Shown: one piece after another, positions 1-64,000 of the stretch
Position numbering within the stretch: position 1 is the stretch's first letter
Layout of the letters: each line of letters begins with the position of its first letter
Assembly: GCA_050248855.1 (NCBI GenBank)
Contig: JBFWRP010000005.1
Span: 8,389 to 72,388, forward strand
DNA from: Planctomycetota bacterium
GTDB taxonomy: Bacteria > Planctomycetota > PLA2 > JAEUHO01
Direction: 5' to 3'
Length of the DNA: 64,000 nucleotides
Notes under the pieces: generated by a model
Seen by the model: the letters and a program-made list of their open reading frames with translations, nothing else
What the model was told of the DNA's origin: nothing
Databases searched by the model: none
Translations under genes and position numbers: made by a program

Positions 1-101
1 GTGCCGTCCGTCCACACGGGGAGTATCCGCGCGAATGGCCGCGGGGGGGAGGATCGGCGTTGCGCGGGCCCGGCGCGGGCCCGGCGCGGGCCCGGCGCCC
101 G

Positions 102-1772
102 CTACTTCCCCAGCTCCTCGGCCAGCTCGTCGAGTGCGTCGAGCACGTCCGGGTCGTCCCCGCCCGCGTCGCGGTATGCCTTGAACTTGGCGAAGGCCTC
201 CTCGAGGCGCTCCTCTTCCAGGTACAGGTCGCCCATCAGGATGAGCAGCTCGAGGGCATCCGGCTTGAGGGCGTAGGCCTTCTCGAGCGCCGCGATGGCA
301 TCGTCGATGCGCCCGCGCTCCATCAGGGCGAACCCCAAGCCGCGCCACGCGAAGAACAGCTTGTCGTCGAGCGCGATCGCTTCGCGGTAACGCTTCTCGG
401 CGTCCTTCCACTTCTTCTGGAAGTACATGTTGTCGCCGAGCCACACCAGGATGTTGGCGTCGCCCGGCGCGACGGCGTGGGCCTGCTCCAGCAGCTTGGC
501 GGCCTTCGGGAAGCTGCCGTTCTCCTCGTGGTCGAAAGCGCAGTTGACGAGCGCGCGCAAGTTGTCCTTGTGCTCGCGCATCTTCAGCACGCTCTCGTAC
601 ACCTTGATGGCGTCCCCCCACTTGGACTGCATGTCCAGGGTGCTGCCGAGGTTGAGTAGCGCCGCGACGAAGCTCTCGTCGACGGCCAGCGCCTTCTTGA
701 ACTGGACCTGCGCCTCGCTGACCCGCCCCTGCTTGAGGAGCGTGTAGCCCACGGAGTTCAGCGCTTCCAGATGCGCCGGCTGGAACGCGAGGATCTCGCG
801 GTAGGCCTCCTCGGCCTCGGGCCACTTCTTGAGGCGCTCCAACGCCCAGCCCTTGCCGTAGAGCGCATGGACATCCTCGCTCGAGCGGTCGATCAGGATC
901 TGGTAGAGCGTCAGCGCGGCGTTGTAGCCGGCTTCCGTCTCGGCGCGCCCGTGCAAGTCGGCCCGCGCCAAGATCACGGGACGCGCATCGGCCGCGATCC
1001 GCGCCGCGCTGTCGAGCACGCCCATGGCCCCCTCGATGTCCTGGAGGCCCACGCGCGCCTCGCTCCGCACCAAGAAGGCGGCGATGTAGCTGGGACGCTG
1101 CTCCAGGACGGTGCGCGCGCGTTGGTCCGCCTTCTCGAACTCCTTGGCCAGCAGGTGGAGGCGAGCCAGGGCGAGGTGCCCGAGCCAGAACTGCGGGTTG
1201 GCGCCGACGGCGCCCTCGAGCCGCTTGCGCGCGGAGTCGACCGCACCCGCGGCCATCTCCGCCTCGGCCATGAGCAGGAGCACGTCCGGCCGGTCCCCGG
1301 GCGCCGTGGCGAGTGCCTTCTCCAGCTCCTTCACGGCCGCCGGGGCATCGCCCATCGCAAGCTTGGCGCGACCGAGCTCGAGATGCAGGTCCGACGACTC
1401 GCCCTGCTTGAGCAGCGCCTCGAGCAGTGGGATGCGCTCGGCCGGGGGCTTGAGGCGCAAGCCGTGTACGTGGATGACCGGCCCATGGGCGGGGAAGTCG
1501 CGCTCGAGGAGCTCGTAGTCGGACATCAGGGAGTCGAGCTCGCTCCCGCTGGCAAGCGACGCATCCTGGAACCGCACGTGCGCACGGTAGAACCCGGGGT
1601 CCAGCGCGATGGCCCGCCAGTAGGCCTGGGCGGCGTCGCCCATGCGCATCTCCTCGCGGGCCGCCTCTCCTTGGTCGAAGGCATCGGCCGCGGTCTCGGC
1701 CCGGGCAGGCGCCGCCACGGCCAGCCCCACGACGAACACCAAGGCGAAGGCTGCGAGGAGGCGGTGCGCCAT
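102..1772 (-). CDS. Secreted tetratricopeptide-repeat (TPR) protein
   Basis: 556-aa ORF. N-terminal signal peptide MAHRLLAAFALVFVVGLAVAAPARA. Multiple 34-residue TPR-like units (AYREILAFQPAHLEALNSVGYTLLKQGRVSEA, ALAVDESFVAALLNLGSTL and similar). Antisense ORFs have junk composition. Confidence 0.8.
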   Translation of the reverse strand: MAHRLLAAFALVFVVGLAVAAPARAETAADAFDQGEAAREEMRMGDAAQAYWRAIALDPGFYRAHVRFQDASLASGSELDSLMSDYELLERDFPAHGPVIHVHGLRLKPPAERIPLLEALLKQGESSDLHLELGRAKLAMGDAPAAVKELEKALATAPGDRPDVLLLMAEAEMAAGAVDSARKRLEGAVGANPQFWLGHLALARLHLLAKEFEKADQRARTVLEQRPSYIAAFLVRSEARVGLQDIEGAMGVLDSAARIAADARPVILARADLHGRAETEAGYNAALTLYQILIDRSSEDVHALYGKGWALERLKKWPEAEEAYREILAFQPAHLEALNSVGYTLLKQGRVSEAQVQFKKALAVDESFVAALLNLGSTLDMQSKWGDAIKVYESVLKMREHKDNLRALVNCAFDHEENGSFPKAAKLLEQAHAVAPGDANILVWLGDNMYFQKKWKDAEKRYREAIALDDKLFFAWRGLGFALMERGRIDDAIAALEKAYALKPDALELLILMGDLYLEEERLEEAFAKFKAYRDAGGDDPDVLDALDELAEELGK

Positions 1773-1899
1773 CGGCGGTCTCCCGTACGAGCGAGGTCGC
1801 GCGTGCGCACCTGGCCCGGGATGGTAGAGAGCGACGCCGCCAAGCGTCCGCCGGGCGTGTCCGACGGCTACGTGGCGGCGTGCAGGTGAGGCGAGGGGA

Positions 1900-2340
1900 T
1901 CAACGAACGGGATCGGTCGCGCCGGCGTCGTCAGCTTCCGCGACGCGCTGCGCCGTGAGCCAGCGCTCCTGGTTCAGCTTGCGGTCCAGGTCCATGAGCG
2001 TCTCGCGACGCTCCTGGATCATCTCGCGTCGCTTCTCTTCGTCGCGCAGCTGCTCCCACTCGCGAGCCGTGCGCTCGGACTTGCCCTCGCCGTCGCGCTT
2101 GGGGCCCGTGCCGCGCGCGCCACCGGAACCGACGCTGCCGGTGCCCGTACCGCCGCGTGCCGAGCCGCGGCCCCCGCCGCGAGCGCCGCGGCCACCGCGA
2201 CCACCGCCGCCGCGACCACCGCCGCCGCGACCACCGCCGCCACGACCGCCGCCGCCGCGAGCGAAGACGTCCTCCGTGAGCATGCCGAGGGAGAGGGCTG
2301 CCATGGCCACGACGAGCCACGTGCGCAAGCGCTTGAACAT
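1900..2340 (-). CDS. Small secreted protein with (GGGGR)n repeat and charged C-terminal coiled-coil
   Basis: ATG at 2340 preceded by GAGGAGG. Signal-like N-terminus MFKRLRTWLVVAMAALSLGML. Five RGGGG repeats, then an E/R/K-rich helical tail. The overlapping + ORF 1880.. gives the antisense PPPPR repeat artefact. Confidence 0.55.
   Translation of the reverse strand: MFKRLRTWLVVAMAALSLGMLTEDVFARGGGGRGGGGRGGGGRGGGGRGGRGARGGGRGSARGGTGTGSVGSGGARGTGPKRDGEGKSERTAREWEQLRDEEKRREMIQERRETLMDLDRKLNQERWLTAQRVAEADDAGATDPVR
2171..2268. repeat. Tandem 15-nt coding repeat (ccaccgccgccgcga, 4+ units) encoding the GGGGR repeat on the minus strand
   Basis: Direct reading of sequence 2171-2268. Confidence 0.8.
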
Positions 2341-2389
2341 GATGAACCTCCTCACGAGGTCCGCGTGTCGGTTCGTGCGCGCCGCGCGC

Positions 2390-3568
2390 TCACGAACCGG
2401 ACAGCTCGGGGTCTTTCTGGATGGCGTCCGTGATCTTCTTGAGAGCGGCTTCCCGACGCGACTCGTTCGCTTTCGGGTTGTAGCCGAAATCCTTGCCCAG
2501 ATGGGCCTTGACGATGGCGATGCCGGAGGTCCGCGCCTCCAGCGACACATCGTAGAGCAGGTCCAGGGCCGCGGAAACCGCGCGTTTGGGGCCCTTGGAC
2601 AAGGCCTCTTCCACGGCAGCGCGCGTGGCGGCGTCCAGGCTCGGGTCCTTGAGGCGGGCGACGAGGGCCCGCGTGGCCTTGCGGTCCCCACCCGCGTGCG
2701 CCTCCATCTCGCCGGCGAGCGCCGGGTCCCGTCCCGCATCGGGCGACAGCTCGAGACGGATGCCCTTCTCCTCGAGCCACGCGGGCGCGAGGCGCCCCGT
2801 GATCACGACTTCACTCACGCGCAGGCGTGCTTCGGCGGAGTAGAAGCCGGCAACGAGGTTTCCAAGCTTGGGTCCCTTGGGCTTGCCTTGCAGCTCGAGG
2901 CCGTCGGGCCCCTCCATCTCGAAGTGGCCCTTGACCCAGCGGGCCACGAGCGGCACGACTTCGCCCGCCTTGTGCTCGGCATTGGGCGGCCGACGGCTGA
3001 TGTAGCGGAAGCCGACGAAATCGTCCGGCGAGTCGCCTTCGCGCCACTGGTCGCCGAACTGGATGATGCTGTGTTGCCCGCCCGTCTGACCGGGATCCCG
3101 CTTGTGGAAGTAGGACTCGACCAGGGTGTAGATGACGTAGTCGTGTGCGCCGTCCGCGGGGGCGAACCACGCTCCGACATCGCTCCAGGCTTCCAGGCGC
3201 AGCTTGGCCGCCATCGTCACGTCGCCCGTCCACGTGGCCTTGTGGCGGGCGCCCTTCTTGGCGGGGATGTCGAGGCTCCCGTCGAACCAGCCCAGCTCCT
3301 CGTCGAGCTTCTCGCCGTACATGCGAAACGGCGCTCCGATCTCCCAGTCCCCCAGCTGCGCCTGGTCGCGGAAGTCGTAGCGGATCGTCACCACGCCCTT
3401 CTTGTCGATGCTGACGCGTCCGGCGAAGTGCTGGTCGAGGGTGCCCTCGGCGCGCGCACCGCGAGCCGCCAGCGCACACATCGCGACCGCCAGAAGGGGC
3501 AGTCCGAGGGCTGCCAGGGCGAGCCTGGCCAGGAGGGGGCCGCGAAAGGCGGAACGAACGGGGGGCAC
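2390..3568 (-). CDS. Secreted hypothetical protein. Start uncertain; the ORF is open to 3712
   Basis: Balanced K/E-rich composition. Internal signal peptide RSAFRGPLLARLALAALGLPLLAVAMCALAARGARA-EG suggests a GTG start near 3568. The C-terminus has helical repeat character. No family assignment could be made from sequence alone. Confidence 0.55.
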   Translation of the reverse strand: MPPVRSAFRGPLLARLALAALGLPLLAVAMCALAARGARAEGTLDQHFAGRVSIDKKGVVTIRYDFRDQAQLGDWEIGAPFRMYGEKLDEELGWFDGSLDIPAKKGARHKATWTGDVTMAAKLRLEAWSDVGAWFAPADGAHDYVIYTLVESYFHKRDPGQTGGQHSIIQFGDQWREGDSPDDFVGFRYISRRPPNAEHKAGEVVPLVARWVKGHFEMEGPDGLELQGKPKGPKLGNLVAGFYSAEARLRVSEVVITGRLAPAWLEEKGIRLELSPDAGRDPALAGEMEAHAGGDRKATRALVARLKDPSLDAATRAAVEEALSKGPKRAVSAALDLLYDVSLEARTSGIAIVKAHLGKDFGYNPKANESRREAALKKITDAIQKDPELSGS

Positions 3569-3676
3569 GGCCGGGAGGTAGCCTCGTCCACGCAGGGCCG
3601 GCTGACCCGCCACGGCGTTGCGTGTGGCAACCTTCAACCCTCGAGGTCGGCGCAGGTCGTGGGTGCGAGAGGCCCG

Positions 3677-4828
3677 ATGGTCGTCGTTCACGAGCGTGCT
3701 CCGAAGCCCCACGGGTCAGGCCCTGATCGGCCGACCGCCGGGACGGGTGCGCCCCGGGTCCTCCTCGTCAGGCTCTCCGCCGTGGGGGACGTCCTGCACG
3801 CCCTCCCGGTTCTGTCCGCCCTCCGGGCCCACTGGCCGGCGGCGCATCTGACGTGGGCGGTGGAGGATCGGGCGGCCTCGCTCCTCCTCGGTCGCAGCGA
3901 CCTGGACCGGGTCATCGTGTTCCCCCGCCGGGCCTTGGCCGCCGCCGCTCGCCGCTCCCCGGGTGCGGGCTGGCGCGCTTTGAGGGAGTTCCTCGGTGAG
4001 CTGCGGGGCCGGCGCGGCTTCGATGCCGCGCTCGATCTCCAGGGGAACCTCAAGAGCGGTCTGGTGACCCGGGCCAGCGGGGCGCCGCTTCGGGTGGGTC
4101 CGGGCCGGCGCGAGGGCCGGGAGCTCAACCACCTGTTCCTGACCCGCCGGGTGCCCGTTCCCGCGGGCGCCCGCCACCGCGTGGAGCGCAACCTCGCGCT
4201 GGCCTCGGCACTGGCGGGCCGGCGGCTGGCCTGGCGGGACCCCGGGTTCGAGCGATCGCCGGCCGCCGCGGCGGCGGCCGACGCGCTCCTGGCGGCCGCG
4301 GGCCGGGCCCCCACGGGCGGCTACGTGCTGGTGCACCCGGGGACGAGCGGGTTCGGGCAGTTCAAGCGCTGGCCGATCGAGCGCTTCGGCGCGTTCGTGC
4401 GGCGCCTCGTGGCCGATGGCCACGATGTCGTGGCCACCGCCGGCCCCGGCGAGGAAGGCCTCGTGCGCGAGGTCCTTGCCGCGAGCGGAACGGGCGCGGC
4501 CCTGCTCGTCCCGCCCGACCTGACGACGCTGGCCGAGCTCCAGTCCCGTGCGCGTCTCGTGGTGGCGCCGGACACCGGTCCGCTGCACCTGGCCGCGCTC
4601 ACGGGGGTTCCCGTGCTGGGCCTGTTCGGCCCGAAAGACCCCGACGTGTACGGCCCCTACGGACGACGCGCCGACGGCACGGTCGGCACGTTGGAGGTCA
4701 TCACGCGCGACGACGTCGCCTGCCGCCCCTGCACGCTCCGTCGCTGCGACCTGCCGCTCTGCATGACGACGTTGGATCCCGACGACGTGCTCGCGCGCGC
4801 GCGGAAGCTGTTGGCGCAGGGTGCCTGA
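3677..4828 (+). CDS. Glycosyltransferase family 9 (ADP-heptose:LPS heptosyltransferase-like)
   Basis: ATG at 3677, in frame. N-terminal RVLLVRLSAVGDVLHALPV motif. C-terminal GT9 signature PDTGPLHLAALTGVPVLGLFGP. About 383 aa. Confidence 0.8.
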   Translation: MVVVHERAPKPHGSGPDRPTAGTGAPRVLLVRLSAVGDVLHALPVLSALRAHWPAAHLTWAVEDRAASLLLGRSDLDRVIVFPRRALAAAARRSPGAGWRALREFLGELRGRRGFDAALDLQGNLKSGLVTRASGAPLRVGPGRREGRELNHLFLTRRVPVPAGARHRVERNLALASALAGRRLAWRDPGFERSPAAAAAADALLAAAGRAPTGGYVLVHPGTSGFGQFKRWPIERFGAFVRRLVADGHDVVATAGPGEEGLVREVLAASGTGAALLVPPDLTTLAELQSRARLVVAPDTGPLHLAALTGVPVLGLFGPKDPDVYGPYGRRADGTVGTLEVITRDDVACRPCTLRRCDLPLCMTTLDPDDVLARARKLLAQGA

Positions 4829-4917
4829 TCCGGCGTCGGGACGCGCCGGGGTACGTGCAGCGGACCTGGATCGCCTGCGGCGGGGGTCGTCCGTTGCGCG
4901 AACGGGACCGTACCGAG

Positions 4918-4998
4918 CCAGGTGAGATTCCCGCTTCACGCTGCGGCGCAACCAACCATGGGGAGATCAACCGGGGCGTGAAGCTGGAATCTCACCCG
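4918..4998. repeat. Large imperfect palindrome (22-bp arms ccaggtgagattcccgcttcacgc / gcgtgaagctggaatctcacccgg, about 33-nt loop) between convergent genes
   Basis: Seen directly. Shares the gtgagattcc/ggaatctcac arm motif with the palindrome at 39262-39360. Confidence 0.75.
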
Positions 4999-5032
4999 GC
5001 TCGTCCCCTGGGGTGCGGAGATGTCTCCGTGC

Positions 5033-5057
5033 GGGACCGAGCATCTGGCGAGCCGCC
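5033..5057. repeat. Copy of interspersed core motif gggaccgagcatctggcgagccgcc
   Basis: Identical 25-mer at 13289-13313. Reverse-complement copy (ggctcgccagatgctcggcc) at 46806-46825. Diverged copy at 18494-18512. Confidence 0.8.
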
Positions 5058-5084
5058 CCCCCGACGGCACAGCCACCGCCCGAA

Positions 5085-5510
5085 TCAGATAGGCAGGCTG
5101 CCGGGGCCGAGCTCGAGGATGGGCCCCCGCGGCCCCAACTGGATCGTGTGGACTCGCTCGAGGACGTCGTCGAGCACGATGCGGTCGGTGGCGTCCCCGT
5201 CGACGAGCATGCCGTTGCCGCCCAGGTTCTCGATCTCGACGCGATCGGACGCGTGGAGCGTGATCCGTACGTGCCGACGGCTGACGGAGGCATAGAGCAA
5301 CGAGCGCTGCACGTCGCGGCGCGCCGCGCCGCGCGATTTGAGGTACGCCGGGGAGCGCTTGAGCGACCAGTCGCACCAGCGGCTGCGCCCGACGACCACG
5401 CTCTGGCCCTCCGCGATGCGCAGGGTCTGGCCCTCGGCCAGCTCGCCCGTGCCGCGCAGCAGGACGTAGCAGGACGAGACGGGGGCCGACGGGGTCTCCA
5501 GCGGGTTCAT
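5085..5510 (-). CDS. FHA-domain protein (phosphothreonine-binding)
   Basis: 141 aa. FHA signature GRSRWCDWSL...VSRRHVRITLH...VEIENLGGNGMLVDG. Lies 45 nt downstream of the kinase gene on the same strand. Confidence 0.8.
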   Translation of the reverse strand: MNPLETPSAPVSSCYVLLRGTGELAEGQTLRIAEGQSVVVGRSRWCDWSLKRSPAYLKSRGAARRDVQRSLLYASVSRRHVRITLHASDRVEIENLGGNGMLVDGDATDRIVLDDVLERVHTIQLGPRGPILELGPGSLPI

Positions 5511-5554
5511 GGCTTTGGTCCTTCCTGGATCCTACGACGACGACGGGCGCGGGA

Positions 5555-8500
5555 CTACCGCTCGGCTTCGGCGGCCAGCTGGGCTTCCCGCTCCGCCCGC
5601 CACCCTTGCTGGACGGTGCCGCGCAAGACGATGTCGTCCACGAGGACCGGCGTCCACGTCAGCAGGCTGATCCGGCCGCTGCCGTGCCGCATGGAGCGCT
5701 GTCGGTCGCTGCGCGTCCCCAGGTCGGCCCAGCCCCCCTCGCGATGGCTGGCCACGAGGCGCCCATCCACGTGCAGCTCGAGCCGGTCGAGCTGGCGCAC
5801 GACGCGCACGCGGTACGAGCGTCCGGGCTCGAACGCGAACAGGCGCCGGTCGGGCGACGCCATCTCCTCGCGTCCGAGCTGCGTCCAGCGCGCTTCGTTC
5901 GCGGCTGCCGCGTAGTCGGGCCACGACCAGCCCTGCAACCACGAGCTGCCGAACGTCGTCAGCGGCGTGGTCTGGACGCCCACGCCCCGGCCCAAGCCGT
6001 AGATGTTCCATTCGGGCGGGCCGGAGCGCTTCTCGCGATCGAGCGGAGGCACTCCCTGCGGCAGGCGCTGCCCCTGGGCCCGCGGGTCGGCGGAGACGAC
6101 GGCGAGCTTGGGCCCGTCCATGTCGAAGGCGATCAGGGGGGCACCCGCGCGCGTGTGGAGCGTGAGCTCCAGCTCGAACGGCAGGGCCGGGTCGAACATC
6201 TGCTCGAACGAGAGCGGACGGTCGTAGATCGGCGCTTCGGCGCCGGCGAGGAGGAGGAGGGCGTAGGGGTCCGTGCCCGCGCCCGGCGTGACGACGCCCT
6301 CGCCCGCGCCTTCGCGGACGAACTCGCCCAGGCCGTGCAAGACGTTGCGTTTCTGCACCTCGGGGGTGTCCAGGTCGAGACGGAACTCGACGGCGTCGGC
6401 GCCGCTGGCCGCGACGCGCGCACCGGGAACCAGCGCACGCAGAACGTCGCGCTCCAGCCCTTCCCGGGTCTTGAGCAGCAGCTCGTCGACGCGGGCGCGT
6501 CGTTCGTCGTACGTCCGTGTCCAGCGCAAGCGGTCCGCCGGATCGCGCAGACGCTCGAGCTCTTCCTGGGCCTCGACGTAGCGCTCCTCCTCCAGGTAGG
6601 TGGACGCGTCGGCCTCGGCCTGGGCCGCGCGCTGCTCGCGAGCCCGCTGCGCCGTCACCACCAGGTCGCGGCGCGCGCGCACGAAGCGAGCCCAGAGGCC
6701 GCCCTCGTCGCCCAGGGCGTCGAATGCGCGACCGGCGCTCTCGTGCGCAGCGACCGTCGGCCGGAGGTCCACACCGGGAGCATCCTCGATCGGTCCGAGG
6801 GCCGACAGCCGCGCGTACGCTTCCACCTCGGGCGTGACCCCCGAGGCGCTCCCGCGCGCCCATGCCAGCAGGACGTCCGGGTGGATGGCCCGGATCGGCA
6901 GGAAGCGCGCATCGGCCTGGCTGCGCTTGGCGTCGACGATCTCGAGGCCGCGGCGCTCGAGGTCCACGCGGCGGACGAAGATGCGCTCGGGCAGGGAACC
7001 GGTGAGCTCGGCGCCGGCACGCAAACGCGGGGCCTCGAGCGGCGCACGGGGGTCGATGCGCTCCAACGCCTTCTGTTCCAGGGCGTCGAGCGGGTCGGCC
7101 GCCGCCAGCAGGGCGGCCAGCCGCGGCTCGGCGCCGAGGGCGGGGTCGCGGTCGCGCTGGCGGCGGGCCACGAGGTCGCGGAGCGCCGCCGCATCGCCGG
7201 CTTGGATGGCCTGGAACGCTTCCGCCTCCGCCTCGGCCCAGGCGGCATCGCGCAGCGCATCGTGGCGGCCCAGGCCTGCGCGCAGCTCGGAGGCCAGACG
7301 CCGCGCCAGCGACCCGCCGTCGGGTTGCTCGCGGTCGGCATCGCGGGCGAGCGCCTCGAGCTTCTCGGCCAGCGCGCGCCACGCCTCCGCATCCGGCGGC
7401 GCACCGCTGTCGAGCCACGTCTTGGCCTGCAGCAGGCGCTCCTGCAGCAGCTGGTGCAGGGCGGCCTGGGTGCGGGCCTCGATCGTCGTGCGCAGCTGCT
7501 CGACGAGCCGACCGAGCACGGCTTCTGCCGGCCCCAGGACGGCGCCGTCGTGCTGCGCGAGCAGCGCCAGCTCGTCCTCGATGCGCGCGTACAGGTCCGC
7601 AAGTCCCCGATCGAGCGCCGAGCGGTAGGCCGCCAACGCCCGCGCATCCAGGGCCTCCCGCGCCCGGGCCTGCGTCCCGCGCGCATCGAGCTCGCCAGCC
7701 GCCGCGCCCAGGCGTTCGACGGCCCGCCCGACGCGACGTGCCTCTTCTCGCGCCCGCTCCAGCGCGAAGCCGGCCGGGACGTTCCGATCGTTGGCCAGCC
7801 ACGCCTCGTGGCTCGCGGCGGACGACACCAAGGCCTCGAAGCTGCGGGCCCCGGCCATCTCGGCCGCGGCGCGCTGCTGCTGCTCGACCAAGCGCCTCTC
7901 CCCGGCGCGCGCGAGGATGCGCTCGAGCTCGGAGCGCGCGCGGATCACCCAGGCACTGACCGAGCCGTCGTCGGTGCCACCCTGCTGGGCGAAGACGGTG
8001 GACGCGGCGCCGAGCTCCTCGGCGGCCAGGGGCGCCTCGAGCGCCTTGAGAAGCTGACCGAGACGCGTGAGATCGCCACTCACGTCCCGCAGACGACGCA
8101 GGTGCTCGTCGACGGCCCTGCGCCGCGTGCTCTTGCTCTGGGCCTGCGCCTCCCAGTCGGCGAGTTCCTTCTCCTGCTCCACGGCCTGTCCCAGGCTGCG
8201 CTCGAGGCGACGGGAGCGCTCCGCCCATTGGCTCTTGAGCCTGTCGTGCGCGCTGATGGCGTTGGCCGTGTCGACCTCGGCCGGGGCGTCGATGTCGCTC
8301 CAGCTCGTGGTCCGCAAGAGGCGCTCGGCGCGCTCATCCGCCTCGACACGCGCCCGGGAACGCTCGCGGTGTTGCAGGAGCAGCCCGGCCGCCACACCGA
8401 GCACCACGACCACGGCGAGTGCGATCCCCGCGCGACGCGCGCCCACGCGCAGGCGTCGACGGAGCAACCACGCTTCCCAGTTGCCCGTGAACCCCACCGG

Positions 8501-9538
8501 GACGATGGAGCGCCCGCCCAGGATGCGATCGACGTCCGTGACGACGTCGGCCGGCGTGGGGTAACGCAGCGACGGGTCCTTGAGCATCATGCGCTCGACG
8601 AGGTAGCCGGCCTCGCCGCTCACGGCCGGGTTCAGGACGCGCAGCGGCGTCGGCTGCTCGTAGAGCACCTTGGTGATGATCTCGGCCAGCGTCGAGCCCT
8701 CGAAGGGCGGTCGGCCCGCGAGCATGGCGTAGAGCGTGGCCCCCAGGCTGTAGATGTCGCTGCGGGTGTCGGCCTTGCGCGGGTCCTGCGCCTGCTCGGG
8801 CGAGATGAACTGCGGCGTACCCACGGTCGCGCCGTGCTGCGTGAGGCCCAGGTCCACCGGCCCCTTGGCCAGCCCCAGGTCCATCAGCTTGGGCACGCCC
8901 TGGCGCGTGAGCAGGACGTTGCCCGGCTTCACGTCCCGATGGACCACGCCCATCCGGCGCGCCTTCTCCAAGGCGTCCGCCAGACCGCGCGTGATCTCGA
9001 GCGCCTTCTCCTCGTCGAGCGCGCCCTCGCGGGCGATCAGGTCACGCAGGCTCTCGCCCTCCACGTACTCCATGACGAAGAACGGGAAGCCGTTGGACTC
9101 ACCCGCATCGAGCGCCCGCACGATGTTGGGGTGGTCGAGGCTGGCGAGCATCTCCGCCTCGCTGCGGAGGCGTTCGACCTGGGTCGGGTCCGCCGCGAGA
9201 TCACGGCGCAGGACCTTGATCGCGACGAGGCGGTTGAGGCGCAGGTGCCGGGCCTTGTACACGGTGCCCATCGCGCCGCGGCCCAGGCGTGCGAGCAGCT
9301 GGTACCCCTCGATCTGCGCGCCGGCGCCGCGCGGCTCGACGCGACTTCGGACGCGACGTGCCTGCTCGTCGGCCAGCCAGCCGCGCTTGACGAGGATGAC
9401 CGCCAAGCGCTCGTCGATCTTGAGGTCCTCGGCCATGCGGCGCTGCAGGAGGAAACCTTCCTCGACCTGCGCCTCGGTCACGTAGCCGAGGTTCTGGGCC
9501 TCTTGCGCGAACAGGAAGTCCTCGTTCGTCGCGCTCAT
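5555..9538 (-). CDS. Membrane Hanks-type Ser/Thr protein kinase with GspE_N-like N-terminal domain and about 900-aa coiled-coil/beta ectodomain
   Basis: ATG at 9538 forms an ATGA overlap with the upstream stop. Residues 14-70 resemble the T2SS GspE N-domain (LGYVTEAQVEEGFLLQRR...ERLAVILVKRGWLADEQ). Kinase subdomains: GRGAMGTVYKA, HRDVKPGNVLL, DLGLAK, GTPQFISPEQ. One TM segment GIALAVVVVLGVAAGLLL. Then a long Ala/Arg/Glu-rich coiled-coil and a C-terminal beta-rich domain. The ORF's extra N-terminal 447 codons (to 10879) are antisense of the upstream gene and are rejected. Confidence 0.85.
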   Translation of the reverse strand: MSATNEDFLFAQEAQNLGYVTEAQVEEGFLLQRRMAEDLKIDERLAVILVKRGWLADEQARRVRSRVEPRGAGAQIEGYQLLARLGRGAMGTVYKARHLRLNRLVAIKVLRRDLAADPTQVERLRSEAEMLASLDHPNIVRALDAGESNGFPFFVMEYVEGESLRDLIAREGALDEEKALEITRGLADALEKARRMGVVHRDVKPGNVLLTRQGVPKLMDLGLAKGPVDLGLTQHGATVGTPQFISPEQAQDPRKADTRSDIYSLGATLYAMLAGRPPFEGSTLAEIITKVLYEQPTPLRVLNPAVSGEAGYLVERMMLKDPSLRYPTPADVVTDVDRILGGRSIVPVGFTGNWEAWLLRRRLRVGARRAGIALAVVVVLGVAAGLLLQHRERSRARVEADERAERLLRTTSWSDIDAPAEVDTANAISAHDRLKSQWAERSRRLERSLGQAVEQEKELADWEAQAQSKSTRRRAVDEHLRRLRDVSGDLTRLGQLLKALEAPLAAEELGAASTVFAQQGGTDDGSVSAWVIRARSELERILARAGERRLVEQQQRAAAEMAGARSFEALVSSAASHEAWLANDRNVPAGFALERAREEARRVGRAVERLGAAAGELDARGTQARAREALDARALAAYRSALDRGLADLYARIEDELALLAQHDGAVLGPAEAVLGRLVEQLRTTIEARTQAALHQLLQERLLQAKTWLDSGAPPDAEAWRALAEKLEALARDADREQPDGGSLARRLASELRAGLGRHDALRDAAWAEAEAEAFQAIQAGDAAALRDLVARRQRDRDPALGAEPRLAALLAAADPLDALEQKALERIDPRAPLEAPRLRAGAELTGSLPERIFVRRVDLERRGLEIVDAKRSQADARFLPIRAIHPDVLLAWARGSASGVTPEVEAYARLSALGPIEDAPGVDLRPTVAAHESAGRAFDALGDEGGLWARFVRARRDLVVTAQRAREQRAAQAEADASTYLEEERYVEAQEELERLRDPADRLRWTRTYDERRARVDELLLKTREGLERDVLRALVPGARVAASGADAVEFRLDLDTPEVQKRNVLHGLGEFVREGAGEGVVTPGAGTDPYALLLLAGAEAPIYDRPLSFEQMFDPALPFELELTLHTRAGAPLIAFDMDGPKLAVVSADPRAQGQRLPQGVPPLDREKRSGPPEWNIYGLGRGVGVQTTPLTTFGSSWLQGWSWPDYAAAANEARWTQLGREEMASPDRRLFAFEPGRSYRVRVVRQLDRLELHVDGRLVASHREGGWADLGTRSDRQRSMRHGSGRISLLTWTPVLVDDIVLRGTVQQGWRAEREAQLAAEAER

Positions 9539-11334
9539 CGGTCCAGCCCCCGCGGCGACGCGTCGTCCTGCCGGACCGCCGGACGACGCCCGCGCTCCTC
9601 GAGCAAGTCGAGCCGCCGGAAGTAGGGGTACGCCTCGAGGTAGCGAAGCAGGTAGCGCTCGCCCTGGTACTTCGTCTTGTCCTCGCCCAACGCGCTGGGC
9701 AGGTTGTTGAGGCCGAACAGCGACCTCGTCATCTCGTCCAACCGCATCGCCACGAGGTCGCGCACGTCGCCGACCAAGAGCCCGTTCGGGTCGTCGACGA
9801 GGTCCTCCAGGGCTTGCAGGGTGGAGCTCGCCGCGAGCGGGAACGTGGGGCTGCGCAGCGCGGCGCCGTACTGGTCCACGAGGCGCCCGAGGGCCTCTTG
9901 GAACGGTCCCTTGGCGAGGATGCCCGCGGCGGCGCGCTCGAGACCCTTGACGGCCACCTCGCGCGTCTCGGCGTCGTCGAACCGTCCCTGGGCCAGGCCC
10001 CGGAGGAGGGCGACCGCCGCGAACGGACGCGGATCCTCCTGATCGCCCGGGATCGGGCGCTTGGACTTCTGCGAGAGCCAGTCGGCGCAGGCCTTCACCC
10101 CTTCCGCCGCACCGGCTTGGCCGGCACGGAAGAGCAGGAACGGGAGGACGCCGGGGCGCAGCTGGCGAGGTGGGTTGACCGCGCAGTCGACGCACTTGGC
10201 GTCGAGCCATACGCGCGGGACGTCGAGGAACAAAAGGGCCTGGACCGCCGCGCGGGCCACGGCGGCTTCGGTGTCGGTGGGCCGGAGCAGGCGCGGCCAC
10301 AGGCCTTCGGCGAGCTGCGCCTCCTGGCCGCGCGCGCGGGCGACGAGCGCACGGGCGAACAAGGCCTCGGCCGCCTCCGCCGGCTGGCCGAGGGCCTCGA
10401 CCGCCTCGAGCGCCGCGCTTAGATCGCCCAGGCGCTCCCCGAGCTCGGCAGGCCGGTCCCTGGCCAGCGCCGCGGCAAGGCCCAACGCCGCGGCAGCGCG
10501 CACGGCGCTCTGCGTCTCGCTCGACAGGAAGCGCAGGTACGTCGCGGCATCGCCGGAGCCGACGAGCCCGCGGGCGAGGAGCGCGGCTTGGCGCGGCGGC
10601 ACGGGCCCGAAGCCGTCGGGGTCGATGGCCTCGACGACTTCCCGGGCCTGCGGCCCGCCAATACGCCCCCAGGCGAGCAAGGCTGCGCAGGCCTCCGGGG
10701 CCGACGCACCCCGCGCAAGGAGGGCGAGGCGATCCCGCCCGACCTGCAGCAGCCGCTCCGCATCGCGGCGGATGCCCGCCGGCACGGCCAGGCTGGCCTC
10801 GACGACGACGAGGTCGGGGGGCGTCACCTCGTTCCAGGGGAACGCCCCGAGCGCCAGGGCGCAGAAGGCGCCGGTCCACTCTTCGTGCCCACCCCCCAGG
10901 CGATCGACCAAGGGGCCGACAACGGAGCGCTGCAGCTCGAGGGCGGGGCCGTACGCGTCACGCAGGGCGGCGACCGTGAGGGCGGCGTTCCACCACGTGG
11001 TGCGGCTGCTGCTCTGGCTGCCCAGCACCTCCCCGAGGATCGGCGCACTCACCAGGCCGAAGCGGCGCACGAGGCGTGCCCGCGCGGGGACGACGCGGTT
11101 CAGGTCCGCGAACGAGCTGTCGATCTCGTGCCGGATGTCCGTGTCCGTCTGCGGGTCCAGGATCCCGGGGTCGTGGAACGGCAGGGCCGGCGGGACGGGC
11201 TGGAGGTCGCGGGGGCCCCCCGCGTCGGCACGACCCACCGTGCACGTCAGCGCCAGGAGCAAAGCCAGCGTCAAGCTCCGGCCGCCGCGGCGTGCGAGCT
11301 CCCTATCGCGCATGCTGGTACCCGCCTTGGACAT
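9535..11334 (-). CDS. Secreted alpha-helical (HEAT/ARM-like) protein, operon partner of the kinase
   Basis: Signal peptide LTLALLLALTCTVGRADA. Ala/Leu-rich helical repeats. Stop overlaps the kinase start (ATGA). Start is either 11334 or the internal ATG at 11313. Confidence 0.65.
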   Translation of the reverse strand: MSKAGTSMRDRELARRGGRSLTLALLLALTCTVGRADAGGPRDLQPVPPALPFHDPGILDPQTDTDIRHEIDSSFADLNRVVPARARLVRRFGLVSAPILGEVLGSQSSSRTTWWNAALTVAALRDAYGPALELQRSVVGPLVDRLGGGHEEWTGAFCALALGAFPWNEVTPPDLVVVEASLAVPAGIRRDAERLLQVGRDRLALLARGASAPEACAALLAWGRIGGPQAREVVEAIDPDGFGPVPPRQAALLARGLVGSGDAATYLRFLSSETQSAVRAAAALGLAAALARDRPAELGERLGDLSAALEAVEALGQPAEAAEALFARALVARARGQEAQLAEGLWPRLLRPTDTEAAVARAAVQALLFLDVPRVWLDAKCVDCAVNPPRQLRPGVLPFLLFRAGQAGAAEGVKACADWLSQKSKRPIPGDQEDPRPFAAVALLRGLAQGRFDDAETREVAVKGLERAAAGILAKGPFQEALGRLVDQYGAALRSPTFPLAASSTLQALEDLVDDPNGLLVGDVRDLVAMRLDEMTRSLFGLNNLPSALGEDKTKYQGERYLLRYLEAYPYFRRLDLLEERGRRPAVRQDDASPRGLDR

Positions 11335-12961
11335 ACGCCCGCCAGCGCTCGTCGAGCCCCCGGTAGTCCACGCCGAACGCGGCCTTCAACGCCTTCTCTT
11401 CGTCGGGCTCGTCGCCCTTGGTCAAGTCGATGAACTGCTTGAACTTGGCGGCGTCCCAGCGGATCAGGCACTCGACGACGCTCCAGCTCTTGACCAGCTC
11501 GACGTAGCGGAACTGGCTGAGCTCCATGCGCGCCAGGCGCTTGAGCGGCGGGTCCGTGCCCGCCAGTACCTCGGCCTTGAGGGCCTCGCGCCATCGCGCG
11601 CTGTCCTGCCAGATGGGGACGTCGGTGTCCTCGCCGGTGGCTTGGCTGCCGGCGCCGCGGCCGAGCGTGAACGTGAGGCTGTAGCCGATCGCATCCATCT
11701 CGAGCACGTAGGCGAAGCCCTCCTGGAGCCACGCCGACGGGAAGCGGTAGTCGCGCTTGTAGATGGTCAGCAAGAGCTTGCCGACCTGGTGGACGGTGTT
11801 GCTGACGAAGGTCTTGTCGGTGTTGGGGAACTGGTAGCAGCCGATGGCGTTCAGGTCCTGCACCCACCACCAGGCGTGCTGGCGCTGCACCGCCCCCACC
11901 CAGCCCTTGACGAGCTCGTCCGCCTTGACGTGGCCCGCGAACCACGTGGCGAAGCGGGTGTAGGACGGCAGCTTGACGTGGAGGACCACGCGCGTGCGCT
12001 GCGTCACGTCGTCTTCGGGCAGGTCGTCGCCCGTGGGCTTCAGGTACCCACGCGCCGCGGCGTAGGCCTTCTCGCACCCATCCGCGATGGTCCCGAGCAG
12101 GGGCTCCTGCACGTCCCCCATGAGGTCGAACCACGGCGCCCAGCGGTAGACGAGCGGCAGCCGCGAGCCCTTGGAGGCGAGGTCGACGAAGGCCTTGCCC
12201 TCGGCTTCGCCGAAGCGAACCCAGGCCCCGTCCACCTGGCGCTCGCCGCGGCGCCGGCGCCACTCTTCCTCGGTGACCCAGTCGTTGCCGTCCTTGCGCA
12301 GGCCCTTCTCGCGGGCCTCCTTCTCGGCGGGGGTGATCCACTCCCCCTCGTAGGGCACCAGGCCACGGGCCCGGAGCTCGGCCTCGCGCGCGGCCGCCTC
12401 GCGGCGTGCCTGCTCCTCGGGGCTCATCCACTCGCCGTCGACCTTGACGTGGCCGAGCGCCTCGCGCGCCTTGCGATGCTGGGGGTCGGCCGCGACGACC
12501 TGCTGCAGGATCGCGGGGAGCTCGCTCTCGAAGCCGGCCTTCTTGGCCCACTGCCATACCGCCCACAGGGCCTTGGCGTCGCCCTCGGCCTGCTGGGTGC
12601 GGAAGGCCAGCTGCTCGCGCAGCGGGGGCTTGCGCGTGTCGACCGACTTGACGTCCGCTCTCGGCACCGTGCGCGTGCCGTCGAAGGTGGTCTCGATGAC
12701 GACCTTCTCGTCGTCCTCCACGAGCACCTTTCCCTCGTAGGTGGTCCCGTCCCGCGTGACGACGACGTCGGCCCGCGCCGCTTCCGCGAGCGGCCCGGCG
12801 ACGAGGGCGCCGCCCAGCAGGACGGCACCGAGCAGGACGGCACCGGACAGGACGGCGAGCGCCAGGGCGCCGGGCCCCGCGCCCCCGATGCCCGGGCGGG
12901 TCGGGGCGACGCCGGACGCAGCGCCTCGCGCGAGCGCGGGAGCGTTCCGTAGCATCCTCAC
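11303..12961 (-). CDS. Secreted or membrane-anchored hypothetical protein, first gene of the kinase operon
   Basis: N-terminal hydrophobic segment ALALAVLSGAVLLGAVLLGGALVAG. W/K/E-rich globular composition. 32-nt overlap with the next gene. No family could be assigned from sequence. Confidence 0.6.
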   Translation of the reverse strand: MRMLRNAPALARGAASGVAPTRPGIGGAGPGALALAVLSGAVLLGAVLLGGALVAGPLAEAARADVVVTRDGTTYEGKVLVEDDEKVVIETTFDGTRTVPRADVKSVDTRKPPLREQLAFRTQQAEGDAKALWAVWQWAKKAGFESELPAILQQVVAADPQHRKAREALGHVKVDGEWMSPEEQARREAAAREAELRARGLVPYEGEWITPAEKEAREKGLRKDGNDWVTEEEWRRRRGERQVDGAWVRFGEAEGKAFVDLASKGSRLPLVYRWAPWFDLMGDVQEPLLGTIADGCEKAYAAARGYLKPTGDDLPEDDVTQRTRVVLHVKLPSYTRFATWFAGHVKADELVKGWVGAVQRQHAWWWVQDLNAIGCYQFPNTDKTFVSNTVHQVGKLLLTIYKRDYRFPSAWLQEGFAYVLEMDAIGYSLTFTLGRGAGSQATGEDTDVPIWQDSARWREALKAEVLAGTDPPLKRLARMELSQFRYVELVKSWSVVECLIRWDAAKFKQFIDLTKGDEPDEEKALKAAFGVDYRGLDERWRAYVQGGYQHAR

Positions 12962-13288
12962 GATCCTACCTGCGGCTCCGCCTCGGGACGTTCCGGACGT
13001 CGGTGACCCTTCGCAGCAGGAGGGCCGCCAGTCAGGTGCACGCCTACACCGCTGGGTACCCGCTCACCTACCCCGAAAACAAGCCGCCAGGCGCGCATAG
13101 ACGCCGCTCGGAGCGGAGCGCCACCTCCACGAACCGGGTCGCCAGGGCGACGGTAGCGCGCCCGCATCGGCGACGACTCGTGGTCTGGTCCCCCGTTGGC
13201 GTTCCGCGCTCACGCGCGGATTCGGTGCTCCGGCTTCGCCTGCGCAGCAGGGGTGCTGGTTCCGCACCACCCCTGCACCCCTCACGGT

Positions 13289-13313
13289 GGGACCGAGCAT
13301 CTGGCGAGCCGCC
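13289..13313. repeat. Copy of core motif gggaccgagcatctggcgagccgcc
   Basis: Identical to 5033-5057. Confidence 0.8.
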
Positions 13314-13420
13314 CGTCCGCACTCCAGGGGCTGAACACTGCAATGGAAGGTGCCTGAACTCCGGGCTCGGACAGGACAGCCACGCTTCCATGGGAGGGGG
13401 TGCCGCGCGCATCGAGACGC

Positions 13421-13520
13421 GGTACGGAGGCGGGGATTTCTTCCGCAACTTGCCGCCCTGCGCTTCGGCATGCGGAAGTGCCCATCGGCAAGTTGCGGAA
13501 GAATTCCCCGCCTCCGTACG
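13421..13520. repeat. Giant palindromic element (35-bp arms, 30-nt loop)
   Basis: Left arm ggtacggaggcggggatttcttccgcaacttgccg. Right arm cggcaagttgcggaagaattccccgcctccgtacg. Its loop contains catgcggaag, the reverse complement of cttccgcatg in the loop of the 39262-39360 element. Confidence 0.8.
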
Positions 13521-13544
13521 GGCTTTGCCGTCGGCATGAAGAAC

Positions 13545-15230
13545 TTACACCGCTGGGTCGCGGCGCAGGGCCCGAAGCCCCTCGAAGAGGACGAGCGCCT
13601 CGAGCGCGAGGAACAGGGCGCCGAACGTGACGACGACGGCGTTGCCCCGCTCGGTCTCGGCCACGAGGCCCTGGATGCCCGCCCAGGTCGTCATGGCCAG
13701 CAGGAACAGCAGGGGCACCAGGATGACGATGCGCGGCCGCCCCGCGCGCCGCAGGACGACGTAGAGGACGAGCAGCGTGAGGGCCCCGATCAGCTGGTTC
13801 GTCGTGCCGAAGACCGGCCACAGGATGAACCCGCCGCTGCCGATGCCCTTGCCCCCGTCGGTGAGCAGCGCCAGGAGGGCCGCAGGCACGACCGCCACGG
13901 TCGTCGCCACGTAGCGGTTGCGCAGGGACGTCACGCCGAAGGCATCGCCGAGCTCGGTCAGGCAGAAGCGCTGGATGCGGGCCGCGGTGTCCAAGGTGGT
14001 GGCGGCGAACGAGATGACGATGACGGCGATCACCGTCTGCGCGAGCTGGGTGTCGCCGGCGAGCAGCGGCTCGAGGAAGCGACTGGCCCCCGCCACGAAG
14101 TGCGTGATGCCGGTGTTGCCCACCTGCTGCCAGTCGCCGTACTGGGCGCGCCACTCTGCGGCGCTCCCCAGCCCCGCGGTCGTGGCGAGCACCGCCAGCA
14201 TGGCCAAGACGCCCTCGCCGAGCATGCCGCCGTAGCCGATGGTGCGCGCATCGCGCATGCGGTCCAGCTGCTTGGCGGTGGTCCCACTGGCAACCAGACC
14301 GTGGAAGCCGCTGATGGCTCCGCACGCGATCGTGATGAACAACATCGGCAGGAGCCCCGGCGTTCCGGGGGGGACGTCGTGGTTGATCGCCGGTGCCGTC
14401 ACCTCCAGGCCCGGCGAAAGGGCAAGGCCCAGCAGGAGGCCCCCGAGGCCCAGGAACAGCTGGTGCGAGTTGATGTAGTCGCGCGGCTGGAGAAGCACGC
14501 GCACCGGGAGCACGCTGGCAACCCAGGCGTAGGCCAGCAGGAACACCACCCACGTGGCGATCGGCGAGCCCGCCAGCTCGAGCGCCGGTGGGAGCACGCC
14601 GGCCTCGGGGTGCCGCGCGAACACCACGACCAGCGCGTAGAGCACGGCCAGGGCGAGCAGCGAGGGCACGAGCAGCCGCCCGCCGCGGCCGTAGACCCAC
14701 CAGCCCAAGACGAGCGCCACGACGATCTCGAGGTTGATGGGCCAGACGCTGGCCGGCACGTTCGTGAACAGCACGGCGATCAGGTACGCGAAGACCGCCA
14801 GCACGATCCACGTGAGCAACACGATGATGCCTAGGAACCCGACGCGGGCGCGCGGCGAGAGGATGGTGCCCGCCAGGTCGCCGATGGTGCGGCCGCCGCG
14901 CTGCGCCGAGAGGGCCAACGCGCCGAAGTCGTGGACGGCGCCGATGAAGATGGTGCCGAGCACGACCCACAGCAGGGCGGGCAGCCAGCCCCAGATCACC
15001 GCGATGGCCGGGCCCACGATGGGCGCGGCGCCGGCCACCGAACAGAAGTGGTGCCCGAACAGGACGTGCTTCCCGCAAGGGACGCAGTCGACACCATCGG
15101 GCGCGGTGTGGGCGGGCGTCGGCTGCGCGTCGTCGAGGGCAAACACCTTCCGCTCGAGCCAGCGGGCGTAGGTACGGTGCGCGACGACGAAGGCCGCAAG
15201 GGCCCCCGCGGCAAGCAGGGCGGCGTTCAT
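13545..15230 (-). CDS. cstA: Carbon starvation protein A (CstA family peptide/pyruvate transporter)
   Basis: 561-aa polytopic membrane protein with the characteristic CstA N-terminus (CVPCGKHVLFGHHFCSVAGAAPIVGPAIAVIWGWLPA). Confidence 0.85.
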   Translation of the reverse strand: MNAALLAAGALAAFVVAHRTYARWLERKVFALDDAQPTPAHTAPDGVDCVPCGKHVLFGHHFCSVAGAAPIVGPAIAVIWGWLPALLWVVLGTIFIGAVHDFGALALSAQRGGRTIGDLAGTILSPRARVGFLGIIVLLTWIVLAVFAYLIAVLFTNVPASVWPINLEIVVALVLGWWVYGRGGRLLVPSLLALAVLYALVVVFARHPEAGVLPPALELAGSPIATWVVFLLAYAWVASVLPVRVLLQPRDYINSHQLFLGLGGLLLGLALSPGLEVTAPAINHDVPPGTPGLLPMLFITIACGAISGFHGLVASGTTAKQLDRMRDARTIGYGGMLGEGVLAMLAVLATTAGLGSAAEWRAQYGDWQQVGNTGITHFVAGASRFLEPLLAGDTQLAQTVIAVIVISFAATTLDTAARIQRFCLTELGDAFGVTSLRNRYVATTVAVVPAALLALLTDGGKGIGSGGFILWPVFGTTNQLIGALTLLVLYVVLRRAGRPRIVILVPLLFLLAMTTWAGIQGLVAETERGNAVVVTFGALFLALEALVLFEGLRALRRDPAV

Positions 15231-15313
15231 CGCAACACCCTACGGCGTACGGGGACGCTCCTCCCCGCCGGCGAACGACGCGCGCAGGCGCGAGCCGGGC
15301 ACCCCCGCGCGGG

Positions 15314-17233
15314 TCAGGCCTCCATGCCGTACTTCTCGAGCTTGCGCTGGAGGGTGAAGCGGCTGATGCCGAGCAGGTCGGAGGCCTTGGTCTTGTTGCC
15401 TTCCGCCTGGACCAGCGCCTTCTCGATCTCCGTCCGCTCGACGTGCTCCACGAGATCGACCAGGTTGCGGACGGGGCCGTCGTCGCTGGACGGGCGGCCG
15501 CTGCCGCCGCGGCGGATGGGCTCGGACAGCACGTCGATGGTGATGACGTCATCGCCCAACGCGACCATCCGCTTCACCTCGTTCTCGAGCTCGCGGATGT
15601 TGCCGGGCCAGTCGTAGGCCTGGAGCGCCTGCGCGACGCCGGGGCCCAGCGTCTTCGGCGCGCGGCCCTTGCCGGCATGCAGGCGCAGGAAGTGGTCCGC
15701 CAGCAGCGGAATGTCCTCCTTGCGGTCGCGCAGCGGCGGCAGGTCGATCGTGAGCACGCGCAGGCGGTAGTAGAGGTCCTCGCGGAACTCCCCGGCCCGC
15801 ACCAAACGGTCCAGGCGCTTGTTGCTGGCCGAGACGATGCGGACGTCGACCTTGCGCACGGACTTGCCGCCGACCGGGCGTACCTCGCCCTCCTGGAGCG
15901 TACGCAGCAGCTTCTTCTGCATGTCGGGGCTCATGTCCGCGACTTCGTCGAGGAAGAGCGTGCCCTGATCGGCCAGCTCGAAGAGGCCCTTCTTGTCGCG
16001 GTCCGCGCCGGTGAACGAGCCGCGTACGTGGCCGAAGAGCTCGCTCTCGAGCAGCGTGTCGGTAAGCGCGGCGCAGTTCTCCGACAGGAAGGCCTGTCGC
16101 GCTCGCGGGCCGTGGGCATGGATGGCGCGGGCAATGAGCTCCTTGCCCGTTCCGCTCTCGCCGGTGATCAGCACGGGCTCGTCCGTGCGCACGATCTTGT
16201 CGAGCAGGCGCAGCACGTCCCGCATGGCCTGCGACTCGCCGATGATCTGCGGGTAGACGCCCTGCGGGGCCCCCACCTTGCGCAGCCGGTCGCGGACTTC
16301 CGTCAGCTCGCGGGCTTGGCCTTCGACGCGCAGCTCCAGGCGCTGGTTGAGGTCGTCGACCTCGATGAGTCGCCTCTCGTTCTCCTCGTAGAGCGAGGCC
16401 CGCTCGATGGCGGTGGCCGCAAGATCGACGAGCGACGTCAGCATGTCCCGCTCGGCATCGCCGAAGGCGCCCGCCTGCAGGCGGTTGTCCACGTAGACGG
16501 CGCCCGCCGTGCGGCCCCGGACCTGGAACGGCAGGCACAGCACGCTACGGGCGCGGATGGCGCTGATCGACAGTGCCCCGGAGAAGCGCTCGTCCTCGAC
16601 CGCATTGGCCGTGAGGACGGGCTCGCCGGTGGCCAGCACGCGGTCGACGATGGACTGGGAGAAGGCCGCCTCGGGGCTCTGCACGTCCTCCTGCTCGAAG
16701 TTGCGGGCCACGTGGACCGTGGCCCCGCCATCCGGGCCCGGGCGGCGCAGCACGAGGAAGCCCCGCTCCGCGCCGGCGATCTCGACGACGTGGTCGAGGA
16801 TGATCCTGAGCAGCGGGTCCAGATGCAGCTCGCTGTTCAGGGCCTTGACGACGCGCTGGAGGCGCTCGAGCCGATCGCGCTCGTCGTCCAGCCCGATGAC
16901 CTGGGTGGAGTGGCCGGGGTCGTCGTCCGTGTCGGCGTCCGGCGGCGGGGCCTGCTCGAACCAGAGCCGGGCGTTGCCGACACGAAGCTCGTCCCCGGGC
17001 CGGATGCGCGAGCGCTCGACGAGGTGGCCGTTCAGCCGGGTGCCGTTCTGGCTGCCGAGGTCGCGCACGACGTACTGGTCCGGGGCGACGCGCTCGACGG
17101 TGCAGTGCTCGCGGGAGGCCCGGAGGTCGAGAACCGCGATGTCGTTCTGCGGGGCGCGGCCGATGCGCACGACATCCTTGGGCAGGTCGTAGACCGTCCG
17201 GGTGTCCTTCTCGTCCAGGATGTAGCGCGGCAC
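15314..17233 (-). CDS. Sigma-54-dependent transcriptional activator with N-terminal FHA and GAF domains
   Basis: GTG at 17233 preceded by AGGAGG. FHA motif TVYDLPKDVVRIGRAPQNDIAVLD...SREHCTV. GAF region. AAA+ sigma-54 activator motifs GESGTGKE and GSFTGA (GAFTGA variant). C-terminal Fis-type HTH. Confidence 0.9.
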   Translation of the reverse strand: MPRYILDEKDTRTVYDLPKDVVRIGRAPQNDIAVLDLRASREHCTVERVAPDQYVVRDLGSQNGTRLNGHLVERSRIRPGDELRVGNARLWFEQAPPPDADTDDDPGHSTQVIGLDDERDRLERLQRVVKALNSELHLDPLLRIILDHVVEIAGAERGFLVLRRPGPDGGATVHVARNFEQEDVQSPEAAFSQSIVDRVLATGEPVLTANAVEDERFSGALSISAIRARSVLCLPFQVRGRTAGAVYVDNRLQAGAFGDAERDMLTSLVDLAATAIERASLYEENERRLIEVDDLNQRLELRVEGQARELTEVRDRLRKVGAPQGVYPQIIGESQAMRDVLRLLDKIVRTDEPVLITGESGTGKELIARAIHAHGPRARQAFLSENCAALTDTLLESELFGHVRGSFTGADRDKKGLFELADQGTLFLDEVADMSPDMQKKLLRTLQEGEVRPVGGKSVRKVDVRIVSASNKRLDRLVRAGEFREDLYYRLRVLTIDLPPLRDRKEDIPLLADHFLRLHAGKGRAPKTLGPGVAQALQAYDWPGNIRELENEVKRMVALGDDVITIDVLSEPIRRGGSGRPSSDDGPVRNLVDLVEHVERTEIEKALVQAEGNKTKASDLLGISRFTLQRKLEKYGMEA

Positions 17234-17402
17234 GTGCCTCCAACCTCCTGACGGCCTGCGGGGAGGTCGTAGGATACGGGCCGCGGGCCGTCGTCCCCCG
17301 ACCGCGCCGACCGACGCATCTGGGGGAGGCGTCCCGTAGGCTGCCGCTCGACCCCCCAGGGCCCCCCTACCCCGGGTCCGGTCGTGTGCGGTCGCGGAAG
17401 GG

Positions 17403-18467
17403 ATGGCCATGCCCAAGCACTTCCTCCTCGAGGAGCTCGCCGGTCTTGCCGGGGTGCCGGTGCGTCAGGTGCAGGCCTGGGAGACCGACGGCCTGCTCGG
17501 GGACGTCCCGCGCGACGCCTCCAAGCGCCCGCTCTACGGCTTCGAGCACGCCGAGCGCTGCGTGGAGCTGGGCGGACGAGGGCTCCAGCGCCGCCTGTGC
17601 GTGGTCAACCAGAAGGGCGGCGTCGGCAAGACGACCACGGCCTTCACCCTCGCCGCGGCGCTGGCGGACCTCGGGCGCCGCGTGCTCTGCGTCGACCTCG
17701 ACGCGCAGGCCAACCTCACCACGTCTTTCGGTTTCGATCCCGACGCGCTCGATCGCACCAGCGCGGACCTTCTCACCGAAGACGACGTCGGCCCCGAAGA
17801 CGTCATCCTCGAGACCAACCTCGAGGGCGTCCACGCGATTCCCGCCGACATCAAGCTGGTCAACGTGGAAGCCCGCATCCAGGACGAGATGCAGCGCGAG
17901 CGCATCCTCGACCGCAAGCTGTCGCCGCTCTACGACCGCTACCACTTCATCGTGTTCGACTGCCCGCCCAACCTCTCCCGCGTCACGATCAACGCGCTCT
18001 GCGCCAGCGAGGAAGTGATCGTGCCGATCGAGACGCAGTCCTACTCGATCAAGGCCATCAGCGACCTGACGCACACCTTCACGCTGCTCAAGCGCAAGAT
18101 GGGTCACGACCTCACGGTCTGGCTGCTCCCCACCAAGGTGGACCGCAGCGTCAAGATCGCCACCGACATCCTCGACGCGCTCGACGACGCGTTCCGCGGT
18201 CGCCTGCTGGACCCGATCCACGTCGACCCCACCCTGATTCGCGCCCCGCTGCTGTGCGAGCCGATCACGCGCGCCTACCCGAACGCCCCCTCGGCGCTCG
18301 AGTACGCGCGCCTGGGGCGGTTCCTCACCTTGCACGACGCCGAGCGCGCGCAGTGGATGGGCCTCACGCTGGCCGAGCGTCGCCGGATCATCGAGAAGGC
18401 CGCGCGCGACGTCGCCGACGAGGCGGATCTTCCGCCGGCCATCAAGAAGAAGCGGCTATGGGGATGA
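17403..18467 (+). CDS. ParA/MinD-family ATPase with N-terminal MerR-like HTH
   Basis: Deviant Walker A NQKGGVGKTTTA. N-terminal LLEELAGLAGVPVRQVQAWETDGLL resembles a MerR HTH. 354 aa. Confidence 0.75.
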   Translation: MAMPKHFLLEELAGLAGVPVRQVQAWETDGLLGDVPRDASKRPLYGFEHAERCVELGGRGLQRRLCVVNQKGGVGKTTTAFTLAAALADLGRRVLCVDLDAQANLTTSFGFDPDALDRTSADLLTEDDVGPEDVILETNLEGVHAIPADIKLVNVEARIQDEMQRERILDRKLSPLYDRYHFIVFDCPPNLSRVTINALCASEEVIVPIETQSYSIKAISDLTHTFTLLKRKMGHDLTVWLLPTKVDRSVKIATDILDALDDAFRGRLLDPIHVDPTLIRAPLLCEPITRAYPNAPSALEYARLGRFLTLHDAERAQWMGLTLAERRRIIEKAARDVADEADLPPAIKKKRLWG

Positions 18468-18480
18468 TGGTTGCTTGGCG

Positions 18481-18650
18481 TGCGGCTAGGCGGCTCGCCG
18501 AGTGCTCGGCGGCGCCGGCGCGATCCGCTCCTCGAGTGAACAGACCACGAGTCGTCGCGGATCGCTTGGCGGCGCCTTCGCCCTGACGAGCCGAGGTGCG
18601 ACGGCCGCGACTCGAACCCAGGCGTGCTTGCTTCTGGGTGGCTTGCGCAC
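18481..18650. repeat. Interspersed structured repeat element (paralogue of 46769-46956)
   Basis: Shares ctcctcgagtgaacagaccacgagtcgtcgc (30/30) and gccctgacga with the copy after ftsK. Here the shared core is flanked by an internal inverted repeat gcgatccgc...gcggatcgc. Sits between convergent genes. Confidence 0.8.
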
Positions 18651-18668
18651 GCGGGGAGGCACCGTGCG

Positions 18669-19742
18669 TTACCCCGACACGAGGCTCCGCACCTCTTGGA
18701 GCACCCGCTCCACGGGGATCTTCGCGAGGCACGGATGGCCGGGCACGGGGCACTCGCGCAGGAAGCACGGACTGCACGGCTCGGGGTCGTGGACCAGCCG
18801 GAGCTCGCCGGGGCCGAGCGGCGCACTGACGATCGGGTCGGTTGCGCCGAACAGCGCGACGACCGGTGTCCCCACCGCCGTCGCGCAGTGCATGGGTCCC
18901 GTGTCGTTCGTCACGAGCAGGTCCGCACTGGCGAGCAGCCCCAGGAGCACGCCCAGGTCCGCCGTGCGCCCGACGCCGCGCAGCAGGTCGGGCGCACGGG
19001 CCGCCACCTGCGCCTCGATCGCCGCTGCCGCCGGCGTGCCCACCGTCACCACGTCGATCCCGCGCTCGCCGAGCCGCCGCGCCAGCTCCGCGAACGAAGC
19101 GACGGGCCAGCACTTGGCCGGCCCGTAGCTGGCCCCGGCCTCGATGGCCACGAGCGGTCGCTCGCTGCGCCGACCGAGCGCAAGCAACAGGCGCCGCGCA
19201 CGCTCGCGCTCGCCCTGGCTCACGGCGAGCGGCGGCGGCTCGGCTTCGGGAACCTCCACGCCGAACGGCGCCGCAAGCGCGGCGAAGAACCGGCTGCGGT
19301 GGGCGCTACGGAGCGGCTGCCAGCCACGCACCCCGTGCGTCAAGAGCGGCCCCTTGCCGCGCGCGCCGAAGCCCACGCGCACCGGGATGCGCGCCAAGAA
19401 GGGCGCCAGCGCCGCACGATGCCCCCGCGGAAAGACCACCGCCGCGTCGAACGCGCCGTCCCGAAGCACGCGCCGGCTGGCGAGCAGGTCCCGCGGCGTG
19501 CGGTCGCGGCCGGTTGGGAGCACGTCGTGGACGCCGGGGAGCCGCGCGGCGAGCGGCAGGAACGGCTGCGGCGCCTGCGCCACGAACGTGGCGTCGGGCA
19601 GCGAGGCCGTGATGGCCGCCACGGCGGGCCGCGCCATGACGACATCGCCAAGCCACGAGGGCAAGCGCAGCAAGACGCGCTGCAAGCCGGGCGAAACAGG
19701 GGGAGCGGACGTCGTCGCCGGGACGACGTCGGTCGGGCTCAC
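18669..19742 (-). CDS. Glycosyltransferase family 9 (heptosyltransferase-like), second copy in window
   Basis: GTG at 19742 in a GTGA overlap with the upstream stop. LQRVLLRLPSWLGDVVMARP N-terminus. C-terminal NDTGPMHCATAVGTPVVALFG GT9 signature. Confidence 0.8.
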   Translation of the reverse strand: MSPTDVVPATTSAPPVSPGLQRVLLRLPSWLGDVVMARPAVAAITASLPDATFVAQAPQPFLPLAARLPGVHDVLPTGRDRTPRDLLASRRVLRDGAFDAAVVFPRGHRAALAPFLARIPVRVGFGARGKGPLLTHGVRGWQPLRSAHRSRFFAALAAPFGVEVPEAEPPPLAVSQGERERARRLLLALGRRSERPLVAIEAGASYGPAKCWPVASFAELARRLGERGIDVVTVGTPAAAAIEAQVAARAPDLLRGVGRTADLGVLLGLLASADLLVTNDTGPMHCATAVGTPVVALFGATDPIVSAPLGPGELRLVHDPEPCSPCFLRECPVPGHPCLAKIPVERVLQEVRSLVSG

Positions 19743-19972
19743 GCGCCGTCCGTCGCCCCGTCCACGGCGCCATCGCCGGGCTGCTCGGGAGCGGCGGCCG
19801 GAGTGTCCTTCTTCATGCGCGCCGTGGACATCTGCGCGTCGACCAGGTACTTGCCGAGGTAGATCACGAACGACAGGCCCAGCAAGGCGACGGCCAGGAG
19901 GTACCAACGGGGGACCGGCGCGACGCCCTCGGTGATGCCTGAGTCGGAGTGGTAGACGGGGCCGTCGCTCAT
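19739..19972 (-). CDS. Small membrane protein (77 aa) in the cbb3 maturation sub-operon
   Basis: One predicted TM (WYLLAVALLGLSFVIYLGKYL). ATGA overlap with ccoS and GTGA overlap with the downstream gene support that it is real. Confidence 0.45.
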   Translation of the reverse strand: MSDGPVYHSDSGITEGVAPVPRWYLLAVALLGLSFVIYLGKYLVDAQMSTARMKKDTPAAAPEQPGDGAVDGATDGA

Positions 19973-20196
19973 CGTGCTGCGCGCTCCCGTGCAAGCCGTG
20001 CCTCGTGGGCAGCGAGGTCAGCCGCACTGATGGTGTCTTGCGCGTCCTGCTCGAGCAGGTCGCGGGCCGCCCGCTCGACGTCGTCGTACTGCCCGGACTT
20101 GATGCTCCAGGTGAAGACGAGCCAAGCGCCGAGGCCCATCACGAGGCAGACCGCGAAGATCCACCAGATGACGGACATGGCGAGGACGGGCGTCAT
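19969..20196 (-). CDS. ccoS: cbb3 oxidase maturation protein CcoS/FixS
   Basis: 75 aa. One TM. W...K.GQ.DD motif (WSIKSGQYDD) typical of CcoS. Lies immediately downstream of ccoI. Confidence 0.7.
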   Translation of the reverse strand: MTPVLAMSVIWWIFAVCLVMGLGAWLVFTWSIKSGQYDDVERAARDLLEQDAQDTISAADLAAHEARLARERAAR

Positions 20197-20205
20197 GGCG
20201 GCAGT

Positions 20206-22338
20206 CTACGCCGAGGGGGCCGTGGAGGGGGTCGCCGGGCGCACCGCCGCAGGCCCGGGAGGGCGTCGCAGGAGCGCCTCGAGCCGGGCCCGGAGCGCCA
20301 CCGTCGAACCGATCACGGCCAGGCTGCTGACGATCATGGCCAGGGCGGCCAAGAGCGGTGGCAGCCCCACCACCACGGCCACGCCGATGGCGACCACGTT
20401 GTAGAGGAACGCCTGGAACAGGTTCCACGCCACGGCCCGGCGCGTGGCCCGCGCCGCGACGAGGAGCGCCGGGATCCGGGTGAGGTCCGAGCCGAGCAGG
20501 CTCACGTCGGCCGTCTCGCGGGCGAGGTCCGTGCCCGAGCCCACGGCGACACCCAGGTCGGCCGCGGCCAGGGCCGGGGCGTCGTTGAGGCCGTCGCCGA
20601 CGAACGCGACGGGGCGGGCACCCTCGAGCAGGGCCTCGACCTTGGCGTCGGGCAACAGCCCGCCGCGCCCGACGAGGCCGGGGACGCCCAAGCGCCGGAC
20701 GAGGTCGTCAACGGCGATCGGGGCGTCGCCGCTGGCAATCTCCACGCCCACGCCGCCGGCCACGAGCTGCCGCAGGGCGCCCGCCGCTTCCGGGCGCGCC
20801 TCGTCACCCAGCACGATCGCGCCCACGACGCGGCCATCGGCCTCGACCCCCACGACGCCGGGTGTGTCCGCCTCGGGCACCGGTCCCGCGAGCCACGCCG
20901 GCGCCCCGACGCGCACCGCCCGCTCGGCGCCGCCCTCGAGCACGGTGGCCTCCACGCCGCGCCCCGGGACGACACGCGAGGCGCGAGCGAGCGCCGGTGC
21001 GTCGGTCGCGGCGCGGATGCCCCGGGCGAGCGGGTGCTCGCTGCCGCTCTCGGCCGCAGCGGCCAGGGCGAGCACACGCCGGGCGGACTCCCCGTGCGCC
21101 GACACCACGCGCACGACGCGTGGCGTGCCGACGGTCAAGGTGCCGGTCTTGTCGAACACGACGCGGCGCACGCGCGGCAGCGCGCCAAGCGCTTCGCCCG
21201 TGCGCACGAGAACGCCGCGCTCGGCCAGGGCGCCGAGCGCCGTCGTCACCGCGAGGGGCGTGGCGATGCCCAGGGCGCAGGGACAGCTGACCACGAGCAC
21301 GGACAGTGCGTGGAGCAGCCCATCGGCCAGGGGGCGGCCTACCGCGAGATCGTGGGCCAGCACGCCGCCCGCGAGCAGCAGCACGAGCGGCACGAACACG
21401 GCGCTGATGCGGTCGGCGAGGCGCTCGAGCGGTGCGCGGCGCATGCGCGCCGCGGCCAGCACGTCGGCGATGCGCCCAAGCAAGGTCTCGGCGCCCACGG
21501 CCTCCACGGCCACGACGAGGGCGCCGTCGCGGGGCACGGTCGGCGCACGGACCAGGTCCCCGGGCCCCACGGCTCGCGGAAGCGGCTCGCCGGTGAGCGC
21601 GGCTTCATCCACGAACGCGCGCCCTCCGACGACACGGCCGTCGGCGGGCACGCGCTCGCCCGGCAGCACGCGCACGTGGTCCCCCGCGGCCAGCTGGTCG
21701 GCCGCGACGTGCTCGTCGTCCTCCGGCGGTGCGTCGGCCCGAGGCAGACGCCGCGCCGGTCGCTCGGCCGCGGAGAGGAACGCGGAGAGCGATCGCGTGG
21801 CGCGACGCTTGGCGGAGGCCTCCATCCAGCGCCCGACGGTCATCAACGTGGCCAGCGCCGCCACGGTGTCGAACCAGAGCGGCTCGGTCCGGCCCTCCAA
21901 CACGGTCCACCACGACGCCGCGTAGCCGGCGAGCAGCGCGATGCCCACGAGGAGGTCGGCCCCGATCCGCGCGCGGGAGAGCCCGGAGGCCGCCGACAGC
22001 AGGATCGGCAGACCGAGGCCAAGGAGCACGGGCAGGCAGAGCAGGCCCTGGACCCACGGCGCAACGCGCGCGTAGGTGGGATCGTCCGCGGCACTCGGGT
22101 CCAGGTACTGGATCCACTGCACCAGCATGACGGCCATCGTGAACACGAAGCCCAGACCGATGCGCGCGAGGAGCGCCGCCGAGACGCCTCCCCCACCGCG
22201 GTGGCTCGGTCCTGCGAAGCGCCACGCGATGGAGCAGCCCAGGCAGCAGAACGCGTGAGGCGCGCCGGCCACCTTGCGCTCGACGCGACCGGCGCCCAAC
22301 GGCAGCCCGCAGTGGTCGCAGCCGTGTACGGCGCTCAC
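20206..22338 (-). CDS. ccoI: Copper-translocating P1B-type ATPase CcoI/FixI
   Basis: GTG at 22338 (GTGA overlap). N-terminal CDHCG. CPC motif SCPCALG. DKTGTLT phosphorylation site. GDGLNDAPAL hinge. The ORF extension to 23004 is rejected. Confidence 0.85.
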   Translation of the reverse strand: MSAVHGCDHCGLPLGAGRVERKVAGAPHAFCCLGCSIAWRFAGPSHRGGGGVSAALLARIGLGFVFTMAVMLVQWIQYLDPSAADDPTYARVAPWVQGLLCLPVLLGLGLPILLSAASGLSRARIGADLLVGIALLAGYAASWWTVLEGRTEPLWFDTVAALATLMTVGRWMEASAKRRATRSLSAFLSAAERPARRLPRADAPPEDDEHVAADQLAAGDHVRVLPGERVPADGRVVGGRAFVDEAALTGEPLPRAVGPGDLVRAPTVPRDGALVVAVEAVGAETLLGRIADVLAAARMRRAPLERLADRISAVFVPLVLLLAGGVLAHDLAVGRPLADGLLHALSVLVVSCPCALGIATPLAVTTALGALAERGVLVRTGEALGALPRVRRVVFDKTGTLTVGTPRVVRVVSAHGESARRVLALAAAAESGSEHPLARGIRAATDAPALARASRVVPGRGVEATVLEGGAERAVRVGAPAWLAGPVPEADTPGVVGVEADGRVVGAIVLGDEARPEAAGALRQLVAGGVGVEIASGDAPIAVDDLVRRLGVPGLVGRGGLLPDAKVEALLEGARPVAFVGDGLNDAPALAAADLGVAVGSGTDLARETADVSLLGSDLTRIPALLVAARATRRAVAWNLFQAFLYNVVAIGVAVVVGLPPLLAALAMIVSSLAVIGSTVALRARLEALLRRPPGPAAVRPATPSTAPSA

Positions 22339-23057
22339 GACGGCCGCTCCGGAGCGGTCGGGTGCACGTGGCCGGGCGCGTGGTGCTCGTGCCCCCCGGG
22401 GCCGTGCAGCAGCTCGGGGAAGACGCCGCGCACGACCGTGACGAGTCCGAGCACGATCACGACGATCCCGGCCGCGCGCACGGCGCGCGCCCGTCCACGC
22501 GGGCCCAACGTGGCGCCCATCAACACGACGAGCGCCAACGCCGGCACGGTGCCCAGCGCGAGCGTCGCCATGACCCCCATCGCCGGCAGGGTGCGTCCCG
22601 TGGAGAGCGCCTCCATGAGGAAGGCGTAGACCAGGGGACACGGCAAGAAGCCCGTGAGCAGGCCCAGCGCGATCGGCGCGGTGGGTCCGCGCAGGTTGAC
22701 CACGGCCTTGACGGCGCGGTCGTACAGCGACCCCGGCCCGAAGAGCCCGCCCAAGGGCAGCTCCTTGAGCCAGCCGGCGATCTGCAGGCCCGCCAGCACC
22801 ATGAGCGCGCCGGCCAGCGCCGACAGGAGCGCCTGCGCGGCGGCAAACCAGGCGGCCTTCAGCCAGAGGCCCCCGAGCGTGCCCACGAGCGCGCCCAGGA
22901 ACACGTACGTGCCCGCTTTGCCGACGTGGAACAGGCCCTGCCAGGCGATGCGTCGCCACGGCACGGCGCCCGGCCGGTCCAGCGCCAGCACGAAGCCGCC
23001 GCACATGCCGACGCAGTGCAGCGAGCCGGCGATGGCGGTGACGAGGAGGACGAGCAT
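22335..23057 (-). CDS. DsbD_2-family (cytochrome c biogenesis transmembrane region-like) membrane protein
   Basis: 240 aa, polytopic. SLHCVGMCGGF motif. C-terminal His-rich tail HGPGGHEHHAPGHVH suggests metal binding. Confidence 0.65.
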   Translation of the reverse strand: MLVLLVTAIAGSLHCVGMCGGFVLALDRPGAVPWRRIAWQGLFHVGKAGTYVFLGALVGTLGGLWLKAAWFAAAQALLSALAGALMVLAGLQIAGWLKELPLGGLFGPGSLYDRAVKAVVNLRGPTAPIALGLLTGFLPCPLVYAFLMEALSTGRTLPAMGVMATLALGTVPALALVVLMGATLGPRGRARAVRAAGIVVIVLGLVTVVRGVFPELLHGPGGHEHHAPGHVHPTAPERPS

Positions 23058-23098
23058 GGCCCCTCCTCCTCCGGGCTCACGAGGTGGCGGCTACCGGA

Positions 23099-25165
23099 CT
23101 ACTCGTCTTCGGAGTAGCTGACCGGCCAGACGGCCTTGTCGCCGTACATCAGGCGGTAGACGTACCAGACCAGGGCCCAGTCGTCGCCGAAGGTGCCACG
23201 GCGGCCGAAGATCACCGTCCGCTTGAGCGACGTGAGGTACTCGCCGACCGATCCGTCCTTCTCCTCGCGCTCGACGCCGGGGAGATCTTCGCCGAGCACG
23301 CTGAAGAGCTTGACGCGAGCCGTCTGCTTGGCGGCCGCGACGGCCTCGGCCGAACCGCCCTCCTTCTCCAGACGCTCCAACGCGTCGGCCGCCTTCCAGC
23401 CGGTCTCGAAGTCGACCTGCGACGACGGCATGCCCGTGCCATCCAGGCCGGTGAACACCGTGCGGTAGATGTCCCGCGGCGTGGCGCCTCCGCGCATGCG
23501 CAGCTCGGGCTGGTCGTGCTCGGAGCGCTTGGCGAAGTCGCGCGGGCGGACCAGGCCGCCGTTGTCCTTGGTGGTGCCGTTCCAGCCCGGCCCGTCGCCG
23601 CGACCCGTGGTGCCGTGGCAGTTGTTGCACTTCATGGCCACGTAGACGGCCTTGCCGCGGGCGAACAGCTCGTCGGCCTCCTCGATGGCCATCGGAGGCA
23701 TCGGGGGGATCGCCAAGCGCAGGCTCTCGTCGTTGAACGGCTTGGCCCCGCCGTCGACGCTCTCCTGGAAGTGCTTGATGTAGTCCACGAGCAGCCAGAG
23801 GTGCTCCTCGGGCAGGTCGCGCCACGGCGGCATGGACGTGCCGGGAAGCCCCTGCCACAGCGAGCGGAACAGGTCGCCGTCCAGCGGCAGGTTGCCGACC
23901 TGCGTGCTGCGGTAGCGGTACTTGGCGATCGTGAAGTCACGCGGGCGCACCGGGAGGAACTGGGCCCCGGGGCCGTTGCCACGCCCCTCCTCCCCATGGC
24001 ATCCCACGCAGTAGCGGTCGTAGAGCTGCTTGCCGCGCGTGAGGCGGTCGTCCCACGTAGGGTTCAGCTTGCGCCAAGCGGCCATCCGCGCCGCGTACTC
24101 CTCCACGAGGAAGCGCGTGTCCTCGCGCTCCGCGGCCGTCTGCTGGTCGGCGGCCACGCCGTAGACGCGCGCCTCCCGCGGCCGCAGCGGCATGCGGCCG
24201 TCGTCCAGGGGCGTCGCGATGCCCGCCTCGCGCTTGGGCTGGCCGTTCTCGTCGAGCACCGGCTTGCCCTCGTCGTCGAACGCCTGGAACGAGCCGAACG
24301 CGAACTCGTCGAACCCCCACATCGGCGGGGCGTGCGTGCGGATCGGCGTGTCCATGCTGATCGGCTTGCGCCAAGGACCGATGGCCGTGCCGAGGCGCTG
24401 CATGTACGTGATCAGGTTGTCGAGGTCCTTGGTGTTGCGCGGGCGGGCGTCGTAGTCGGTGACGAGACCGTCCGGCGTGTCCGCTTCGGTGTAGCGGTCC
24501 ACATAGGCCTTGAGCTCGGCCTCGCTCTCGCCCTGCTTTCCCTCGGGCGCGAGCACGCCGCCCGCGTCGATGTCGGGCGACTTCAACATCTCCTTGAGGC
24601 TTTCGGGCCACAGGCTTGCCTTGTCGAACTTGGGCGAGACGATCCCGTCCCCATCCGTGTCGAGCTGCCGCAGGAGGTCGTGGATGGCATCGGCCTTGGC
24701 GTAGGGCCGGAAAAGCCACGGGAAGCTCGGCATGACCGACTGCGGCACGGTGTAGCGCGGGTCGTAGAAGTGGGCGACGTGCCAGTCGTCGACCCGGCGC
24801 AGCCCCTCGCGGGCGAGGTCCGGGCCGATGCGGCGCGTGCCGAACAAATGCGGGCGGTCGACCATGGACTCGCCCGCCTGGCTCACGGGCCCCCAGCGCA
24901 GGTTCTCGTCGTTGACGGGTCGGACGAACTGGCTGTGGCAGTGCCAGCAGATCTGCTTGGCGTAGACGTCGCGCCCAGCGGCCTCCTCCTCGGTGTACTC
25001 GGGCACCCGGACGCGCTCGCCCGACGTGACCTCGATCACGTAGGGCTCCTCCGCATCGGTCACCCAAGCGGGTGCCATCACGATGAGCAAGAAGGCGAAG
25101 AAGTAGCAGACGACGCCGGCCAGCAAGGCGACGCCACCCCACCGCTCGTAGAACTTGATCGACAT
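23099..25165 (-). CDS. Fused cbb3 oxidase subunit II (CcoO, monohaem) and subunit III-like dihaem cytochrome c (CcoP)
   Basis: N-terminal TM plus CWHCHS as in CcoO. Two further CxxCH motifs in the C-terminal half (CVGCHG, CNNCHG). 688 aa, immediately downstream of ccoN. Confidence 0.75.
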   Translation of the reverse strand: MSIKFYERWGGVALLAGVVCYFFAFLLIVMAPAWVTDAEEPYVIEVTSGERVRVPEYTEEEAAGRDVYAKQICWHCHSQFVRPVNDENLRWGPVSQAGESMVDRPHLFGTRRIGPDLAREGLRRVDDWHVAHFYDPRYTVPQSVMPSFPWLFRPYAKADAIHDLLRQLDTDGDGIVSPKFDKASLWPESLKEMLKSPDIDAGGVLAPEGKQGESEAELKAYVDRYTEADTPDGLVTDYDARPRNTKDLDNLITYMQRLGTAIGPWRKPISMDTPIRTHAPPMWGFDEFAFGSFQAFDDEGKPVLDENGQPKREAGIATPLDDGRMPLRPREARVYGVAADQQTAAEREDTRFLVEEYAARMAAWRKLNPTWDDRLTRGKQLYDRYCVGCHGEEGRGNGPGAQFLPVRPRDFTIAKYRYRSTQVGNLPLDGDLFRSLWQGLPGTSMPPWRDLPEEHLWLLVDYIKHFQESVDGGAKPFNDESLRLAIPPMPPMAIEEADELFARGKAVYVAMKCNNCHGTTGRGDGPGWNGTTKDNGGLVRPRDFAKRSEHDQPELRMRGGATPRDIYRTVFTGLDGTGMPSSQVDFETGWKAADALERLEKEGGSAEAVAAAKQTARVKLFSVLGEDLPGVEREEKDGSVGEYLTSLKRTVIFGRRGTFGDDWALVWYVYRLMYGDKAVWPVSYSEDE

Positions 25166-25186
25166 GGGGACCCCCTTCGCTGCCTG

Positions 25187-26647
25187 TCAGCTGGCCACCG
25201 CGGCGACGGCCACGCGCGCGCCCGCACCTTCGTGCGTGACGTCCTCGTGGCTGTCGAGCGGCACCCGGCGCCCGTGGATCAGGGTCATGACGACGTTGTA
25301 GAAGAACAGGGCCAAGCCCACGTCCATCAGCGTGCCGCCGAACGTGCGAGCCACCCACAGCGGGCGGATCGCCGTCACCGTGTCGATGAACATGTTGCTG
25401 CCGCTCTGCTGCATCTCGCCCTGGACGAAGCCGCTGATCGAGAGCACGCAGAACATGAGGCCAAAGCCCACGATCTGCAGCCAGTAGTGCCACCACGCCA
25501 GCCGCTTGCTCCAGAGCGCGCGGCCGGTGATGCGCGTGACGCAGAAGTACGTCGCCGCCATCATCCAGGTGGCGAATGCGCCGTAGACCGCGCTGTGCGC
25601 GTGGCCGACGTTGTAGTCGCCGAAGTGCGTGAGCGCCTGCATGTCGCGGAAGGCCTCGGTCGGCCCCTGGATGCAGGTGATCAGGTACCAGAGCGCCGCG
25701 AGCATCGTGAGCTTGACGACGTAGTTGTCGCTGGACATCAGCTTCCAGCGCCCGCGCATGGTGCCCCACATGTTGGCCGTGAACGCGAGCACGGGGACGA
25801 GCAGCATGAGCGAAGCGCCGATCGCGATGGTCTGGGCCCAGTCGGCAATCGGGCTGTAGATGTAGTGGTGCACGCCGTTCAAGGGATAGAAGAACGCGAG
25901 CGCCCAGAACCCGATCAGCGACAGCTTGTGGCTGTACAACGCGTTCTTCGCGGCGACCGGCAGCATGTAGTAGGCCGCCCCCAGGCCCATCGGCGTGATC
26001 CAGAGGCCCACGACGTTGTGCAGGTAGAAGCCATGCATGGCCGCGCTGGTCGCACCGGCAGTCTGGGGCAGCACCAGGAACCCGAGCGGCAGGTTGATGG
26101 CCGTCCAGAGCATCCCGGCCACCCAGTACCAGAGCGAGGCGTAGAGGTGCTGGTGGCGGCGCTGCGCGATGGTGACGAAGAAGGGGATCGTCACGAACAG
26201 GAAGGCAATGGTGTTCGAGATGTCCACGGGCAGCGGGTACTCGCCCGCCTCGACCGGCTGGATGTAGCCCATCAGCAGGCAGGTCTCGCCGATGACGACG
26301 CCGACCTGGAACAGCGCCATGCCCCACCACGCCAAGCGCGGCAGCGCGAGGGGCCGGCCGCACAGCTTGGGCACGGCATAGCACATGAACCCGAAGACGG
26401 CCGTGCTGAAGAGACCGAAGACGACGCCGTTCACGTGGGCGATGCGCAGACGCGCGAACTGCAGCCACTCGACGTTCGCCAGGAAGTACGGGTCGTCCAG
26501 CTTCATCGCGGCGAGCAGGCCCAGCACGGGGCCCACCACCATCCAGAACAGCGTTCCGGTGAACCAAGCCTTCACCAGCTTGCGGTCCACCAAGGGGATC
26601 CCGTGGGGAGTCGGCTCCGCCAGGGCCGCGCTCGCGCTCGCCGTCAT
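25187..26647 (-). CDS. ccoN: cbb3-type cytochrome c oxidase subunit I
   Basis: 486-aa polytopic haem-copper oxidase subunit. Conserved His ligands in the HHYIYSP and NVGHAHS contexts. Confidence 0.9.
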   Translation of the reverse strand: MTASASAALAEPTPHGIPLVDRKLVKAWFTGTLFWMVVGPVLGLLAAMKLDDPYFLANVEWLQFARLRIAHVNGVVFGLFSTAVFGFMCYAVPKLCGRPLALPRLAWWGMALFQVGVVIGETCLLMGYIQPVEAGEYPLPVDISNTIAFLFVTIPFFVTIAQRRHQHLYASLWYWVAGMLWTAINLPLGFLVLPQTAGATSAAMHGFYLHNVVGLWITPMGLGAAYYMLPVAAKNALYSHKLSLIGFWALAFFYPLNGVHHYIYSPIADWAQTIAIGASLMLLVPVLAFTANMWGTMRGRWKLMSSDNYVVKLTMLAALWYLITCIQGPTEAFRDMQALTHFGDYNVGHAHSAVYGAFATWMMAATYFCVTRITGRALWSKRLAWWHYWLQIVGFGLMFCVLSISGFVQGEMQQSGSNMFIDTVTAIRPLWVARTFGGTLMDVGLALFFYNVVMTLIHGRRVPLDSHEDVTHEGAGARVAVAAVAS

Positions 26648-26737
26648 GCTGCTCTCCCTGCCGCCGCCCCCCGGGCGGACGCACCTCGATCCGCTGGGGA
26701 CGGCCGGCCTCCCGAGCCTGCCGCCCCCGAAATCGTC

Positions 26738-27757
26738 CTACTTGCCGGGCGCCGGCGCGGTCAGCTCGACCGTGGCCGCCTTGCCCGCCTCCACCGTGAC
26801 GGTGACGGTCTCTTCCCAGTCCGCCCCGTACTCGTAGCTGGAGATCTTGTTGTCCACGACCACGGGCGTCTCTTCCATGCCCTCGTGCCAGACCTTCACC
26901 GTGTACTCGCCGGGCGGCACGCCTTCGAGGACGAACTTGCCCTTGGCGTCGGTCACGGCGAAGTAGGGGTTGGTCACGGCATGGATGTAGGCGTTCATCC
27001 AGGGATGGATGTCGCACTTGACGATGTACTTGCCTGGCTTCGCCAAGTAGGCCTCGGCCACGATCTGCTGCTTGGTCCCCGCGCCGGAGCCGAAGTTGAA
27101 CACGGTGTTGAGCATCGACTCCAGGTAGCCGTGGATGTTGTGGAGCGCGTTGTCGCTGTTGTCCACGGCCAGCTGCGTCTTCTCGCGCGTGACCATGACG
27201 TGCGGGATGTACTGGCAGGACTTCTGGTCGATCGTCGTCAGACGGTCCTTCGGACGCAGCGCTTCGGGCCAGTCCTTGCCCTTCTCGATGCCCTCGATCA
27301 CGACGACGCAGTTCGCCAGCCCAAGCGTCTCGGGATCGAACACGCAGCGCTCCGACGGATGGCTCTCGTGGCCGCACGCCTCGAGATCCTTGTCGACGAC
27401 GATGGTGCCGATGACGGGCTGGCCGGAGAGCTTGATGGTGCCTTCGATGCGGCCGGCGTTGGCGACGGCAGACTCGTCCACCTCATAGCTGTCCTTCTTG
27501 GAACCGCTGCGACTCCCGCGGCCGCGCGCGGGCGCCGCCACCTGCGGCTCGCTCTTCGGCGCGGGCGCGGGACGGGTGAGGTTGGCCGCGGCGACCTCCA
27601 CGACACCGCCGTCGTCCGCGGTGCGCGGGCGCGGCTTCATGGCACCCGTGCGACGCGCGCCTTCCCCCTGGAGATCCACGTCGGGGTGGCCGCAGGCCGG
27701 GACGAGGGCGAGCAGGGCGCCCAGGGCGAGCGAGGGAACGAGCGAGGCGATGCGCAT
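26738..27757 (-). CDS. Lipoprotein with cupredoxin-like (type-1 copper, amicyanin-type C-x2-H-x2-M) domain plus C-terminal beta-sandwich domain
   Basis: Lipobox LVPACG. ALHNIHGY followed about 45 residues later by KCDIHPWM, which is His...Cys-x2-His-x2-Met spacing as in amicyanin. C-terminal GKFVLEGVPPGEYTVKVWHEG. Calling it a cupredoxin is inference. Confidence 0.55.
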   Translation of the reverse strand: MRIASLVPSLALGALLALVPACGHPDVDLQGEGARRTGAMKPRPRTADDGGVVEVAAANLTRPAPAPKSEPQVAAPARGRGSRSGSKKDSYEVDESAVANAGRIEGTIKLSGQPVIGTIVVDKDLEACGHESHPSERCVFDPETLGLANCVVVIEGIEKGKDWPEALRPKDRLTTIDQKSCQYIPHVMVTREKTQLAVDNSDNALHNIHGYLESMLNTVFNFGSGAGTKQQIVAEAYLAKPGKYIVKCDIHPWMNAYIHAVTNPYFAVTDAKGKFVLEGVPPGEYTVKVWHEGMEETPVVVDNKISSYEYGADWEETVTVTVEAGKAATVELTAPAPGK

Positions 27758-27957
27758 GCGGTTCTCCGGGACGTCCGACCGGAGAGCGAGGGAGACCGGC
27801 CGCCGTCGGGCAGGATTCTAGGGGGCGGCGGCCGACACGCCCGGCAGGAACGGAGCGCTGCCCGGCCGCGGCCCGGGGACCTCGTACGCTCGTTCGAATC
27901 CCGACGGAAGCGATCCGGACTCCGGGGGCGACCGGCGCCTCTGCGAGGGCGACGCGA

Positions 27958-28878
27958 TCAGCGCGGCGGGATGGTCCGCTCGACCCGCACCGTCTGGCCG
28001 GACCCGAGGGTGACGGGGATCTCCTCGACCCAGTCCTCGCTGTACTCGTAGGAGCTGATCTTGTTGTCCACGAGGATCGGGACCTCGCCCATGCCCTCGT
28101 GCCAGATCTTCAGCTTGTAGGACCCGGGCGGCACACCCTCCAAGGCGAAGGTCCCCGAGGTGTCCGTGACGGCGAAGTAGGGGTTGGTCACGGCGTGGAT
28201 CGTGCCGTTCATCCACGGGTGGATGTCGCACTTGAGGAGGTACTTGCCGGGCTTCGCGAGATAGGCCTCGGCGATCACGTGCCGCGTGCCTGCGGACCCC
28301 ATCCCGAAGCTGCTGCCGGTTCTCGACATGCGCTCGTGATACGCATGCAGGTTGTGGAGGGCGTTGTCCTGGTTGTCGACGACGATCCAGGTCTTCTCGC
28401 GCAGCACCTGCACGTGCGGCACGAACATGCACTGCCGCATGACCAGCGTGCCCTTGCGGTCCTTGGGCTTCATCGCCTCGGGCCAGTCCTTGCCCTTCGC
28501 AATGCCCTGCAGGGTGATCACGCAGCTGGCCAAGCCCAGCGTCTCGGGGTCGAAGACGCAGCGCTCCGACGGGTGGCTCTCGTGGCCACACGCCTCGACA
28601 TCCTTGTCGATCACGATGCGGCGAAGCTCGGGCTTGCTCTCGAGGCGAAGGACGCCTTCGATGCGCCCCGCGTGCTCGAGCACGGACGCGTCCACGACGT
28701 AGTCGTCCTTCTTGGACCCACCCCGCGAGCCCCGGCCACGCACGGGGGACGGGGCTGGCGCCGACGGTGCCTTCGCGTGTTCGTCCGCGGGAGCGGGTGC
28801 CAGCGCGCCGTCGCCCCCGCCGCCACAACCGACACCGGTCAGGAGGGCGAGGGTGAGAAGCCAGGCGGCGTGGCGCAC
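27958..28878 (-). CDS. Paralogous cupredoxin-like lipoprotein (tandem duplicate of 26738-27757)
   Basis: GTG at 28878 preceded by GGAAGGAGG. Lipobox LLTGVGCG. Same ACGHESHPSERCVFDPETLGLA and KCDIHPWMN motifs. About 60% identity to the neighbour by eye. Confidence 0.55.
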   Translation of the reverse strand: MRHAAWLLTLALLTGVGCGGGGDGALAPAPADEHAKAPSAPAPSPVRGRGSRGGSKKDDYVVDASVLEHAGRIEGVLRLESKPELRRIVIDKDVEACGHESHPSERCVFDPETLGLASCVITLQGIAKGKDWPEAMKPKDRKGTLVMRQCMFVPHVQVLREKTWIVVDNQDNALHNLHAYHERMSRTGSSFGMGSAGTRHVIAEAYLAKPGKYLLKCDIHPWMNGTIHAVTNPYFAVTDTSGTFALEGVPPGSYKLKIWHEGMGEVPILVDNKISSYEYSEDWVEEIPVTLGSGQTVRVERTIPPR

Positions 28879-29149
28879 GGTGGGCCTCCTTCCGGGAGGC
28901 CCACTGTCCCATGCGCGGTGGGCGCCCGTGTCCGCTACTCCGCGGCGTCCGGGGCGCCCCACTCGATCGGGGCCGGCACGGGCCGCGGCCCCAGCGTGCG
29001 TCGCGTCGGCGACTCGGGCTCGCGGGCGCCGCGCGCGGCGCGGTCGCCGGCCGCGAGGCAGGGAGCGAGCACGATCGCGGCCAGGAACACGACCACGAGC
29101 GCCAGGAAGCCGGCGTGGCGGACGAGGAACGCCTTCACGACGACACCCT

Positions 29150-32100
29150 CTAGCGGCCTGCGGCCGGCTCCGTCGGCGGGGCCGGCGGACGGTAGTGGTG
29201 CAGCAGGTAGTGCGTGAGCGCCCGGATCTGGACCTCGGCGAGGCGCTTGACTGCGTCGGTCTTGCGCTCCGCGTCCTCCGAGGCGTAGTCGGCACGCCAC
29301 TGCTCGTCGTCGCGCAGCCAGAACTGGAACGCCTGCCAGTCGGCATTCACGTCGCGGCCGTACTGACGCTTCATGGAGTAGAACTGGGGCATCTTCGTGC
29401 CGTTGATCAAGTGCGCCGGGTTGTAGAGCAGCGCCTCCACCCACGACGTGCGCAACCGGTCCGCCGACAGCGCGAACGATGGCGCCACGCCACCGTCCGT
29501 CGGGTCCGCGCCGGGCGAGCCCTTCGGCAGGTGGCACTTGTTGCAGTTGATGGTCTCGAAGAGCGCGCGGGCCTCTTCCACCCATCCCGTCAGCGGCCCC
29601 ACGGCCGGCCTCGTCTCGGTGGCCGGGATACTCAGCGGTGTCTCGAAGCGATGACCCACGAGCGCGCTGTCGTCCTGCGGCATCAGGATCGACGCGTCCT
29701 CGCCCGCCAGACGCACGAAGTACTTGGCCAGGGCGCGCGCCTCGTCGTCGGACATGCCGAAGCGCGGCATGTGCACGTTGACGATGGGGCGCAACCAGAT
29801 CGGTTCCTTCAGGAACTTCACGAGCCACTCGCTGCGCGTGCGGTAGCCCTGACCGAACAGGTTGGGCGGCAGCGTCGCCGGGTCCACGCCCAGGTCCGCC
29901 TTCTGCTGCCAGAGCAGGCCGGCCATGCCCTCGAGGGTGTGGCACTGGTTGCAGCCGTAGCGCTTGGCCACGTTGCGGCCCTCGATCAGCTCCAGCTCTT
30001 CCTCCGAGGGGTTGGCAAGCGCTCCCGACTGGATCTTGTCGGCGGTGAAGCCCGCCACCATGGCCGTGACGGCGCGACGCGTCTCCATGGGCCAGCTGAA
30101 GGTCTCGCCTTCCTCGGGCTCGTAGTCGGCCGGGACGGGCAGCTCGCCCTGCGGGGGGGTCCAGAAGTTGAAGCGCGGCATGCGCAGCTTGTCGGGCCAG
30201 GGCTTGAGCTTGCCGACGTCCCAGACGCGCGGCGTGCGCAGCTTGTGGAAGAAGAAGTTGGATCGGGAGTGCGGCACGAGGTCCTTGGGCACCACGCCGA
30301 AGTCGAGCTGGTGCAGGTCCTTCGAACCGTGCTCGCTGAGCTCGACGCCGATCGGGTTCTCGTCCTGGTGCCCGGCGACCTCGTGGCAGCCGAAACAGCC
30401 GTTGCGCGACAAGAGCTTCTCGCCGACGCGCGCCAGCTGCGTGGCGAGGTTCTCGCCGCTCAAGGAACCGATCTCGCCCTTGATCACGTCGCGCCGCACC
30501 CACTCCCCGGTCTCGGCGTCCTTGCCGAAGAACACCTCGATCATCTCGCGCAGGATCGGCTCGAAGCGCGGGCTCCAGCCGAGGTCGGGCAGCGCGTCGA
30601 ACTCCTCGTGCTTGGAGGCCATGAGGTACGCGATGATGTCCGCACGCATCTGCGCGCCGTCAGCCACCTTGACGCCCTGCGCGTCGTACTTGTCGACCAG
30701 ACGCATGTCGGGCATGCGCGTGGTGGACGTGTAATGGCGCGGGTTCTTCAGCCACGCGTTGAGCCACGCCGTGTCCTTGAGCTTGCTGCCCAGACCGATG
30801 AGCGACGGGCCCTGCATGCGCAGGGGGTCGTAGGCGAAGCGCGCGGGGCCATCGGCCTCCCAGCCGTCGGGGCCCATCACCTCGGGCACGATGTGACAGG
30901 CCGTGCAACCCTTCTCGTCGACGAGGGAGCGCCCGCGCTCGGCGTCGCCCTCGGGCAAAACCTCGTCGTAGTCGGGGTTGTAGGTGGCCGGGTCGGACGG
31001 ATCACGCTGGGTCGTGATGCGCGGCTCGCCGTCGTCCGTGAACTTGGGCTGGTTCATCAGGTACGTCGCCATGGCGACGACCTGCAGCTTCATCATGTCC
31101 TCGTCGTCCGTGGACGTCTGCGGGCCCAGCTCGAGGGCGAACTCGGGGTCCAGCATGTGCGCATCGGTGACGGGCAGGATCCTGAGGCTGCCGTCCTCGT
31201 TGCGCGACGGTTGCCACTGCCAGTCCTTGTCCAGGAACCAGAAGAAGCTGGGCATCTTCGTGGTGGGCCGGAAGACGTCCGGGTGCAGGATCCACTTGTA
31301 GAGCCACTCGATGTCGACCTTGTCGGCCAGGGTGGACAGGGTCGGCGCCACGCGCGGCGGGTCCTCGTAGCCCACTTGCTGGCCGAAGTCCTTGATGATG
31401 TGGCAGCCCTGACAGCCGTAGGCGACGATGGTGTCGTACCCGCGATCGTAGCGCTCGGCGCGCCAGTCGTAGTCGTGGACGACCGAGTCGACCCAGCGAT
31501 CGGCCAGGGTCTTGCCGTCCGGACCGGGTGCAGGGTTGCCGAAGCCCTCCTCGGGATCGTCGCTGGCCAGGAACTCGTACACAGGCAGCTCTTCGAGCTG
31601 CAGCTTCTGTTGGGCGATGACATCGGCCATGGTCACCGGCGCCGGCGTCCACGAGGTTGCCGGCCTCGGGGCCGGAGGCAGCGCGTACTCGCTGTGGGCC
31701 TCCCAGGGACCGAGAAGCCGATTGGCCGGTGTGGCAACGCGCGGGTCGTCGGCCGGATACCGCATCTGGCCGATCTCGGACTTCTCGCCCAGCACCACGT
31801 CCTCGCCATGGACGTAGCCGTGTTCGAGGCTCTCGGGATAGTGCACAGGCCAGGCAATACCGTCCTTGTGGCACTTCCAGCACTGGCCTTCCGCGTAGTC
31901 GGTCGCCAACATCGGGTACTCGATGTAGTGCGGCTCGTGGTAGCCGTGCTCGTCCTTCCAGCGCTGCTCGGTCTTGGCATCTTCCGGGTGGTGGGCCGCG
32001 CGACTGAAGTCGGTGGCCCAGCCCACGCCGTGGTGGCAGACGGTGCAGCCGAAACGCTCGATCGGATGCGGCCCGCCAGCCCCCACCATGAGATCGAGGC

Positions 32101-33094
32101 CCGGGTGCGCCTGCATCCAAACCGGCAGCTCGTACTTCTCGACGTTCTGCGGCTCGCCCATGCTGGGCACGGCGGCGCCCACGTGGCACGTCATGCAACG
32201 GTCCACGCGCTTGTTCGTGGCGAAGTTCCAGTTGTCGTGGATGTCGTCAAGGACGACCTGCTTCACCTCGATGGAGCGGGCGATGAAGTCCACGAAGGGC
32301 GCGTTGCGCCAGGAGTTCTTCTCGTACAGCGCCTCGAAGCCCTTGAGCGTCGCCTCGGCTACCGCCTTGTCCTGCAACAGCGAGGTCAGACGGGCCTGGG
32401 CGTCGGTCCAAGGCCTCTCCATGGCCGTCAGGCGCCGCTCGGCGTCCTGCCAGTTGGCCGCCGCCGTGAGGTACCGATCCTCGGCCTCGTAGAGCATCTG
32501 ACCGTAGCGCAAGACGGGCTCGCGCGCGGCCTCCATGGCCTCCCGCGCAGCTTCGACGTCCGCCGCGGAGACGGCCGGCATGCCCAAGGCGGCCGTGTCC
32601 TGTGCGAGCTGCGCATCGCGAATGCGCTCGGCGCGCTGGAAGGCCGCGCGCTTGGTCTCGAAGATGTAGCGCGCGGGCGAGAGGAGGCCCTTGACGCCCT
32701 TCACCTCCTTGTCGCGCTCGTCCATGACGCGCTTGAGCTCATGCCGCTCGGCCATCAGCTCTTCGCGGCTGATGGGCTTCTTGACCTTGTCGAGCTCGGC
32801 CTTGGCCTCGTCCACGGCGACCCGCGCCGCCTGCACCTCTTCCTCCAGCGTGAACACCTCGGCGCGCTTCGCCCGGGCCTGGTCGCGTGCGATCTCGATC
32901 TGCTTGTCGAAGTAGGCCTTCTGGTAGGTCTTCCAGGGCCGGGCGTAGTCCTTCCAGACCATGGCCACGATGGCCACGACGAGCAGGACCGAGAACACGA
33001 GGAACCACACGCTCAAGAGCCCCGGGCGGTAGAGCCGCTCGTGGTCTCGGTTGCGGTGGCGCAGGGCGGCAGGCGTCGGTCGGCTGGCGGCCAT
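29150..33094 (-). CDS. Membrane-anchored octahaem c-type cytochrome (1314 aa), cytochrome c subunit of the Rieske/cyt b complex
   Basis: N-terminal TM LLSVWFLVFSVLLVVAIVAMVW, then a coiled-coil region. Eight CxxCH motifs: CMTCH, CTVCH, CWKCH, CQGCH, CTACH, CFGCH, CNQCH, CNKCH. Confidence 0.8.
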   Translation of the reverse strand: MAASRPTPAALRHRNRDHERLYRPGLLSVWFLVFSVLLVVAIVAMVWKDYARPWKTYQKAYFDKQIEIARDQARAKRAEVFTLEEEVQAARVAVDEAKAELDKVKKPISREELMAERHELKRVMDERDKEVKGVKGLLSPARYIFETKRAAFQRAERIRDAQLAQDTAALGMPAVSAADVEAAREAMEAAREPVLRYGQMLYEAEDRYLTAAANWQDAERRLTAMERPWTDAQARLTSLLQDKAVAEATLKGFEALYEKNSWRNAPFVDFIARSIEVKQVVLDDIHDNWNFATNKRVDRCMTCHVGAAVPSMGEPQNVEKYELPVWMQAHPGLDLMVGAGGPHPIERFGCTVCHHGVGWATDFSRAAHHPEDAKTEQRWKDEHGYHEPHYIEYPMLATDYAEGQCWKCHKDGIAWPVHYPESLEHGYVHGEDVVLGEKSEIGQMRYPADDPRVATPANRLLGPWEAHSEYALPPAPRPATSWTPAPVTMADVIAQQKLQLEELPVYEFLASDDPEEGFGNPAPGPDGKTLADRWVDSVVHDYDWRAERYDRGYDTIVAYGCQGCHIIKDFGQQVGYEDPPRVAPTLSTLADKVDIEWLYKWILHPDVFRPTTKMPSFFWFLDKDWQWQPSRNEDGSLRILPVTDAHMLDPEFALELGPQTSTDDEDMMKLQVVAMATYLMNQPKFTDDGEPRITTQRDPSDPATYNPDYDEVLPEGDAERGRSLVDEKGCTACHIVPEVMGPDGWEADGPARFAYDPLRMQGPSLIGLGSKLKDTAWLNAWLKNPRHYTSTTRMPDMRLVDKYDAQGVKVADGAQMRADIIAYLMASKHEEFDALPDLGWSPRFEPILREMIEVFFGKDAETGEWVRRDVIKGEIGSLSGENLATQLARVGEKLLSRNGCFGCHEVAGHQDENPIGVELSEHGSKDLHQLDFGVVPKDLVPHSRSNFFFHKLRTPRVWDVGKLKPWPDKLRMPRFNFWTPPQGELPVPADYEPEEGETFSWPMETRRAVTAMVAGFTADKIQSGALANPSEEELELIEGRNVAKRYGCNQCHTLEGMAGLLWQQKADLGVDPATLPPNLFGQGYRTRSEWLVKFLKEPIWLRPIVNVHMPRFGMSDDEARALAKYFVRLAGEDASILMPQDDSALVGHRFETPLSIPATETRPAVGPLTGWVEEARALFETINCNKCHLPKGSPGADPTDGGVAPSFALSADRLRTSWVEALLYNPAHLINGTKMPQFYSMKRQYGRDVNADWQAFQFWLRDDEQWRADYASEDAERKTDAVKRLAEVQIRALTHYLLHHYRPPAPPTEPAAGR

Positions 33095-33118
33095 GGAGGA
33101 CCTCCGTCGCGTCGGGCG

Positions 33119-34222
33119 TCAGATGTTCAGCTGGATGTCGGGCAGGTTGACGATGTACTTCAGGTTGAACATCCACCGGAGCACCATCTTGATGGGCACG
33201 GCGGCCATGATCAGACCCAAGTTGGCGACCACGCCGAAGCGGATGGCGCCCAGCTCCCGGAAGAGCTTCTTGCCGATCGTGTTGGCGAAGATCACGGGCA
33301 GTACGCCCATGTAGCCGACGACCAGCAGGATGCCCGGCAGCTCACGCAAGAGCACGCTCTCCGGCTCCATGCCGCCGAGCAGCTTCACGTAGAAGATCTC
33401 GCTCACGTCGATGTTGAGCAGCGGCTCGACCTTGTTCACGTCCCAAGGCTCGAACACACCGAAGAAGTTCCACCCGGGCCCGCGCAGGAACGTGCCGAGG
33501 AACACCTGCAGGACCCAGAGGATGAGGAAGCCGAAGAGGAAGACCGAGATGGCCCCCTTGCGCCCCTTCAACGTGTAGTAGCCGTTGCCCTTGGGGTTGC
33601 GATCCACGTAGGGGATGGCCATGAGCCCGATCATGATCAGCATGGGGATCAGGATGCCGGCCAGCCACGGGTCGAAGTAGACGAGCAGCTCCTGCAGGCC
33701 GAGGAAGTACCACGGCGCCTTGGCCGGGTTGGGCGTGCGACCGGCGTTGGCCGGCTCCTCCAGCGGCGCCTCGAGCAACACGGCCCACACGATGAGGACC
33801 ACCGCGCAGGCGACCATGGCAATGAGCTCGGTATAGACCAAGTCCGGCCAGACCAGGACCTTGCGCGTCTTCTCGGCGGCCTCGACGGGCGGCTCGCCCT
33901 TGGCGATGCGCGCGTCGTTGACCGAAGCCTTGCGCAGCGACAGCCAGTAGAAGAAGAACAACAGGCCCAAGATCATGACGATCGGGACGTTGTCCGGCTT
34001 GGTGAGGCTTCGCACGAACTCGGCGTGGCCCTCGACCAGCCCGATCGGCAGGCAGGCGTAGACGAGCAACAGGACCAGGAACGCGCCGATCGCCAGGGCA
34101 ATCGGCGGCCGGGTCCAGACGTGCGCGAACTTCAAGCTGAGGATCAACAGCACGATGCTGATGGCGGAGAGGATCTCCGGCCGGGTCAGCACGTTGAGGA
34201 TGCGGTCGATGGTCTCGAACAC
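33119..34222 (-). CDS. Cytochrome b C-terminal portion (subunit IV-like) of a b6-type bc complex
   Basis: PEWY-type motif APWYFLGLQELLVYF. Polytopic membrane protein. Immediately downstream of the cytochrome b6 gene. Confidence 0.8.
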   Translation of the reverse strand: MFETIDRILNVLTRPEILSAISIVLLILSLKFAHVWTRPPIALAIGAFLVLLLVYACLPIGLVEGHAEFVRSLTKPDNVPIVMILGLLFFFYWLSLRKASVNDARIAKGEPPVEAAEKTRKVLVWPDLVYTELIAMVACAVVLIVWAVLLEAPLEEPANAGRTPNPAKAPWYFLGLQELLVYFDPWLAGILIPMLIMIGLMAIPYVDRNPKGNGYYTLKGRKGAISVFLFGFLILWVLQVFLGTFLRGPGWNFFGVFEPWDVNKVEPLLNIDVSEIFYVKLLGGMEPESVLLRELPGILLVVGYMGVLPVIFANTIGKKLFRELGAIRFGVVANLGLIMAAVPIKMVLRWMFNLKYIVNLPDIQLNI

Positions 34223-34246
34223 GGGTGCCTCCCTCGCCTCGGCCGA

Positions 34247-35014
34247 TCAGAGCGGGCCGCTGATGCCGCCGTCCTTGCGGACGCGCCAGAAGTGGACCGC
34301 CATGAGCACCATCGCGATCACGGGCACCGCGATGCAGTGGAGCACGTAGAAGCGCAGCAGCGTCTGCTCGCCCACGAACCGTCCGCCGAGGAGGGCGTAC
34401 CGGATGTCGTTGCCTGACGTGACGAACTGGATGTCGTCCAGCACGAGCAGGTTGGAGAGCGGGCCCTCCGTGCCGATGGCCGGGTGGGCGCGGGCCATGT
34501 TCGAGCCGACCGTCACGGCCCAGATGGCCAGCTGGTCCCAGGGCAGCAAGTACCCCGTGAACGACATGAACAGGGTCACGACGAGCAAGATGACGCCGAT
34601 GCCCCAGTTGAACTCGCGCGGCGGCTTGTACGACCCCGTCATGAAGACGCGGAACATGTGCAACCAGACCGTGATGACCATCGCGTGGGCGCCCCAGCGA
34701 TGGATCTCGCGCATGATGCCGAGCGGGATGTCTTCGCGCAGCGCCATGATGTCGGAGTAGGCGCTGGCGGCGACCGGCCGGTAGTAGAACATCAGCAAGA
34801 TGCCGGTGACGGTCTCGACGAGGAACAGGAAGAACGTCAGCCCACCCATGCACCACGTGAACGAGAGCCGGATGCCCGAGGCGCGGGCCCGCACCGGGTG
34901 CAGGTGCAGGAAGACGTTGGCCAGCATGACCATGGCGCGGTTGCGCGCCGTGGTCGGCGGACCGTGTCGGAAGATGCTCTTCCAGATCTGCGATTCGCGA
35001 AGGGCCTTGAGCAT
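34247..35014 (-). CDS. Cytochrome b6 (haem-binding N-terminal half of cytochrome b)
   Basis: His-pair helices VFLHLHPVR...HRWGAHAMV...HFWRVRKDGG. 255 aa. Confidence 0.85.
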   Translation of the reverse strand: MLKALRESQIWKSIFRHGPPTTARNRAMVMLANVFLHLHPVRARASGIRLSFTWCMGGLTFFLFLVETVTGILLMFYYRPVAASAYSDIMALREDIPLGIMREIHRWGAHAMVITVWLHMFRVFMTGSYKPPREFNWGIGVILLVVTLFMSFTGYLLPWDQLAIWAVTVGSNMARAHPAIGTEGPLSNLLVLDDIQFVTSGNDIRYALLGGRFVGEQTLLRFYVLHCIAVPVIAMVLMAVHFWRVRKDGGISGPL

Positions 35015-35029
35015 GCTGGTCTCCGCCGG

Positions 35030-35668
35030 TCAGGCCGGGAGATAGAACTGGGGGGCGTCGCAGGTGCCCTGCTCGGGCTGGCACTTGGCCGTCTTGTCGA
35101 CGAGCACCTTGCCCGTGACCGGGTCCAGCGCCACACGGAAGCGCTCCAGCGGGCGCGGCGTGGGGCCTTCGAAGTTGACGCCGTCGATGTAGTAGCCCGA
35201 GCCGTGGCAGGGGCACTTGTACTTGGCGTCGCCGGGCAGCCAGTTGGGCGTGCAGCCCAGGTGCGTACACACGGTGGACAGCGCCATGATCCGGCCGCCC
35301 GTGTTGACCATCCAGACGCCGTTCGTCTCCTTCCACGTCTCGTCCACCTTCTCGGCCGTGAAGGTGCTCGGCGCAGCCGTCAGGAACTTCTGCGGCGGCT
35401 CGAACGACACGTTGGGGAACAGGAAGCGCACGGTGGCCAGCGTGCCGATGCCGCCTGCGGTGGCGAATGCGGCCCAGCCGTGGAACGCGGCGCTGAACAC
35501 GCCGCGGCGCGTGACCTTCATGGGCTCGCGGCCGTCCTTGGGCGCCAGGCGTTCGATCTGCTTGGCCGTCTTCGAGCCGTCCTCGACGGGGAAGTCGTAG
35601 GGCCAGGGGCTCGGCCACGCCGGCGGCGGCGTGGTTCCCTTCACGGGAGCAGAGGATTCGTCGCTCAT
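35030..35668 (-). CDS. Rieske [2Fe-2S] iron-sulfur protein
   Basis: CTHLGC...CPCHGS boxes. N-terminal TM. 212 aa. Confidence 0.85.
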   Translation of the reverse strand: MSDESSAPVKGTTPPPAWPSPWPYDFPVEDGSKTAKQIERLAPKDGREPMKVTRRGVFSAAFHGWAAFATAGGIGTLATVRFLFPNVSFEPPQKFLTAAPSTFTAEKVDETWKETNGVWMVNTGGRIMALSTVCTHLGCTPNWLPGDAKYKCPCHGSGYYIDGVNFEGPTPRPLERFRVALDPVTGKVLVDKTAKCQPEQGTCDAPQFYLPA

Positions 35669-36762
35669 CGCTGTCCTCCGGTGGATTCGGCCGGGCCTGC
35701 GTCCCAGCGCGCCAGGGCCTGGCGGGCGGCGGCGCGAACCGCGTCGTCGCCCTCGTGGGCCGTGTCGGTCAGCCGCTCGACGAGCGGCTTCAAGTCGGGG
35801 TCGCGCAGCGCCAAGGCCGAGCCGATGGCGTTGCCGAGCGCCGCGGACTGGAACGCCGGGTCGATGCCCAGCTCCTCCAGACCGCCGCGGGACAGCGACT
35901 GTGCGAGGAGGTGCTTGCCCGACGCATCGCCGCGGCGAGCCAACCCGTACGCGGCGTTCAGGCGGATGCCCGCGCTGGGGGCATCGAGCCCCGACGTCAG
36001 CAGCTGGCGCGTCTGGGGGCTGTCGGCTTGCGCGCCCCCGTGGCGGGGCAGCCCGAGCAACGCCAAGCCGCTCATGCCCATCGTGCGCACCTCGACGTCT
36101 TTCTCTGCAGGTCCCGCCATGGTCACGTAGGCGGACTCGGCAAGGCGCGACTCGAAGTGCAGCAAGCCCGCAGCCGCCGCGCGACGCACGTCGCTGGATG
36201 CAGCCTTGCGGCCTTCGCCCGGGTAGAGGACGTCGAGCAACACGGGCAAGGCGCCGATCACCTCGGCGCGACCCAACGCGCGCGCGAGGCCCTGCTGGCG
36301 CTCCTCGCTCTCCTCCTCGCGGGCGAGACGGAACGCCCTGAGCAGCCGCTCCTGGAAGTCGGGGGCCGCGTAGAACGGCGCGGGCTCGACGGGCTCGCCC
36401 GCGCGGCGCTGCGCCTCGACGCGGTTGCGCTCTTCGGCGATGGCGATGGCCAGCTGCTGCGAGGCCTGCTGCTGGCGGTTCTCCCCGCCGTCCAAGAGCA
36501 CCGTCAGCATGCCCTCCGGCGTCGTCTCCTCCTTGCCGAGCAGGCCGAACAGGAGGAACAGACCGACCGCCGCGACCACGATCAAGACGGGGAAGAAGAA
36601 GTACTGCCAGAGCAGCAGGGAGCGCTTGCCCCCCGGGGTCTCGGGCTGCTGCCGCTGGAACAGCGGGTCCCCCGCATTCGCCTTCGACGGCGCCGCGCCG
36701 GCGGCGCCGGTCCCGGCGTCAGGGCCGCCCTGGGGCGGTTCGGGGGAGGGCGTCGAGGGCAC
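35665..36762 (-). CDS. Membrane-anchored HEAT-repeat (PBS-lyase-like) protein, first gene of the bc-complex operon
   Basis: One TM (FFFPVLIVVAAVGLFLLFGLLG). Repeated AAAGLL/AAYGLARRGD HEAT-like units. ATGA overlap with the Rieske gene. Confidence 0.6.
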   Translation of the reverse strand: MPSTPSPEPPQGGPDAGTGAAGAAPSKANAGDPLFQRQQPETPGGKRSLLLWQYFFFPVLIVVAAVGLFLLFGLLGKEETTPEGMLTVLLDGGENRQQQASQQLAIAIAEERNRVEAQRRAGEPVEPAPFYAAPDFQERLLRAFRLAREEESEERQQGLARALGRAEVIGALPVLLDVLYPGEGRKAASSDVRRAAAAGLLHFESRLAESAYVTMAGPAEKDVEVRTMGMSGLALLGLPRHGGAQADSPQTRQLLTSGLDAPSAGIRLNAAYGLARRGDASGKHLLAQSLSRGGLEELGIDPAFQSAALGNAIGSALALRDPDLKPLVERLTDTAHEGDDAVRAAARQALARWDAGPAESTGGQR

Positions 36763-37222
36763 GTATGTCCGCTGGTGCTCGGGAGGCAGGGATGGACCGC
36801 TGGCGACCCCCGGCCTCCCCGCCGGGATCGCGCCGTGAGTCTAGGGATCTGGGCCCCCCCTCCGAAGGTTTGCCGCCCCCGCGACCGTGCGCGCGAGGCC
36901 TCCTCGCAGGGGCTGGTCGGCGAACGTGCGTTCGTCGGGTCGGAGGCGCGCCGGGCGAAACCACAGCGCTCGTGCGATACATGAGAACGGCTCGCAGGAT
37001 GAAGGTGGCTCTCGACCTCTGCTCGGGAGCCACCCTGGGGCGTTCGCAATGTCGCGCGCGCTCGACACGCAGCGCCCCGGTGACGAGTCGTCTGGACGCT
37101 CGATCCGGGCGAGGCCCAGGTTTCCGGGCCTCGACCTCGCGGTCCCCCTCTTGCGTTCGAGGCGGTCGTGGTGGAGGACAGACGCGTCCGGCGGCAACGC
37201 CTGCGCGTCGCGAGGACCCGCC

Positions 37223-39244
37223 ATGCCCATCCTCATCCGCTCCGTTCGCCGCTTGCCCCTCGCCCTCCAAGCCGCCGCCGTGGCGACCCTCCTCACCGCG
37301 TGCGGTGCTCCTACCGACACGCTGCGTCCGGCGACGCTGTCGATGTCGCCGCGCGTCGTGGACGCCAGTGCCAGCGCGCCGTGCGTGATCCGGGGCATGG
37401 ACTTCGGTGACGGGCCCGTCTCGGTGCGCCTCATCGACCATGACGGTCGCATCGTGGGCCCCGTGCGGACCACCGAGCCCAGTGCCGACGGCCACCAGCT
37501 GGCCATGCTGACGGCGATCCTGCCCGAGCTCGAAGACGACACGTGGGTGCGCGTGCAGATCCAGACGGCCGACGGGCGCATCGCCTGCACGGACGAGAAC
37601 GTGCTCGTGAAGGCCGGCGTCGAGGCGCCGCGCCTGATCGATGGCCGCGAGACCAACCCGTCGGACGCCGCCATGGGCTCGACCGGAATCGGTCTGCGAC
37701 GCGATGTGCCGCCGGCCTTCGCCGATGGGGTGGCGACGCTGGCCCGACCCGAGCAGAAGAACCCGCGCACCATCAGCAACACGTTGGTGGCGCAGCCGGC
37801 GGCCCTGCCGCCCGTGACCGGGGCGGTGCCCTCGGACCTGTTCTGGTGCTTCGGCCAGTTCCTCGACCACGACCTGGACCTCTCGCCCGAGAGCGAGAGC
37901 GGCGAGCGCGCCGACGTGGCGATCCCCGCAGGTGACCCGTGGTTCGACCCGTTCGCGACGGGCGCCGTCGTGCTGCCCTTCAAGCGCTCGGCCGCCCTCA
38001 CCGGGAGCGGCGACGGGCCTGGCGACCCGCGCCGGCCCATGAACGCCATCACGGCGTGGATCGACGGCTCGAACGTGTACGGCTCCGACCCGGAACGGGC
38101 CCGCGCGCTGCGCACGCTCGACGGCACGGGGCGCCTGCGGGTCGACGCCGAAGGCTTCCTGCCCCTCAACACGGAGGGCTTTCCCAACGCGCCTACGCCG
38201 CACGACCCCACGCTGTTCCTCGCGGGCGACGTCCGCGCCAACGAACAGGTCGGTCTGACGGCATTGCACACGATCTTCGTCCGCGAGCACAACCTCGTGG
38301 CCGACGAGCTGCGCGCGGCCAACCCGCACCTGTCCGGGGACGAGATCTACGAGGCGGCCCGCCGCTTCGTCGGCGCCGAGCTGCAGGCGATCGCCTACGA
38401 GGAGTTCCTCCCGACGCTGCTCGGCGAGGGCGCGCTGCCGCCGTACGCAGGCCTGCGCACGGACGAAGACGCCTCGATCGGCGTGTTGTTCTCGACGGCC
38501 GCGTTCCGCCTGGGCCACACGATGGTCGGCGGCACGATCCTCCGGCTCACGCGCTACGGGACGCCGCTTGCCGAGGGCCATCTGAGCCTGCGCGACGCGT
38601 TCTTCCAGCCGCAGATCCTGCGTACGGAGGGCGGTGTGGATCCCGTGCTACGCGGCTTGGCGGCCAACCCGGCCCAGGCGATCGACCCGTTCATCGTGGA
38701 CGACTTGCGCAACTTCCTGTTCGGCCCTCCCGGCGCCGGCGGCCTCGATCTCGCAGCCTTGAACATCCAGCGCGGTCGCGACCACGGCCTGCCGTCGTAC
38801 AACGCGTGTCGCGTGGCCTACGGCTTGGCGCCGCGCGCGTCGTTCGACGAGGTGACGAGCAACCCCGAGGTGCGCACGCGTCTCGCGGCCTGCTGGGACA
38901 GCCCCGATGTCGCCGACCCGTGGCCGGTGCTCCTGGCCGAGGACCGTGCTCCGCTCTCGCTCGTGGGCGAGACGCTGACGACGGTGCTCGCCGACCAGTT
39001 CCGCCGCGTGCGTGACGCCGACCGGTGCTGGTACGAACGGATCTACCTCGGCGAGACGTTGGCGCGTCTGAAGGCCACACGGCTCGCGGACGTGATCCGT
39101 CGCACGACGACGATCCGCAACGAGATCTCGAGCACGGCCATGCTGGTGCCCGAAGTCGGGGCCGCTTCCACCAAGGGCGCCGTGCGCGAGAGCACGCGCA
39201 GCGCCGCGGAGCTGGGCAAGGTGGCGCTGGCCTTGGCGAAGTAG
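37223..39244 (+). CDS. Animal-type haem peroxidase (An_peroxidase family) lipoprotein
   Basis: ATG at 37223. Lipobox LLTACG. Distal His motif FGQFLDHDL. Proximal region FRLGHTMV. Ca-binding-like LDGSNVYGS. 673 aa. The antisense 620-aa ORF is rejected. Confidence 0.8.
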   Translation: MPILIRSVRRLPLALQAAAVATLLTACGAPTDTLRPATLSMSPRVVDASASAPCVIRGMDFGDGPVSVRLIDHDGRIVGPVRTTEPSADGHQLAMLTAILPELEDDTWVRVQIQTADGRIACTDENVLVKAGVEAPRLIDGRETNPSDAAMGSTGIGLRRDVPPAFADGVATLARPEQKNPRTISNTLVAQPAALPPVTGAVPSDLFWCFGQFLDHDLDLSPESESGERADVAIPAGDPWFDPFATGAVVLPFKRSAALTGSGDGPGDPRRPMNAITAWIDGSNVYGSDPERARALRTLDGTGRLRVDAEGFLPLNTEGFPNAPTPHDPTLFLAGDVRANEQVGLTALHTIFVREHNLVADELRAANPHLSGDEIYEAARRFVGAELQAIAYEEFLPTLLGEGALPPYAGLRTDEDASIGVLFSTAAFRLGHTMVGGTILRLTRYGTPLAEGHLSLRDAFFQPQILRTEGGVDPVLRGLAANPAQAIDPFIVDDLRNFLFGPPGAGGLDLAALNIQRGRDHGLPSYNACRVAYGLAPRASFDEVTSNPEVRTRLAACWDSPDVADPWPVLLAEDRAPLSLVGETLTTVLADQFRRVRDADRCWYERIYLGETLARLKATRLADVIRRTTTIRNEISSTAMLVPEVGAASTKGAVRESTRSAAELGKVALALAK

Positions 39245-39261
39245 CGACCACGGCGCCGTGC

Positions 39262-39360
39262 CGTACGGAGTCGGGTGAGATTCCAACCTCGGGCCGCCAT
39301 GCCCTTCCGCATGGGTTGGGTCCTTGCGGCCCGAGGTTGGAATCTCACCCGACTCCGTAG
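39262..39360. repeat. Giant near-perfect palindromic element (35-bp arms, 29-nt loop) between convergent genes
   Basis: Left arm cgtacggagtcgggtgagattccaacctcgggccgc. Right arm gcggcccgaggttggaatctcacccgactccgtag. 34/35 pairing. The loop contains cttccgcatg. Confidence 0.85.
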
Positions 39361-39402
39361 CGCGGAAGCAGCGTCTACGGGTCGGAGCCCGAGGCCGCGA
39401 GG

Positions 39403-40425
39403 TCAGCGACCGGCGCGAGCGCCCTGCGTGACCTTCGCCAGGAGGCGCAGGTCGTCGGCGAGGTCGCGGAAGGCGTCGGGCTCCAGGGCCTGTTCGGCGT
39501 CGCAGCGGGCGCGCTCGGGACGCGCGTGCACCTCGACCATCACGCCATCGGCGCCCGCGGCGCACGCAGCGCGCGCCATGGGCGGCACGAAGCGGGCCTG
39601 CCCCGTGGCATGGCTCGGGTCCACGATCACCGGCAAATGCGACCGGGCCTTGGCCACCGGGACGGCAGCGAGGTCCAGCAGGTTGCGCGTGGCCGGGTCG
39701 AAGCCACGGACCCCACGCTCGCAGAGCACCACGTTGGGGTTGCCCTGCGCCAGCACGTACTCGGCCGCCAGCAGCCAGTCGGCCACGGTGGCGGAACGTC
39801 CGCGCTTCAAGAGCACGGGATGGCCGCTGCGCCCGACCTCGACCAGCAGGTCGAAGTTGCTCATGTTGCGCGTGCCGATCTGCAACATGTCGACGTTGCT
39901 GACGCACGCCTCGACGTGGCGCGGGTCCGTGACTTCGCTCACCACCGGCAGCCCCGTCGACAAGCCGACTTCGCGCAGGATGCGCAGGCCCTCGAGGCCC
40001 ATGCCGCGGAACGCATAGGGGCTGGTGCGCGGCTTGTAGGCCCCACCGCGCAGCATGTCGGCACCGGCCGACTTCACGGCCTGCGCCGTGGCCATCAGCT
40101 GGTCGCTGCTCTCGACGGCGCAGGGGCCCGCGATCAGCGTGAACCCGCCACCCCCGATGCGATGGCCGCGCACCGTCACGACCGTCGGCTCGGACTGGTG
40201 CTCGCGACCGGCCAGGGCGTAGGGCTCGGTGAGCGTGACCACCTTGCGCACGCCCGGCAGCAGCGTCAGTGGCGTGTGGCGCAGCTCGTCGAGGTCGCCC
40301 TCGACGACCCAGAGCGCACCGTAGGGGCTCTGGGTCTCGCGCCACGTGCAGCCGGCGCTCTTGACCACGTCGTCCAGCGCGTCGCGGTCGGCCTCGCGGA
40401 TGCGGGGGTCGAGGAGGATCAGCAT
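39403..40425 (-). CDS. 3-deoxy-7-phosphoheptulonate (DAHP) synthase, class I-beta with N-terminal regulatory domain
   Basis: ATG at 40425. LIAGPCAVES...KPRTSPY...GLPVVSEV...DPSHATG motifs of the KDO8P/DAHP synthase I-beta family. 340 aa. Confidence 0.85.
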   Translation of the reverse strand: MLILLDPRIREADRDALDDVVKSAGCTWRETQSPYGALWVVEGDLDELRHTPLTLLPGVRKVVTLTEPYALAGREHQSEPTVVTVRGHRIGGGGFTLIAGPCAVESSDQLMATAQAVKSAGADMLRGGAYKPRTSPYAFRGMGLEGLRILREVGLSTGLPVVSEVTDPRHVEACVSNVDMLQIGTRNMSNFDLLVEVGRSGHPVLLKRGRSATVADWLLAAEYVLAQGNPNVVLCERGVRGFDPATRNLLDLAAVPVAKARSHLPVIVDPSHATGQARFVPPMARAACAAGADGVMVEVHARPERARCDAEQALEPDAFRDLADDLRLLAKVTQGARAGR

Positions 40426-40568
40426 GGCGGGCGGAGTGTACGGCTGGCGGCACCGCCCGCCCCCGGGTGTCCGGGCGTGAGAGCGTCCCGACCGGGGGTG
40501 CGCGGGCGCGGTTCGCCGCGTGCCCGGCGGCGCCTGCTCCGGAGGCCCGTGGCGGGTACGCTCCCGCC

Positions 40569-41318
40569 ATGAACGCTTCGCGCATCCCTCTCGTCGCCGG
40601 CAACTGGAAGATGCACGGGTCCCGCGCCGAGGCGCGGGCCTGGGCTCGCGCGGCGGCGGGGAACGCCGCACGCGCATCGTGCGACGTGGCCGTCTTTCCA
40701 CCGGCACCTTGGCTCGTGGACGTCGTGGAGGCGGCAGGCCCCAAGGTGCTCGTGGGCGCACAGGCCTGCGACGCGCGCGCGTCGGGGGCTTTCACCGGCG
40801 CCGTCTCGGCCGCGATGGTCGCGGACACGGGCGCCACCCTCGTCCTCTGCGGCCACTCCGAGCGCCGCCACGTCTTCGGCGAGTCGGACGAGCACGTCGC
40901 CGCCAGCGCGGAACGGGCCTGGGAGGCGGGGCTGACGCCCGTCCTCTGCGTGGGCGAGACCCTCGCGGAACGTCGGGCGGGGCGCACGCGCGAGGTCGTC
41001 CTGCGCCAGCTGCTCGCCGTGTTGGGTCGGGTGCCCGGGCCCAGCGCCCCCCTGATCCTCGCCTACGAGCCGGTCTGGGCCATCGGCACGGGCCAGGCGG
41101 CCACGCCCCTGGAGGCCGCCGAGGCCCACGGCTGGCTCCGGGCAGCCGTGGCCGAGCGGGACGCCGATCGGGCCGCGGCGCTGCGAATCCTCTACGGGGG
41201 CAGCGTCAAGCCCGACAACATGGGGGGCTTCCTCGCCGTGGACGATGTGGACGGCGCCCTCGTGGGCGGCGCATCCCTCGACCCGGAGAGCTTTGCCCGC
41301 CTCCTGCTCCTGGCCTGA
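40569..41318 (+). CDS. tpiA: Triosephosphate isomerase
   Basis: AGNWKMHG start. CGHSERR. AYEPVWAIGTG. 249 aa. Confidence 0.9.
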   Translation: MNASRIPLVAGNWKMHGSRAEARAWARAAAGNAARASCDVAVFPPAPWLVDVVEAAGPKVLVGAQACDARASGAFTGAVSAAMVADTGATLVLCGHSERRHVFGESDEHVAASAERAWEAGLTPVLCVGETLAERRAGRTREVVLRQLLAVLGRVPGPSAPLILAYEPVWAIGTGQAATPLEAAEAHGWLRAAVAERDADRAAALRILYGGSVKPDNMGGFLAVDDVDGALVGGASLDPESFARLLLLA

Positions 41319-41330
41319 CGAGAGAACCGC

Positions 41331-41870
41331 ATGGACTTCCTGACCTCCGACCTCCTCACGCTCGCCGCTTGGACGGACATCCTCCGCGGCGTCGTGCTGG
41401 TGCTCTTCGTGCTGAGCGCGCTGCTCGTGCTGCTCGTCGTGCTCGCCCAGGAAGGCAAGGGTGGTGGTCTCTCCGGCGCCTTCGGTGGCGCGGGTGCGGA
41501 GACGTTCGGCGTGAAGGCGGGCACCGTGAATGCCTTCACCTCGTGGATCGCCGTGGCGTTCCTCGGCTTGGCGCTCGTCTACGCGGGCCTGAGCTCGGTA
41601 GGCAAGGACCGCGAGGGAGCTTCGGGCGTCAGCACGGAGCAGTTCACGGGGGAGACGGAGGCGACCGACGCCTCGGGGACCGAGAGCGGCGCGGCGGGCG
41701 CGGAAGCGGCCGGCACCGCGGGCGACGCCAGCGGTGACAGCGACGCCAGCGGTGACAGCGACGCCAGCGCTGGCAGCGAGGCCGGCAGCGGCACGGCGAC
41801 CAACGGCGGCGACGGGACCGGGACCGGCGACGACGGTGGTGGTACCAACGGCGGCGACGAGGGTCGTTGA
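41331..41870 (+). CDS. secG: Preprotein translocase subunit SecG with extended acidic Gly/Asp/Ser-rich tail
   Basis: Two TM segments. LAQEGKGGGLSGAFGG signature. Conserved tpiA-secG synteny. About 80-aa low-complexity tail. Confidence 0.8.
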   Translation: MDFLTSDLLTLAAWTDILRGVVLVLFVLSALLVLLVVLAQEGKGGGLSGAFGGAGAETFGVKAGTVNAFTSWIAVAFLGLALVYAGLSSVGKDREGASGVSTEQFTGETEATDASGTESGAAGAEAAGTAGDASGDSDASGDSDASAGSEAGSGTATNGGDGTGTGDDGGGTNGGDEGR

Positions 41871-41905
41871 CCGCGCAGGCGACTGACGCGATGTCGCCTC
41901 GGCCC

Positions 41906-42784
41906 ATGGCCCGCGTCCGCTCCATGACCGGTGCCGCGACAGCCTCCAAGGACGTCGCCGGGGGCCGCCTCGATCTCGAGGTCCGCTCCGTCAACCACCG
42001 CTTCCTCAAGGTGGGCGTGCGCGTAGAGGGCCGGCTACCCCGCGTGGAGCCGCTGGCCGAAGCGGCAGCCAAGGCGCACCTCGAGCGGGGCCACGTGTCC
42101 TACGGTCTGCGGCTGGCGTCCCCGGGGGGCCCCTCGCTGGCGTCCCTGGACGAGGCCGCGTTCGCCGAGGCCGCCGCGACGTTGAGGCGCTTGGCCACGA
42201 TGCATGGCCTGGAGACCGTCAGCGTGCGCGACGTGCTCCAGGTGCCCGGCGTACTGCGTGGGGCCGGCGAGCCGGACGAGGCCCTGGAACCTGCGATCGC
42301 CGCGCTGCTCGACGAAGGGACGCGAGCCCTCGTCGTCAGCCGCGAGCGCGAAGGCCAGGCGCTGGCAGGGGCGCTCGGAGCGCATCTGGATCGCATCGCG
42401 GAGCTGGTCGGCGAGCTGACGGCGCGCGCCGATGCCGTGCCCGAGGCGCTTCGTGCGCGTGTCCGCGAGCGCGTCGAGGTGCTTCTCGAGGGCACCGGCA
42501 CCAGCCTCGATGCAGGCCAGCTCGAGCGGGAGATCGCCTGGCTCGCCGACCGCGCCGACGTCCGGGAGGAGCTGGCACGGCTGGAGGCCCACGTCGGCCA
42601 CGCGCGCGACTTGCTCTCCGAGGGCGGCGCGATCGGCAAGCGACTGGACTTCCTCGCGCAGGAGCTGCTGCGCGAGGTGAACACGGTCGGCAGCAAGACG
42701 CCCGACCTCGCGTCCACGCACCATGTCCTGGCGCTCAAGACCGAGGTGGAGCGCCTGCGCGAGCAGGTCCAGAACGTGGAGTAG
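41906..42784 (+). CDS. yicC: YicC-family stress-induced protein
   Basis: RSMTGAA start (YicC_N). C-terminal GKRLDFLAQELLREVNTVGSKT (DUF1732). The start could be 41867. Confidence 0.75.
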   Translation: MARVRSMTGAATASKDVAGGRLDLEVRSVNHRFLKVGVRVEGRLPRVEPLAEAAAKAHLERGHVSYGLRLASPGGPSLASLDEAAFAEAAATLRRLATMHGLETVSVRDVLQVPGVLRGAGEPDEALEPAIAALLDEGTRALVVSREREGQALAGALGAHLDRIAELVGELTARADAVPEALRARVRERVEVLLEGTGTSLDAGQLEREIAWLADRADVREELARLEAHVGHARDLLSEGGAIGKRLDFLAQELLREVNTVGSKTPDLASTHHVLALKTEVERLREQVQNVE

Positions 42785-42792
42785 CGCCCGCG

Positions 42793-43401
42793 ATGTCGCG
42801 CGCCCCAGCCTCTCCCTACCCGTTCCTGCTCGTGGTGAGCGGCCCCAGCGGTGCGGGCAAGACGAGCCTCGCCCGCATGCTGTTGGAGCGGGATGCTCGC
42901 TTCGCCCGTGCCGTCACGGCCACGACACGCGCCCCGCGCGGCGACGAGCGCCATGGCGTCCACTACCACTTCCTCGACCCCGCGACCTTCGAGGCGGGCG
43001 TGGAAGAGGGCGCGTTCCTCGAGCACGCCGAGGTCTACGGCCATCGCTACGGCACGCCGCGAGCGAGCGTCGAGACCGTCCTCGCGGCGGGGCGCCTGGG
43101 CCTGCTCGTGGTGGACGTCCAGGGGGTCCGGAACCTGCGCGCCGTCCTGGCCGGCGCGCCCTGGCCCGTGCACTTCGTGTTCGTCCGGACACCCGACTTG
43201 GCCACGCTCGAGGCGCGCCTGGCGGCCCGCGGCGAGGACGATGCGGCCACCATCGCCCGGCGGCTGGAGGAGGCCCGGGTCGAGGAGGCCGAGGCCCCGA
43301 CCTTCGACCTCGTCGTGGTCAACGACGACCTCGAATCGGCGTTCGGGAGGCTCGAAGAGGCCGTCCAGGGATGGACGGAGGCCCCGCCGCGGGCACACTG
43401 A
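42793..43401 (+). CDS. gmk: Guanylate kinase
   Basis: P-loop GPSGAGKTS. HYHF and RYGT motifs. 202 aa. Confidence 0.9.
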   Translation: MSRAPASPYPFLLVVSGPSGAGKTSLARMLLERDARFARAVTATTRAPRGDERHGVHYHFLDPATFEAGVEEGAFLEHAEVYGHRYGTPRASVETVLAAGRLGLLVVDVQGVRNLRAVLAGAPWPVHFVFVRTPDLATLEARLAARGEDDAATIARRLEEARVEEAEAPTFDLVVVNDDLESAFGRLEEAVQGWTEAPPRAH

Positions 43402-43441
43402 ACGGTTGCCGGGGGGACTTCCTCCCGGCCTGGAGGACGCC

Positions 43442-43648
43442 ATGGAAGAGAAGATCCGCATCTTGGACGAGCTCGAAGAGCGCGTGGGCGGACGGTTCTC
43501 CCTGACGGCCCTCCTGCAAAAGCGCGTGCGCGAGCTCGTCGCCGGAGCACCGCGCCTGGTCGAGAGCAAGTCCGACAACCCGATCGACATCGCCATCGAG
43601 GAAGTGCGCGCGGGCAAGATCGAGCTGGTCCCCGAGGATGCAGACTGA
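43442..43648 (+). CDS. rpoZ: DNA-directed RNA polymerase subunit omega
   Basis: 68 aa, MEEKIRILDELEERVGGRFSLTALLQKRVREL. Conserved gmk-rpoZ synteny. Confidence 0.85.
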   Translation: MEEKIRILDELEERVGGRFSLTALLQKRVRELVAGAPRLVESKSDNPIDIAIEEVRAGKIELVPEDAD

Positions 43649-44231
43649 CCCGCGCATGACCCGCGTCGTCGTGGCCGTAGGCGGCAGCATCGCCGCCTAC
43701 AAGGCCTGCGATCTCGTCTCCAAGCTCGTGCAAACACGGATCACGGTCGACGTGGTCCTCTCGCGCAACGCCCTGAGGTTCGTGCAGCCCCTCGCGTTTG
43801 CGGCCCTCACCCATCGCCCGACGTTCACCGACGAGCGCCTCTGGGACGATCGCCTGGGCGAAGGCGGCCCGGCCAAGCACCTGCGCATCACCGAGCAGGC
43901 CGACCTGCTCGTCGTGGCGCCGGCCACCGCCGACTTGATCGGCAAGATGGCCAACGGCATCGCCGACGAGATCGTCTCCACGACCTACCTCGGCGCGGCG
44001 TGCCCCGTCCTGGTGGCGCCCGCCATGAACCACCGCATGTGGGCCAGTCCCCGCGTGCAGGCCAACCTCGAGGTCTTGAAGGGCGACGGGGTCGAGGTCG
44101 TCGGCCCCGTCACGGGCTGGCTCGCCGAGGGCGAGCACGGCATGGGCCGGATGGAGGAGCCCGAGCTGATCCGGGCCGCCATCGCGGCACGCCTGCTCGA
44201 GCGTGGCGGCACGCCGGCGGCGGAAACGTAG
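43638..44231 (+). CDS. coaC: Phosphopantothenoylcysteine decarboxylase (flavoprotein, CoaC domain only)
   Basis: VGGSIAAYKA flavin-binding start. PAMNHRMW motif. 197 aa. The start may be the ATG at 43656. Confidence 0.8.
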   Translation: MQTDPRMTRVVVAVGGSIAAYKACDLVSKLVQTRITVDVVLSRNALRFVQPLAFAALTHRPTFTDERLWDDRLGEGGPAKHLRITEQADLLVVAPATADLIGKMANGIADEIVSTTYLGAACPVLVAPAMNHRMWASPRVQANLEVLKGDGVEVVGPVTGWLAEGEHGMGRMEEPELIRAAIAARLLERGGTPAAET

Positions 44232-44328
44232 GCACCACGTAGCCCGCCCGCCGCCCTCCGGGGCGCCGCCGGCCGGATCCGCCGCCGCCCTGAATCGACA
44301 GGGGCCCTCGCCCGATCCATGCGCCTGT

Positions 44329-46770
44329 ATGGCCGCACGATCCACCTCTGCCGCCGCGAGCAAGAGCCGCGCGCGGACCCGTAGTCCTGCCGTCGAGGCG
44401 GAGCCCATCGGCCTCGAGCTGATCGGCTTGGCCCTCGGTCTGGCCTCCTTGCTGTTGTTGGCGGCATTGGCGACCCAGGCTCCCGCGTCCGCGGGCGGGG
44501 GCTGGCGCAACGCCGTCGGAGCGACGGGTCGCGTGGTCGCGCAGGCGCTGACGGGGGCGCTGGGCCTCGGGGCGCTGGCCGCACCGATCTTCGGCCTGAC
44601 CTGGGCGATCGCCTGCCTGCGCGGGCGGCCGCCTGGACGCTGGGCGCTCAAGGCCGCCCTGCTGCCCGTCGCGATGGCCCTCGTGGCCGTGCTGGCGGCC
44701 CTGCTCTTCGAGCGGCTGCACCTGCCGGGCGTCGACCGCTACGGACCCGGGGGCTACTTCGGCCTCGCGCTGGGCACCGCGCTGTATGACGTGATCGGAC
44801 CGTCCTCGAGCCTCGTGCTCGCCGTCGGTCTGCTCGCGGTCGGGGCGTTGCTCGTGGACTTGTCCATCTCCGGCGTCGCGCGGGGCGTCCTGTCCCGCGC
44901 CGGCTCCCCGTCCACCGCGAAGACCTCGCGCAAGGCCAAGCCGCGCCGCGCTCGCGAGGCCGACGAAGTCACGAGCGAAGACGAGACGTGGGACGACGCG
45001 GAGGACGAGGACGAGGAGGGCGACGAGGAGTACGACGAGGACGAGTACGAAGACGACGAGGAGTGGGACGAGGAGGACGAAGACGACGAGGAGGACGAGG
45101 ACGACGAGGCGGAGGCCGAGGACGACGACGATCCCGCGCGTGCGGAGGCGGCGGCCCGGCGGGCCGCGGCCCGCGAGCGCCGCGAGCTGCCTCCGGTCCC
45201 CCGCGACAAGAAGCCCTGGAAGCCCAAGGGCAAGTACGTCCCGCCCCCCATCGAGCTCCTGGCCTGCGGCAAGTCCGTCGAGGAGGCCAACGTCAAGGAG
45301 GAGGTCGAGGCCCGCGCCGACACCCTCGAGGAGACGCTCCGGGCCTTCCGGATCGAGGCCAAGGTGGTCAGCTACCGCCGCGGCCCGGTCATCACGTTCT
45401 ACGAGGTCCAGGTGCCGCCGGGCGTGGCGGGCAGCCAGGTCGCCAAGCGCGCCGACGACATCGGCCGGGCGCTCAAGGTCGGCAAGGTCCGCGTCGTCAC
45501 GAACATGCGCGGCTTGGACACGATCGGCATCGAGGTAGGCAACGAGCAGCGCGACGACGTGACGCTGCGTGACTTGCTCGAGGAGTCGGGGCCCAAGATC
45601 GACCGTCTCGAGATCCCGCTGCTGCTCGGCCGCGACACGTCGGGACGCCCCGTCGTGGAGGATCTGGCCAAGATGCCGCACTGCTTGATCGCAGGCGCCA
45701 CGGGCGCGGGCAAGAGCGTGTGCATCAACTCCGTGCTGCAGTCGATCCTGTTCACGCGCGGGCCCGACGAGGTCAACCTGATCCTCGTGGACCCCAAGCA
45801 GGTCGAGCTGGCCTCCTACGAGGGCATCCCGCACTTGGCCACGGGCGTCGAGACCGACCCCAAGCGGGCCGGCAAGATCCTGCAGTGGGCCGTGGAGCGG
45901 ATGGAGGAGCGCTACCACCAGCTCAAGTGCACGGGCGTGCGCAACGTCAAGGGCTACAACGACCTGCCCGCGGCCCGGCGCGCAGCCTCCCGCGAGCGCC
46001 ACGGGATGGACGAGGAGACGCTGCCCGACCGCCTGCCCTACATCGTGATCGTGGTCGACGAAATGGCCGACCTCATCATGACGGGCGGCAAGGACGTCGA
46101 GCTGGCCATCACCCGCTTGGCGCAGAAGAGCCGCGCGGTCGGCATCCACCTGATCCTGGCCACGCAGCGCCCCGAGCGCACCGTCATCACGGGCCTCATC
46201 AAGGCCAACATGCCGACGCGCATCGCCTTCACCGTGTCGAGCAAGCTCGACAGCCGCGTCGTGCTCGACCAGAACGGCGCCGAGGCCCTGCTCGGCATGG
46301 GCGACATGCTCTTCCTCTCGCCGCGCAGCATGTTCCCGATCCGCGGCCAGGGCGCGCTGGTCACCGACGACGAGGTGCTCGAGGTCGTGCAGGACCTCAA
46401 GAACAAGTACCCGGACGTCGAGTACCAGGACCTGCTCAAGCAGCAGCAACAGACGCAGGGCGATCCCATGGCCCGCGACGAGCTCTACAACGACGCCGTG
46501 CGGCTCGTGCTCTCCAAGAAGCTCGGTAGCGCCAGCATGCTCCAGCGCTGCATGGGCATCGGCTACACACGGGCCTCGCGGCTCATCGAGATGATGGAGG
46601 AGCAGGGCGTGGTGGGCCCCCACCAGGGCAGCAAGGCGCGCGAGCTCTACGTGGACCTGGACGAGTGGGAGGCCGACCTGGCCGCCCGCGGCCCGGCCGA
46701 GAGCCCGGAAGGCCCGACGGCCGAGTACGACCACGACGACCCGCCCGCCGTCGACACCAGCTGGGACTAG
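44329..46770 (+). CDS. ftsK: DNA translocase FtsK
   Basis: N-terminal 4-TM domain. Long acidic linker. Motor with Walker A GATGAGKS and Walker B [8 protein letters not shown]. C-terminal gamma winged helix [31 protein letters not shown]. 813 aa. Confidence 0.9.
   Translation: [813 protein letters not shown]
44995..45135. repeat. Low-complexity GAN/GAG acidic coding tract (D/E run in the FtsK linker)
   Basis: Encodes [46 protein letters not shown]. Confidence 0.7.
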
Positions 46771-46984
46771 AGGTGTCGCTACTGCCCGGCGTGGGGAGGT
46801 GCGGCTCGCCAGATGCTCGGCCGCGCACCACCATCGGCTCCTCGAGTGAACAGACCACGAGTCGTCGCCGATGGTGGCGCGCTGCCGTCGCCCTGACGAC
46901 CCGATCCGCGTCGTAGGCCCAGAAGGCCGGGCCCACGCGGACTCGGCCACGAAGATCCGCCCGCCGTCGACACTAGCTGGGACT
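46741..46984. mobile_element. 188-bp structured repeat element flanked by a 28-bp direct duplication of the ftsK 3-prime end (putative MITE-like insertion)
   Basis: DR1 at 46741-46768 is ccgcccgccgtcgacaccagctgggact. DR2 at 46957-46984 is ccgcccgccgtcgacactagctgggact (27/28). The interior carries the reverse-complement core ggctcgccagatgctcggcc and the 30-mer shared with 18518-18550, flanked by the inverted repeat caccaccatcggc...gccgatggtggcg. Confidence 0.65.
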
Positions 46985-47163
46985 GGCCGGCGGTGCCGGG
47001 CTCCTCCGCGTGCCGAGCCAGGCCCCCCGCACCCTTCAGCGCCCGTTGGGCAGGTCCGATCCAGCGGTACGGGGCGGCGTGCCGATCCGGCGGCGCGTCG
47101 TGCCCCCGTTCGGGGCGACTCCCCCCCTGTTCCGTGGGGGAGTCGTCCATTAGGGTCTTGCCG

Positions 47164-49134
47164 ATGCAGTCGGTCTTGCGACTCCTGCCTTCGTTCCTCG
47201 GGCCGGGACTGCTCCTCTTCCTCGTCTCCGTCCAGATCGCATGCGGCATGGACGGCTTCGAGTCCGGAGGCGGTCTTCTCGGCTTGCTCGAGGTGCCTGG
47301 CGTCCTCCTCGGCTGGGGCGGCGTCGCGTTGTTGCTGCCTCTGTTGACGTGGCTGCTGCTCGACTGGTGGGGCTACTCCCCCAGCGGCTTCGCGCTCAAG
47401 AGCCTCGGTGGCCTGGCGCTGGGGATCGCGGTCGGCGGGCTCGGCGGCCTGATGGGCGGGAAGGCCGGCGGCGGCCTGGTGGGCGCCGACCTCGCGGCCA
47501 TGCTCGCGGACAACCTCGGCTCGGCGTTTGCGATCTTCGCGCTGCTCTTGATGGCCGTGCCCGCGGGCATCCTCTCCTTCGCCAAGCTCGGCGTCGGCAC
47601 CGGGCGCAGCGTCGCGCCCAGCTCGACCACCACGCCAGCTCGCCCGCGCCGGGAGGCCCACGCGCCCAGCTCCGGCGATGGGCCGGCCGCCGGCGCCTCG
47701 GCTTGGCTCAGCGGGCTCGCAGCGCGCATGCCGCGTCGACGACCCAAGGTCACGACGGATCTCGAAGCGCTGGCGCGACGCAACGCGGGCGGCCGCGCGC
47801 GCTACCCACGGCAGCAGTTCGACGACCAGGGCAACGAGCTGCCCATGGCCTTCGAGGGCTCGCGCGACGTCGGCGTCATCCGGTTCGCGGACGGCAGCGA
47901 GCCCGATCCGGCCGCGGCCCCGGCCCGCGTGTCGCCGCCACGCTCCGCGCCCGTCGCACGCGACGACGGTCTGCCCACGCTCCGCGACGTCCTCTCGGGC
48001 CAAGCCGACGTGCCCGCGTCGACCGCCGGGGACGAGGCCGGCGGTGGGCTCGAAGCCGGGGCCGAGCCGGGCGAAGCCGGCGACGACACGGACGCGATGG
48101 GCGCGGCCTCGTCCGACGAGCCCACCTACGACGACATCGAGAGCGAGTTCGACGAGGAAGACGGCCCGATCCACGTGGACGCCCACGGCCGCCCCGTGCC
48201 CCGCCCCAAGCCCACGGCCGGGCGGCCCGCGGAGCCCGCGAACACGAGCAAGGTCCGCGGGCGCCCCGCGCGAGGGCCGGAGCTTCGCGACTCGCGCGAC
48301 GACGCGCCTGCGGCCGACGTCGTCCACCTGCCCGAGGCCGGGCCGCCCGCGAGCGTGCTGCTCGCGCGCGACCGTACGCAGAACGACGCCGAGGCACTGC
48401 CGCCGGGCGTGCGCTTCGCCGACGAGCCGGCGCCCGCCCCCACCGAGGAAACGTCCGGGCCTGCGCGCCGTCCCTCCCTGTCGGCGGAGGCCTCGACCCC
48501 ACGGAGCACGACGTCCGCGCCTGCCCCGACAGCCCCTGAGGCCGCCGGAGAACCGGTGCTGGAGGCCTTGAAGGGCACCACCGCGCAACGCGTGGCGATC
48601 CAGAAGGCGGAGGCCCGCGACCCCGAGACGCGCGCCGAGGAGATGCGCGCCGTTCGCAGCAGCGTGCGTCGCACCCTGGCGCCGGTCACCGACGAAGGCG
48701 CCGACCCGGTGCACCTGCGCAAGCTCGAGGCCTGCGGTCTGTTCGAGCCGACGACTGCCCCGGGCAGCAGGGGGTCGTCGCCGCCGAGCGGCGCGGCCCC
48801 GACCGCGCCCCTCGCCTCCTGGGCGGCCAAGGCGGATCGCGTGGCCGAGTCGGGGCCCCGCGTCGAGGCCGCACGTCTGGCCGCCCAGAAGGCGCTCGTC
48901 CACGAGCTCAAGGGCGAAGGGCGCGACCCGCTGTTCGCCGACGCCGTCGAGGTCGCCCTCTCCAGCGGGGCCGTGTCCGCCGCCCTTCTCGCGCGCCGCC
49001 TCGCCACCAGCCAGGAGCGGGCGCGCGAGCTGCTCCGGCGCCTCTTGGCCACCGACGTGGTCGGCGCGCCGGGCCCCTCGGGCACCTGCGCCACGGTGCT
49101 GACGCGCACCGTGTGGGACGAGATCCGGGGCTGA
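47164..49134 (+). CDS. Motor-less FtsK-like protein: FtsK-type multi-TM N-domain, long disordered linker, C-terminal FtsK-gamma-like winged helix
   Basis: ATG at 47164. Gly-rich TM bundle reminiscent of FtsK_4TM. About 400-aa Pro/Ala/Asp-rich linker. C-terminus DPLFADAVEVALSSGAVSAALLARRLATSQERARELLRRLLATDVVGAPGPSG parallels the FtsK gamma domain of the upstream gene. No Walker motifs. Confidence 0.55.
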   Translation: MQSVLRLLPSFLGPGLLLFLVSVQIACGMDGFESGGGLLGLLEVPGVLLGWGGVALLLPLLTWLLLDWWGYSPSGFALKSLGGLALGIAVGGLGGLMGGKAGGGLVGADLAAMLADNLGSAFAIFALLLMAVPAGILSFAKLGVGTGRSVAPSSTTTPARPRREAHAPSSGDGPAAGASAWLSGLAARMPRRRPKVTTDLEALARRNAGGRARYPRQQFDDQGNELPMAFEGSRDVGVIRFADGSEPDPAAAPARVSPPRSAPVARDDGLPTLRDVLSGQADVPASTAGDEAGGGLEAGAEPGEAGDDTDAMGAASSDEPTYDDIESEFDEEDGPIHVDAHGRPVPRPKPTAGRPAEPANTSKVRGRPARGPELRDSRDDAPAADVVHLPEAGPPASVLLARDRTQNDAEALPPGVRFADEPAPAPTEETSGPARRPSLSAEASTPRSTTSAPAPTAPEAAGEPVLEALKGTTAQRVAIQKAEARDPETRAEEMRAVRSSVRRTLAPVTDEGADPVHLRKLEACGLFEPTTAPGSRGSSPPSGAAPTAPLASWAAKADRVAESGPRVEAARLAAQKALVHELKGEGRDPLFADAVEVALSSGAVSAALLARRLATSQERARELLRRLLATDVVGAPGPSGTCATVLTRTVWDEIRG

Positions 49135-49200
49135 CCGCGAGGCCCCACAGGGCGCACACGCTCGGGAATCTTGGGCACGCGGCCCGGCCCCTCCCGTGGG

Positions 49201-50589
49201 ATGGAAGGGATGCCCGCCCCCGTGACCACCCCGACCGCGCGCTTGGCCCTGCTCTCGCTCGGCTGCGCCAAGAACCTCGTGGACAGCGAGCGGCTCGTCG
49301 GTGCCTTGACCGGTGCGGGCTTCGAGCTGGTCGAGCGGCTCGACGGCGCCGACCTCGCGCTCGTCAACACGTGCGGGTTCATCGAGGCCGCCAAGGAAGA
49401 GTCGATCGACACGATCCTCCAGGTCGCCCGCCACAAGGAGTTCGGCCGGCTGCGCGGGCTGCTCGTGGCCGGCTGCCTCGTCGAGCGCTACCGCGAGGAG
49501 CTGGCTCGCGAGATCCCCGAAGTCGATCGCTGGCTCGGCTTCGAGGACTACGCGCGCATCGTCAGCACCGCGCGCGAGCTCCTGGCCCTCCCGGCCGTTC
49601 GCGAGCTGCCGCCGCCGCGCGTGCTGTTGACGCCCACGGCTTACGCCTACCTGAAGATCTCGGAGGGCTGCGACCAGAAGTGCGCGTTCTGTGCGATCCC
49701 CTCGTTCCGCGGCCGCTTGGCCAGCCGCACGATCGAGGAGAACGTGGCCGACGCGCGCACGATCGCGGAGCGGGGTGTCGGCGAGATCGACATCGTCAGC
49801 CAAGACACCACGGCCTACGGCCGCGATCTCTACGGCAAGCCGCGGCTCGCGGACCTCCTGCGCGAGCTCACGCGGATCGACGGTCCGCGCTGGTGGCGCG
49901 TGCTGTACCTCTACCCCACGACGCTGCGCGACGACGTGCTGGACGAGATGGCGTCCAACGACCGCATCGCCAAGTACGTCGACATGCCGATCCAGCACGT
50001 GAGCGACCGCATGCTCAAGGCCATGCGGCGCGGCATCAGCGGCCCCAAGCAGCGCGCCCTGCTCGAGCGCATCCGCGAGCGGATCCCCGGTGTGGCGCTG
50101 CGCACCACGTTGATCACGGGTTTCCCCGGCGAGACGGACGCCGACCACCAGGAGGTCCTCGACACCGTACGGGAAGGCTGGTTCGACCGCCTGGGGGTGT
50201 TCACGTACAGCCCGGAGGAGGGCACGGCGGCCTACGACCGACCCGATCCGGTGCCCGAGGCGTTGATGGCAGAGCGTCGCGACGAGATCATGGCCGCCCA
50301 GCGGGAGGTCCACCATGCCCGCAACGCCGCGAAGGTCGGACGCGAGATCGAGGTACTCGTCGAGCGCCACGAGCCGCTCACGCGCCGCGCGTTCGGTCGT
50401 ACCGAGCACGATGCCCCAGACGTGGACGGATCGGTGCGGGTGACGGGCGTGGAGCATGCCCGCCCGGGTGCCGTGCTCCGCGTACGCGTGACCGCTTCGG
50501 AGGGCTACGACCTCGTCGCGGAGGCGCTGGGCACCGCCTCGACGCCGCCGCCGGGAAGCGCTCCCGCGGGCGGCCAGCCCGTACAGTAG
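49201..50589 (+). CDS. rimO: Ribosomal protein S12 methylthiotransferase RimO (radical SAM, MiaB family)
   Basis: LGCAKNLVDSE and NTCGF (UPF0004 domain). Radical SAM CDQKCAFC. TRAM domain. The start is 49171 or 49201. Confidence 0.85.
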   Translation: MEGMPAPVTTPTARLALLSLGCAKNLVDSERLVGALTGAGFELVERLDGADLALVNTCGFIEAAKEESIDTILQVARHKEFGRLRGLLVAGCLVERYREELAREIPEVDRWLGFEDYARIVSTARELLALPAVRELPPPRVLLTPTAYAYLKISEGCDQKCAFCAIPSFRGRLASRTIEENVADARTIAERGVGEIDIVSQDTTAYGRDLYGKPRLADLLRELTRIDGPRWWRVLYLYPTTLRDDVLDEMASNDRIAKYVDMPIQHVSDRMLKAMRRGISGPKQRALLERIRERIPGVALRTTLITGFPGETDADHQEVLDTVREGWFDRLGVFTYSPEEGTAAYDRPDPVPEALMAERRDEIMAAQREVHHARNAAKVGREIEVLVERHEPLTRRAFGRTEHDAPDVDGSVRVTGVEHARPGAVLRVRVTASEGYDLVAEALGTASTPPPGSAPAGGQPVQ

Positions 50590-50630
50590 GAGCGGCCTCG
50601 CCAGGGAGCGCGGCGAAAGGAGCGGGCAAG

Positions 50631-51254
50631 GTGAGGGGCCTCGGTCTGGCGAACCAGGTCACGATGGCGCGCGCCCTCGCGACGCTGGCCGTGTGGGTGC
50701 TCCTCGTCCTGGGGGGCAGCTCGCCCTCGACGACGCTCGTGGTCGTCACCTTCATCGTGTTCACGGCCGCGGCGGCCACGGACTTCCTCGACGGCATGCT
50801 GGCGCGGCGCACGGCCACGGTCAGCGTGTTCGGCCGCATCGCCGACCCGCTCGTGGACAAGATGCTGACCATCGGCACGCTGATCGTGGTGCAGGGTCAG
50901 CCCGCCGCGCAGGCCATCGTGCCGCCCTGGATGGTGGCCGTGATGCTGGTCCGCGAGCTGCTCGTGACGGCGCTCCGCGCGCAGGTGGAGAACGGCGGCG
51001 GCAACTTCCAGGCGGCCTGGGTCGGCAAGTGGAAGATGATCCTGCAGGCCATCGCGGCGGGCGCGGCGATCCTCGCACCGTGGGCAACGTCGTGGACGCA
51101 CGCGCTCGTGCCGGGCTTCGATGCGCTGCCGGGCGGCGCCTCCACGTGGAAGCTCGGCCACCTGCTGGCGTGGGCCGCGTTGCTCCTGACGGTCATCTCG
51201 CTCGTGCCGTACGTGCGCCGCGCCGTCCGGGCGCTGGCACCCCGCGAGTCGTGA
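50631..51254 (+). CDS. pgsA: CDP-diacylglycerol--glycerol-3-phosphate 3-phosphatidyltransferase
   Basis: GTG at 50631 after AAGGAG. CDP-alcohol phosphatidyltransferase motif DFLDGMLAR...G...DPLVDK. 207 aa. Confidence 0.8.
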   Translation: MRGLGLANQVTMARALATLAVWVLLVLGGSSPSTTLVVVTFIVFTAAAATDFLDGMLARRTATVSVFGRIADPLVDKMLTIGTLIVVQGQPAAQAIVPPWMVAVMLVRELLVTALRAQVENGGGNFQAAWVGKWKMILQAIAAGAAILAPWATSWTHALVPGFDALPGGASTWKLGHLLAWAALLLTVISLVPYVRRAVRALAPRES

Positions 51255-51265
51255 GCGGACACCCG

Positions 51266-51781
51266 ATGGGCGTTCCGTCCGAGGGAGTGGGTGCGTCCCT
51301 GGGCCGGGCCCAGCGCCTCGCCCTCGCGGCCTGCGGGCTCGGCTGGCTGCCTGGGGCTCCCGGCACGTGGGCGTCGCTGGGCACCGTCCTCGTCGCCCTG
51401 CCGTTCCTGGGCTCGTGCCTTGCGGGTGGCGCCGTGCTGGCACTCTTGCTGCTTGCGGGCTCGCTGGCGTGCCTGTCCTGGGGTGGCCGCGCCGTGCGTC
51501 CGGACGGACGGGGCGACCCGGGCTGGGTCGTGGCCGACGAGGTCGCGGGCCAGGCCCTTGCGCTCGGCGGCGCACTTCCCGCCGTGGTGACCCGTGAGCT
51601 CGCCACGTCGTGGTGGCTCGTGGCGCTTGCTTTCGTGCTGTTCCGCGCCCTCGACGTGGTCAAGCCTGGTCCGATCCGACGCCTCGAGCGCTTGCCCGGC
51701 GGACTCGGCGTGCTCGCCGACGACCTCGGTGCCGGAGCTGCCGCGGCTGTCGTCGTGGGCGTCGTCGGCCACTTCGCCTGA
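51266..51781 (+). CDS. pgpA: Phosphatidylglycerophosphatase A
   Basis: DEVAGQ...FRALDVVKPGPI motifs. 171 aa. Follows pgsA. Confidence 0.75.
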   Translation: MGVPSEGVGASLGRAQRLALAACGLGWLPGAPGTWASLGTVLVALPFLGSCLAGGAVLALLLLAGSLACLSWGGRAVRPDGRGDPGWVVADEVAGQALALGGALPAVVTRELATSWWLVALAFVLFRALDVVKPGPIRRLERLPGGLGVLADDLGAGAAAAVVVGVVGHFA

Positions 51782-51851
51782 GCGAGCGACCACGAGCCGC
51801 CGCGGGCCTATACTCCGCGCCGCGCGGGTTCGCCGCGAAGGGAGGACGCAC

Positions 51852-53972
51852 ATGGCCACTTCGCCCCGGCGATCGAGGGGACGCGACGACGAGCGCCGGC
51901 CCCGCCGGCCCCGCGACGGCGACACGCCGCCTGCGGCCAAGCCCGTGGTCCCGCCGGTGGTCCCGCCTGCAGCGAAGCCCGTGGTCCCGCCTGCAGCGAA
52001 GCCCGTGGTCCCGCCTGTAGCGAAGCCCGTCGTACCGTCCGCGGCAAAGCCGGTGGTCCCGCCCGCGGCCGCCACCCCCGTGGCCAAGCCGGTCGCCAAG
52101 CCTGCACCGCAGGCGCCGGCTCGACCCAGCTCACCGCCCTCCGCGGCCAAGGCCTCCTCCTCGTCGCGCGGCCCCCGGGCTCGCGAAACGGAGGTGGGCG
52201 GCCGCGGCCGCTCGCAGCGTCGCGGCGGCGGCATGTCGATCGGCTTGGCCTCGGCCCTGGTGGCCGCCGGCATCACCTTCCTCGTCCTGCTCGTGCAGCT
52301 GCTGATGTCGGGCCGCAAGGACGCCGAGGGCTCGCCCACGCGTGACGCCTTCGGCAGCGCCGCGGCAGCCGCCCTCGCGGGCGGCGACGACGCCGCGTGG
52401 ACCGGGGGCGCGCGCGCCGTGGCCTACGATGTGAAGTGGATCGAACGCCAGATCAGCAGCTTGTTCGGTGAACGCGGCGAACGTTGGTTCGACGACGAGA
52501 AGGCGCGCATCAACCCGGACCCGAAAGAGCTCGAGTCCATGGCCATGGACGAGATCGAGGCGATCCAGAAGCGCAAGGCCAAGTGGGACGAGACGGTCGA
52601 GAGACTGGCGGGGGCCAGCGTGGGCGCAGGCGACGACGACTCGCAGCGCATGAGGCGCCTCCTCAACAGGAACTTCCACCGCCTGTACTCGAAGGACGGC
52701 GTCTACCGCGTCATCGCGGCCCACGTGCTCAAGAACCCGGGCGCGGGCGCGCAGATCGTGGTCAGCCAGCCCGACAACGCCACGATTGCCCCCGACTGGT
52801 CCACGTACAGCACGAGCGCATCCAAGGGCGGCTCCGTCTCGGGCCAAGCCTCCATCGGGAGCGACTCCTGGCCCGTCACGATCTACCTGGCGGAGCTTCC
52901 CGGCAGCACCACCACGAGTCGCCTCATGGCCTCGGCAGCCGTCTACGAAGCCGGCTCGGCCGGCGGCGGCGGCGGAGCGGGACTGGGGCTGATCCTGTTG
53001 GTCTTGGGGCCCCTGCTTGCGGGCTTTGCCACCTTCGCGGTCGCCAACGGCTTCGGCGCCAAGATCAAGGCGCTGGCGCGCGAGATCGACCGCTTGGGCA
53101 GCACGGGCGACCCGACGCGATCGCTCCGCGCAGACGGTGCGGAAGCGTCCCTCGTGGCCCGCTCCGTCGAACGCATGGTGAGCACGCTCGAGTTCCGCTC
53201 CAAGCACGATGGCGCGGACCTGGACGAAGTGGCCCAGCGGGAGCGGGCCGTCGCCGAGGAGATCCACAAGGGTCTCGTCTCCAAGCACCCGCCGCGCCTG
53301 GACGGCTACGAGGTGGAGACGCTGTTCAAGCCCGGCTTCGAGATCGGCGGCGACCACTTCGAGTACTTCCGCATCGACGACACGCACCTGGGCCTGATCC
53401 TGCTCGACACGAACGTGCGTGGCCTGCAGGCCGCCTTGGTCATGGCATCCACGCGCGCGTACGTGCGCACGGCGGCGCCCGGCGTGCTCTCGCCAGCCCA
53501 GGTGCTGCGCGAGGTCAACCGTCACCTCGCCGGCGAGCTGCCGCCCGGCCGGCACGTGACGGCGCTCTACGCCGTGCTCGACATGAACGCGGGCACCGCC
53601 ACGCTGGCCAGCGCCGGGCACCTGCCGCTGCTCGTCTACCGCCACGCCGCGGGCAAGCTGTCCATGGTCAACCCCGAGGGGTTGGCCCTGGGCATGGACA
53701 CGGGCCCCGTGTTCGACGACGCGCTGCAGGAGGGCGAGATCCCGCTCGGAGTCGGCGACCGCATCGTCATGTACACGGACGGCGCGCTGAAGATCCAGAA
53801 CGCCGACGGCGAGGAGTTCGGCGAGCAGCGCTTCTACCAATCCGTGTCGCGCGAAGCGCCCAAGAACAGCCAGGCGTTCGTCAACTTCGTCGGCGGCGGC
53901 ATCGACGCGTTCCACGTGGGCGCCCAGCAGAACGACGACATCACGATCAGCACGATCAAGCGGCTGCGCTGA
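51852..53972 (+). CDS. PP2C/SpoIIE-family Ser/Thr phosphatase with N-terminal Pro-rich (AAKPVVPP)n repeat, TM segment and sensor-like middle region
   Basis: ATG at 51852 after AAGGGAGGA. Six PVVPPAAK-type repeats. TM GLASALVAAGITFLVLLVQLL. C-terminal PP2C motifs GGDHFEYF, LDTNVRGLQAAL, YTDGALK, NDDITI. Confidence 0.8.
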   Translation: MATSPRRSRGRDDERRPRRPRDGDTPPAAKPVVPPVVPPAAKPVVPPAAKPVVPPVAKPVVPSAAKPVVPPAAATPVAKPVAKPAPQAPARPSSPPSAAKASSSSRGPRARETEVGGRGRSQRRGGGMSIGLASALVAAGITFLVLLVQLLMSGRKDAEGSPTRDAFGSAAAAALAGGDDAAWTGGARAVAYDVKWIERQISSLFGERGERWFDDEKARINPDPKELESMAMDEIEAIQKRKAKWDETVERLAGASVGAGDDDSQRMRRLLNRNFHRLYSKDGVYRVIAAHVLKNPGAGAQIVVSQPDNATIAPDWSTYSTSASKGGSVSGQASIGSDSWPVTIYLAELPGSTTTSRLMASAAVYEAGSAGGGGGAGLGLILLVLGPLLAGFATFAVANGFGAKIKALAREIDRLGSTGDPTRSLRADGAEASLVARSVERMVSTLEFRSKHDGADLDEVAQRERAVAEEIHKGLVSKHPPRLDGYEVETLFKPGFEIGGDHFEYFRIDDTHLGLILLDTNVRGLQAALVMASTRAYVRTAAPGVLSPAQVLREVNRHLAGELPPGRHVTALYAVLDMNAGTATLASAGHLPLLVYRHAAGKLSMVNPEGLALGMDTGPVFDDALQEGEIPLGVGDRIVMYTDGALKIQNADGEEFGEQRFYQSVSREAPKNSQAFVNFVGGGIDAFHVGAQQNDDITISTIKRLR
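51931..52072. repeat. Tandem 24-nt coding repeat (gcagcgaagcccgtggtcccgcct, about 6 units)
   Basis: Direct reading of the sequence. Encodes AAKPVVPP units. Confidence 0.85.
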
Positions 53973-53976
53973 CCTC

Positions 53977-54300
53977 GTGGGCTCTCGCGAGCAACCCGCC
54001 GGCGACCTGGCCGCCTTCCAGGCGTCCATCGAGGCCACCTACGGGGAGCGCGACCGGGCCCGCGGCCTGGCTCCGACCTACATGTGGTTCATCGAGGAGG
54101 TCGGCGAGCTGGGCCGGGCGCTGCGCAAGGGGGACGCCGAGAACCTCCGTGAGGAGGTCGGCGACGTGCTGGCCTGGCTCACGAGCCTGGCCTCCATGGC
54201 GGGCATCTCCCTGGAGGAGGCCGCCAGCCGCTACCGGGACGGCTGCCCGCGCTGCGGCCAGTGCCCGTGTGCATGTCGCCGAGGACCTGCTCGCAGCTGA
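53977..54300 (+). CDS. MazG-like nucleotide pyrophosphohydrolase domain protein
   Basis: GTG start. EEVGELGRALRKGD...EEVGDVLAWL paired EExxE/D motifs. Cys-rich tail CPRCGQCPCAC. 107 aa. Confidence 0.65.
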   Translation: MGSREQPAGDLAAFQASIEATYGERDRARGLAPTYMWFIEEVGELGRALRKGDAENLREEVGDVLAWLTSLASMAGISLEEAASRYRDGCPRCGQCPCACRRGPARS

Positions 54301-54530
54301 GCGGTCCAAAGGACTTTGGACCCGACTAGGCGTCGAACGCCGGGCGACCGCTACCGCATCGATCGTGCAACCCTTTGTGGGCAAGTGACTTGCGAGAATC
54401 CACGGATTTTTGTGCCAAGCGATTGGCCATACTTGGTCACACAAGGTAAGTTCCCGGTGTCGATCCAAAGGACGCGGCATCATCCCCCCCCTGGATGCCA
54501 AAGACCTCGGGTCGGCGAACAACGGGTGAC
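54301..54530 (+). ncRNA. Candidate small RNA or structured leader (low-GC non-coding stretch ending at an intrinsic terminator)
   Basis: About 50% GC island in a 70% GC genome. No credible ORF. Perfect 9-bp hairpin ggtccaaag-gac-ctttggacc at 54303-54323. tccaaaggac occurs again at 54465. Ends in a canonical terminator. No family could be assigned. Confidence 0.35.
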
Positions 54531-54570
54531 GGCCCCCCGGCGAAAGCCGGGGGGCCGGTTTTCGTTTTGG
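54531..54570 (+). terminator. Rho-independent terminator
   Basis: GGCCCCCCGGC-GAAA-GCCGGGGGGCC (11-bp perfect stem, GNRA loop) followed by GGTTTTCGTTTTGG. Confidence 0.8.
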
Positions 54571-54829
54571 GCCACTCCCCCGGCCCCGAACGAGCGCCGT
54601 TTCGGCGCCGCAGGCGCTCCGCGACCACCCTGCGCCCGGGGCCGTGCGTGCTAGATTCGGCCGACCTGCTGGAGGGCGGGGCCTCGAAGGAGCGACGCAC
54701 GCGACCGCTGCGCCCAAGGCCGGCGGTCCGTGGACCGATCCCGAGAGCATCCGCAAGGCCCGTGGAGGGCCTCCAGCAGCCGGTCAGGGGTGGGGCCCGC
54801 GCTCCCTCCGCCGTACGGGAGGGTCACGC

Positions 54830-57148
54830 ATGCGGACGCGAACCTGGGCCTGGCTGGCCATGAGCTTCCTCCTGGCCACGGCGTGCCGGTCAACCCCGCT
54901 GGACACGATCTGGCCGGGCTGCCCCACCTGCACGCCGGACTGCCCGCAGCCCATGGTCTGCCCCCCGACGGCCGTTTCGCCCCAGGTGGACCGTGGCCCC
55001 GACCGGGTGCCGACGCAGGTGGTGATCGACGAGTCCATCTCGCCCGCCGTCGACTGCAACCCGATCATGACGCAGCACACGCTCGTGGCGACGGTGCTGG
55101 ACCAGTTCGGCCAGCCCATGCCCGGCCAGCGCGTCGAGTGGATCCTGGGTCGCTTCGGGGACGCCGTCGGCGACATCATCGCCGTCGACGACCAGTACGG
55201 GTCGGGCACCATCGCCCCGATCGCCAATGCGCGCGTCACCAACTCCGGCAACAAGTTCGACAACACGTACGTGGCCAGCGTGACGAACTACGGCCCCGAG
55301 CTGATCGACGCCGGCAACAACTTCCCCTACACGAACAGCGACGGCTCGCGACTGCCCGACTTCACCGTGGGTGCGGGGCAGTCGTGGTGCACGATCACGT
55401 CCGGGCGCGAAGGCGTTACGGACATCATCGTCTACGTCCCGGCCATCCGCGACGGCACCAAGCACAAGATCTGGGCCAAGAAGATCTGGGCCGACTTCGC
55501 CGTGGAGTTCCCGGCCGACGCCGTCAACCTGCTGCCCGAGGACACGCACCGCTTCCCGGTCCGCGTGCACCGCAGCGATGGCACGGGCATCCCCGGCCAG
55601 ACGATCGAGGCCGAGATCCTCGACGGGCCGGCCGCCGTCTTCCAAGGCGCCGGCGGCACGACCACGCGCGTCACGTCCAACGCCGACGGCATTGCCGAGC
55701 TCGTCGTGCGCAACACGGCGGGCGCACCGGGCGTCAACCGCATCAAGATCACGGCGGTAGGCGGCTTCTACGGCGAGTCCTGCCCCCGCTCGCAGATCGT
55801 CGAGAAGCGCTGGCAGCGTGTCGCCCTCGAGGTGGCCTGCACGATGCCGGCGACGGCTCCGCTCGGTCGCACCTTCGAGAAGACGATCACCGTCACCAAC
55901 ACGGGGGACGCGCCCGCCGAGAACGTGATCCTCGAGGACACCCCCGGCGGCGCCCTGGCCTTCGCGGGTGGCGTCTCGTTCCCCATGGATCTCGGCACGA
56001 TTCCCGCGGGCGAGACCGTCACGCGCACGATCACGATGGTCGGCAACGCGGCCGGCACGTTCACCAACGACGTGACCGCTCGCGGCGGCACGGCGAGCGC
56101 CCAGAGCGGCTGCGCGGTCGAGATCGTGCAGGGCCAGCTGGAGATCACGAAGGTCTGCGACCCGGCCCGCACGCAGGCTGGCAGCAGCGTCAGCTTCGTC
56201 GTGACCGTCTCCAACACGGGCCGCGGCCCGCTCGAGAACGTCGTCGTGACCGACCGCTACCCGGCCGGCATCACGCCCGCCAGCCAGGACCGCACCACGC
56301 TCGGCACGCTGCTGCCCGGCGAGAGCCAGGAGGTCGTGTTCGCCGGCGTGGCGAACGAGCCGGGCACCTACACGAACACCGCCGTCGCCACGGCCGACGG
56401 CGTGCCCGAGGCCACGGCGACGTGCACGCTCGAGGTGGTGCAGTGCCAGCTCGAGATGCAGCTGATCGGACCCGAGACGATCTACTTCGGCGAGCCCGGC
56501 AACTTCACGCTCGAGGTGAAGAACGTCGGCGATGGCGATGCCTCGGGGTGCACCGTGCGCATCACCTACGGCGGCTGCCTGGGCGGCGGCTTCGAGGACT
56601 TCGAGATCGGCCCGCTGGCTCCGGGTGAAGTCTGGCGCAAGGACTGGAGCCGCACGGCGCAGACCGTCGGCCCCTGCTCGATCCGCGCGGACTCCAGCTG
56701 CGGCACGAGCTGCACGAAGTACGCCGAGGGGCAGCTCAGCGTCCACGGCCTGACGGCGCTCCAGGTCGAGATGATCGACAAGGCGCTCGATGGCAGCGAG
56801 GAGGGCGTCTTCCGCGTAGGCGAGACGTTCCTCTACCGCTCCCGCATCGAGAACGACGCCGGCACCGAAGCGACGCCCGAGATGTTCGCGGACTGGATGC
56901 TCCCGCCCGAGCTGGAGTTCATCTCCGGCCGCAGCCTCGACGGCCGCGTGGACGTCACGGGTACGGGCCGCTCCGCCAAGAGCGGCCGCTTCGTCCTGCC
57001 CGTCGGCGGCGCCCTCGACTTCGAGATCACCGTCCGCGCCGTCGCGGCGCCGGCCAGCACGCTCACGAAGACCACCATGAACATCCGCCGCGCCTCGGAC
57101 GAGGCCGACCTCGCCGACGAGACCGAGAGCACCACGATCTGGCGATAG
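54830..57148 (+). CDS. Large surface lipoprotein with DUF11-like conserved repeat domains
   Basis: ATG at 54830 after GGGAGGG. Lipobox LLATAC. Cys/Pro-rich CPTCTPDCPQPMVCPP. Repeated ...VTVTNTGDAPAENV.../...VVTVSNTGRGPLENVVV.../...LEVKNVGDGDA... modules typical of DUF11. Confidence 0.75.
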   Translation: MRTRTWAWLAMSFLLATACRSTPLDTIWPGCPTCTPDCPQPMVCPPTAVSPQVDRGPDRVPTQVVIDESISPAVDCNPIMTQHTLVATVLDQFGQPMPGQRVEWILGRFGDAVGDIIAVDDQYGSGTIAPIANARVTNSGNKFDNTYVASVTNYGPELIDAGNNFPYTNSDGSRLPDFTVGAGQSWCTITSGREGVTDIIVYVPAIRDGTKHKIWAKKIWADFAVEFPADAVNLLPEDTHRFPVRVHRSDGTGIPGQTIEAEILDGPAAVFQGAGGTTTRVTSNADGIAELVVRNTAGAPGVNRIKITAVGGFYGESCPRSQIVEKRWQRVALEVACTMPATAPLGRTFEKTITVTNTGDAPAENVILEDTPGGALAFAGGVSFPMDLGTIPAGETVTRTITMVGNAAGTFTNDVTARGGTASAQSGCAVEIVQGQLEITKVCDPARTQAGSSVSFVVTVSNTGRGPLENVVVTDRYPAGITPASQDRTTLGTLLPGESQEVVFAGVANEPGTYTNTAVATADGVPEATATCTLEVVQCQLEMQLIGPETIYFGEPGNFTLEVKNVGDGDASGCTVRITYGGCLGGGFEDFEIGPLAPGEVWRKDWSRTAQTVGPCSIRADSSCGTSCTKYAEGQLSVHGLTALQVEMIDKALDGSEEGVFRVGETFLYRSRIENDAGTEATPEMFADWMLPPELEFISGRSLDGRVDVTGTGRSAKSGRFVLPVGGALDFEITVRAVAAPASTLTKTTMNIRRASDEADLADETESTTIWR

Positions 57149-57286
57149 CGCGTGGCGGCCCCGGGAAGCCGGGGCCGCGGCTTCGCGCGGGGTCTGCTCG
57201 AAAGGCCCTCCTCGGGCGCTCGCCGGGGATGATCCCCCGGCGGCGCGCCTCGTGCGCCCGGCCACCTCTCACGCCCGGGGAGTCCC

Positions 57287-58981
57287 ATGAAGTCGGACCT
57301 GGAGATCGCCCGCGAGGCCACGCTGCGCCCGATCGAGGAGATCGGCACCGAAGCCGGCCTGCTCGCTTCGGAGATCGAGCCCTACGGACGCCACATGGCG
57401 AAGGTGTCCCTCGATGCGATCGCGCGCCTCGCCGACCGGCCCCAGGCCCGCTACATCGTCGTGACCGCCATCACGCCGACGCCGCTCGGCGAGGGCAAGA
57501 CGGTCCACACGATCGGCCTCTCGCTCGGCCTTGCCAAGCTGGGCCGCAAGGTGGTGACGTGCATCCGCCAGCCCAGCATGGGCCCGCTGTTCGGCATCAA
57601 GGGCGGCGCCGCCGGCGGCGGCTACAGCCAGGTCGTCCCGATGGAGAGCTTCAACCTCCACCTCACGGGAGACATCCACGCGGTACAGGCCGCGCACAAC
57701 CTCGTCGCGGCGCACATCGATGCCTCGGTGCTGCTGGGCAACCGGTTCGATTTCGACCCGGAGGCCATCGCCTGGCGCCGCGTGACGGACACGAACGACC
57801 GCGCGCTGCGCGAGGTCATCACGGGGTTGGGGGGCAAGGACAACGGCGTACCGCGTCGCACGGGGTACGACATCGCGGTGGCCAGCGAGTTCATGGCCGT
57901 GCTGGGCCTGGCCGACGGCCTGAAGGACATGCGCGCCCGGCTCGGCCGCGTCATCGTGGGCTACCGCCGGGACGGCTCCGCCATCACGGCGGAGGACATC
58001 CATGCGGCGGGTGCGGCCACCGTCGTGATGAAGGAGACGATCAAGCCCACGCTGATGCAGACGATCGAGGGCACGCCGTGCTTCGTGCACGCGGGCCCCT
58101 TCGCCAACATCGCGCACGGGAACTCGTCGATCGTGGCCGACCGCATCGCCGTACGCCTCGGCGACTACGTGGTCACGGAAGCAGGCTTCGGCGCCGACAT
58201 CGGCGCCGAGAAGTTCTTCAACATCAAGTGCCGTGCGTCGGGCTTGAAGCCCAGCGCGGCGCTGCTCGTCTGCACGGTCCGCGCGCTCAAGAGCCACAGC
58301 GGGCGGTTCAAGATCGTTCCCGGCAAGGCCTTGCCGAAGGCACTGTTGGAAGAGGACCTCCAGAGCCTTGGCGAGGGCATGTCCAACCTCGAGAAGCAGA
58401 TCGGGAACGTCCGCGCGCACGGCCTGCCCGTCGTGGTGGCCATCAACCGTTTCCCGACCGACACCGACGCCGAGCACCGCGCCATCCGGGAGGCCGCCTT
58501 GGCCGCAGGCGCCAGCGGCTGCGAGACAAGCGACGTGTTCATGAAGGGCGGTGAGGGTGGCCTCGCGATCGCACGCGCCATCGAGAAGGCGTGCGAGGAA
58601 GGCGCCGACTTCCGTCACCTCTATCCGCTGGACGCCCCCGTCCGCGAGAAGATCGAGACGATTGCCCGGCGCATGTACGGCGCCGACGGCGTCGACTTCG
58701 CGCCGGCGGCCGATGGCGACATCGACCGCTACGAGGCGCTCGGGTACGGCCAGCTGCCGATCTGCATGGCCAAGACGCACCTCTCGCTGTCGCACGACGG
58801 CGACCTGAAGGGCCGTCCGACGGGCTTCCGCCTGCCGGTGCGCGAAGTGCGCTTGGCCGCGGGCGCCGGGTTCCTCTACCCGCTCTGCGGCACCATGCGG
58901 ACCATGCCGGGCCTGGGCAGCAAGCCGGCCCTGGAGCAGGTGGACCTGGACGCCGACGGCAACGTCGTCGGCCTGTTCTAG
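57287..58981 (+). CDS. fhs: Formate--tetrahydrofolate ligase
   Basis: 564 aa. PTPLGEGKTT nucleotide loop and GGAAGGGYSQVVPME motif. Full-length FTHFS. Confidence 0.9.
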   Translation: MKSDLEIAREATLRPIEEIGTEAGLLASEIEPYGRHMAKVSLDAIARLADRPQARYIVVTAITPTPLGEGKTVHTIGLSLGLAKLGRKVVTCIRQPSMGPLFGIKGGAAGGGYSQVVPMESFNLHLTGDIHAVQAAHNLVAAHIDASVLLGNRFDFDPEAIAWRRVTDTNDRALREVITGLGGKDNGVPRRTGYDIAVASEFMAVLGLADGLKDMRARLGRVIVGYRRDGSAITAEDIHAAGAATVVMKETIKPTLMQTIEGTPCFVHAGPFANIAHGNSSIVADRIAVRLGDYVVTEAGFGADIGAEKFFNIKCRASGLKPSAALLVCTVRALKSHSGRFKIVPGKALPKALLEEDLQSLGEGMSNLEKQIGNVRAHGLPVVVAINRFPTDTDAEHRAIREAALAAGASGCETSDVFMKGGEGGLAIARAIEKACEEGADFRHLYPLDAPVREKIETIARRMYGADGVDFAPAADGDIDRYEALGYGQLPICMAKTHLSLSHDGDLKGRPTGFRLPVREVRLAAGAGFLYPLCGTMRTMPGLGSKPALEQVDLDADGNVVGLF

Positions 58982-58989
58982 GCCGAGGG

Positions 58990-59796
58990 GTGCGCGACAC
59001 GGGCACGCCTCCGGCGGCACCGATCGACGTTCCGCCCCCGCTGCCGCCGTTTCCGCCCGGGCCTCTGGGTCCCTTGCGCGCGGCTTGGTTCGGCCTGTCG
59101 TCCTTCGCATGGACCTTCGTCTCGTTCCTGCTGGGCTTGCCGTTCCTGCTGTCCCATCCCAAGACGGGTGGTGACGGCCAGTGGTGCACACGCATCTGGG
59201 CAGGCGGGGTGTTTGCGCTGAACGGGCTGTGGATCCGCGTCCACGGGCGCGAGCATCTGGATCGCCGCACCCCGCGGATGTTCGTGGCCAACCACAGCTC
59301 GTTCCTCGACCCGCCGGCCATGGTTCTCCTGGTCCCTGGACGCAGCCGCTTCCTGCTCAAGCGGGAGCTGCTGAAGATGCCGTTCGTCGGCTGGTACGCG
59401 AAGATGTCCAGGCACTTCCTGATCGACCGCAGCGACCCACGCCAGGCGATGGCCCTGCAACAGCGCGCCGTGGACCAGATCCGCACGCGCGGCCACGTGC
59501 CGATCATCTTCCCGGAAGGGACCCGCAGCGCGGACGGGCGCCTGGCCCCGCTCAAGGCCGGCGCGTTCGACTTGGCGCTGAAGGCAGGTATCGACGTCCA
59601 ACCCGTGTGGATCGAGGGCACCTACCGACGCATGCCGCGCGACGCGATGTACCCACGCCGGGGCGGGCGCGTGCACCTCCACATCGGGCCGCCGATCCGC
59701 ATCGAGGGGCTCGCCGGCAGCAGCGGGCGGCGCGCGCTCGCCGAACAGGCCGACGCCGCACTCCGCGCGCTCGAGGCGCAGGCACGCGGCGTCTGA
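58990..59796 (+). CDS. plsC: 1-acyl-sn-glycerol-3-phosphate acyltransferase
   Basis: GTG at 58990. NHSSFLD (HX4D) and FPEGTRS motifs. N-terminal TM. Confidence 0.8.
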   Translation: MRDTGTPPAAPIDVPPPLPPFPPGPLGPLRAAWFGLSSFAWTFVSFLLGLPFLLSHPKTGGDGQWCTRIWAGGVFALNGLWIRVHGREHLDRRTPRMFVANHSSFLDPPAMVLLVPGRSRFLLKRELLKMPFVGWYAKMSRHFLIDRSDPRQAMALQQRAVDQIRTRGHVPIIFPEGTRSADGRLAPLKAGAFDLALKAGIDVQPVWIEGTYRRMPRDAMYPRRGGRVHLHIGPPIRIEGLAGSSGRRALAEQADAALRALEAQARGV

Positions 59797-59808
59797 CCGG
59801 GAAGCGCC

Positions 59809-60804
59809 CTACCGCGCGCGCACCAGCCAGTGGGCCGGAAGGCCTCGCCGGGCGACGACATGCTCGACGTCCTTCAGGAACCGCCGCCCGTCGGTCACGT
59901 AGCCCGCAGTCGGACGAACGCCCGGGCAGGCCTCGGCGAACCACGCGTTGAACCGCTCCATGAACAGCTCGCGCACGAGCTTGGCCATCACGCTGGCCCA
60001 GGCCACCGCGAGGTCGTCGCCGTCGGCGCGCGTGCGGAAGGCCAACCACAAGCGGCGGTCGGGAAGCTCGATGCGGTAGCGGCTGGCACGGGCATCGCGC
60101 GCAAGCTCCTCCAGGGGGGCGAAGGGGAAGAGGGCCGACAGCCACGCACGGTAGTCGCGGCGGCCCCCGTGGCGATCGAACACGACGTGGGCGTCCTCGC
60201 CCGGGAAGCGATCGAGAAGACGCGTCAACAAGCAGCCACCGAAGCGAGCCAGCACGTCGGCCTTCGACGCGCCCTCGACCGCATCGTTGAACGCCGGAAC
60301 GTCGACCGGCCAAGCGCGCAAGTCGAGCGCACGCACGCCCTGCGCTGCGAAGCGCCCTGACAGCGGGCCCGTCCACGGGTAGCGCGGCACCCGGCCGCCC
60401 TCCAGGTCCGCGAACCAGGGCAAGGCACGGAACGCGGCGGCGGGAACGTCGCCATGGCGCTCGAGCAGGTCGGCGAGGTCGACGGGGGGCGCGTGGTCCA
60501 GCGCCGCGCAGAACGCACCGACGGCGCGAGCCAGCCCCACGACGCCATCGCGCGCATGGAGACGCTTGCTGTCGTCGACGGGCACCGGCAGCGCGTCGGC
60601 CCCCCGACGCCCACGCACGGCGACGACGAACGGCTCGAGCCGTGCCGCGAGAACCGCTCCGGGGTCGTCGTCGGCGCGGAGACCCTCGACGCGCCACGCT
60701 GACACGGCGATGACCAAGGGCCCCAGGAGCGGCCCGTAGCCGGCTTCGTCGATTCCCAGGTGCAGCACGGGAAACGGGCCTCCTCGCGTCGGATGGCCTG
60801 GCAT
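59809..60804 (-). CDS. RNase HII-like (RNase H2 fold) domain protein
   Basis: GIDEAGYGPLLGPLVIAV and DSKRL motifs resemble the RNase HII catalytic core. The start could be 60861 or 60804. Longer than canonical RnhB. Confidence 0.5.
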   Translation of the reverse strand: MPGHPTRGGPFPVLHLGIDEAGYGPLLGPLVIAVSAWRVEGLRADDDPGAVLAARLEPFVVAVRGRRGADALPVPVDDSKRLHARDGVVGLARAVGAFCAALDHAPPVDLADLLERHGDVPAAAFRALPWFADLEGGRVPRYPWTGPLSGRFAAQGVRALDLRAWPVDVPAFNDAVEGASKADVLARFGGCLLTRLLDRFPGEDAHVVFDRHGGRRDYRAWLSALFPFAPLEELARDARASRYRIELPDRRLWLAFRTRADGDDLAVAWASVMAKLVRELFMERFNAWFAEACPGVRPTAGYVTDGRRFLKDVEHVVARRGLPAHWLVRAR

Positions 60805-60937
60805 GCCCCGGCTCGCCCAAGGCGCCGCAAGCCGCAGCCGATCCAAGACCACGGGGTACATTCGTACCCCCCTGTCATGCCCGACGCACGGGACGGACGT
60901 CCTGCGCGGCCCAGGCAGGCCCCTGGGAGGACCGACC

Positions 60938-62368
60938 ATGCGTGAACGCGCTACCAGCCGCTGGCACCGGCTCGCCGTCATCGCGACGGCGCTGGCCGTC
61001 GTGGCCGCCGGCCCCGCGGGCGCGGACGAGGGTCGCTACGTCGTCCGCTACGACGACGCGCGCTCCACGGTCGCCTCCGAGCGCCTGCTCGACAACCTCG
61101 AGCGCGCCTTCAGCGAGGTCCTCGAGGCCAAGCCGGATGCCGTCGCCCTGCGCCACGCGGCAGACCGTCTGGTGGCCTCGCGCGAGATGCACACGGGCCA
61201 GATGGCCGAGGCCGAGGCCACGCGCGTGGCGGTGGAGGAAGCCAAGGCCCGCCTGGAGCGCGACGAGCGCCAGCTGCTGCAGCGCCGCACGACTCCGGCG
61301 TGGGAGCAGATGACGGCCGCCGAACGGACTGCCCAGGAGAGCCGCGAGAACGAGTACCTCGGGCGCATCCGTGCCGCGCTGGCCAACCGCGAGACCAAGG
61401 CGCGGCAGGCCGAGACCGCCTTGGCCCCCACGCGCGCGCTCCTGGCCGCCTACGGTGGTTCGTGGGGTGCGCTCGCCATCGAGCGGGCCGTGATCGAGCC
61501 CCAGCGCATCCTGCGCCTCTCGGGCACGTCGTGGCAGCGCGCCATGCTGCAGCACGCCGATCGCTTCAACGCGTACGTCGACAGCCGCCACGGTTCGTCG
61601 CCGTGCGTGCTGGCCGAGGCGACGCGTCCCTTGCTCTCGCACCGCATCCCCGCAGGCGCGATGGCCACGGGCATGAACGAGCCGGGTCCGGCCGCGCCGC
61701 GCATGGGGCCTGACCTGCCCGCACCGGCCCCGGACCAGCCTGCACCGCCCCCGTACGGCCGTCCGGCGCCCTACGACCCCTACGCCCCCACCCCGACCGC
61801 ACGGCCGTCTACCGCGCTAGGCCCGGCCGACGCGCCGGGCCCCGCCGACCCGCTCGGCCCGAGAGGCGCTGGCCGCGACGCGCCCTACGGCGCGCCCGGC
61901 GGCGAGTTCGAGCCCGTGTTCCCCGGCGCCCCCGGCAAGCCGGTGCTCGCCCCCGGTGGCGCGCCGACGCGTGCGCCGCACACGGAGATGCACGGCGGCT
62001 TCCTTTGGTACCTCGACTGGGACGACGCCGCTGCGGAGGCACGTCGGACGGGTCGCCTCGTCTACTGCCTCAGCACGCGCGACCAGTGCCACATGTGCGA
62101 GGCCGTGCGGGACGAGAGCGTCGCCGCGTACTCGAGCGAGATGCAGCGCTTCTGCGTGGGCTACCTCTACGACATCATGAACCCCGCAAAGGACCCGCGG
62201 ATCTCGCGCGTCGATGGGTTCCTGCGAACCAATCTCGTGGGCTATTCGATGATGCCGCTCACCGGTTGGGTCACGCCGGACCTGAAGTGGGTGCATGGAT
62301 TCCACGGCTGGAAGAAGCCCGACGACTTCCGCGCGGAGATGACCCGCGCCCGCGCGCTCATGCGGTAG
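60938..62368 (+). CDS. Secreted protein: signal peptide, coiled-coil region, Pro-rich linker, C-terminal thioredoxin-like domain (CHMC)
   Basis: ATG at 60938 after GGGAGGA. Signal AVIATALAVVAAGPAGA. C-terminal FLWYLDWDDAAAEARRTGRLVYCLSTRDQCHMCEAV resembles the thioredoxin-like_7/DUF255 arrangement. Confidence 0.5.
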   Translation: MRERATSRWHRLAVIATALAVVAAGPAGADEGRYVVRYDDARSTVASERLLDNLERAFSEVLEAKPDAVALRHAADRLVASREMHTGQMAEAEATRVAVEEAKARLERDERQLLQRRTTPAWEQMTAAERTAQESRENEYLGRIRAALANRETKARQAETALAPTRALLAAYGGSWGALAIERAVIEPQRILRLSGTSWQRAMLQHADRFNAYVDSRHGSSPCVLAEATRPLLSHRIPAGAMATGMNEPGPAAPRMGPDLPAPAPDQPAPPPYGRPAPYDPYAPTPTARPSTALGPADAPGPADPLGPRGAGRDAPYGAPGGEFEPVFPGAPGKPVLAPGGAPTRAPHTEMHGGFLWYLDWDDAAAEARRTGRLVYCLSTRDQCHMCEAVRDESVAAYSSEMQRFCVGYLYDIMNPAKDPRISRVDGFLRTNLVGYSMMPLTGWVTPDLKWVHGFHGWKKPDDFRAEMTRARALMR

Positions 62369-62538
62369 GCAGGCCGATGCTCGCGCCTGGGCGCGCCTCC
62401 CAGGCTCTCCCCTCCCTGCTGCGCTTCAGCCCGGGCCCCGCCCCCAGGTACGATGCCGGGACTCCGGCGGATCCGGCGCCGGGGCTGCGACCGCATCCGG
62501 GCGGTCTTCGACCTTTCCCGCAAGGAGGATCGACGACC

Positions 62539-62802
62539 ATGACCACTGCTGGACCTGACGTCCCCGTCGCCGAGGGCACGAGGACGGCCCGCGCCTCCGC
62601 ACGTACGCGGCTCGCGCTGGCGCTGCTCGCCCTGGGCCTCGCTCCGCTGGCGACCGCCTGCGGCTCGGGCGCCGTCACGGGGGCCGTCCTGGGTGCCGCC
62701 GTCGGCGCCGCGATCGGCAGCGAGTACGACGAGGACGACTGCTACTACGACGACTGCTACTACTACAAGTCCGGTGACCCGGCGCTCACGTCGAGCTTCT
62801 GA
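62539..62802 (+). CDS. Small lipoprotein with glycine-zipper segment and DDCYY repeat tail
   Basis: ATG at 62539 after AAGGAGG. Lipobox LATACG. GAVTGAVLGAAVGAAIG glycine zipper. SEYDEDDCYYDDCYYYKSG tail. Confidence 0.55.
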   Translation: MTTAGPDVPVAEGTRTARASARTRLALALLALGLAPLATACGSGAVTGAVLGAAVGAAIGSEYDEDDCYYDDCYYYKSGDPALTSSF

Positions 62803-63689
62803 GCCGTACCTGGCAGGTCCACGAGGCCCGGAGCCAAGCAGTCGACGAGCGGAGGCAGGCCCCTGGGCAGCTCGAAGCTGCCACAGCCTGGCGTCGGGTT
62901 GAGGTCCACGGGCTCGGGTCGACCGTCCACGTGGACGTACTCGACCTTGCCGAAGTCCAAACCGTGCTCGCGCCGCCAACGGTCGATGCGCGTGTCCGTC
63001 GGCACGATCTCGCGTCGCCGGATCCAACGACCCTTGACCAGGGGACGGTCCGCGAACGCCCGCCACGTCAGCGAGCGGTCGCCGAAGAACCACGCCTTGT
63101 GCAGCACGTAGCCGTCTCCGCTCCGTTCGGGCACGAAGCGCTCCACGACCCAGGTCGGGTCGTCCCAGACGGCCGCCGGAACGTCGTCGCGATGGTCGTG
63201 GACGGCGTACGCGGCAGGGTCCGCAGGCGCCCTGAGGCGACGTGCCGCTCGCCGCGCACGAGCCCGTGCGATCGGCCGCAGCGCTTCGGCGTCCGCGCGA
63301 AGCCGCGCCCGCGCCAGCTGAAGCTCGGGGACGCCGCCGTAGTTGAGGTCGGTCTTGACGATGACGGGCCCGTCCCACGTCGAGTCGCGCAGGACGCGCA
63401 GCGTGCTGGTCTTGGACTTGGCGGCATCCACCGCGTGGCCGTTGACGGTACGCGGGAAGCGCTGGCTCCACGCCCGCCAGGCCGCGGGAACGTAGGTCAG
63501 GTCCACGTGCAGAACGGCGAGATCGGCGTCCACGTGGTGCGCCGGGTCGTCGAGCGTCACGACCTCGATGCCCGCGGCTCGCCAGCGTGCGGCCAGATGG
63601 CCGAGCACGTAGAGACGCACGTCCTGCTCGGGCAGGACGAGCAGGGCGACGCGACGAGCCGGACCGCCGTCGCGTCGCCCCGGGTCCAC
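62763..63689 (-). CDS. Hypothetical protein (308 aa), possibly ATP-grasp-like fold
   Basis: Reasonable composition. Lies downstream of the partial gene at the window end. 40-nt convergent overlap with the small lipoprotein gene. Function not assignable. Confidence 0.4.
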   Translation of the reverse strand: MDPGRRDGGPARRVALLVLPEQDVRLYVLGHLAARWRAAGIEVVTLDDPAHHVDADLAVLHVDLTYVPAAWRAWSQRFPRTVNGHAVDAAKSKTSTLRVLRDSTWDGPVIVKTDLNYGGVPELQLARARLRADAEALRPIARARARRAARRLRAPADPAAYAVHDHRDDVPAAVWDDPTWVVERFVPERSGDGYVLHKAWFFGDRSLTWRAFADRPLVKGRWIRRREIVPTDTRIDRWRREHGLDFGKVEYVHVDGRPEPVDLNPTPGCGSFELPRGLPPLVDCLAPGLVDLPGTAQKLDVSAGSPDL

Positions 63690-63706
63690 GACGCGCTGCT
63701 GGCGCG

Positions 63707-64000
63707 CTACTCGCCGGCAGGCGGCGCTTCGTCGACGGCGGGTGCCTCGCCGCCGTCCTCCTCGACGACCGCGGTCTCCTCGGCGCCTTCGGCCACGTCG
63801 ATGGTGACCGTGCCGTCACCCTGGTCGGTCCACGTCAGCCCGTGGGCCTTCGTGAGGTGGTCCAGCGCCTCGGCGAGGCTCACATCCTTGAAGTCGAGCG
63901 TGACCGGACCCATGCGCTCACGCGCAGCAGCGCTGACGACGATGTTGACGCCGGCCGTGCGAGCCAAGGCCTCCACGACGCCCAGGCACGTCTCGCTGGT
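63707..64000 (-). CDS. Partial gene (5-prime end beyond window) encoding a C-terminal STN/secretin-N-like domain
   Basis: NIVVSAAARERMGPVTLDFKDVSLAEALDHLTKAHGLTWTDQGDGTVTI resembles secretin/TonB N-terminal (STN) domains. The ORF is open to the window edge. Confidence 0.35.
   Translation of the reverse strand, partial: TSETCLGVVEALARTAGVNIVVSAAARERMGPVTLDFKDVSLAEALDHLTKAHGLTWTDQGDGTVTIDVAEGAEETAVVEEDGGEAPAVDEAPPAGE

What the first reader, a model, noticed from the sequence alone, without database searches (positions are those of the whole stretch)
44329..49134. Motor-less FtsK paralogue directly downstream of ftsK
The gene after ftsK encodes a 656-aa protein. Its N-terminal Gly-rich multi-TM bundle resembles the FtsK 4TM domain. 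Its C-terminal 70 residues (DPLFADAVEVALSSGAVSAALLARRLATSQERARELLRRLLATDVVGAPGPSG) parallel the FtsK gamma (KOPS-binding winged-helix) domain of the upstream gene ([51 protein letters not shown]). It has no RecA-like motor at all. Between the two domains lies a disordered Pro/Ala/Asp linker of about 400 aa. A membrane-tethered gamma-only protein could compete for KOPS or XerCD, or act as a divisome adaptor. The gene pair is also separated by the inserted repeat element described above.
Basis: partly seen in the sequence, partly recalled or inferred. Interest (0 to 1): 0.65.

Follow-up and report, generated by a model that had tools for sequence, protein, structure and literature searches.

The report
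Motor-less FtsK paralogue beside ftsK
Next to the chromosome-pumping gene ftsK, this uncultured planctomycete keeps a second, intact FtsK-like gene with the membrane anchor and the small winged-helix "gamma" domain but no DNA pump; relatives conserve it, it has not been described, and its function is untested.

Summary
Window 47164-49134 (+) encodes a 656-aa protein directly downstream of a complete ftsK (44329-46770).

- **C-terminus:** it is an FtsK gamma winged helix. The family profile hits only FtsK gamma structures in the PDB (E 2e-9). hhalign against the neighbouring FtsKs gives 96.8% probability. The AF2 model superposes on 2J5P/2VE9 at 1.3-1.4 Å.
- **N-terminus:** four confident TM helices. 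The link to FtsK_4TM is only borderline: Pfam hits in distant members (one above threshold) and a collinear hhalign match (P 0.0012).
- **Motor:** no alpha/beta motor and no Walker A in 35/35 members.
- **Not a pseudogene:** GC3 is 0.90, dN/dS is 0.17-0.35, and 49 cluster representatives exist, seemingly all Planctomycetota. ftsK lies upstream in 11 of 14 loci.
- **Linker:** about 440 aa, mostly disordered, but with five conserved short motifs.

The KOPS-reading residues (E. coli R1300/E1306) are lost family-wide, so KOPS competition is unlikely. The XerD-contact arginine is invariant.

Best reading: a membrane-anchored, KOPS-blind gamma adaptor that works with FtsK. The function is inferred, not shown. 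I class it as a new architectural variant of a known family, of moderate interest.

The parts
44329..46770 (+). Canonical ftsK (813 aa): 4TM, acidic linker, alpha, RecA-like motor (Walker A GATGAGKS at 45694-45717), gamma (about 46474-46653), conserved C-terminal tail
   Evidence: Pfam hits FtsK_4TM 48 bits, FtsK_alpha 83, FtsK_SpoIIIE 192 and FtsK_gamma 84. NCBIfam DNA translocase FtsK, E 5e-131. Start fixed by alignment to orthologues.
46726..46767 (+). Extreme C-terminal peptide of FtsK, [14 protein letters not shown], conserved in the clade's FtsKs
   Evidence: 8 of 9 clade FtsKs end in [YF]D.DDPP.VD[TE][SN]WD. Its function is unknown.
46769..46984 (.). 216-bp insertion in the ftsK-paralogue spacer: a repeat element (46769-46943) followed by a 41-nt copy (46944-46984, 90% identical) of the ftsK 3' end (46728-46768)
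   Evidence: the repeat finder family D1 and inverted repeat I1. The pattern occurs exactly twice in the window against 0 expected. Partial copies of the element lie at 18490-18594 and 13135-13187.
47164..49134 (+). Motor-less FtsK paralogue, 656 aa (identical to NCBI hypothetical protein AB7T63_07275, Planctomycetota MAG)
   Evidence: 100% match to P0001. GC3 0.91. dN/dS 0.30 against the L005 orthologue. No Walker A.
47164..47598 (+). N-terminal membrane domain (aa 1-145): four TM helices, each second helix preceded by a Gly-rich segment; invariant GWGG motif; FtsK_4TM-like
   Evidence: Hydropathy. AF2 helices 2-29, 39-68, 76-118 and 120-139 at pLDDT 80-97. hhalign against clade FtsK N-termini gives P 0.0012 over 124 collinear columns. 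Pfam FtsK_4TM hits in relatives P0029, P0030 and P0044.
47599..48918 (+). Cytoplasmic linker of about 440 aa (aa 146-585), mostly disordered
   Evidence: pLDDT mostly below 50. In-frame GC3 0.90. dN/dS 0.35.
47803..47892 (+). Linker motif 1: YPRQQFDDQGNELPMAFEGSRDVGVIRFAD (family consensus WYPxRRFDxxGNELPMxFxGxRDVGxIR[YF]AD)
   Evidence: Within the 12-sequence alignment, P227, F230, D235, V236, G237 and R240 are invariant; across 35 sequences only R240 remains invariant. Local pLDDT is 81.
47971..48000 (+). Linker motif 2: LPTLRDVLSG
   Evidence: P271 is invariant and T272 nearly invariant. Short helix 273-277 at pLDDT 74.
48160..48198 (+). Linker motif 3: DGPIHVDAHGRPV
   Evidence: P335 and G342 are invariant among 12 sequences.
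48397..48429 (+). Linker motif 4: LPPGVRFADEP. The [GD][VI]R[YF]A[DG] core recurs 1-4 times per family member
   Evidence: V416 and R417 are invariant in 35 sequences. This is the only occurrence in the six-frame translation of the window.
48712..48747 (+). Linker motif 5: HLRKLEACGLFE, at the end of a moderately confident helical stretch (aa 473-523)
   Evidence: K520, L521, A523 and G525 are invariant among 12 sequences. Helices at pLDDT 60-79.
48919..49131 (+). C-terminal FtsK gamma-type winged helix (aa 586-656). The loop equivalent to the XerD-activating peptide is RRLATSQER (48994-49020). A post-wing helix with invariant W651 follows
   Evidence: Pfam FtsK_gamma in 32/35 members, best E 6e-16. 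Profile against PDB hits FtsK gamma at E 2e-9. hhalign against clade FtsKs gives 96.8%, E 2.8e-10. Foldseek top hit 2j5p, rmsd 1.3 Å; 2ve9 TMt 0.86.
49171..50589 (+). rimO-like radical-SAM methylthiotransferase, the conserved downstream neighbour and probably in the same transcription unit
   Evidence: Pfam UPF0004, Radical_SAM and TRAM_2. The same neighbour is present in every related locus that extends far enough.

Best explanation
The gene encodes a functional, lineage-specific FtsK paralogue. It keeps the two ends of FtsK, a four-helix membrane domain and the gamma winged helix, and replaces the alpha/beta DNA pump with a long cytoplasmic disordered linker studded with conserved short motifs. 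Shown here: the architecture, the gamma homology and fold, the absence of any motor, purifying selection, and conserved placement directly after ftsK in an uncultured Planctomycetota lineage. Inferred: the membrane domain places the protein in the inner membrane, N-in and C-in, probably with or near FtsK, whose N-terminal domain targets the division site in model bacteria. The linker motifs recruit unknown partners. The gamma domain docks onto DNA without KOPS selectivity and/or onto XerD. In many relatives a Lys-rich histone-H1-like tract just before gamma reinforces the DNA-binding reading. The protein would therefore act as a passive membrane-chromosome or recombinase adaptor working alongside the FtsK motor, not as a translocase or a KOPS decoy. 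My confidence is about 0.85-0.9 for the identity and architecture and about 0.3-0.35 for the adaptor mechanism. The figure given combines the two.
For: - **Gamma homology.** 32/35 family members match PF09397, best E 6e-16. The family C-terminal profile finds FtsK gamma chains (2j5p E 2e-9, 2j5o, 2ve8/9, 5dcf, 2ius/2iut); the only other hit below E 0.7 is one Hop1 winged helix. hhalign of the family against 9 clade FtsKs gives 96.8%, E 2.8e-10 over 73 columns. tblastn of the window FtsK hits the paralogue gamma in L003, L008 and L011 at E 4e-7 to 6e-8. AF2 pLDDT is 93-97, and the best superpositions are FtsK gamma (rmsd 1.2-1.5 Å, TMt 0.77-0.86).
- **N-terminus.** Four helices at pLDDT 80-97. 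hhalign gives P 0.0012 over 124 collinear columns covering TM1-TM4, against P about 0.5 for reversed controls. Pfam FtsK_4TM hits occur in family members P0029 (27.2 bits, above the gathering score), P0030 (22.6) and P0044 (17.7), always on model positions 50-161.
- **No motor.** No Pfam alpha or SpoIIIE hit at E<=10 among the 12 closest members, nor at E<=0.01 in any of the 35. No hhalign match to FtsK residues 170-710. No Walker A in 35/35 members, against 9/9 FtsKs.
- **Functional gene.** GC3 is 0.90-0.99 in every segment. dN/dS is 0.17 (N-terminus), 0.35 (linker) and 0.34 (gamma). There are 49 representatives at 50% identity.
- **Synteny.** ftsK lies upstream on the same strand in 11 of 14 loci, down to about 30% protein identity.
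- **KOPS-blind.** Arg at the R1300 position in 1/32 members; a hydrophobic residue at E1306 in 30/32. The clade FtsKs all keep Arg at R1300, an acidic residue at E1303, and Glu or Cys at E1306 (PMC2680272).
- **XerD contact.** The R1289 equivalent is invariant (32/32) and R1297 is kept in 27/32. The family consensus loop RRLGVGYAR nearly matches the clade FtsK loop RRLG[IV]GYTR (PMC5052618). [quoted passage not shown]
- **DNA-binding hint.** 16/35 members carry 10 or more Lys per 40 aa just before gamma.
Against: - No functional data exist for any member, and all members come from uncultured MAGs.
- The window protein is the most derived member. Its XerD-loop equivalent is RRLATSQER (Gly and Tyr lost), the basic wing residue is Cys, and it has no Lys-rich tract. 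Both DNA binding and XerD binding are therefore less certain for this protein than for the family.
- Isolated gamma monomers bind DNA poorly; three gamma domains are needed per KOPS (PMC3384302). A tethered monomer might not bind DNA unless the membrane domain oligomerises, which was not tested.
- N-terminal homology to FtsK_4TM is borderline. There is no Pfam hit for the window protein. hhalign with only 11 family sequences gives E 0.28. HMM-versus-sequence scores are no better than shuffles after bias correction. An exhaustive N-terminal profile search of 1.84 billion proteins returned no canonical FtsK at E<=0.001.
- Co-localisation with FtsK is inferred only from gene adjacency and from E. 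coli knowledge.
- ftsK is not adjacent in 3 of 14 loci.
Confidence: 0.5

Rival explanations
1. Dedicated motor-independent activator of Xer recombination. The tethered gamma domain contacts XerD at the membrane or division site and switches on dimer resolution without translocation. Isolated gamma or XerC-gamma fusions do this in vitro, and the unrelated phage factor XafT does it in Vibrio.
For: The R1289 equivalent, the key salt-bridge partner of XerD E184, is invariant in 32/32 members, and R1297 is kept in 27/32. Many members carry RRLGVGYAR, close to the 9-residue peptide RQFRIGYNR that suffices for activation. Gamma alone activates XerCD-dif (PMC3130261). The KOPS residues are lost while this loop is kept.
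Against: The loop is also the structural helix-turn-helix turn and the most conserved part of all gamma domains, so its conservation is not specific evidence. The window protein's own loop is degenerate (RRLATSQER). Translocase-free activation yields topologically complex products that impair unlinking, which makes a stand-alone activator costly. The neighbouring FtsK already carries a complete gamma. No xerC or xerD was seen in the window.
Confidence: 0.2
2. KOPS decoy or competitor. The membrane-tethered gamma binds the same polar chromosomal motifs as FtsK and modulates FtsK loading.
For: It is a true gamma homologue encoded next to ftsK.
Against: The positions whose mutation makes E. coli FtsK KOPS-blind are not conserved. 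At R1300 the family has A/S/E/G and others, with Arg in 1/32. E1306 is V/L/I in 30/32. The window protein has E, R and L at the three positions, while all clade FtsKs keep the Arg. Monomeric gamma has poor KOPS affinity.
Confidence: 0.05
3. Regulator of FtsK through the membrane domain. The FtsK_4TM-like bundle co-assembles with FtsK's N-terminal domain, or with its conserved C-terminal DDPPxVDTSWD tail through the linker motifs. This would tune motor assembly or anchor FtsK to other division proteins in an FtsZ-less divisome.
For: The N-terminus is collinear with FtsK's and is the most constrained part of the protein (dN/dS 0.17). The tandem arrangement is conserved. The clade FtsKs carry a conserved terminal peptide of unknown partner. 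FtsK is the only essential dcw gene in Planctopirus and organises the divisome in FtsZ-less Chlamydia.
Against: No interaction evidence of any kind exists. The N-terminal homology is borderline. Three lineages keep the gene without an adjacent ftsK.
Confidence: 0.15
4. Membrane-tethered transcription regulator that merely uses a generic winged helix and has no functional link to FtsK.
For: By Foldseek E-value, MarR, CodY and ArsR winged helices rank close to FtsK gamma. The protein has a membrane anchor plus a DNA-binding domain.
Against: Sequence profiles match FtsK gamma almost exclusively. The next PDB hit after the FtsK chains and one Hop1 winged helix has E 0.72. FtsK gamma gives by far the tightest superposition (1.2-1.5 Å, against 3-14 Å). 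Both termini align to FtsK in order, and the gene is syntenic with ftsK.
Confidence: 0.07
5. Decaying remnant (pseudogene) of a tandem ftsK duplication.
For: It lies in tandem on the same strand directly after ftsK, with both FtsK ends but no middle.
Against: The 656-codon ORF is intact. GC3 is 0.90 in frame throughout. dN/dS is 0.17-0.35. Full-length orthologues extend down to about 30% identity with conserved linker motifs. There are 49 cluster representatives and no alpha/beta remnant.
Confidence: 0.02

Closest known systems
FtsK DNA translocase (E. coli / P. aeruginosa type; Pfam PF13491 + PF17854 + PF01580 + PF09397)
   Same: Four-helix N-terminal membrane domain, long low-complexity linker and C-terminal gamma winged helix, in the same order. 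It is encoded in tandem with the canonical gene. The R1289 and R1297 equivalents are conserved.
   Different: It has no alpha/beta RecA-like motor and no Walker A, so it cannot translocate DNA. The KOPS-reading residues R1300 and E1306 are lost. The linker carries family-specific conserved motifs. The N-terminal similarity is only borderline detectable.
Isolated FtsK gamma and XerC/XerD-gamma fusions (experimental constructs; PMC3130261, PMC5052618)
   Same: A gamma domain acting without the translocase. These constructs show that such a domain can activate XerD through a 9-residue loop.
   Different: They are artificial and soluble, and they give topologically complex products. The natural protein here is membrane-anchored, and in the window copy the loop has diverged.
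SftA / SpoIIIE-type FtsK paralogues of Firmicutes (from general knowledge)
   Same: A second FtsK-family gene with a division-of-labour logic.
   Different: They retain the motor, and SftA lacks the membrane domain. The protein here is the mirror image: membrane domain plus gamma, without the motor.
Phage FtsK_gamma-like ORFs and the TerS-gamma fusion of Bacillus phages Sam46/Sam112 (PMC8190038)
   Same: A gamma domain used outside a translocase. The role of the stand-alone copies is unknown.
   Different: They have no membrane domain or long linker. The phage copies keep the host-like DNA-binding residues and occur in a viral packaging context.
XafT of TLC-phi (PMC6744903, PMC9226527)
   Same: A precedent for FtsK-independent activation of XerD by a small accessory factor.
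   Different: From general knowledge, XafT is an unrelated fold, soluble and encoded by a mobile element; none of this was tested here.
Membrane-nucleoid tethers at the division site such as Noc or the MatP-ZapB Ter linkage (from general knowledge)
   Same: The concept of linking chromosomal DNA to the membrane or divisome without a motor.
   Different: The folds are unrelated (ParB-like, ribbon-helix-helix). The similarity is analogy only and was not tested here.

Membership tests
FtsK/SpoIIIE DNA translocases | RecA-like P-loop motor domain (PF01580) with Walker A/B | tested here: not met
   No PF01580 hit at E<=10 among the 12 closest members, nor at E<=0.01 in any of the 35. No G-x4-GK[ST] in 35/35 members, against 9/9 neighbouring FtsKs. 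No hhalign match to the motor region.
FtsK/SpoIIIE DNA translocases | Alpha domain (PF17854) preceding the motor | tested here: not met
   No Pfam hit and no profile-profile alignment.
FtsK gamma domain (PF09397) | Sequence match to the gamma family | tested here: met
   The window protein alone scores 24.3 bits, E 2.6e-5, below the gathering score of 30.6. At family level, 32/35 members match with best E 6e-16. The profile against PDB hits FtsK gamma at E 2e-9. hhalign gives 96.8%, E 2.8e-10.
FtsK gamma domain (PF09397) | Three-helix winged-helix fold superposable on solved gamma structures | tested here: met
   AF2 pLDDT is 93-97 for residues 590-656. Foldseek gives 2j5p rmsd 1.3 Å, TMt 0.78, and 2ve9 rmsd 1.4 Å, TMt 0.85-0.86.
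FtsK gamma domain (PF09397) | KOPS-recognition residues in helix 3 (E. coli R1300, E1303, E1306) | tested here: not met
   The window protein has E, R and L at these positions. In the family, Arg at R1300 occurs in 1/32, an acidic residue at E1303 in 25/32, and a hydrophobic residue at E1306 in 30/32. The reference residues come from PMC2680272.
FtsK gamma domain (PF09397) | XerD-activating loop (E. coli 1289-1297, RQFRIGYNR; R1289 critical) | tested here: inconclusive
   R1289 is kept in 32/32, Leu at F1291 in 31/32, Tyr or Phe at Y1295 in 26/32, and R1297 in 27/32. The window protein has RRLATSQER, with Gly and Tyr lost. Binding was not tested.
FtsK_4TM (PF13491) | Four transmembrane helices at the N-terminus | tested here: met
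   Four hydrophobic segments. AF2 helices 2-29, 39-68, 76-118 and 120-139 at pLDDT 80-97. Basic residues after TM4 fit a cytoplasmic C-terminus.
FtsK_4TM (PF13491) | Significant sequence or profile match to the family | tested here: inconclusive
   The window protein gives no hit at E<=10. Relatives: P0029 27.2 bits, E 3.5e-6 (above the 23.1 gathering score); P0030 22.6; P0044 17.7; 3/35 at E<=0.01. hhalign gives P 0.0012-0.0046 with the deep family alignment but 0.06-0.28 with shallow ones. No FtsK appeared in the exhaustive N-terminal profile search.
Pseudogene / duplication remnant | Disrupted frame, relaxed selection, no conservation | tested here: not met
   Intact ORF, GC3 0.90, dN/dS 0.17-0.35, and 35 or more full-length homologues.

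The most novel reading that the evidence does not exclude
In this FtsZ-less phylum, FtsK is the one broadly conserved division gene and the only essential dcw gene in Planctopirus. The motor-less paralogue could be a dedicated structural component of an FtsK-centred divisome. Its FtsK_N-like bundle would co-assemble with FtsK in the membrane. Its conserved linker motifs would recruit lineage-specific division proteins or the conserved FtsK C-terminal peptide. Its KOPS-blind gamma domain would hold the terminus DNA or XerD at the constriction site. That would be a 'Ter linkage' built from a duplicated FtsK rather than from MatP/ZapB/FtsZ.
Probability: 0.15. Interest if true: 0.75.

Novelty: new variant of a known kind. 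Interest (0 to 1): 0.48.

Why it matters
FtsK has been treated as one indivisible design: an anchor, a pump and a reader domain. That gives a natural experiment on what the FtsK N-terminal and gamma domains do when they are uncoupled from translocation.

The family occurs in a phylum that divides without FtsZ. In studied relatives of that phylum, FtsK is the key surviving division gene. If the protein links DNA or XerD to the membrane, it would point to a previously unrecognised way of coordinating chromosome resolution with division.

If it turns out to be only a lineage-specific accessory, it still adds a defined new architecture and a set of conserved linear motifs to the FtsK family. It would also correct 'hypothetical protein' annotations in these MAGs.

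Tried and rejected
1. Searching the 5.8-billion-protein index with the window FtsK N-terminus, to build a diverse 4TM profile, returned nothing. Low-complexity words saturated the candidate list, so the FtsK template profile stayed shallow (9 clade sequences).
2. hmmsearch of the family N-terminal HMM against clade FtsKs and shuffled or reversed decoys was uninformative. Composition-bias correction (17-27 bits) pushed real FtsKs below the shuffles, although they aligned collinearly over HMM positions 17-143.
3. The family N-terminal consensus sequence gave no Pfam hit.
6. The search for related loci with the 35-sequence alignment failed because no stretch was conserved enough. The 11-sequence N-terminal alignment worked.
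7. NCBIfam has no model for the family.
8. Scoring the family gamma HMM against clade FtsKs (42.5-49.9 bits) and E. coli gamma (42.8 bits) did not show whether the duplication happened within this lineage.
9. No promoter- or terminator-like site was found in the spacer.
10. Löwe 2008 and Sivanathan 2006 were not held. The KOPS-contact residues were taken from PMC2680272 and the figure legend of PMC3384302.
11. The pseudogene, KOPS-decoy and generic-transcription-factor readings were considered and rejected or down-weighted, as explained under the rival explanations.


Full report
**What is there**

The window is about 73% G+C. The target protein is identical to a hypothetical protein of a Planctomycetota MAG (AB7T63_07275).

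ftsK occupies 44329-46770 (+). Its true start was fixed by alignment to orthologues. It has the full FtsK_4TM / alpha / FtsK_SpoIIIE / gamma architecture.

After a 393-bp spacer, an uninterrupted 656-codon ORF runs from 47164 to 49134 on the same strand. The longer GTG-initiated ORF from 46993 is not supported. Close homologues start at the MQSVLR position, and the extension lacks the coding GC3 signature.

rimO follows 36 bp after the stop.

**Is it a real gene?**

Yes.
- GC3 is 0.90-0.99 in all three segments and is highest in the annotated frame.
- Nei-Gojobori dN/dS against the L005 orthologue is 0.17 for the membrane domain, 0.35 for the linker and 0.34 for gamma.
- A word-index search found 14 homologues.
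- An exhaustive HMM search of 1.84 billion cluster representatives with the N-terminal profile found 49. All are family-like, 500-850 aa or fragments.
- In GTDB species genomes the family was found in seven Planctomycetota MAG loci, plus one chimeric contig end.
- No member has a Walker A motif, while all nine neighbouring FtsKs do.

The pseudogene reading is therefore rejected.

**C-terminal domain**

- Pfam matches FtsK_gamma weakly in the window protein (24.3 bits, E 2.6e-5, below the gathering score). It matches in 32 of 35 family members, with best E 6e-16.
- A profile of the family's last 85 residues, searched against all PDB sequences, hits only FtsK gamma entries: 2j5p (E 2e-9), 2j5o, 2ve8/2ve9, the XerD-gamma fusion 5dcf, and 2ius/2iut. 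It also hits one eukaryotic Hop1 winged helix (9mug, 5e-6). The next hit is at E 0.72.
- hhalign of the full-length family against nine clade FtsKs gives 96.8% probability, E 2.8e-10, over 73 columns. This includes a post-wing helix with an invariant Trp that the clade FtsKs share.
- AF2 models residues 590-656 at pLDDT 93-97 as helix-helix-helix-wing.
- The tightest Foldseek superpositions are FtsK gamma structures (rmsd 1.2-1.5 Å, TMt 0.77-0.86). Other winged-helix families rank nearby by E-value but with rmsd of 3-14 Å.

**N-terminal domain**

Four hydrophobic segments are modelled as four helices at pLDDT 80-97. The second and fourth are each preceded by a Gly-rich helical segment.

The window protein gives no Pfam FtsK_4TM hit. 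More distant members of the same family do:
- P0029: 27.2 bits, E 3.5e-6, above the 23.1 gathering score.
- P0030: 22.6 bits.
- P0044: 17.7 bits.

These members were tied to the family by the N-terminal profile at E 1e-27 to 1e-36. Their hits always fall on model positions 50-161.

Profile-profile comparison with the deep family alignment gives a collinear TM1-TM4 match to the clade FtsK N-termini. P is 0.0012 over 124 columns, against P about 0.5 for reversed controls. A secondary match offset by two helices fits the internal two-fold repeat of the 4TM domain.

Shallower alignments give E 0.06-0.28. HMM-versus-sequence scoring is swamped by the composition correction. No FtsK surfaced in the exhaustive search.

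I rate the 4TM homology as likely but not proven. The fold libraries that could settle it were unavailable, and no FtsK_N structure has been solved.

**Linker**

Residues 146-585 are mostly below pLDDT 50. Five short motifs are conserved, the strongest down to about 30% identity:
- WYPxRRFDxxGNELPMxFxGxRDVGxIR[YF]AD (aa 214-243).
- LPT[IL]xxVLxG (aa 270-279).
- DGPIHVDxxGRPV (aa 333-345).
- LPxGVR[YF]ADEP (aa 412-422), with V416 and R417 invariant in 35 sequences.
- [HRY]LxKLEAxG[LIM]F[DE] (aa 517-528).

The GVR[YF]AD core recurs one to four times per protein. In the window it occurs nowhere except in this gene. Nothing aligns to the FtsK alpha/beta region.

Sixteen of 35 members carry a Lys-rich, histone-H1/HC2-like tract immediately before gamma. 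The window protein does not.

**Gene neighbourhood**

ftsK lies upstream on the same strand, with nothing or only small genes between, in the window and in loci L002, L003/L004, L005 (the same contig as L014), L007, L008 (two small genes intervene), L009, L010, L012, L013 and L015. It is absent upstream in L001, L006 and L011. That makes 11 of 14 distinct loci, spanning protein identities down to about 31%.

rimO-pgsA-pgpA follows in every locus that extends far enough. A tandem duplication of ftsK between ftsK and rimO is the simplest origin. The gamma HMM scores do not resolve when it occurred.

**What the residues say about function**

In E. coli, R1300A/E1303A/E1306A makes FtsK KOPS-blind (PMC2680272). 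Using the HMMER alignment to 2j5p:
- The clade FtsKs all keep Arg at R1300, an acidic residue at E1303, and Glu or Cys at E1306.
- The paralogue family has Arg at the first position in 1/32 members and a hydrophobic residue at the third in 30/32.
- The window protein reads E, R and L at the three positions.

Isolated gamma monomers also bind KOPS poorly, because three gamma domains read one site (PMC3384302). A KOPS-competitor role is therefore unlikely.

The XerD-activating peptide is RQFRIGYNR, with R1289 critical (PMC5052618). It is largely kept in the family: R1289 in 32/32, R1297 in 27/32, and consensus RRLGVGYAR against clade FtsK RRLG[IV]GYTR. The window protein's branch has diverged to RRLATSQER.

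Gamma alone can activate XerCD-dif, although with topologically complex products (PMC3130261). Because this loop is also the structural helix-turn-helix turn, its conservation does not prove XerD binding.

**Mechanism**

Shown:
- A membrane anchor, a long flexible cytoplasmic linker with conserved docking motifs, and a gamma-type winged helix that lacks the KOPS-reading side chains.
- No ATPase.
- Conservation next to ftsK.

Inferred:
- The protein is a passive adaptor or tether that operates with FtsK.
- It places a gamma domain at the membrane that binds DNA non-specifically and/or binds XerD. In many relatives a basic tract accompanies this domain.
- The linker motifs bind unknown partners.

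Possible partners include the conserved FtsK C-terminal peptide ...DDPPxVDTSWD seen in 8 of 9 clade FtsKs, but this is speculation. In model bacteria the FtsK N-terminal domain targets the septum and is the division-essential part. In FtsZ-less PVC bacteria FtsK is central to division. That gives the adaptor idea its context, not its proof.

**Comparison and novelty**

The protein fails the defining test of an FtsK/SpoIIIE translocase because it has no motor. It passes as a bearer of an FtsK gamma domain, and probably of an FtsK_4TM-like domain.

Gamma domains outside translocases are known in phages, both as stand-alone ORFs and as a TerS fusion (PMC8190038). Motor-free Xer activation is known from artificial gamma constructs and from XafT.

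My searches of the held literature found no description of a chromosomal, membrane-anchored, motor-less FtsK paralogue. NCBIfam has no model for it.

I class it as a new architectural variant of a known family. It is restricted to an uncultured planctomycete lineage, its function is inferred only, and its interest is moderate.

Noticed in passing
window 46726-46767 (and FtsK C-termini in L002, L005, L007, L009, L010, L012, L015): The clade's FtsK proteins end in a conserved extreme C-terminal peptide, [YF]D.DDPP.VD[TE][SN]WD, after a variable spacer behind gamma. It looks like a docking motif. The partner is unknown. The L003/L008 lineage has a divergent ...VSSPWD ending.
   Followed up: partly
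window 46728-46984: A 216-bp insertion lies just after the ftsK stop. The last 41 nt of ftsK (46728-46768) are repeated at 46944-46984 (90% identity, in frame, stop TAG changed to TGG). The repeats flank a 175-bp element with a 37-nt imperfect inverted repeat. Partial copies of the element lie at 18490-18594 (84%) and 13135-13187 (92%, minus strand), so it is a dispersed small repeat or MITE-like element.
   Followed up: partly
window 47113-47148: A G+C-rich hairpin (13-nt arms, 92% complementary, 10-nt loop) ends 15 nt upstream of the paralogue start codon. No terminator- or promoter-like consensus was found in the spacer.
   Followed up: no
L016 6040-6170: A 39% G+C contig labelled Aequorivita sp. 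carries about 120 nt of high-G+C sequence at its very end, encoding the family's GWGxVALLLPLLVWMVLDWWGY segment. AT-rich sequence with stop codons precedes it. This is most likely a chimeric contig end, not a Bacteroidota homologue.
   Followed up: yes
family proteins P0008, P0009, P0011, P0015, P0016, P0023, P0025, P0026, P0035, P0038 and others (region about 100-150 aa before the C-terminus): 16 of 35 family members carry a Lys/Ala-rich histone-H1/HC2-like tract (10-21 Lys per 40 aa) immediately upstream of the gamma domain. Four of them even match Pfam HC2. The window protein lacks this tract.
   Followed up: partly
PDB 9mug versus family residues about 601-653: The family gamma profile matches the winged helix of the Schistosoma mansoni Hop1 chromatin-binding region (E 5e-6). 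The AF2 models rank it first or second by Foldseek. This is an unexpected sequence-level link between FtsK-gamma-like domains and a eukaryotic meiotic HORMAD.
   Followed up: no
window 36845-39244 (+): An 800-aa ORF with a strong animal haem peroxidase domain (PF03098, 449 bits) in this planctomycete.
   Followed up: no
window 17340-18467 (+): A ParA/MinD/MipZ-like P-loop ATPase gene (AAA_31, 174 bits) is immediately followed by a copy of the same small repeat element that sits between ftsK and the paralogue.
   Followed up: no
window 51594-53972 (+): A SpoIIE-type PP2C phosphatase has an N-terminal (P)AAKPVVPP tandem peptide repeat and a membrane segment. A SpoIIE-domain gene is also seen downstream of pgpA in several related loci (L001, L005, L007).
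   Followed up: no

Follow-up and report, generated by a model that had tools for sequence, protein, structure and literature searches.

A conserved structured non-coding element between mazG-like and DUF11/CLIPPER genes of uncultured Planctomycetota, most likely a new small RNA gene family

Between a mazG-like gene and the gene for a DUF11/CLIPPER-domain lipoprotein of an uncultured planctomycete lies a stretch of low G+C content that ends in an intrinsic terminator, and the question it raises is whether it holds a gene of its own or belongs to one of its neighbors. A sequence-only reading of the window (i.e., the whole 64-kb stretch of DNA that was analyzed, from a high-GC (~71%) MAG of the Planctomycetota) had left two possibilities, an independent small RNA (sRNA) of 120-250 nt or a terminator-based attenuator for the downstream gene. 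According to the analysis reported here, the stretch probably carries an independent sRNA gene with a promoter of its own, the transcript of which would act in trans by pairing of a C-rich loop with G-rich sites.

Locus and conservation of the element

The mazG-like gene (53977-54300, forward strand; 107 aa), which encodes a nucleotide pyrophosphohydrolase (Pfam MazG, E = 1.3e-11), served as the upstream synteny anchor. It is the last gene of a conserved PgpA-SpoIIE/PP2C-MazG run, the gene order of which is identical in all relatives. The SpoIIE/PP2C phosphatase gene of the same strand has its stop at 53972, and the GTG start of the mazG-like gene follows 4 nt later at 53977. This close spacing, which in the relatives is 0-12 nt or gives way to an overlap, suggests a translationally coupled operon. 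In the N-terminal part of the SpoIIE/PP2C reading frame (~51870-52130, forward strand), ahead of the phosphatase domain, the translation shows several tandem copies of a proline-rich unit, (P)PAAKPVVP; at which codon this gene truly starts is uncertain. The downstream synteny anchor, taken from gene calls and Pfam (DUF11, E = 5e-27), is the DUF11/CLIPPER-domain lipoprotein gene (54830-57148, forward strand; 772 aa).

From the mazG-like stop (54300) to the DUF11/CLIPPER ATG (54830) the gap measures 529 nt, and it holds only short and spurious ORFs, in agreement with the earlier statement that no credible ORF was present. The drop in G+C content noted earlier was found as well, with 0.51 at 54350-54449 and 0.57 at 54400-54499 vs. 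0.64-0.81 in the flanks. No tRNA or tmRNA genes were found. The whole 278-nt island folded modestly below shuffled sequences on either strand (z about -2.6 and -2.9), and a case made from the window sequence alone would be weak.

Relatives were gathered via aligned MazG homologs, and their genomic loci were fetched on the basis of mazG synteny. The full-length element was present between the mazG-like and DUF11/CLIPPER genes in 17 distinct relatives (MazG-like protein 63-84% identical), and divergent forms of it in three more (L065, L217 and L218). Regarding its extent, positions 54362-54574 were recognizable at the same place in every member with a DUF11/CLIPPER protein at least 56% identical (nhmmer E 1e-24 to 1e-57), and the remainder of the spacer was poorly conserved. 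This conservation across divergent syntenic genomes, for which the sequence-only reading had proposed to search, is the real signal in the island; all sequences of the family share one syntenic context, and their relatedness inflates the apparent conservation. In an alignment of 18 sequences the block begins at its 5' end with an inverted repeat (CGTAAGTC...GACTTACG) and an AT-rich stretch, continues with TTGCCATACT, eight variable bases, CAAGGTAnnnT and ~20 variable bases, and is completed by GGCAUC, a CCCCCCU loop, GAUGCC, a linker that is variable up to its AAcGGGUGAC end, a hairpin rich in G-C and a T-tract.

A covariance model (R1), which was built from the sRNA alignment, detected exactly one copy in the 64-kb window (100.8 bits) and yielded 58-113 bits for the core relatives (n = 16) and 27-40 bits for the divergent L065, L217 and L218. 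Second copies were found neither in the window nor in the flanks of the loci, and the element was not seen away from mazG in the loci examined. A metagenome scan with CCATACTNNNNNNCNCAAGGTAA gave, among the matches listed, chance matches only, none of them with the downstream RNA features.

In three further loci (L010, L014 and L033) the SpoIIE-MazG-DUF11/CLIPPER synteny is kept and the sRNA is absent; the sRNA unit, which elsewhere separates mazG from the DUF11/CLIPPER promoter, would either have been inserted there or be ancestral and retained. In the sRNA-less L010, one stretch (4330-4420) has TTGCAT...TACAGT, which resembles a promoter, and a remnant, GGGTGTATCGACGCCCCCCGGGGGGC, that lacks a T-tract and is flanked by the inverted repeats GTGCCCGGCAC and GTGCCGGGCAC; this stretch has the appearance of an sRNA gene copy that has decayed or been truncated. 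As a separate observation, the 3' half of the sRNA terminator of L217 (GGCAGCGGAGGCCAAGGAGTCGT, 3520-3543) is repeated ~108 nt downstream (3628-3650).

Two features of the island are not part of this conservation. The perfect stem-loop described earlier right after the upstream stop is present (54303-54322, forward strand), with 9-nt arms (54303-54311 and 54314-54322, 100% complementary) that are 2 nt apart; in the predicted fold it has 8 bp and a loop of 4 nt. The contigs L001-L003, which are near-identical, are the only ones that have it; it is absent or unalignable from L004 on, and was rejected as a part of the sRNA element because it is lineage-specific. The 10-mer TCCAAAGGAC, which had been pointed out as a repeat, does occur twice (54305 and 54464), but 20 of 100 shuffles gave at least as many matches and the second copy is not kept in relatives, so that it was rejected as a functional repeat. 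Neither the hairpin nor the 10-mer has an evident part in the element.

Regarding coding potential, the ORFs that overlap the island mechanically (31-112 aa) might be taken for a small protein-coding gene, but no frame is preserved, since the distances from one invariant block to the next take all three values (0, 1 and 2) mod 3 in the various loci, and the longest ORFs lie on different strands and in different frames from one locus to another; a small ORF was rejected accordingly. The reading of the island as a chance AT-rich spacer with an ordinary terminator is excluded by the strong syntenic conservation and by the covariation described below. The probability that either of these two explanations holds is practically negligible. 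Judged by the comparison of the loci, the element is real, conserved, structured and non-coding, and most likely represents a new sRNA gene family that is restricted to a clade of uncultured Planctomycetota.

Predicted promoter and the upstream gene

The most conserved bases of the element are located upstream of the RNA, in a -35/-10-like block where the G+C content is lowest. The predicted -35 hexamer, TGGCCA (54424-54429, forward strand; family consensus TTGCCA in the 18-sequence alignment A4), is separated by 17 nt from the predicted -10 hexamer, TAAGTT (54447-54452, forward strand; TAATGT, TACTGT or TATACT in the family). The -35 hexamer overlaps an invariant block, CATACT (54428-54433), and the -10 hexamer is preceded by an invariant CAAGG (54442-54446). 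The motif at the predicted -35 element was found once in the window (0 expected). Within the -10 hexamer T1, A2 and T6 are invariant among the 18 sequences and positions 3-5 are free. The divergent homologs read TATACT (L065), TATGCT (L218) and TACTGT (L217); in L065 and L218 the TAnnnT is kept while the flanking bases change. As an RNA the block has invariant pairs only and shows no covariation. Because of the -35/-10 pattern, the kept hexamer, the absence of RNA covariation and the lowest G+C content, 54424-54452 is read as the putative promoter of the sRNA, with a start near 54457. Of the low-GC stretch, most would then be promoter and upstream sequence instead of RNA. A reading of the entire ~210-nt conserved block as one structured RNA was also considered and found no support, as its promoter-like part contributes invariant pairs without covariation.

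The two boxes have the spacing and the conservation pattern of a promoter, and a simple sigma-70 scan with an E. coli-type consensus found none at the sRNA, because the -10 hexamer matches TATAAT at only three of six positions. A plain sigma-70 promoter would leave the invariant CATACT and CAAGG unexplained; the block may also be sigma-B-like (GTTG, N15, AGGTAA) or overlap with a regulator site.

Further upstream lies the conserved inverted repeat (54366-54394, forward strand; columns 10-40 of A4). With 66% of the cells paired vs. 32-42% for slid partners, it shows some compensatory pairs, and its inner stem covaries in several lineages. The repeat (CGTAAGT...ACTTACG) starts right after the mazG stop in most relatives, its center is ~75 nt upstream of the predicted sRNA start, and the sequence of its arms is kept even in L217, a genome of 54% GC. 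It may form a hairpin at the 3' end of the mazG mRNA, or it may be a palindrome to which a protein or regulator binds.

The first of these options touches on a different explanation of the whole block, namely that it belongs solely to the mRNA of the SpoIIE-mazG operon, as its 3'UTR, and has no promoter of its own. The structured end would then serve to stabilize the mRNA or to terminate it, and a small RNA, if any, would be a processing product of the type II 3'UTR-derived kind. Such an origin would agree with the absence of any other terminator between the mazG stop and 54530, with the start of the conserved block immediately after the mazG stop in most relatives, with the moderately supported hairpin found there (54366-54394), and with the fact that the element was never seen away from mazG in the loci examined. 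It is nevertheless considered unlikely, since the most conserved bases have the exact anatomy of a -35/-10 pair with 17-nt spacing, an invariant T, A and final T and a free middle; this block does not covary as RNA, its TAnnnT is kept in divergent homologs despite changed flanks, and the G+C content is lowest exactly there. The 3'UTR and the preferred reading as an independent sRNA gene are also compatible with each other, as the terminator may be common to the sRNA and the operon. That the sRNA terminator probably ends the upstream SpoIIE-mazG transcript as well is concluded from the lack of another terminator in the scan.

RNA structure, terminator and the downstream gene

The predicted sRNA transcript (~54457-54569, forward strand), which takes up the 3' two-fifths of the island, comprises ~110 nt, somewhat less than the 120-250 nt given earlier for an independent sRNA; its 5' end is placed at 54457 +/- 3 and its 3' end within the U-tract. 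The independent sRNA as such finds support in the promoter-like boxes and in the covarying structure and terminator of ~20 genomes. The distance from the -10 hexamer to the end of the U-tract was 113-120 nt in 17 of the 18 sequences measured and 156 nt in L213. In that locus the linker is lengthened by an insertion of ~40 nt (2950-2990), located between the 5' domain and the GGG motif. Its promoter, C-loop hairpin and terminator are all intact, which is consistent with a modular RNA.

The predicted transcript on its own folded below shuffled sequences (z = -4.2, 0/200 shuffles), with identical MFE and centroid structures and an unpaired C-rich loop. RNAalifold, applied to 16 sequences, gave three helices only, which are termed P1, P2 and the terminator. 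For the explicit structure 93.7% of the cells were paired, vs. 34-51% with slid partners, changes on both sides were found in ten pairs, and 0/500 column shuffles matched the observed values. The element thus combines a conserved secondary structure, which stands out in the shuffle and slide controls, with the absence of a kept reading frame, as is to be expected of an sRNA.

The 5' domain (54461-54514, forward strand) consists of the outer helix P1, formed by CGAUCC (54461-54466) and GGGUCG (54509-54514), and of the helix P2 enclosed by it. P1 is paired in 81% of the cells, shows changes on both sides in three of its six pairs, and is present in the MFE and centroid folds. P2 (54476-54499, forward strand), formed by GGCAUC (54476-54481) and GAUGCC (54494-54499), is 97% paired and nearly invariant, with changes that are G-U-compatible. 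It is capped by a loop of 12 nt, AUCCCCCCCCUG (54482-54493), with a run of eight cytosines at 54484-54491. The motif CCCCCCU.G of this loop is invariant in 16 sequences, in which the C-run varies from C6 to C9, and the core-clade loop CCCCCCU(G/C)G is the most conserved part of the RNA. L217, the most divergent homolog, has lost the C-run, and the C-loop is therefore not universal in the wider family; the loop of L065 is only C/U-rich.

A single-stranded linker (54515-54529, forward strand) with an invariant A..GGG (GGG at 54524-54526; invariant columns in alignment A6) joins the 5' domain to the terminator. Its consensus AAcGGGUGAC lies directly 5' of the terminator, and the GGG is kept in the divergent L065, L217 and L218. 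Candidate roles of the GGG linker are a second pairing site, a protein-binding site or an extension of the terminator. Alternatives that were considered by eye, i.e., replacement of P1 by a 5' hairpin (GUGUC/GACGC), a pseudoknot of the loop with the GGGUGA of the linker, and pairing of AACGGG with the U-tract, were set aside, since the changes were inconsistent across sequences.

The intrinsic terminator (54530-54569, forward strand) is formed by 12 G-C pairs (54530-54541 with 54546-54557), a GAAA loop and the U-tract GUUUUCGUUUUG. The G-C stem, loop and T-tract reported by the sequence-only reading were thereby confirmed, with one base pair more than the 11 it had counted. In the DNA the hairpin is followed by GTTTTCGTTTT, and the site was the only terminator-like one in a terminator scan of 53800-55000; no T-run follows the hairpin on the minus strand. 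The stem is paired in 98.4% of the cells and shows compensatory changes on both sides in seven of 12 pairs (e.g., GGCCCCUUGG/CCAAGGGGCC in L007 and GACCCUCCGG/CCGGAGGGUC in L211 and L214). The loop is variable across relatives and not C-rich (GAAA in the window). A G+C-rich stem with compensatory changes, a short loop and a U-tract on the transcribed strand, as typical of intrinsic terminators, are thus all present.

The element is always located directly upstream of the DUF11/CLIPPER gene and on the same strand, a position that would suit an attenuator or riboregulatory leader controlling this gene by read-through. The 260 nt from the end of the T-tract to the ATG, a distance given earlier as 259 nt, contain, however, a predicted promoter of the DUF11/CLIPPER gene, an extended -10 box TGCTAGATT (54649-54657, forward strand) ~80 nt downstream of the terminator. 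This box is kept in all loci, 75-95 nt past the terminator, with the variants TGATACAGT or TGCTACATT; it is also present in L065 and in the sRNA-less L010, L014 and L033, in the first two of the latter within GAAGTCCTGCTAGATTCCG. Because the box is found downstream of the terminator, and also in loci without the sRNA, the DUF11/CLIPPER gene would have its own promoter beyond the sRNA terminator, and the predicted -10 box does not leave the terminator between the promoter and the start codon of the gene, where an attenuator is to be expected. The element is in this respect independent of the downstream gene.

As observed in the individual loci, the surrounding promoter box GAAGTCCTGCTAGATTCCGGCCGAT (extended -10, TGnTAGATT) occupies positions 54640-54668 of the window, 4463-4487 of L010, 1696-1720 of L014, 1291-1315 of L065 and 4357-4370 of L033.

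The other properties of the region do not favor an attenuator either. The sequence between terminator and ATG is poorly conserved, no conserved alternative pairing that could serve as an anti-terminator was found, RNAalifold gave P1, P2 and the terminator as the only helices, no riboswitch or other cis-regulatory leader family of Rfam matched beyond noise, and the loop shows no specific complementarity to the 5'UTR of the DUF11/CLIPPER gene. Control by read-through, the second possibility of the sequence-only reading, is accordingly regarded as highly improbable. The 5'UTR of the DUF11/CLIPPER gene measures 165-290 nt and is poorly conserved except for a GGAG-type RBS; this long 5'UTR behind a conserved promoter may itself be regulatory. 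It was also considered as a target of the sRNA and rejected, as the duplex energies with the loop were no better than those of dinucleotide shuffles (15 loci, p 0.11-1.0); the duplex sites are not positionally conserved.

Comparison with known small RNAs and proposed function

A comparison of the whole window with Rfam 15 gave no family at the gathering score. At E <= 10, positions 54200-54900 and a 141-nt transcript yielded only partial matches to the terminator hairpin (e.g., BSnc120 and CC2171). Known Rfam families were rejected on the grounds that these permissive matches are terminator-hairpin noise, and the Rfam scan proposed earlier as a check thus identified the island with no family, whether as a 3'UTR or otherwise.

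The closest likeness is to 6C, an sRNA of Actinobacteria (Rfam RF01066) that is named B11 in Mycobacterium. C-rich loops of 6C pair with G-rich RBSs, e.g., the AGGGGGG of panD, without Hfq or ProQ, and the hosts are high-GC bacteria in which G-runs are depleted genome-wide, as reported for mycobacteria (PMC6486639). Shared with 6C are the short sRNA in a high-GC bacterium, a hairpin loop with a conserved run of at least six cytosines (here the invariant CCCCCCU) and a depletion of G6/C6 runs in the host, which is ~6-fold in the window. Whereas 6C has two hairpins with loops of at least six cytosines, the planctomycete RNA has one such loop, that of P2, its second hairpin being the terminator; it further differs in the long P1/P2 hairpin, the GGG linker, the canonical U-tract terminator and the phylum. 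The 6C model RF01066 matched neither at the gathering score in the whole window nor at E <= 10 in 54200-54900 and the transcript. The planctomycete sRNA is therefore an analogue of 6C and not a member of its family, and the likeness is probably convergent.

Exposed C- or C/U-rich loops that target G-rich or Shine-Dalgarno sites are also known from RoxS/RsaE (Firmicutes), CcsR (Rhodobacter) and RepG (Helicobacter), all of which are independent genes with intrinsic terminators. The planctomycete element differs from these in phylum and in the number and placement of C-motifs, and none of their Rfam families appeared in the scans. A comparable position is taken by type I 3'UTR-overlapping sRNAs of the DapZ or MicL kind, which are located behind a protein gene on the same strand and have their own promoter and the terminator of the upstream gene. 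The element resembles them in lying directly behind a same-strand gene, in its predicted own promoter and in a terminator that is probably common with the upstream mRNA, but its promoter is intergenic, ~125 nt past the stop in the window, and not inside the upstream coding sequence.

Under the proposed mechanism, the sigma-70-like promoter (TGGCCA, 17 nt, TAAGTT; 54424-54452) would drive a transcript of ~110 nt (~54457-54569), which would form one long irregular hairpin of P1 and P2 that presents the invariant C-rich apical loop AUCCCCCCCCUG as the proposed seed, followed by the short single-stranded linker with its invariant GGG and by the strong intrinsic terminator. The exposed C-run would pair in trans with G-rich, Shine-Dalgarno-like sequences of mRNAs encoded elsewhere, and the pairing would lower the translation or stability of the target mRNA, as for the C-rich loops of 6C. 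By analogy, trans-acting repression of mRNAs with G-rich start regions is the most likely function.

In the window, runs of six G or C are ~6-fold depleted on both strands (19 G6 and 25 C6 vs. ~129 and ~140 expected), and runs of five G or C are ~4-fold rarer than the base composition predicts. The only candidate G-rich site seen in the window, CAGGGGGG, precedes the minus-strand ATG at 60861 by 4 nt (60855-60875) and is a perfect complement to the loop sequence CCCCCCUG; the ORF behind it is RNase HII-like, its product having the motif GIDEAGYGPL. As a target of the sRNA this site would be a lead, not evidence.

A real and independent sRNA might also function otherwise than by pairing of its C-loop with G-rich sites, either by binding or sequestering a protein through the C-rich loop or the GGG linker, or with the linker as seed. 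The GGG linker survives in all divergent homologs, whereas L217 has lost the C-run and L065 has a weakened one, and the unusually conserved promoter region hints at dedicated regulation. Set against this are the C6U loop of the core clade, which is the most conserved part of the RNA and predicted to be unpaired, base pairing as the only experimentally dissected precedent for such loops, and the absence of GGA-type or other known protein-sponge repeats, so that a function of this kind is considered rather improbable and pairing through the C-loop is preferred.

Control of the predicted sRNA gene would be a dedicated one, to judge from the invariant CATACT and CAAGG beyond the hexamers and from the conserved palindrome ~75 nt upstream. 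Because of this dedicated promoter control and the palindrome, the sRNA may belong to a stress-signalling module of the adjacent SpoIIE-type PP2C phosphatase and MazG genes.

For the PVC superphylum, a survey of 2022 listed only eight Rfam sRNA families (PMC9029176). In a literature search no planctomycete sRNA family was found described. It is tentatively suggested, as a claim more doubtful than that of the independent sRNA gene itself, that the element represents the first structurally supported base-pairing sRNA family in Planctomycetota, a convergent counterpart of 6C with an invariant poly-C loop for rare G-runs in RBSs and under dedicated control. As an object it is of an ordinary kind, a small regulatory RNA, and the advance is incremental, not conceptual. 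Riboregulation in planctomycetes is essentially uncharted, and the element is a concrete candidate with a defined structure, a predicted promoter, a terminator and a seed that can be tested. Should the poly-C loop function as it does in 6C, the pairing of C-runs with G-runs would be a recurrent mode of sRNA targeting in high-GC bacteria that arose independently in unrelated phyla, and it would provide a simple rule of target prediction for uncultured lineages.
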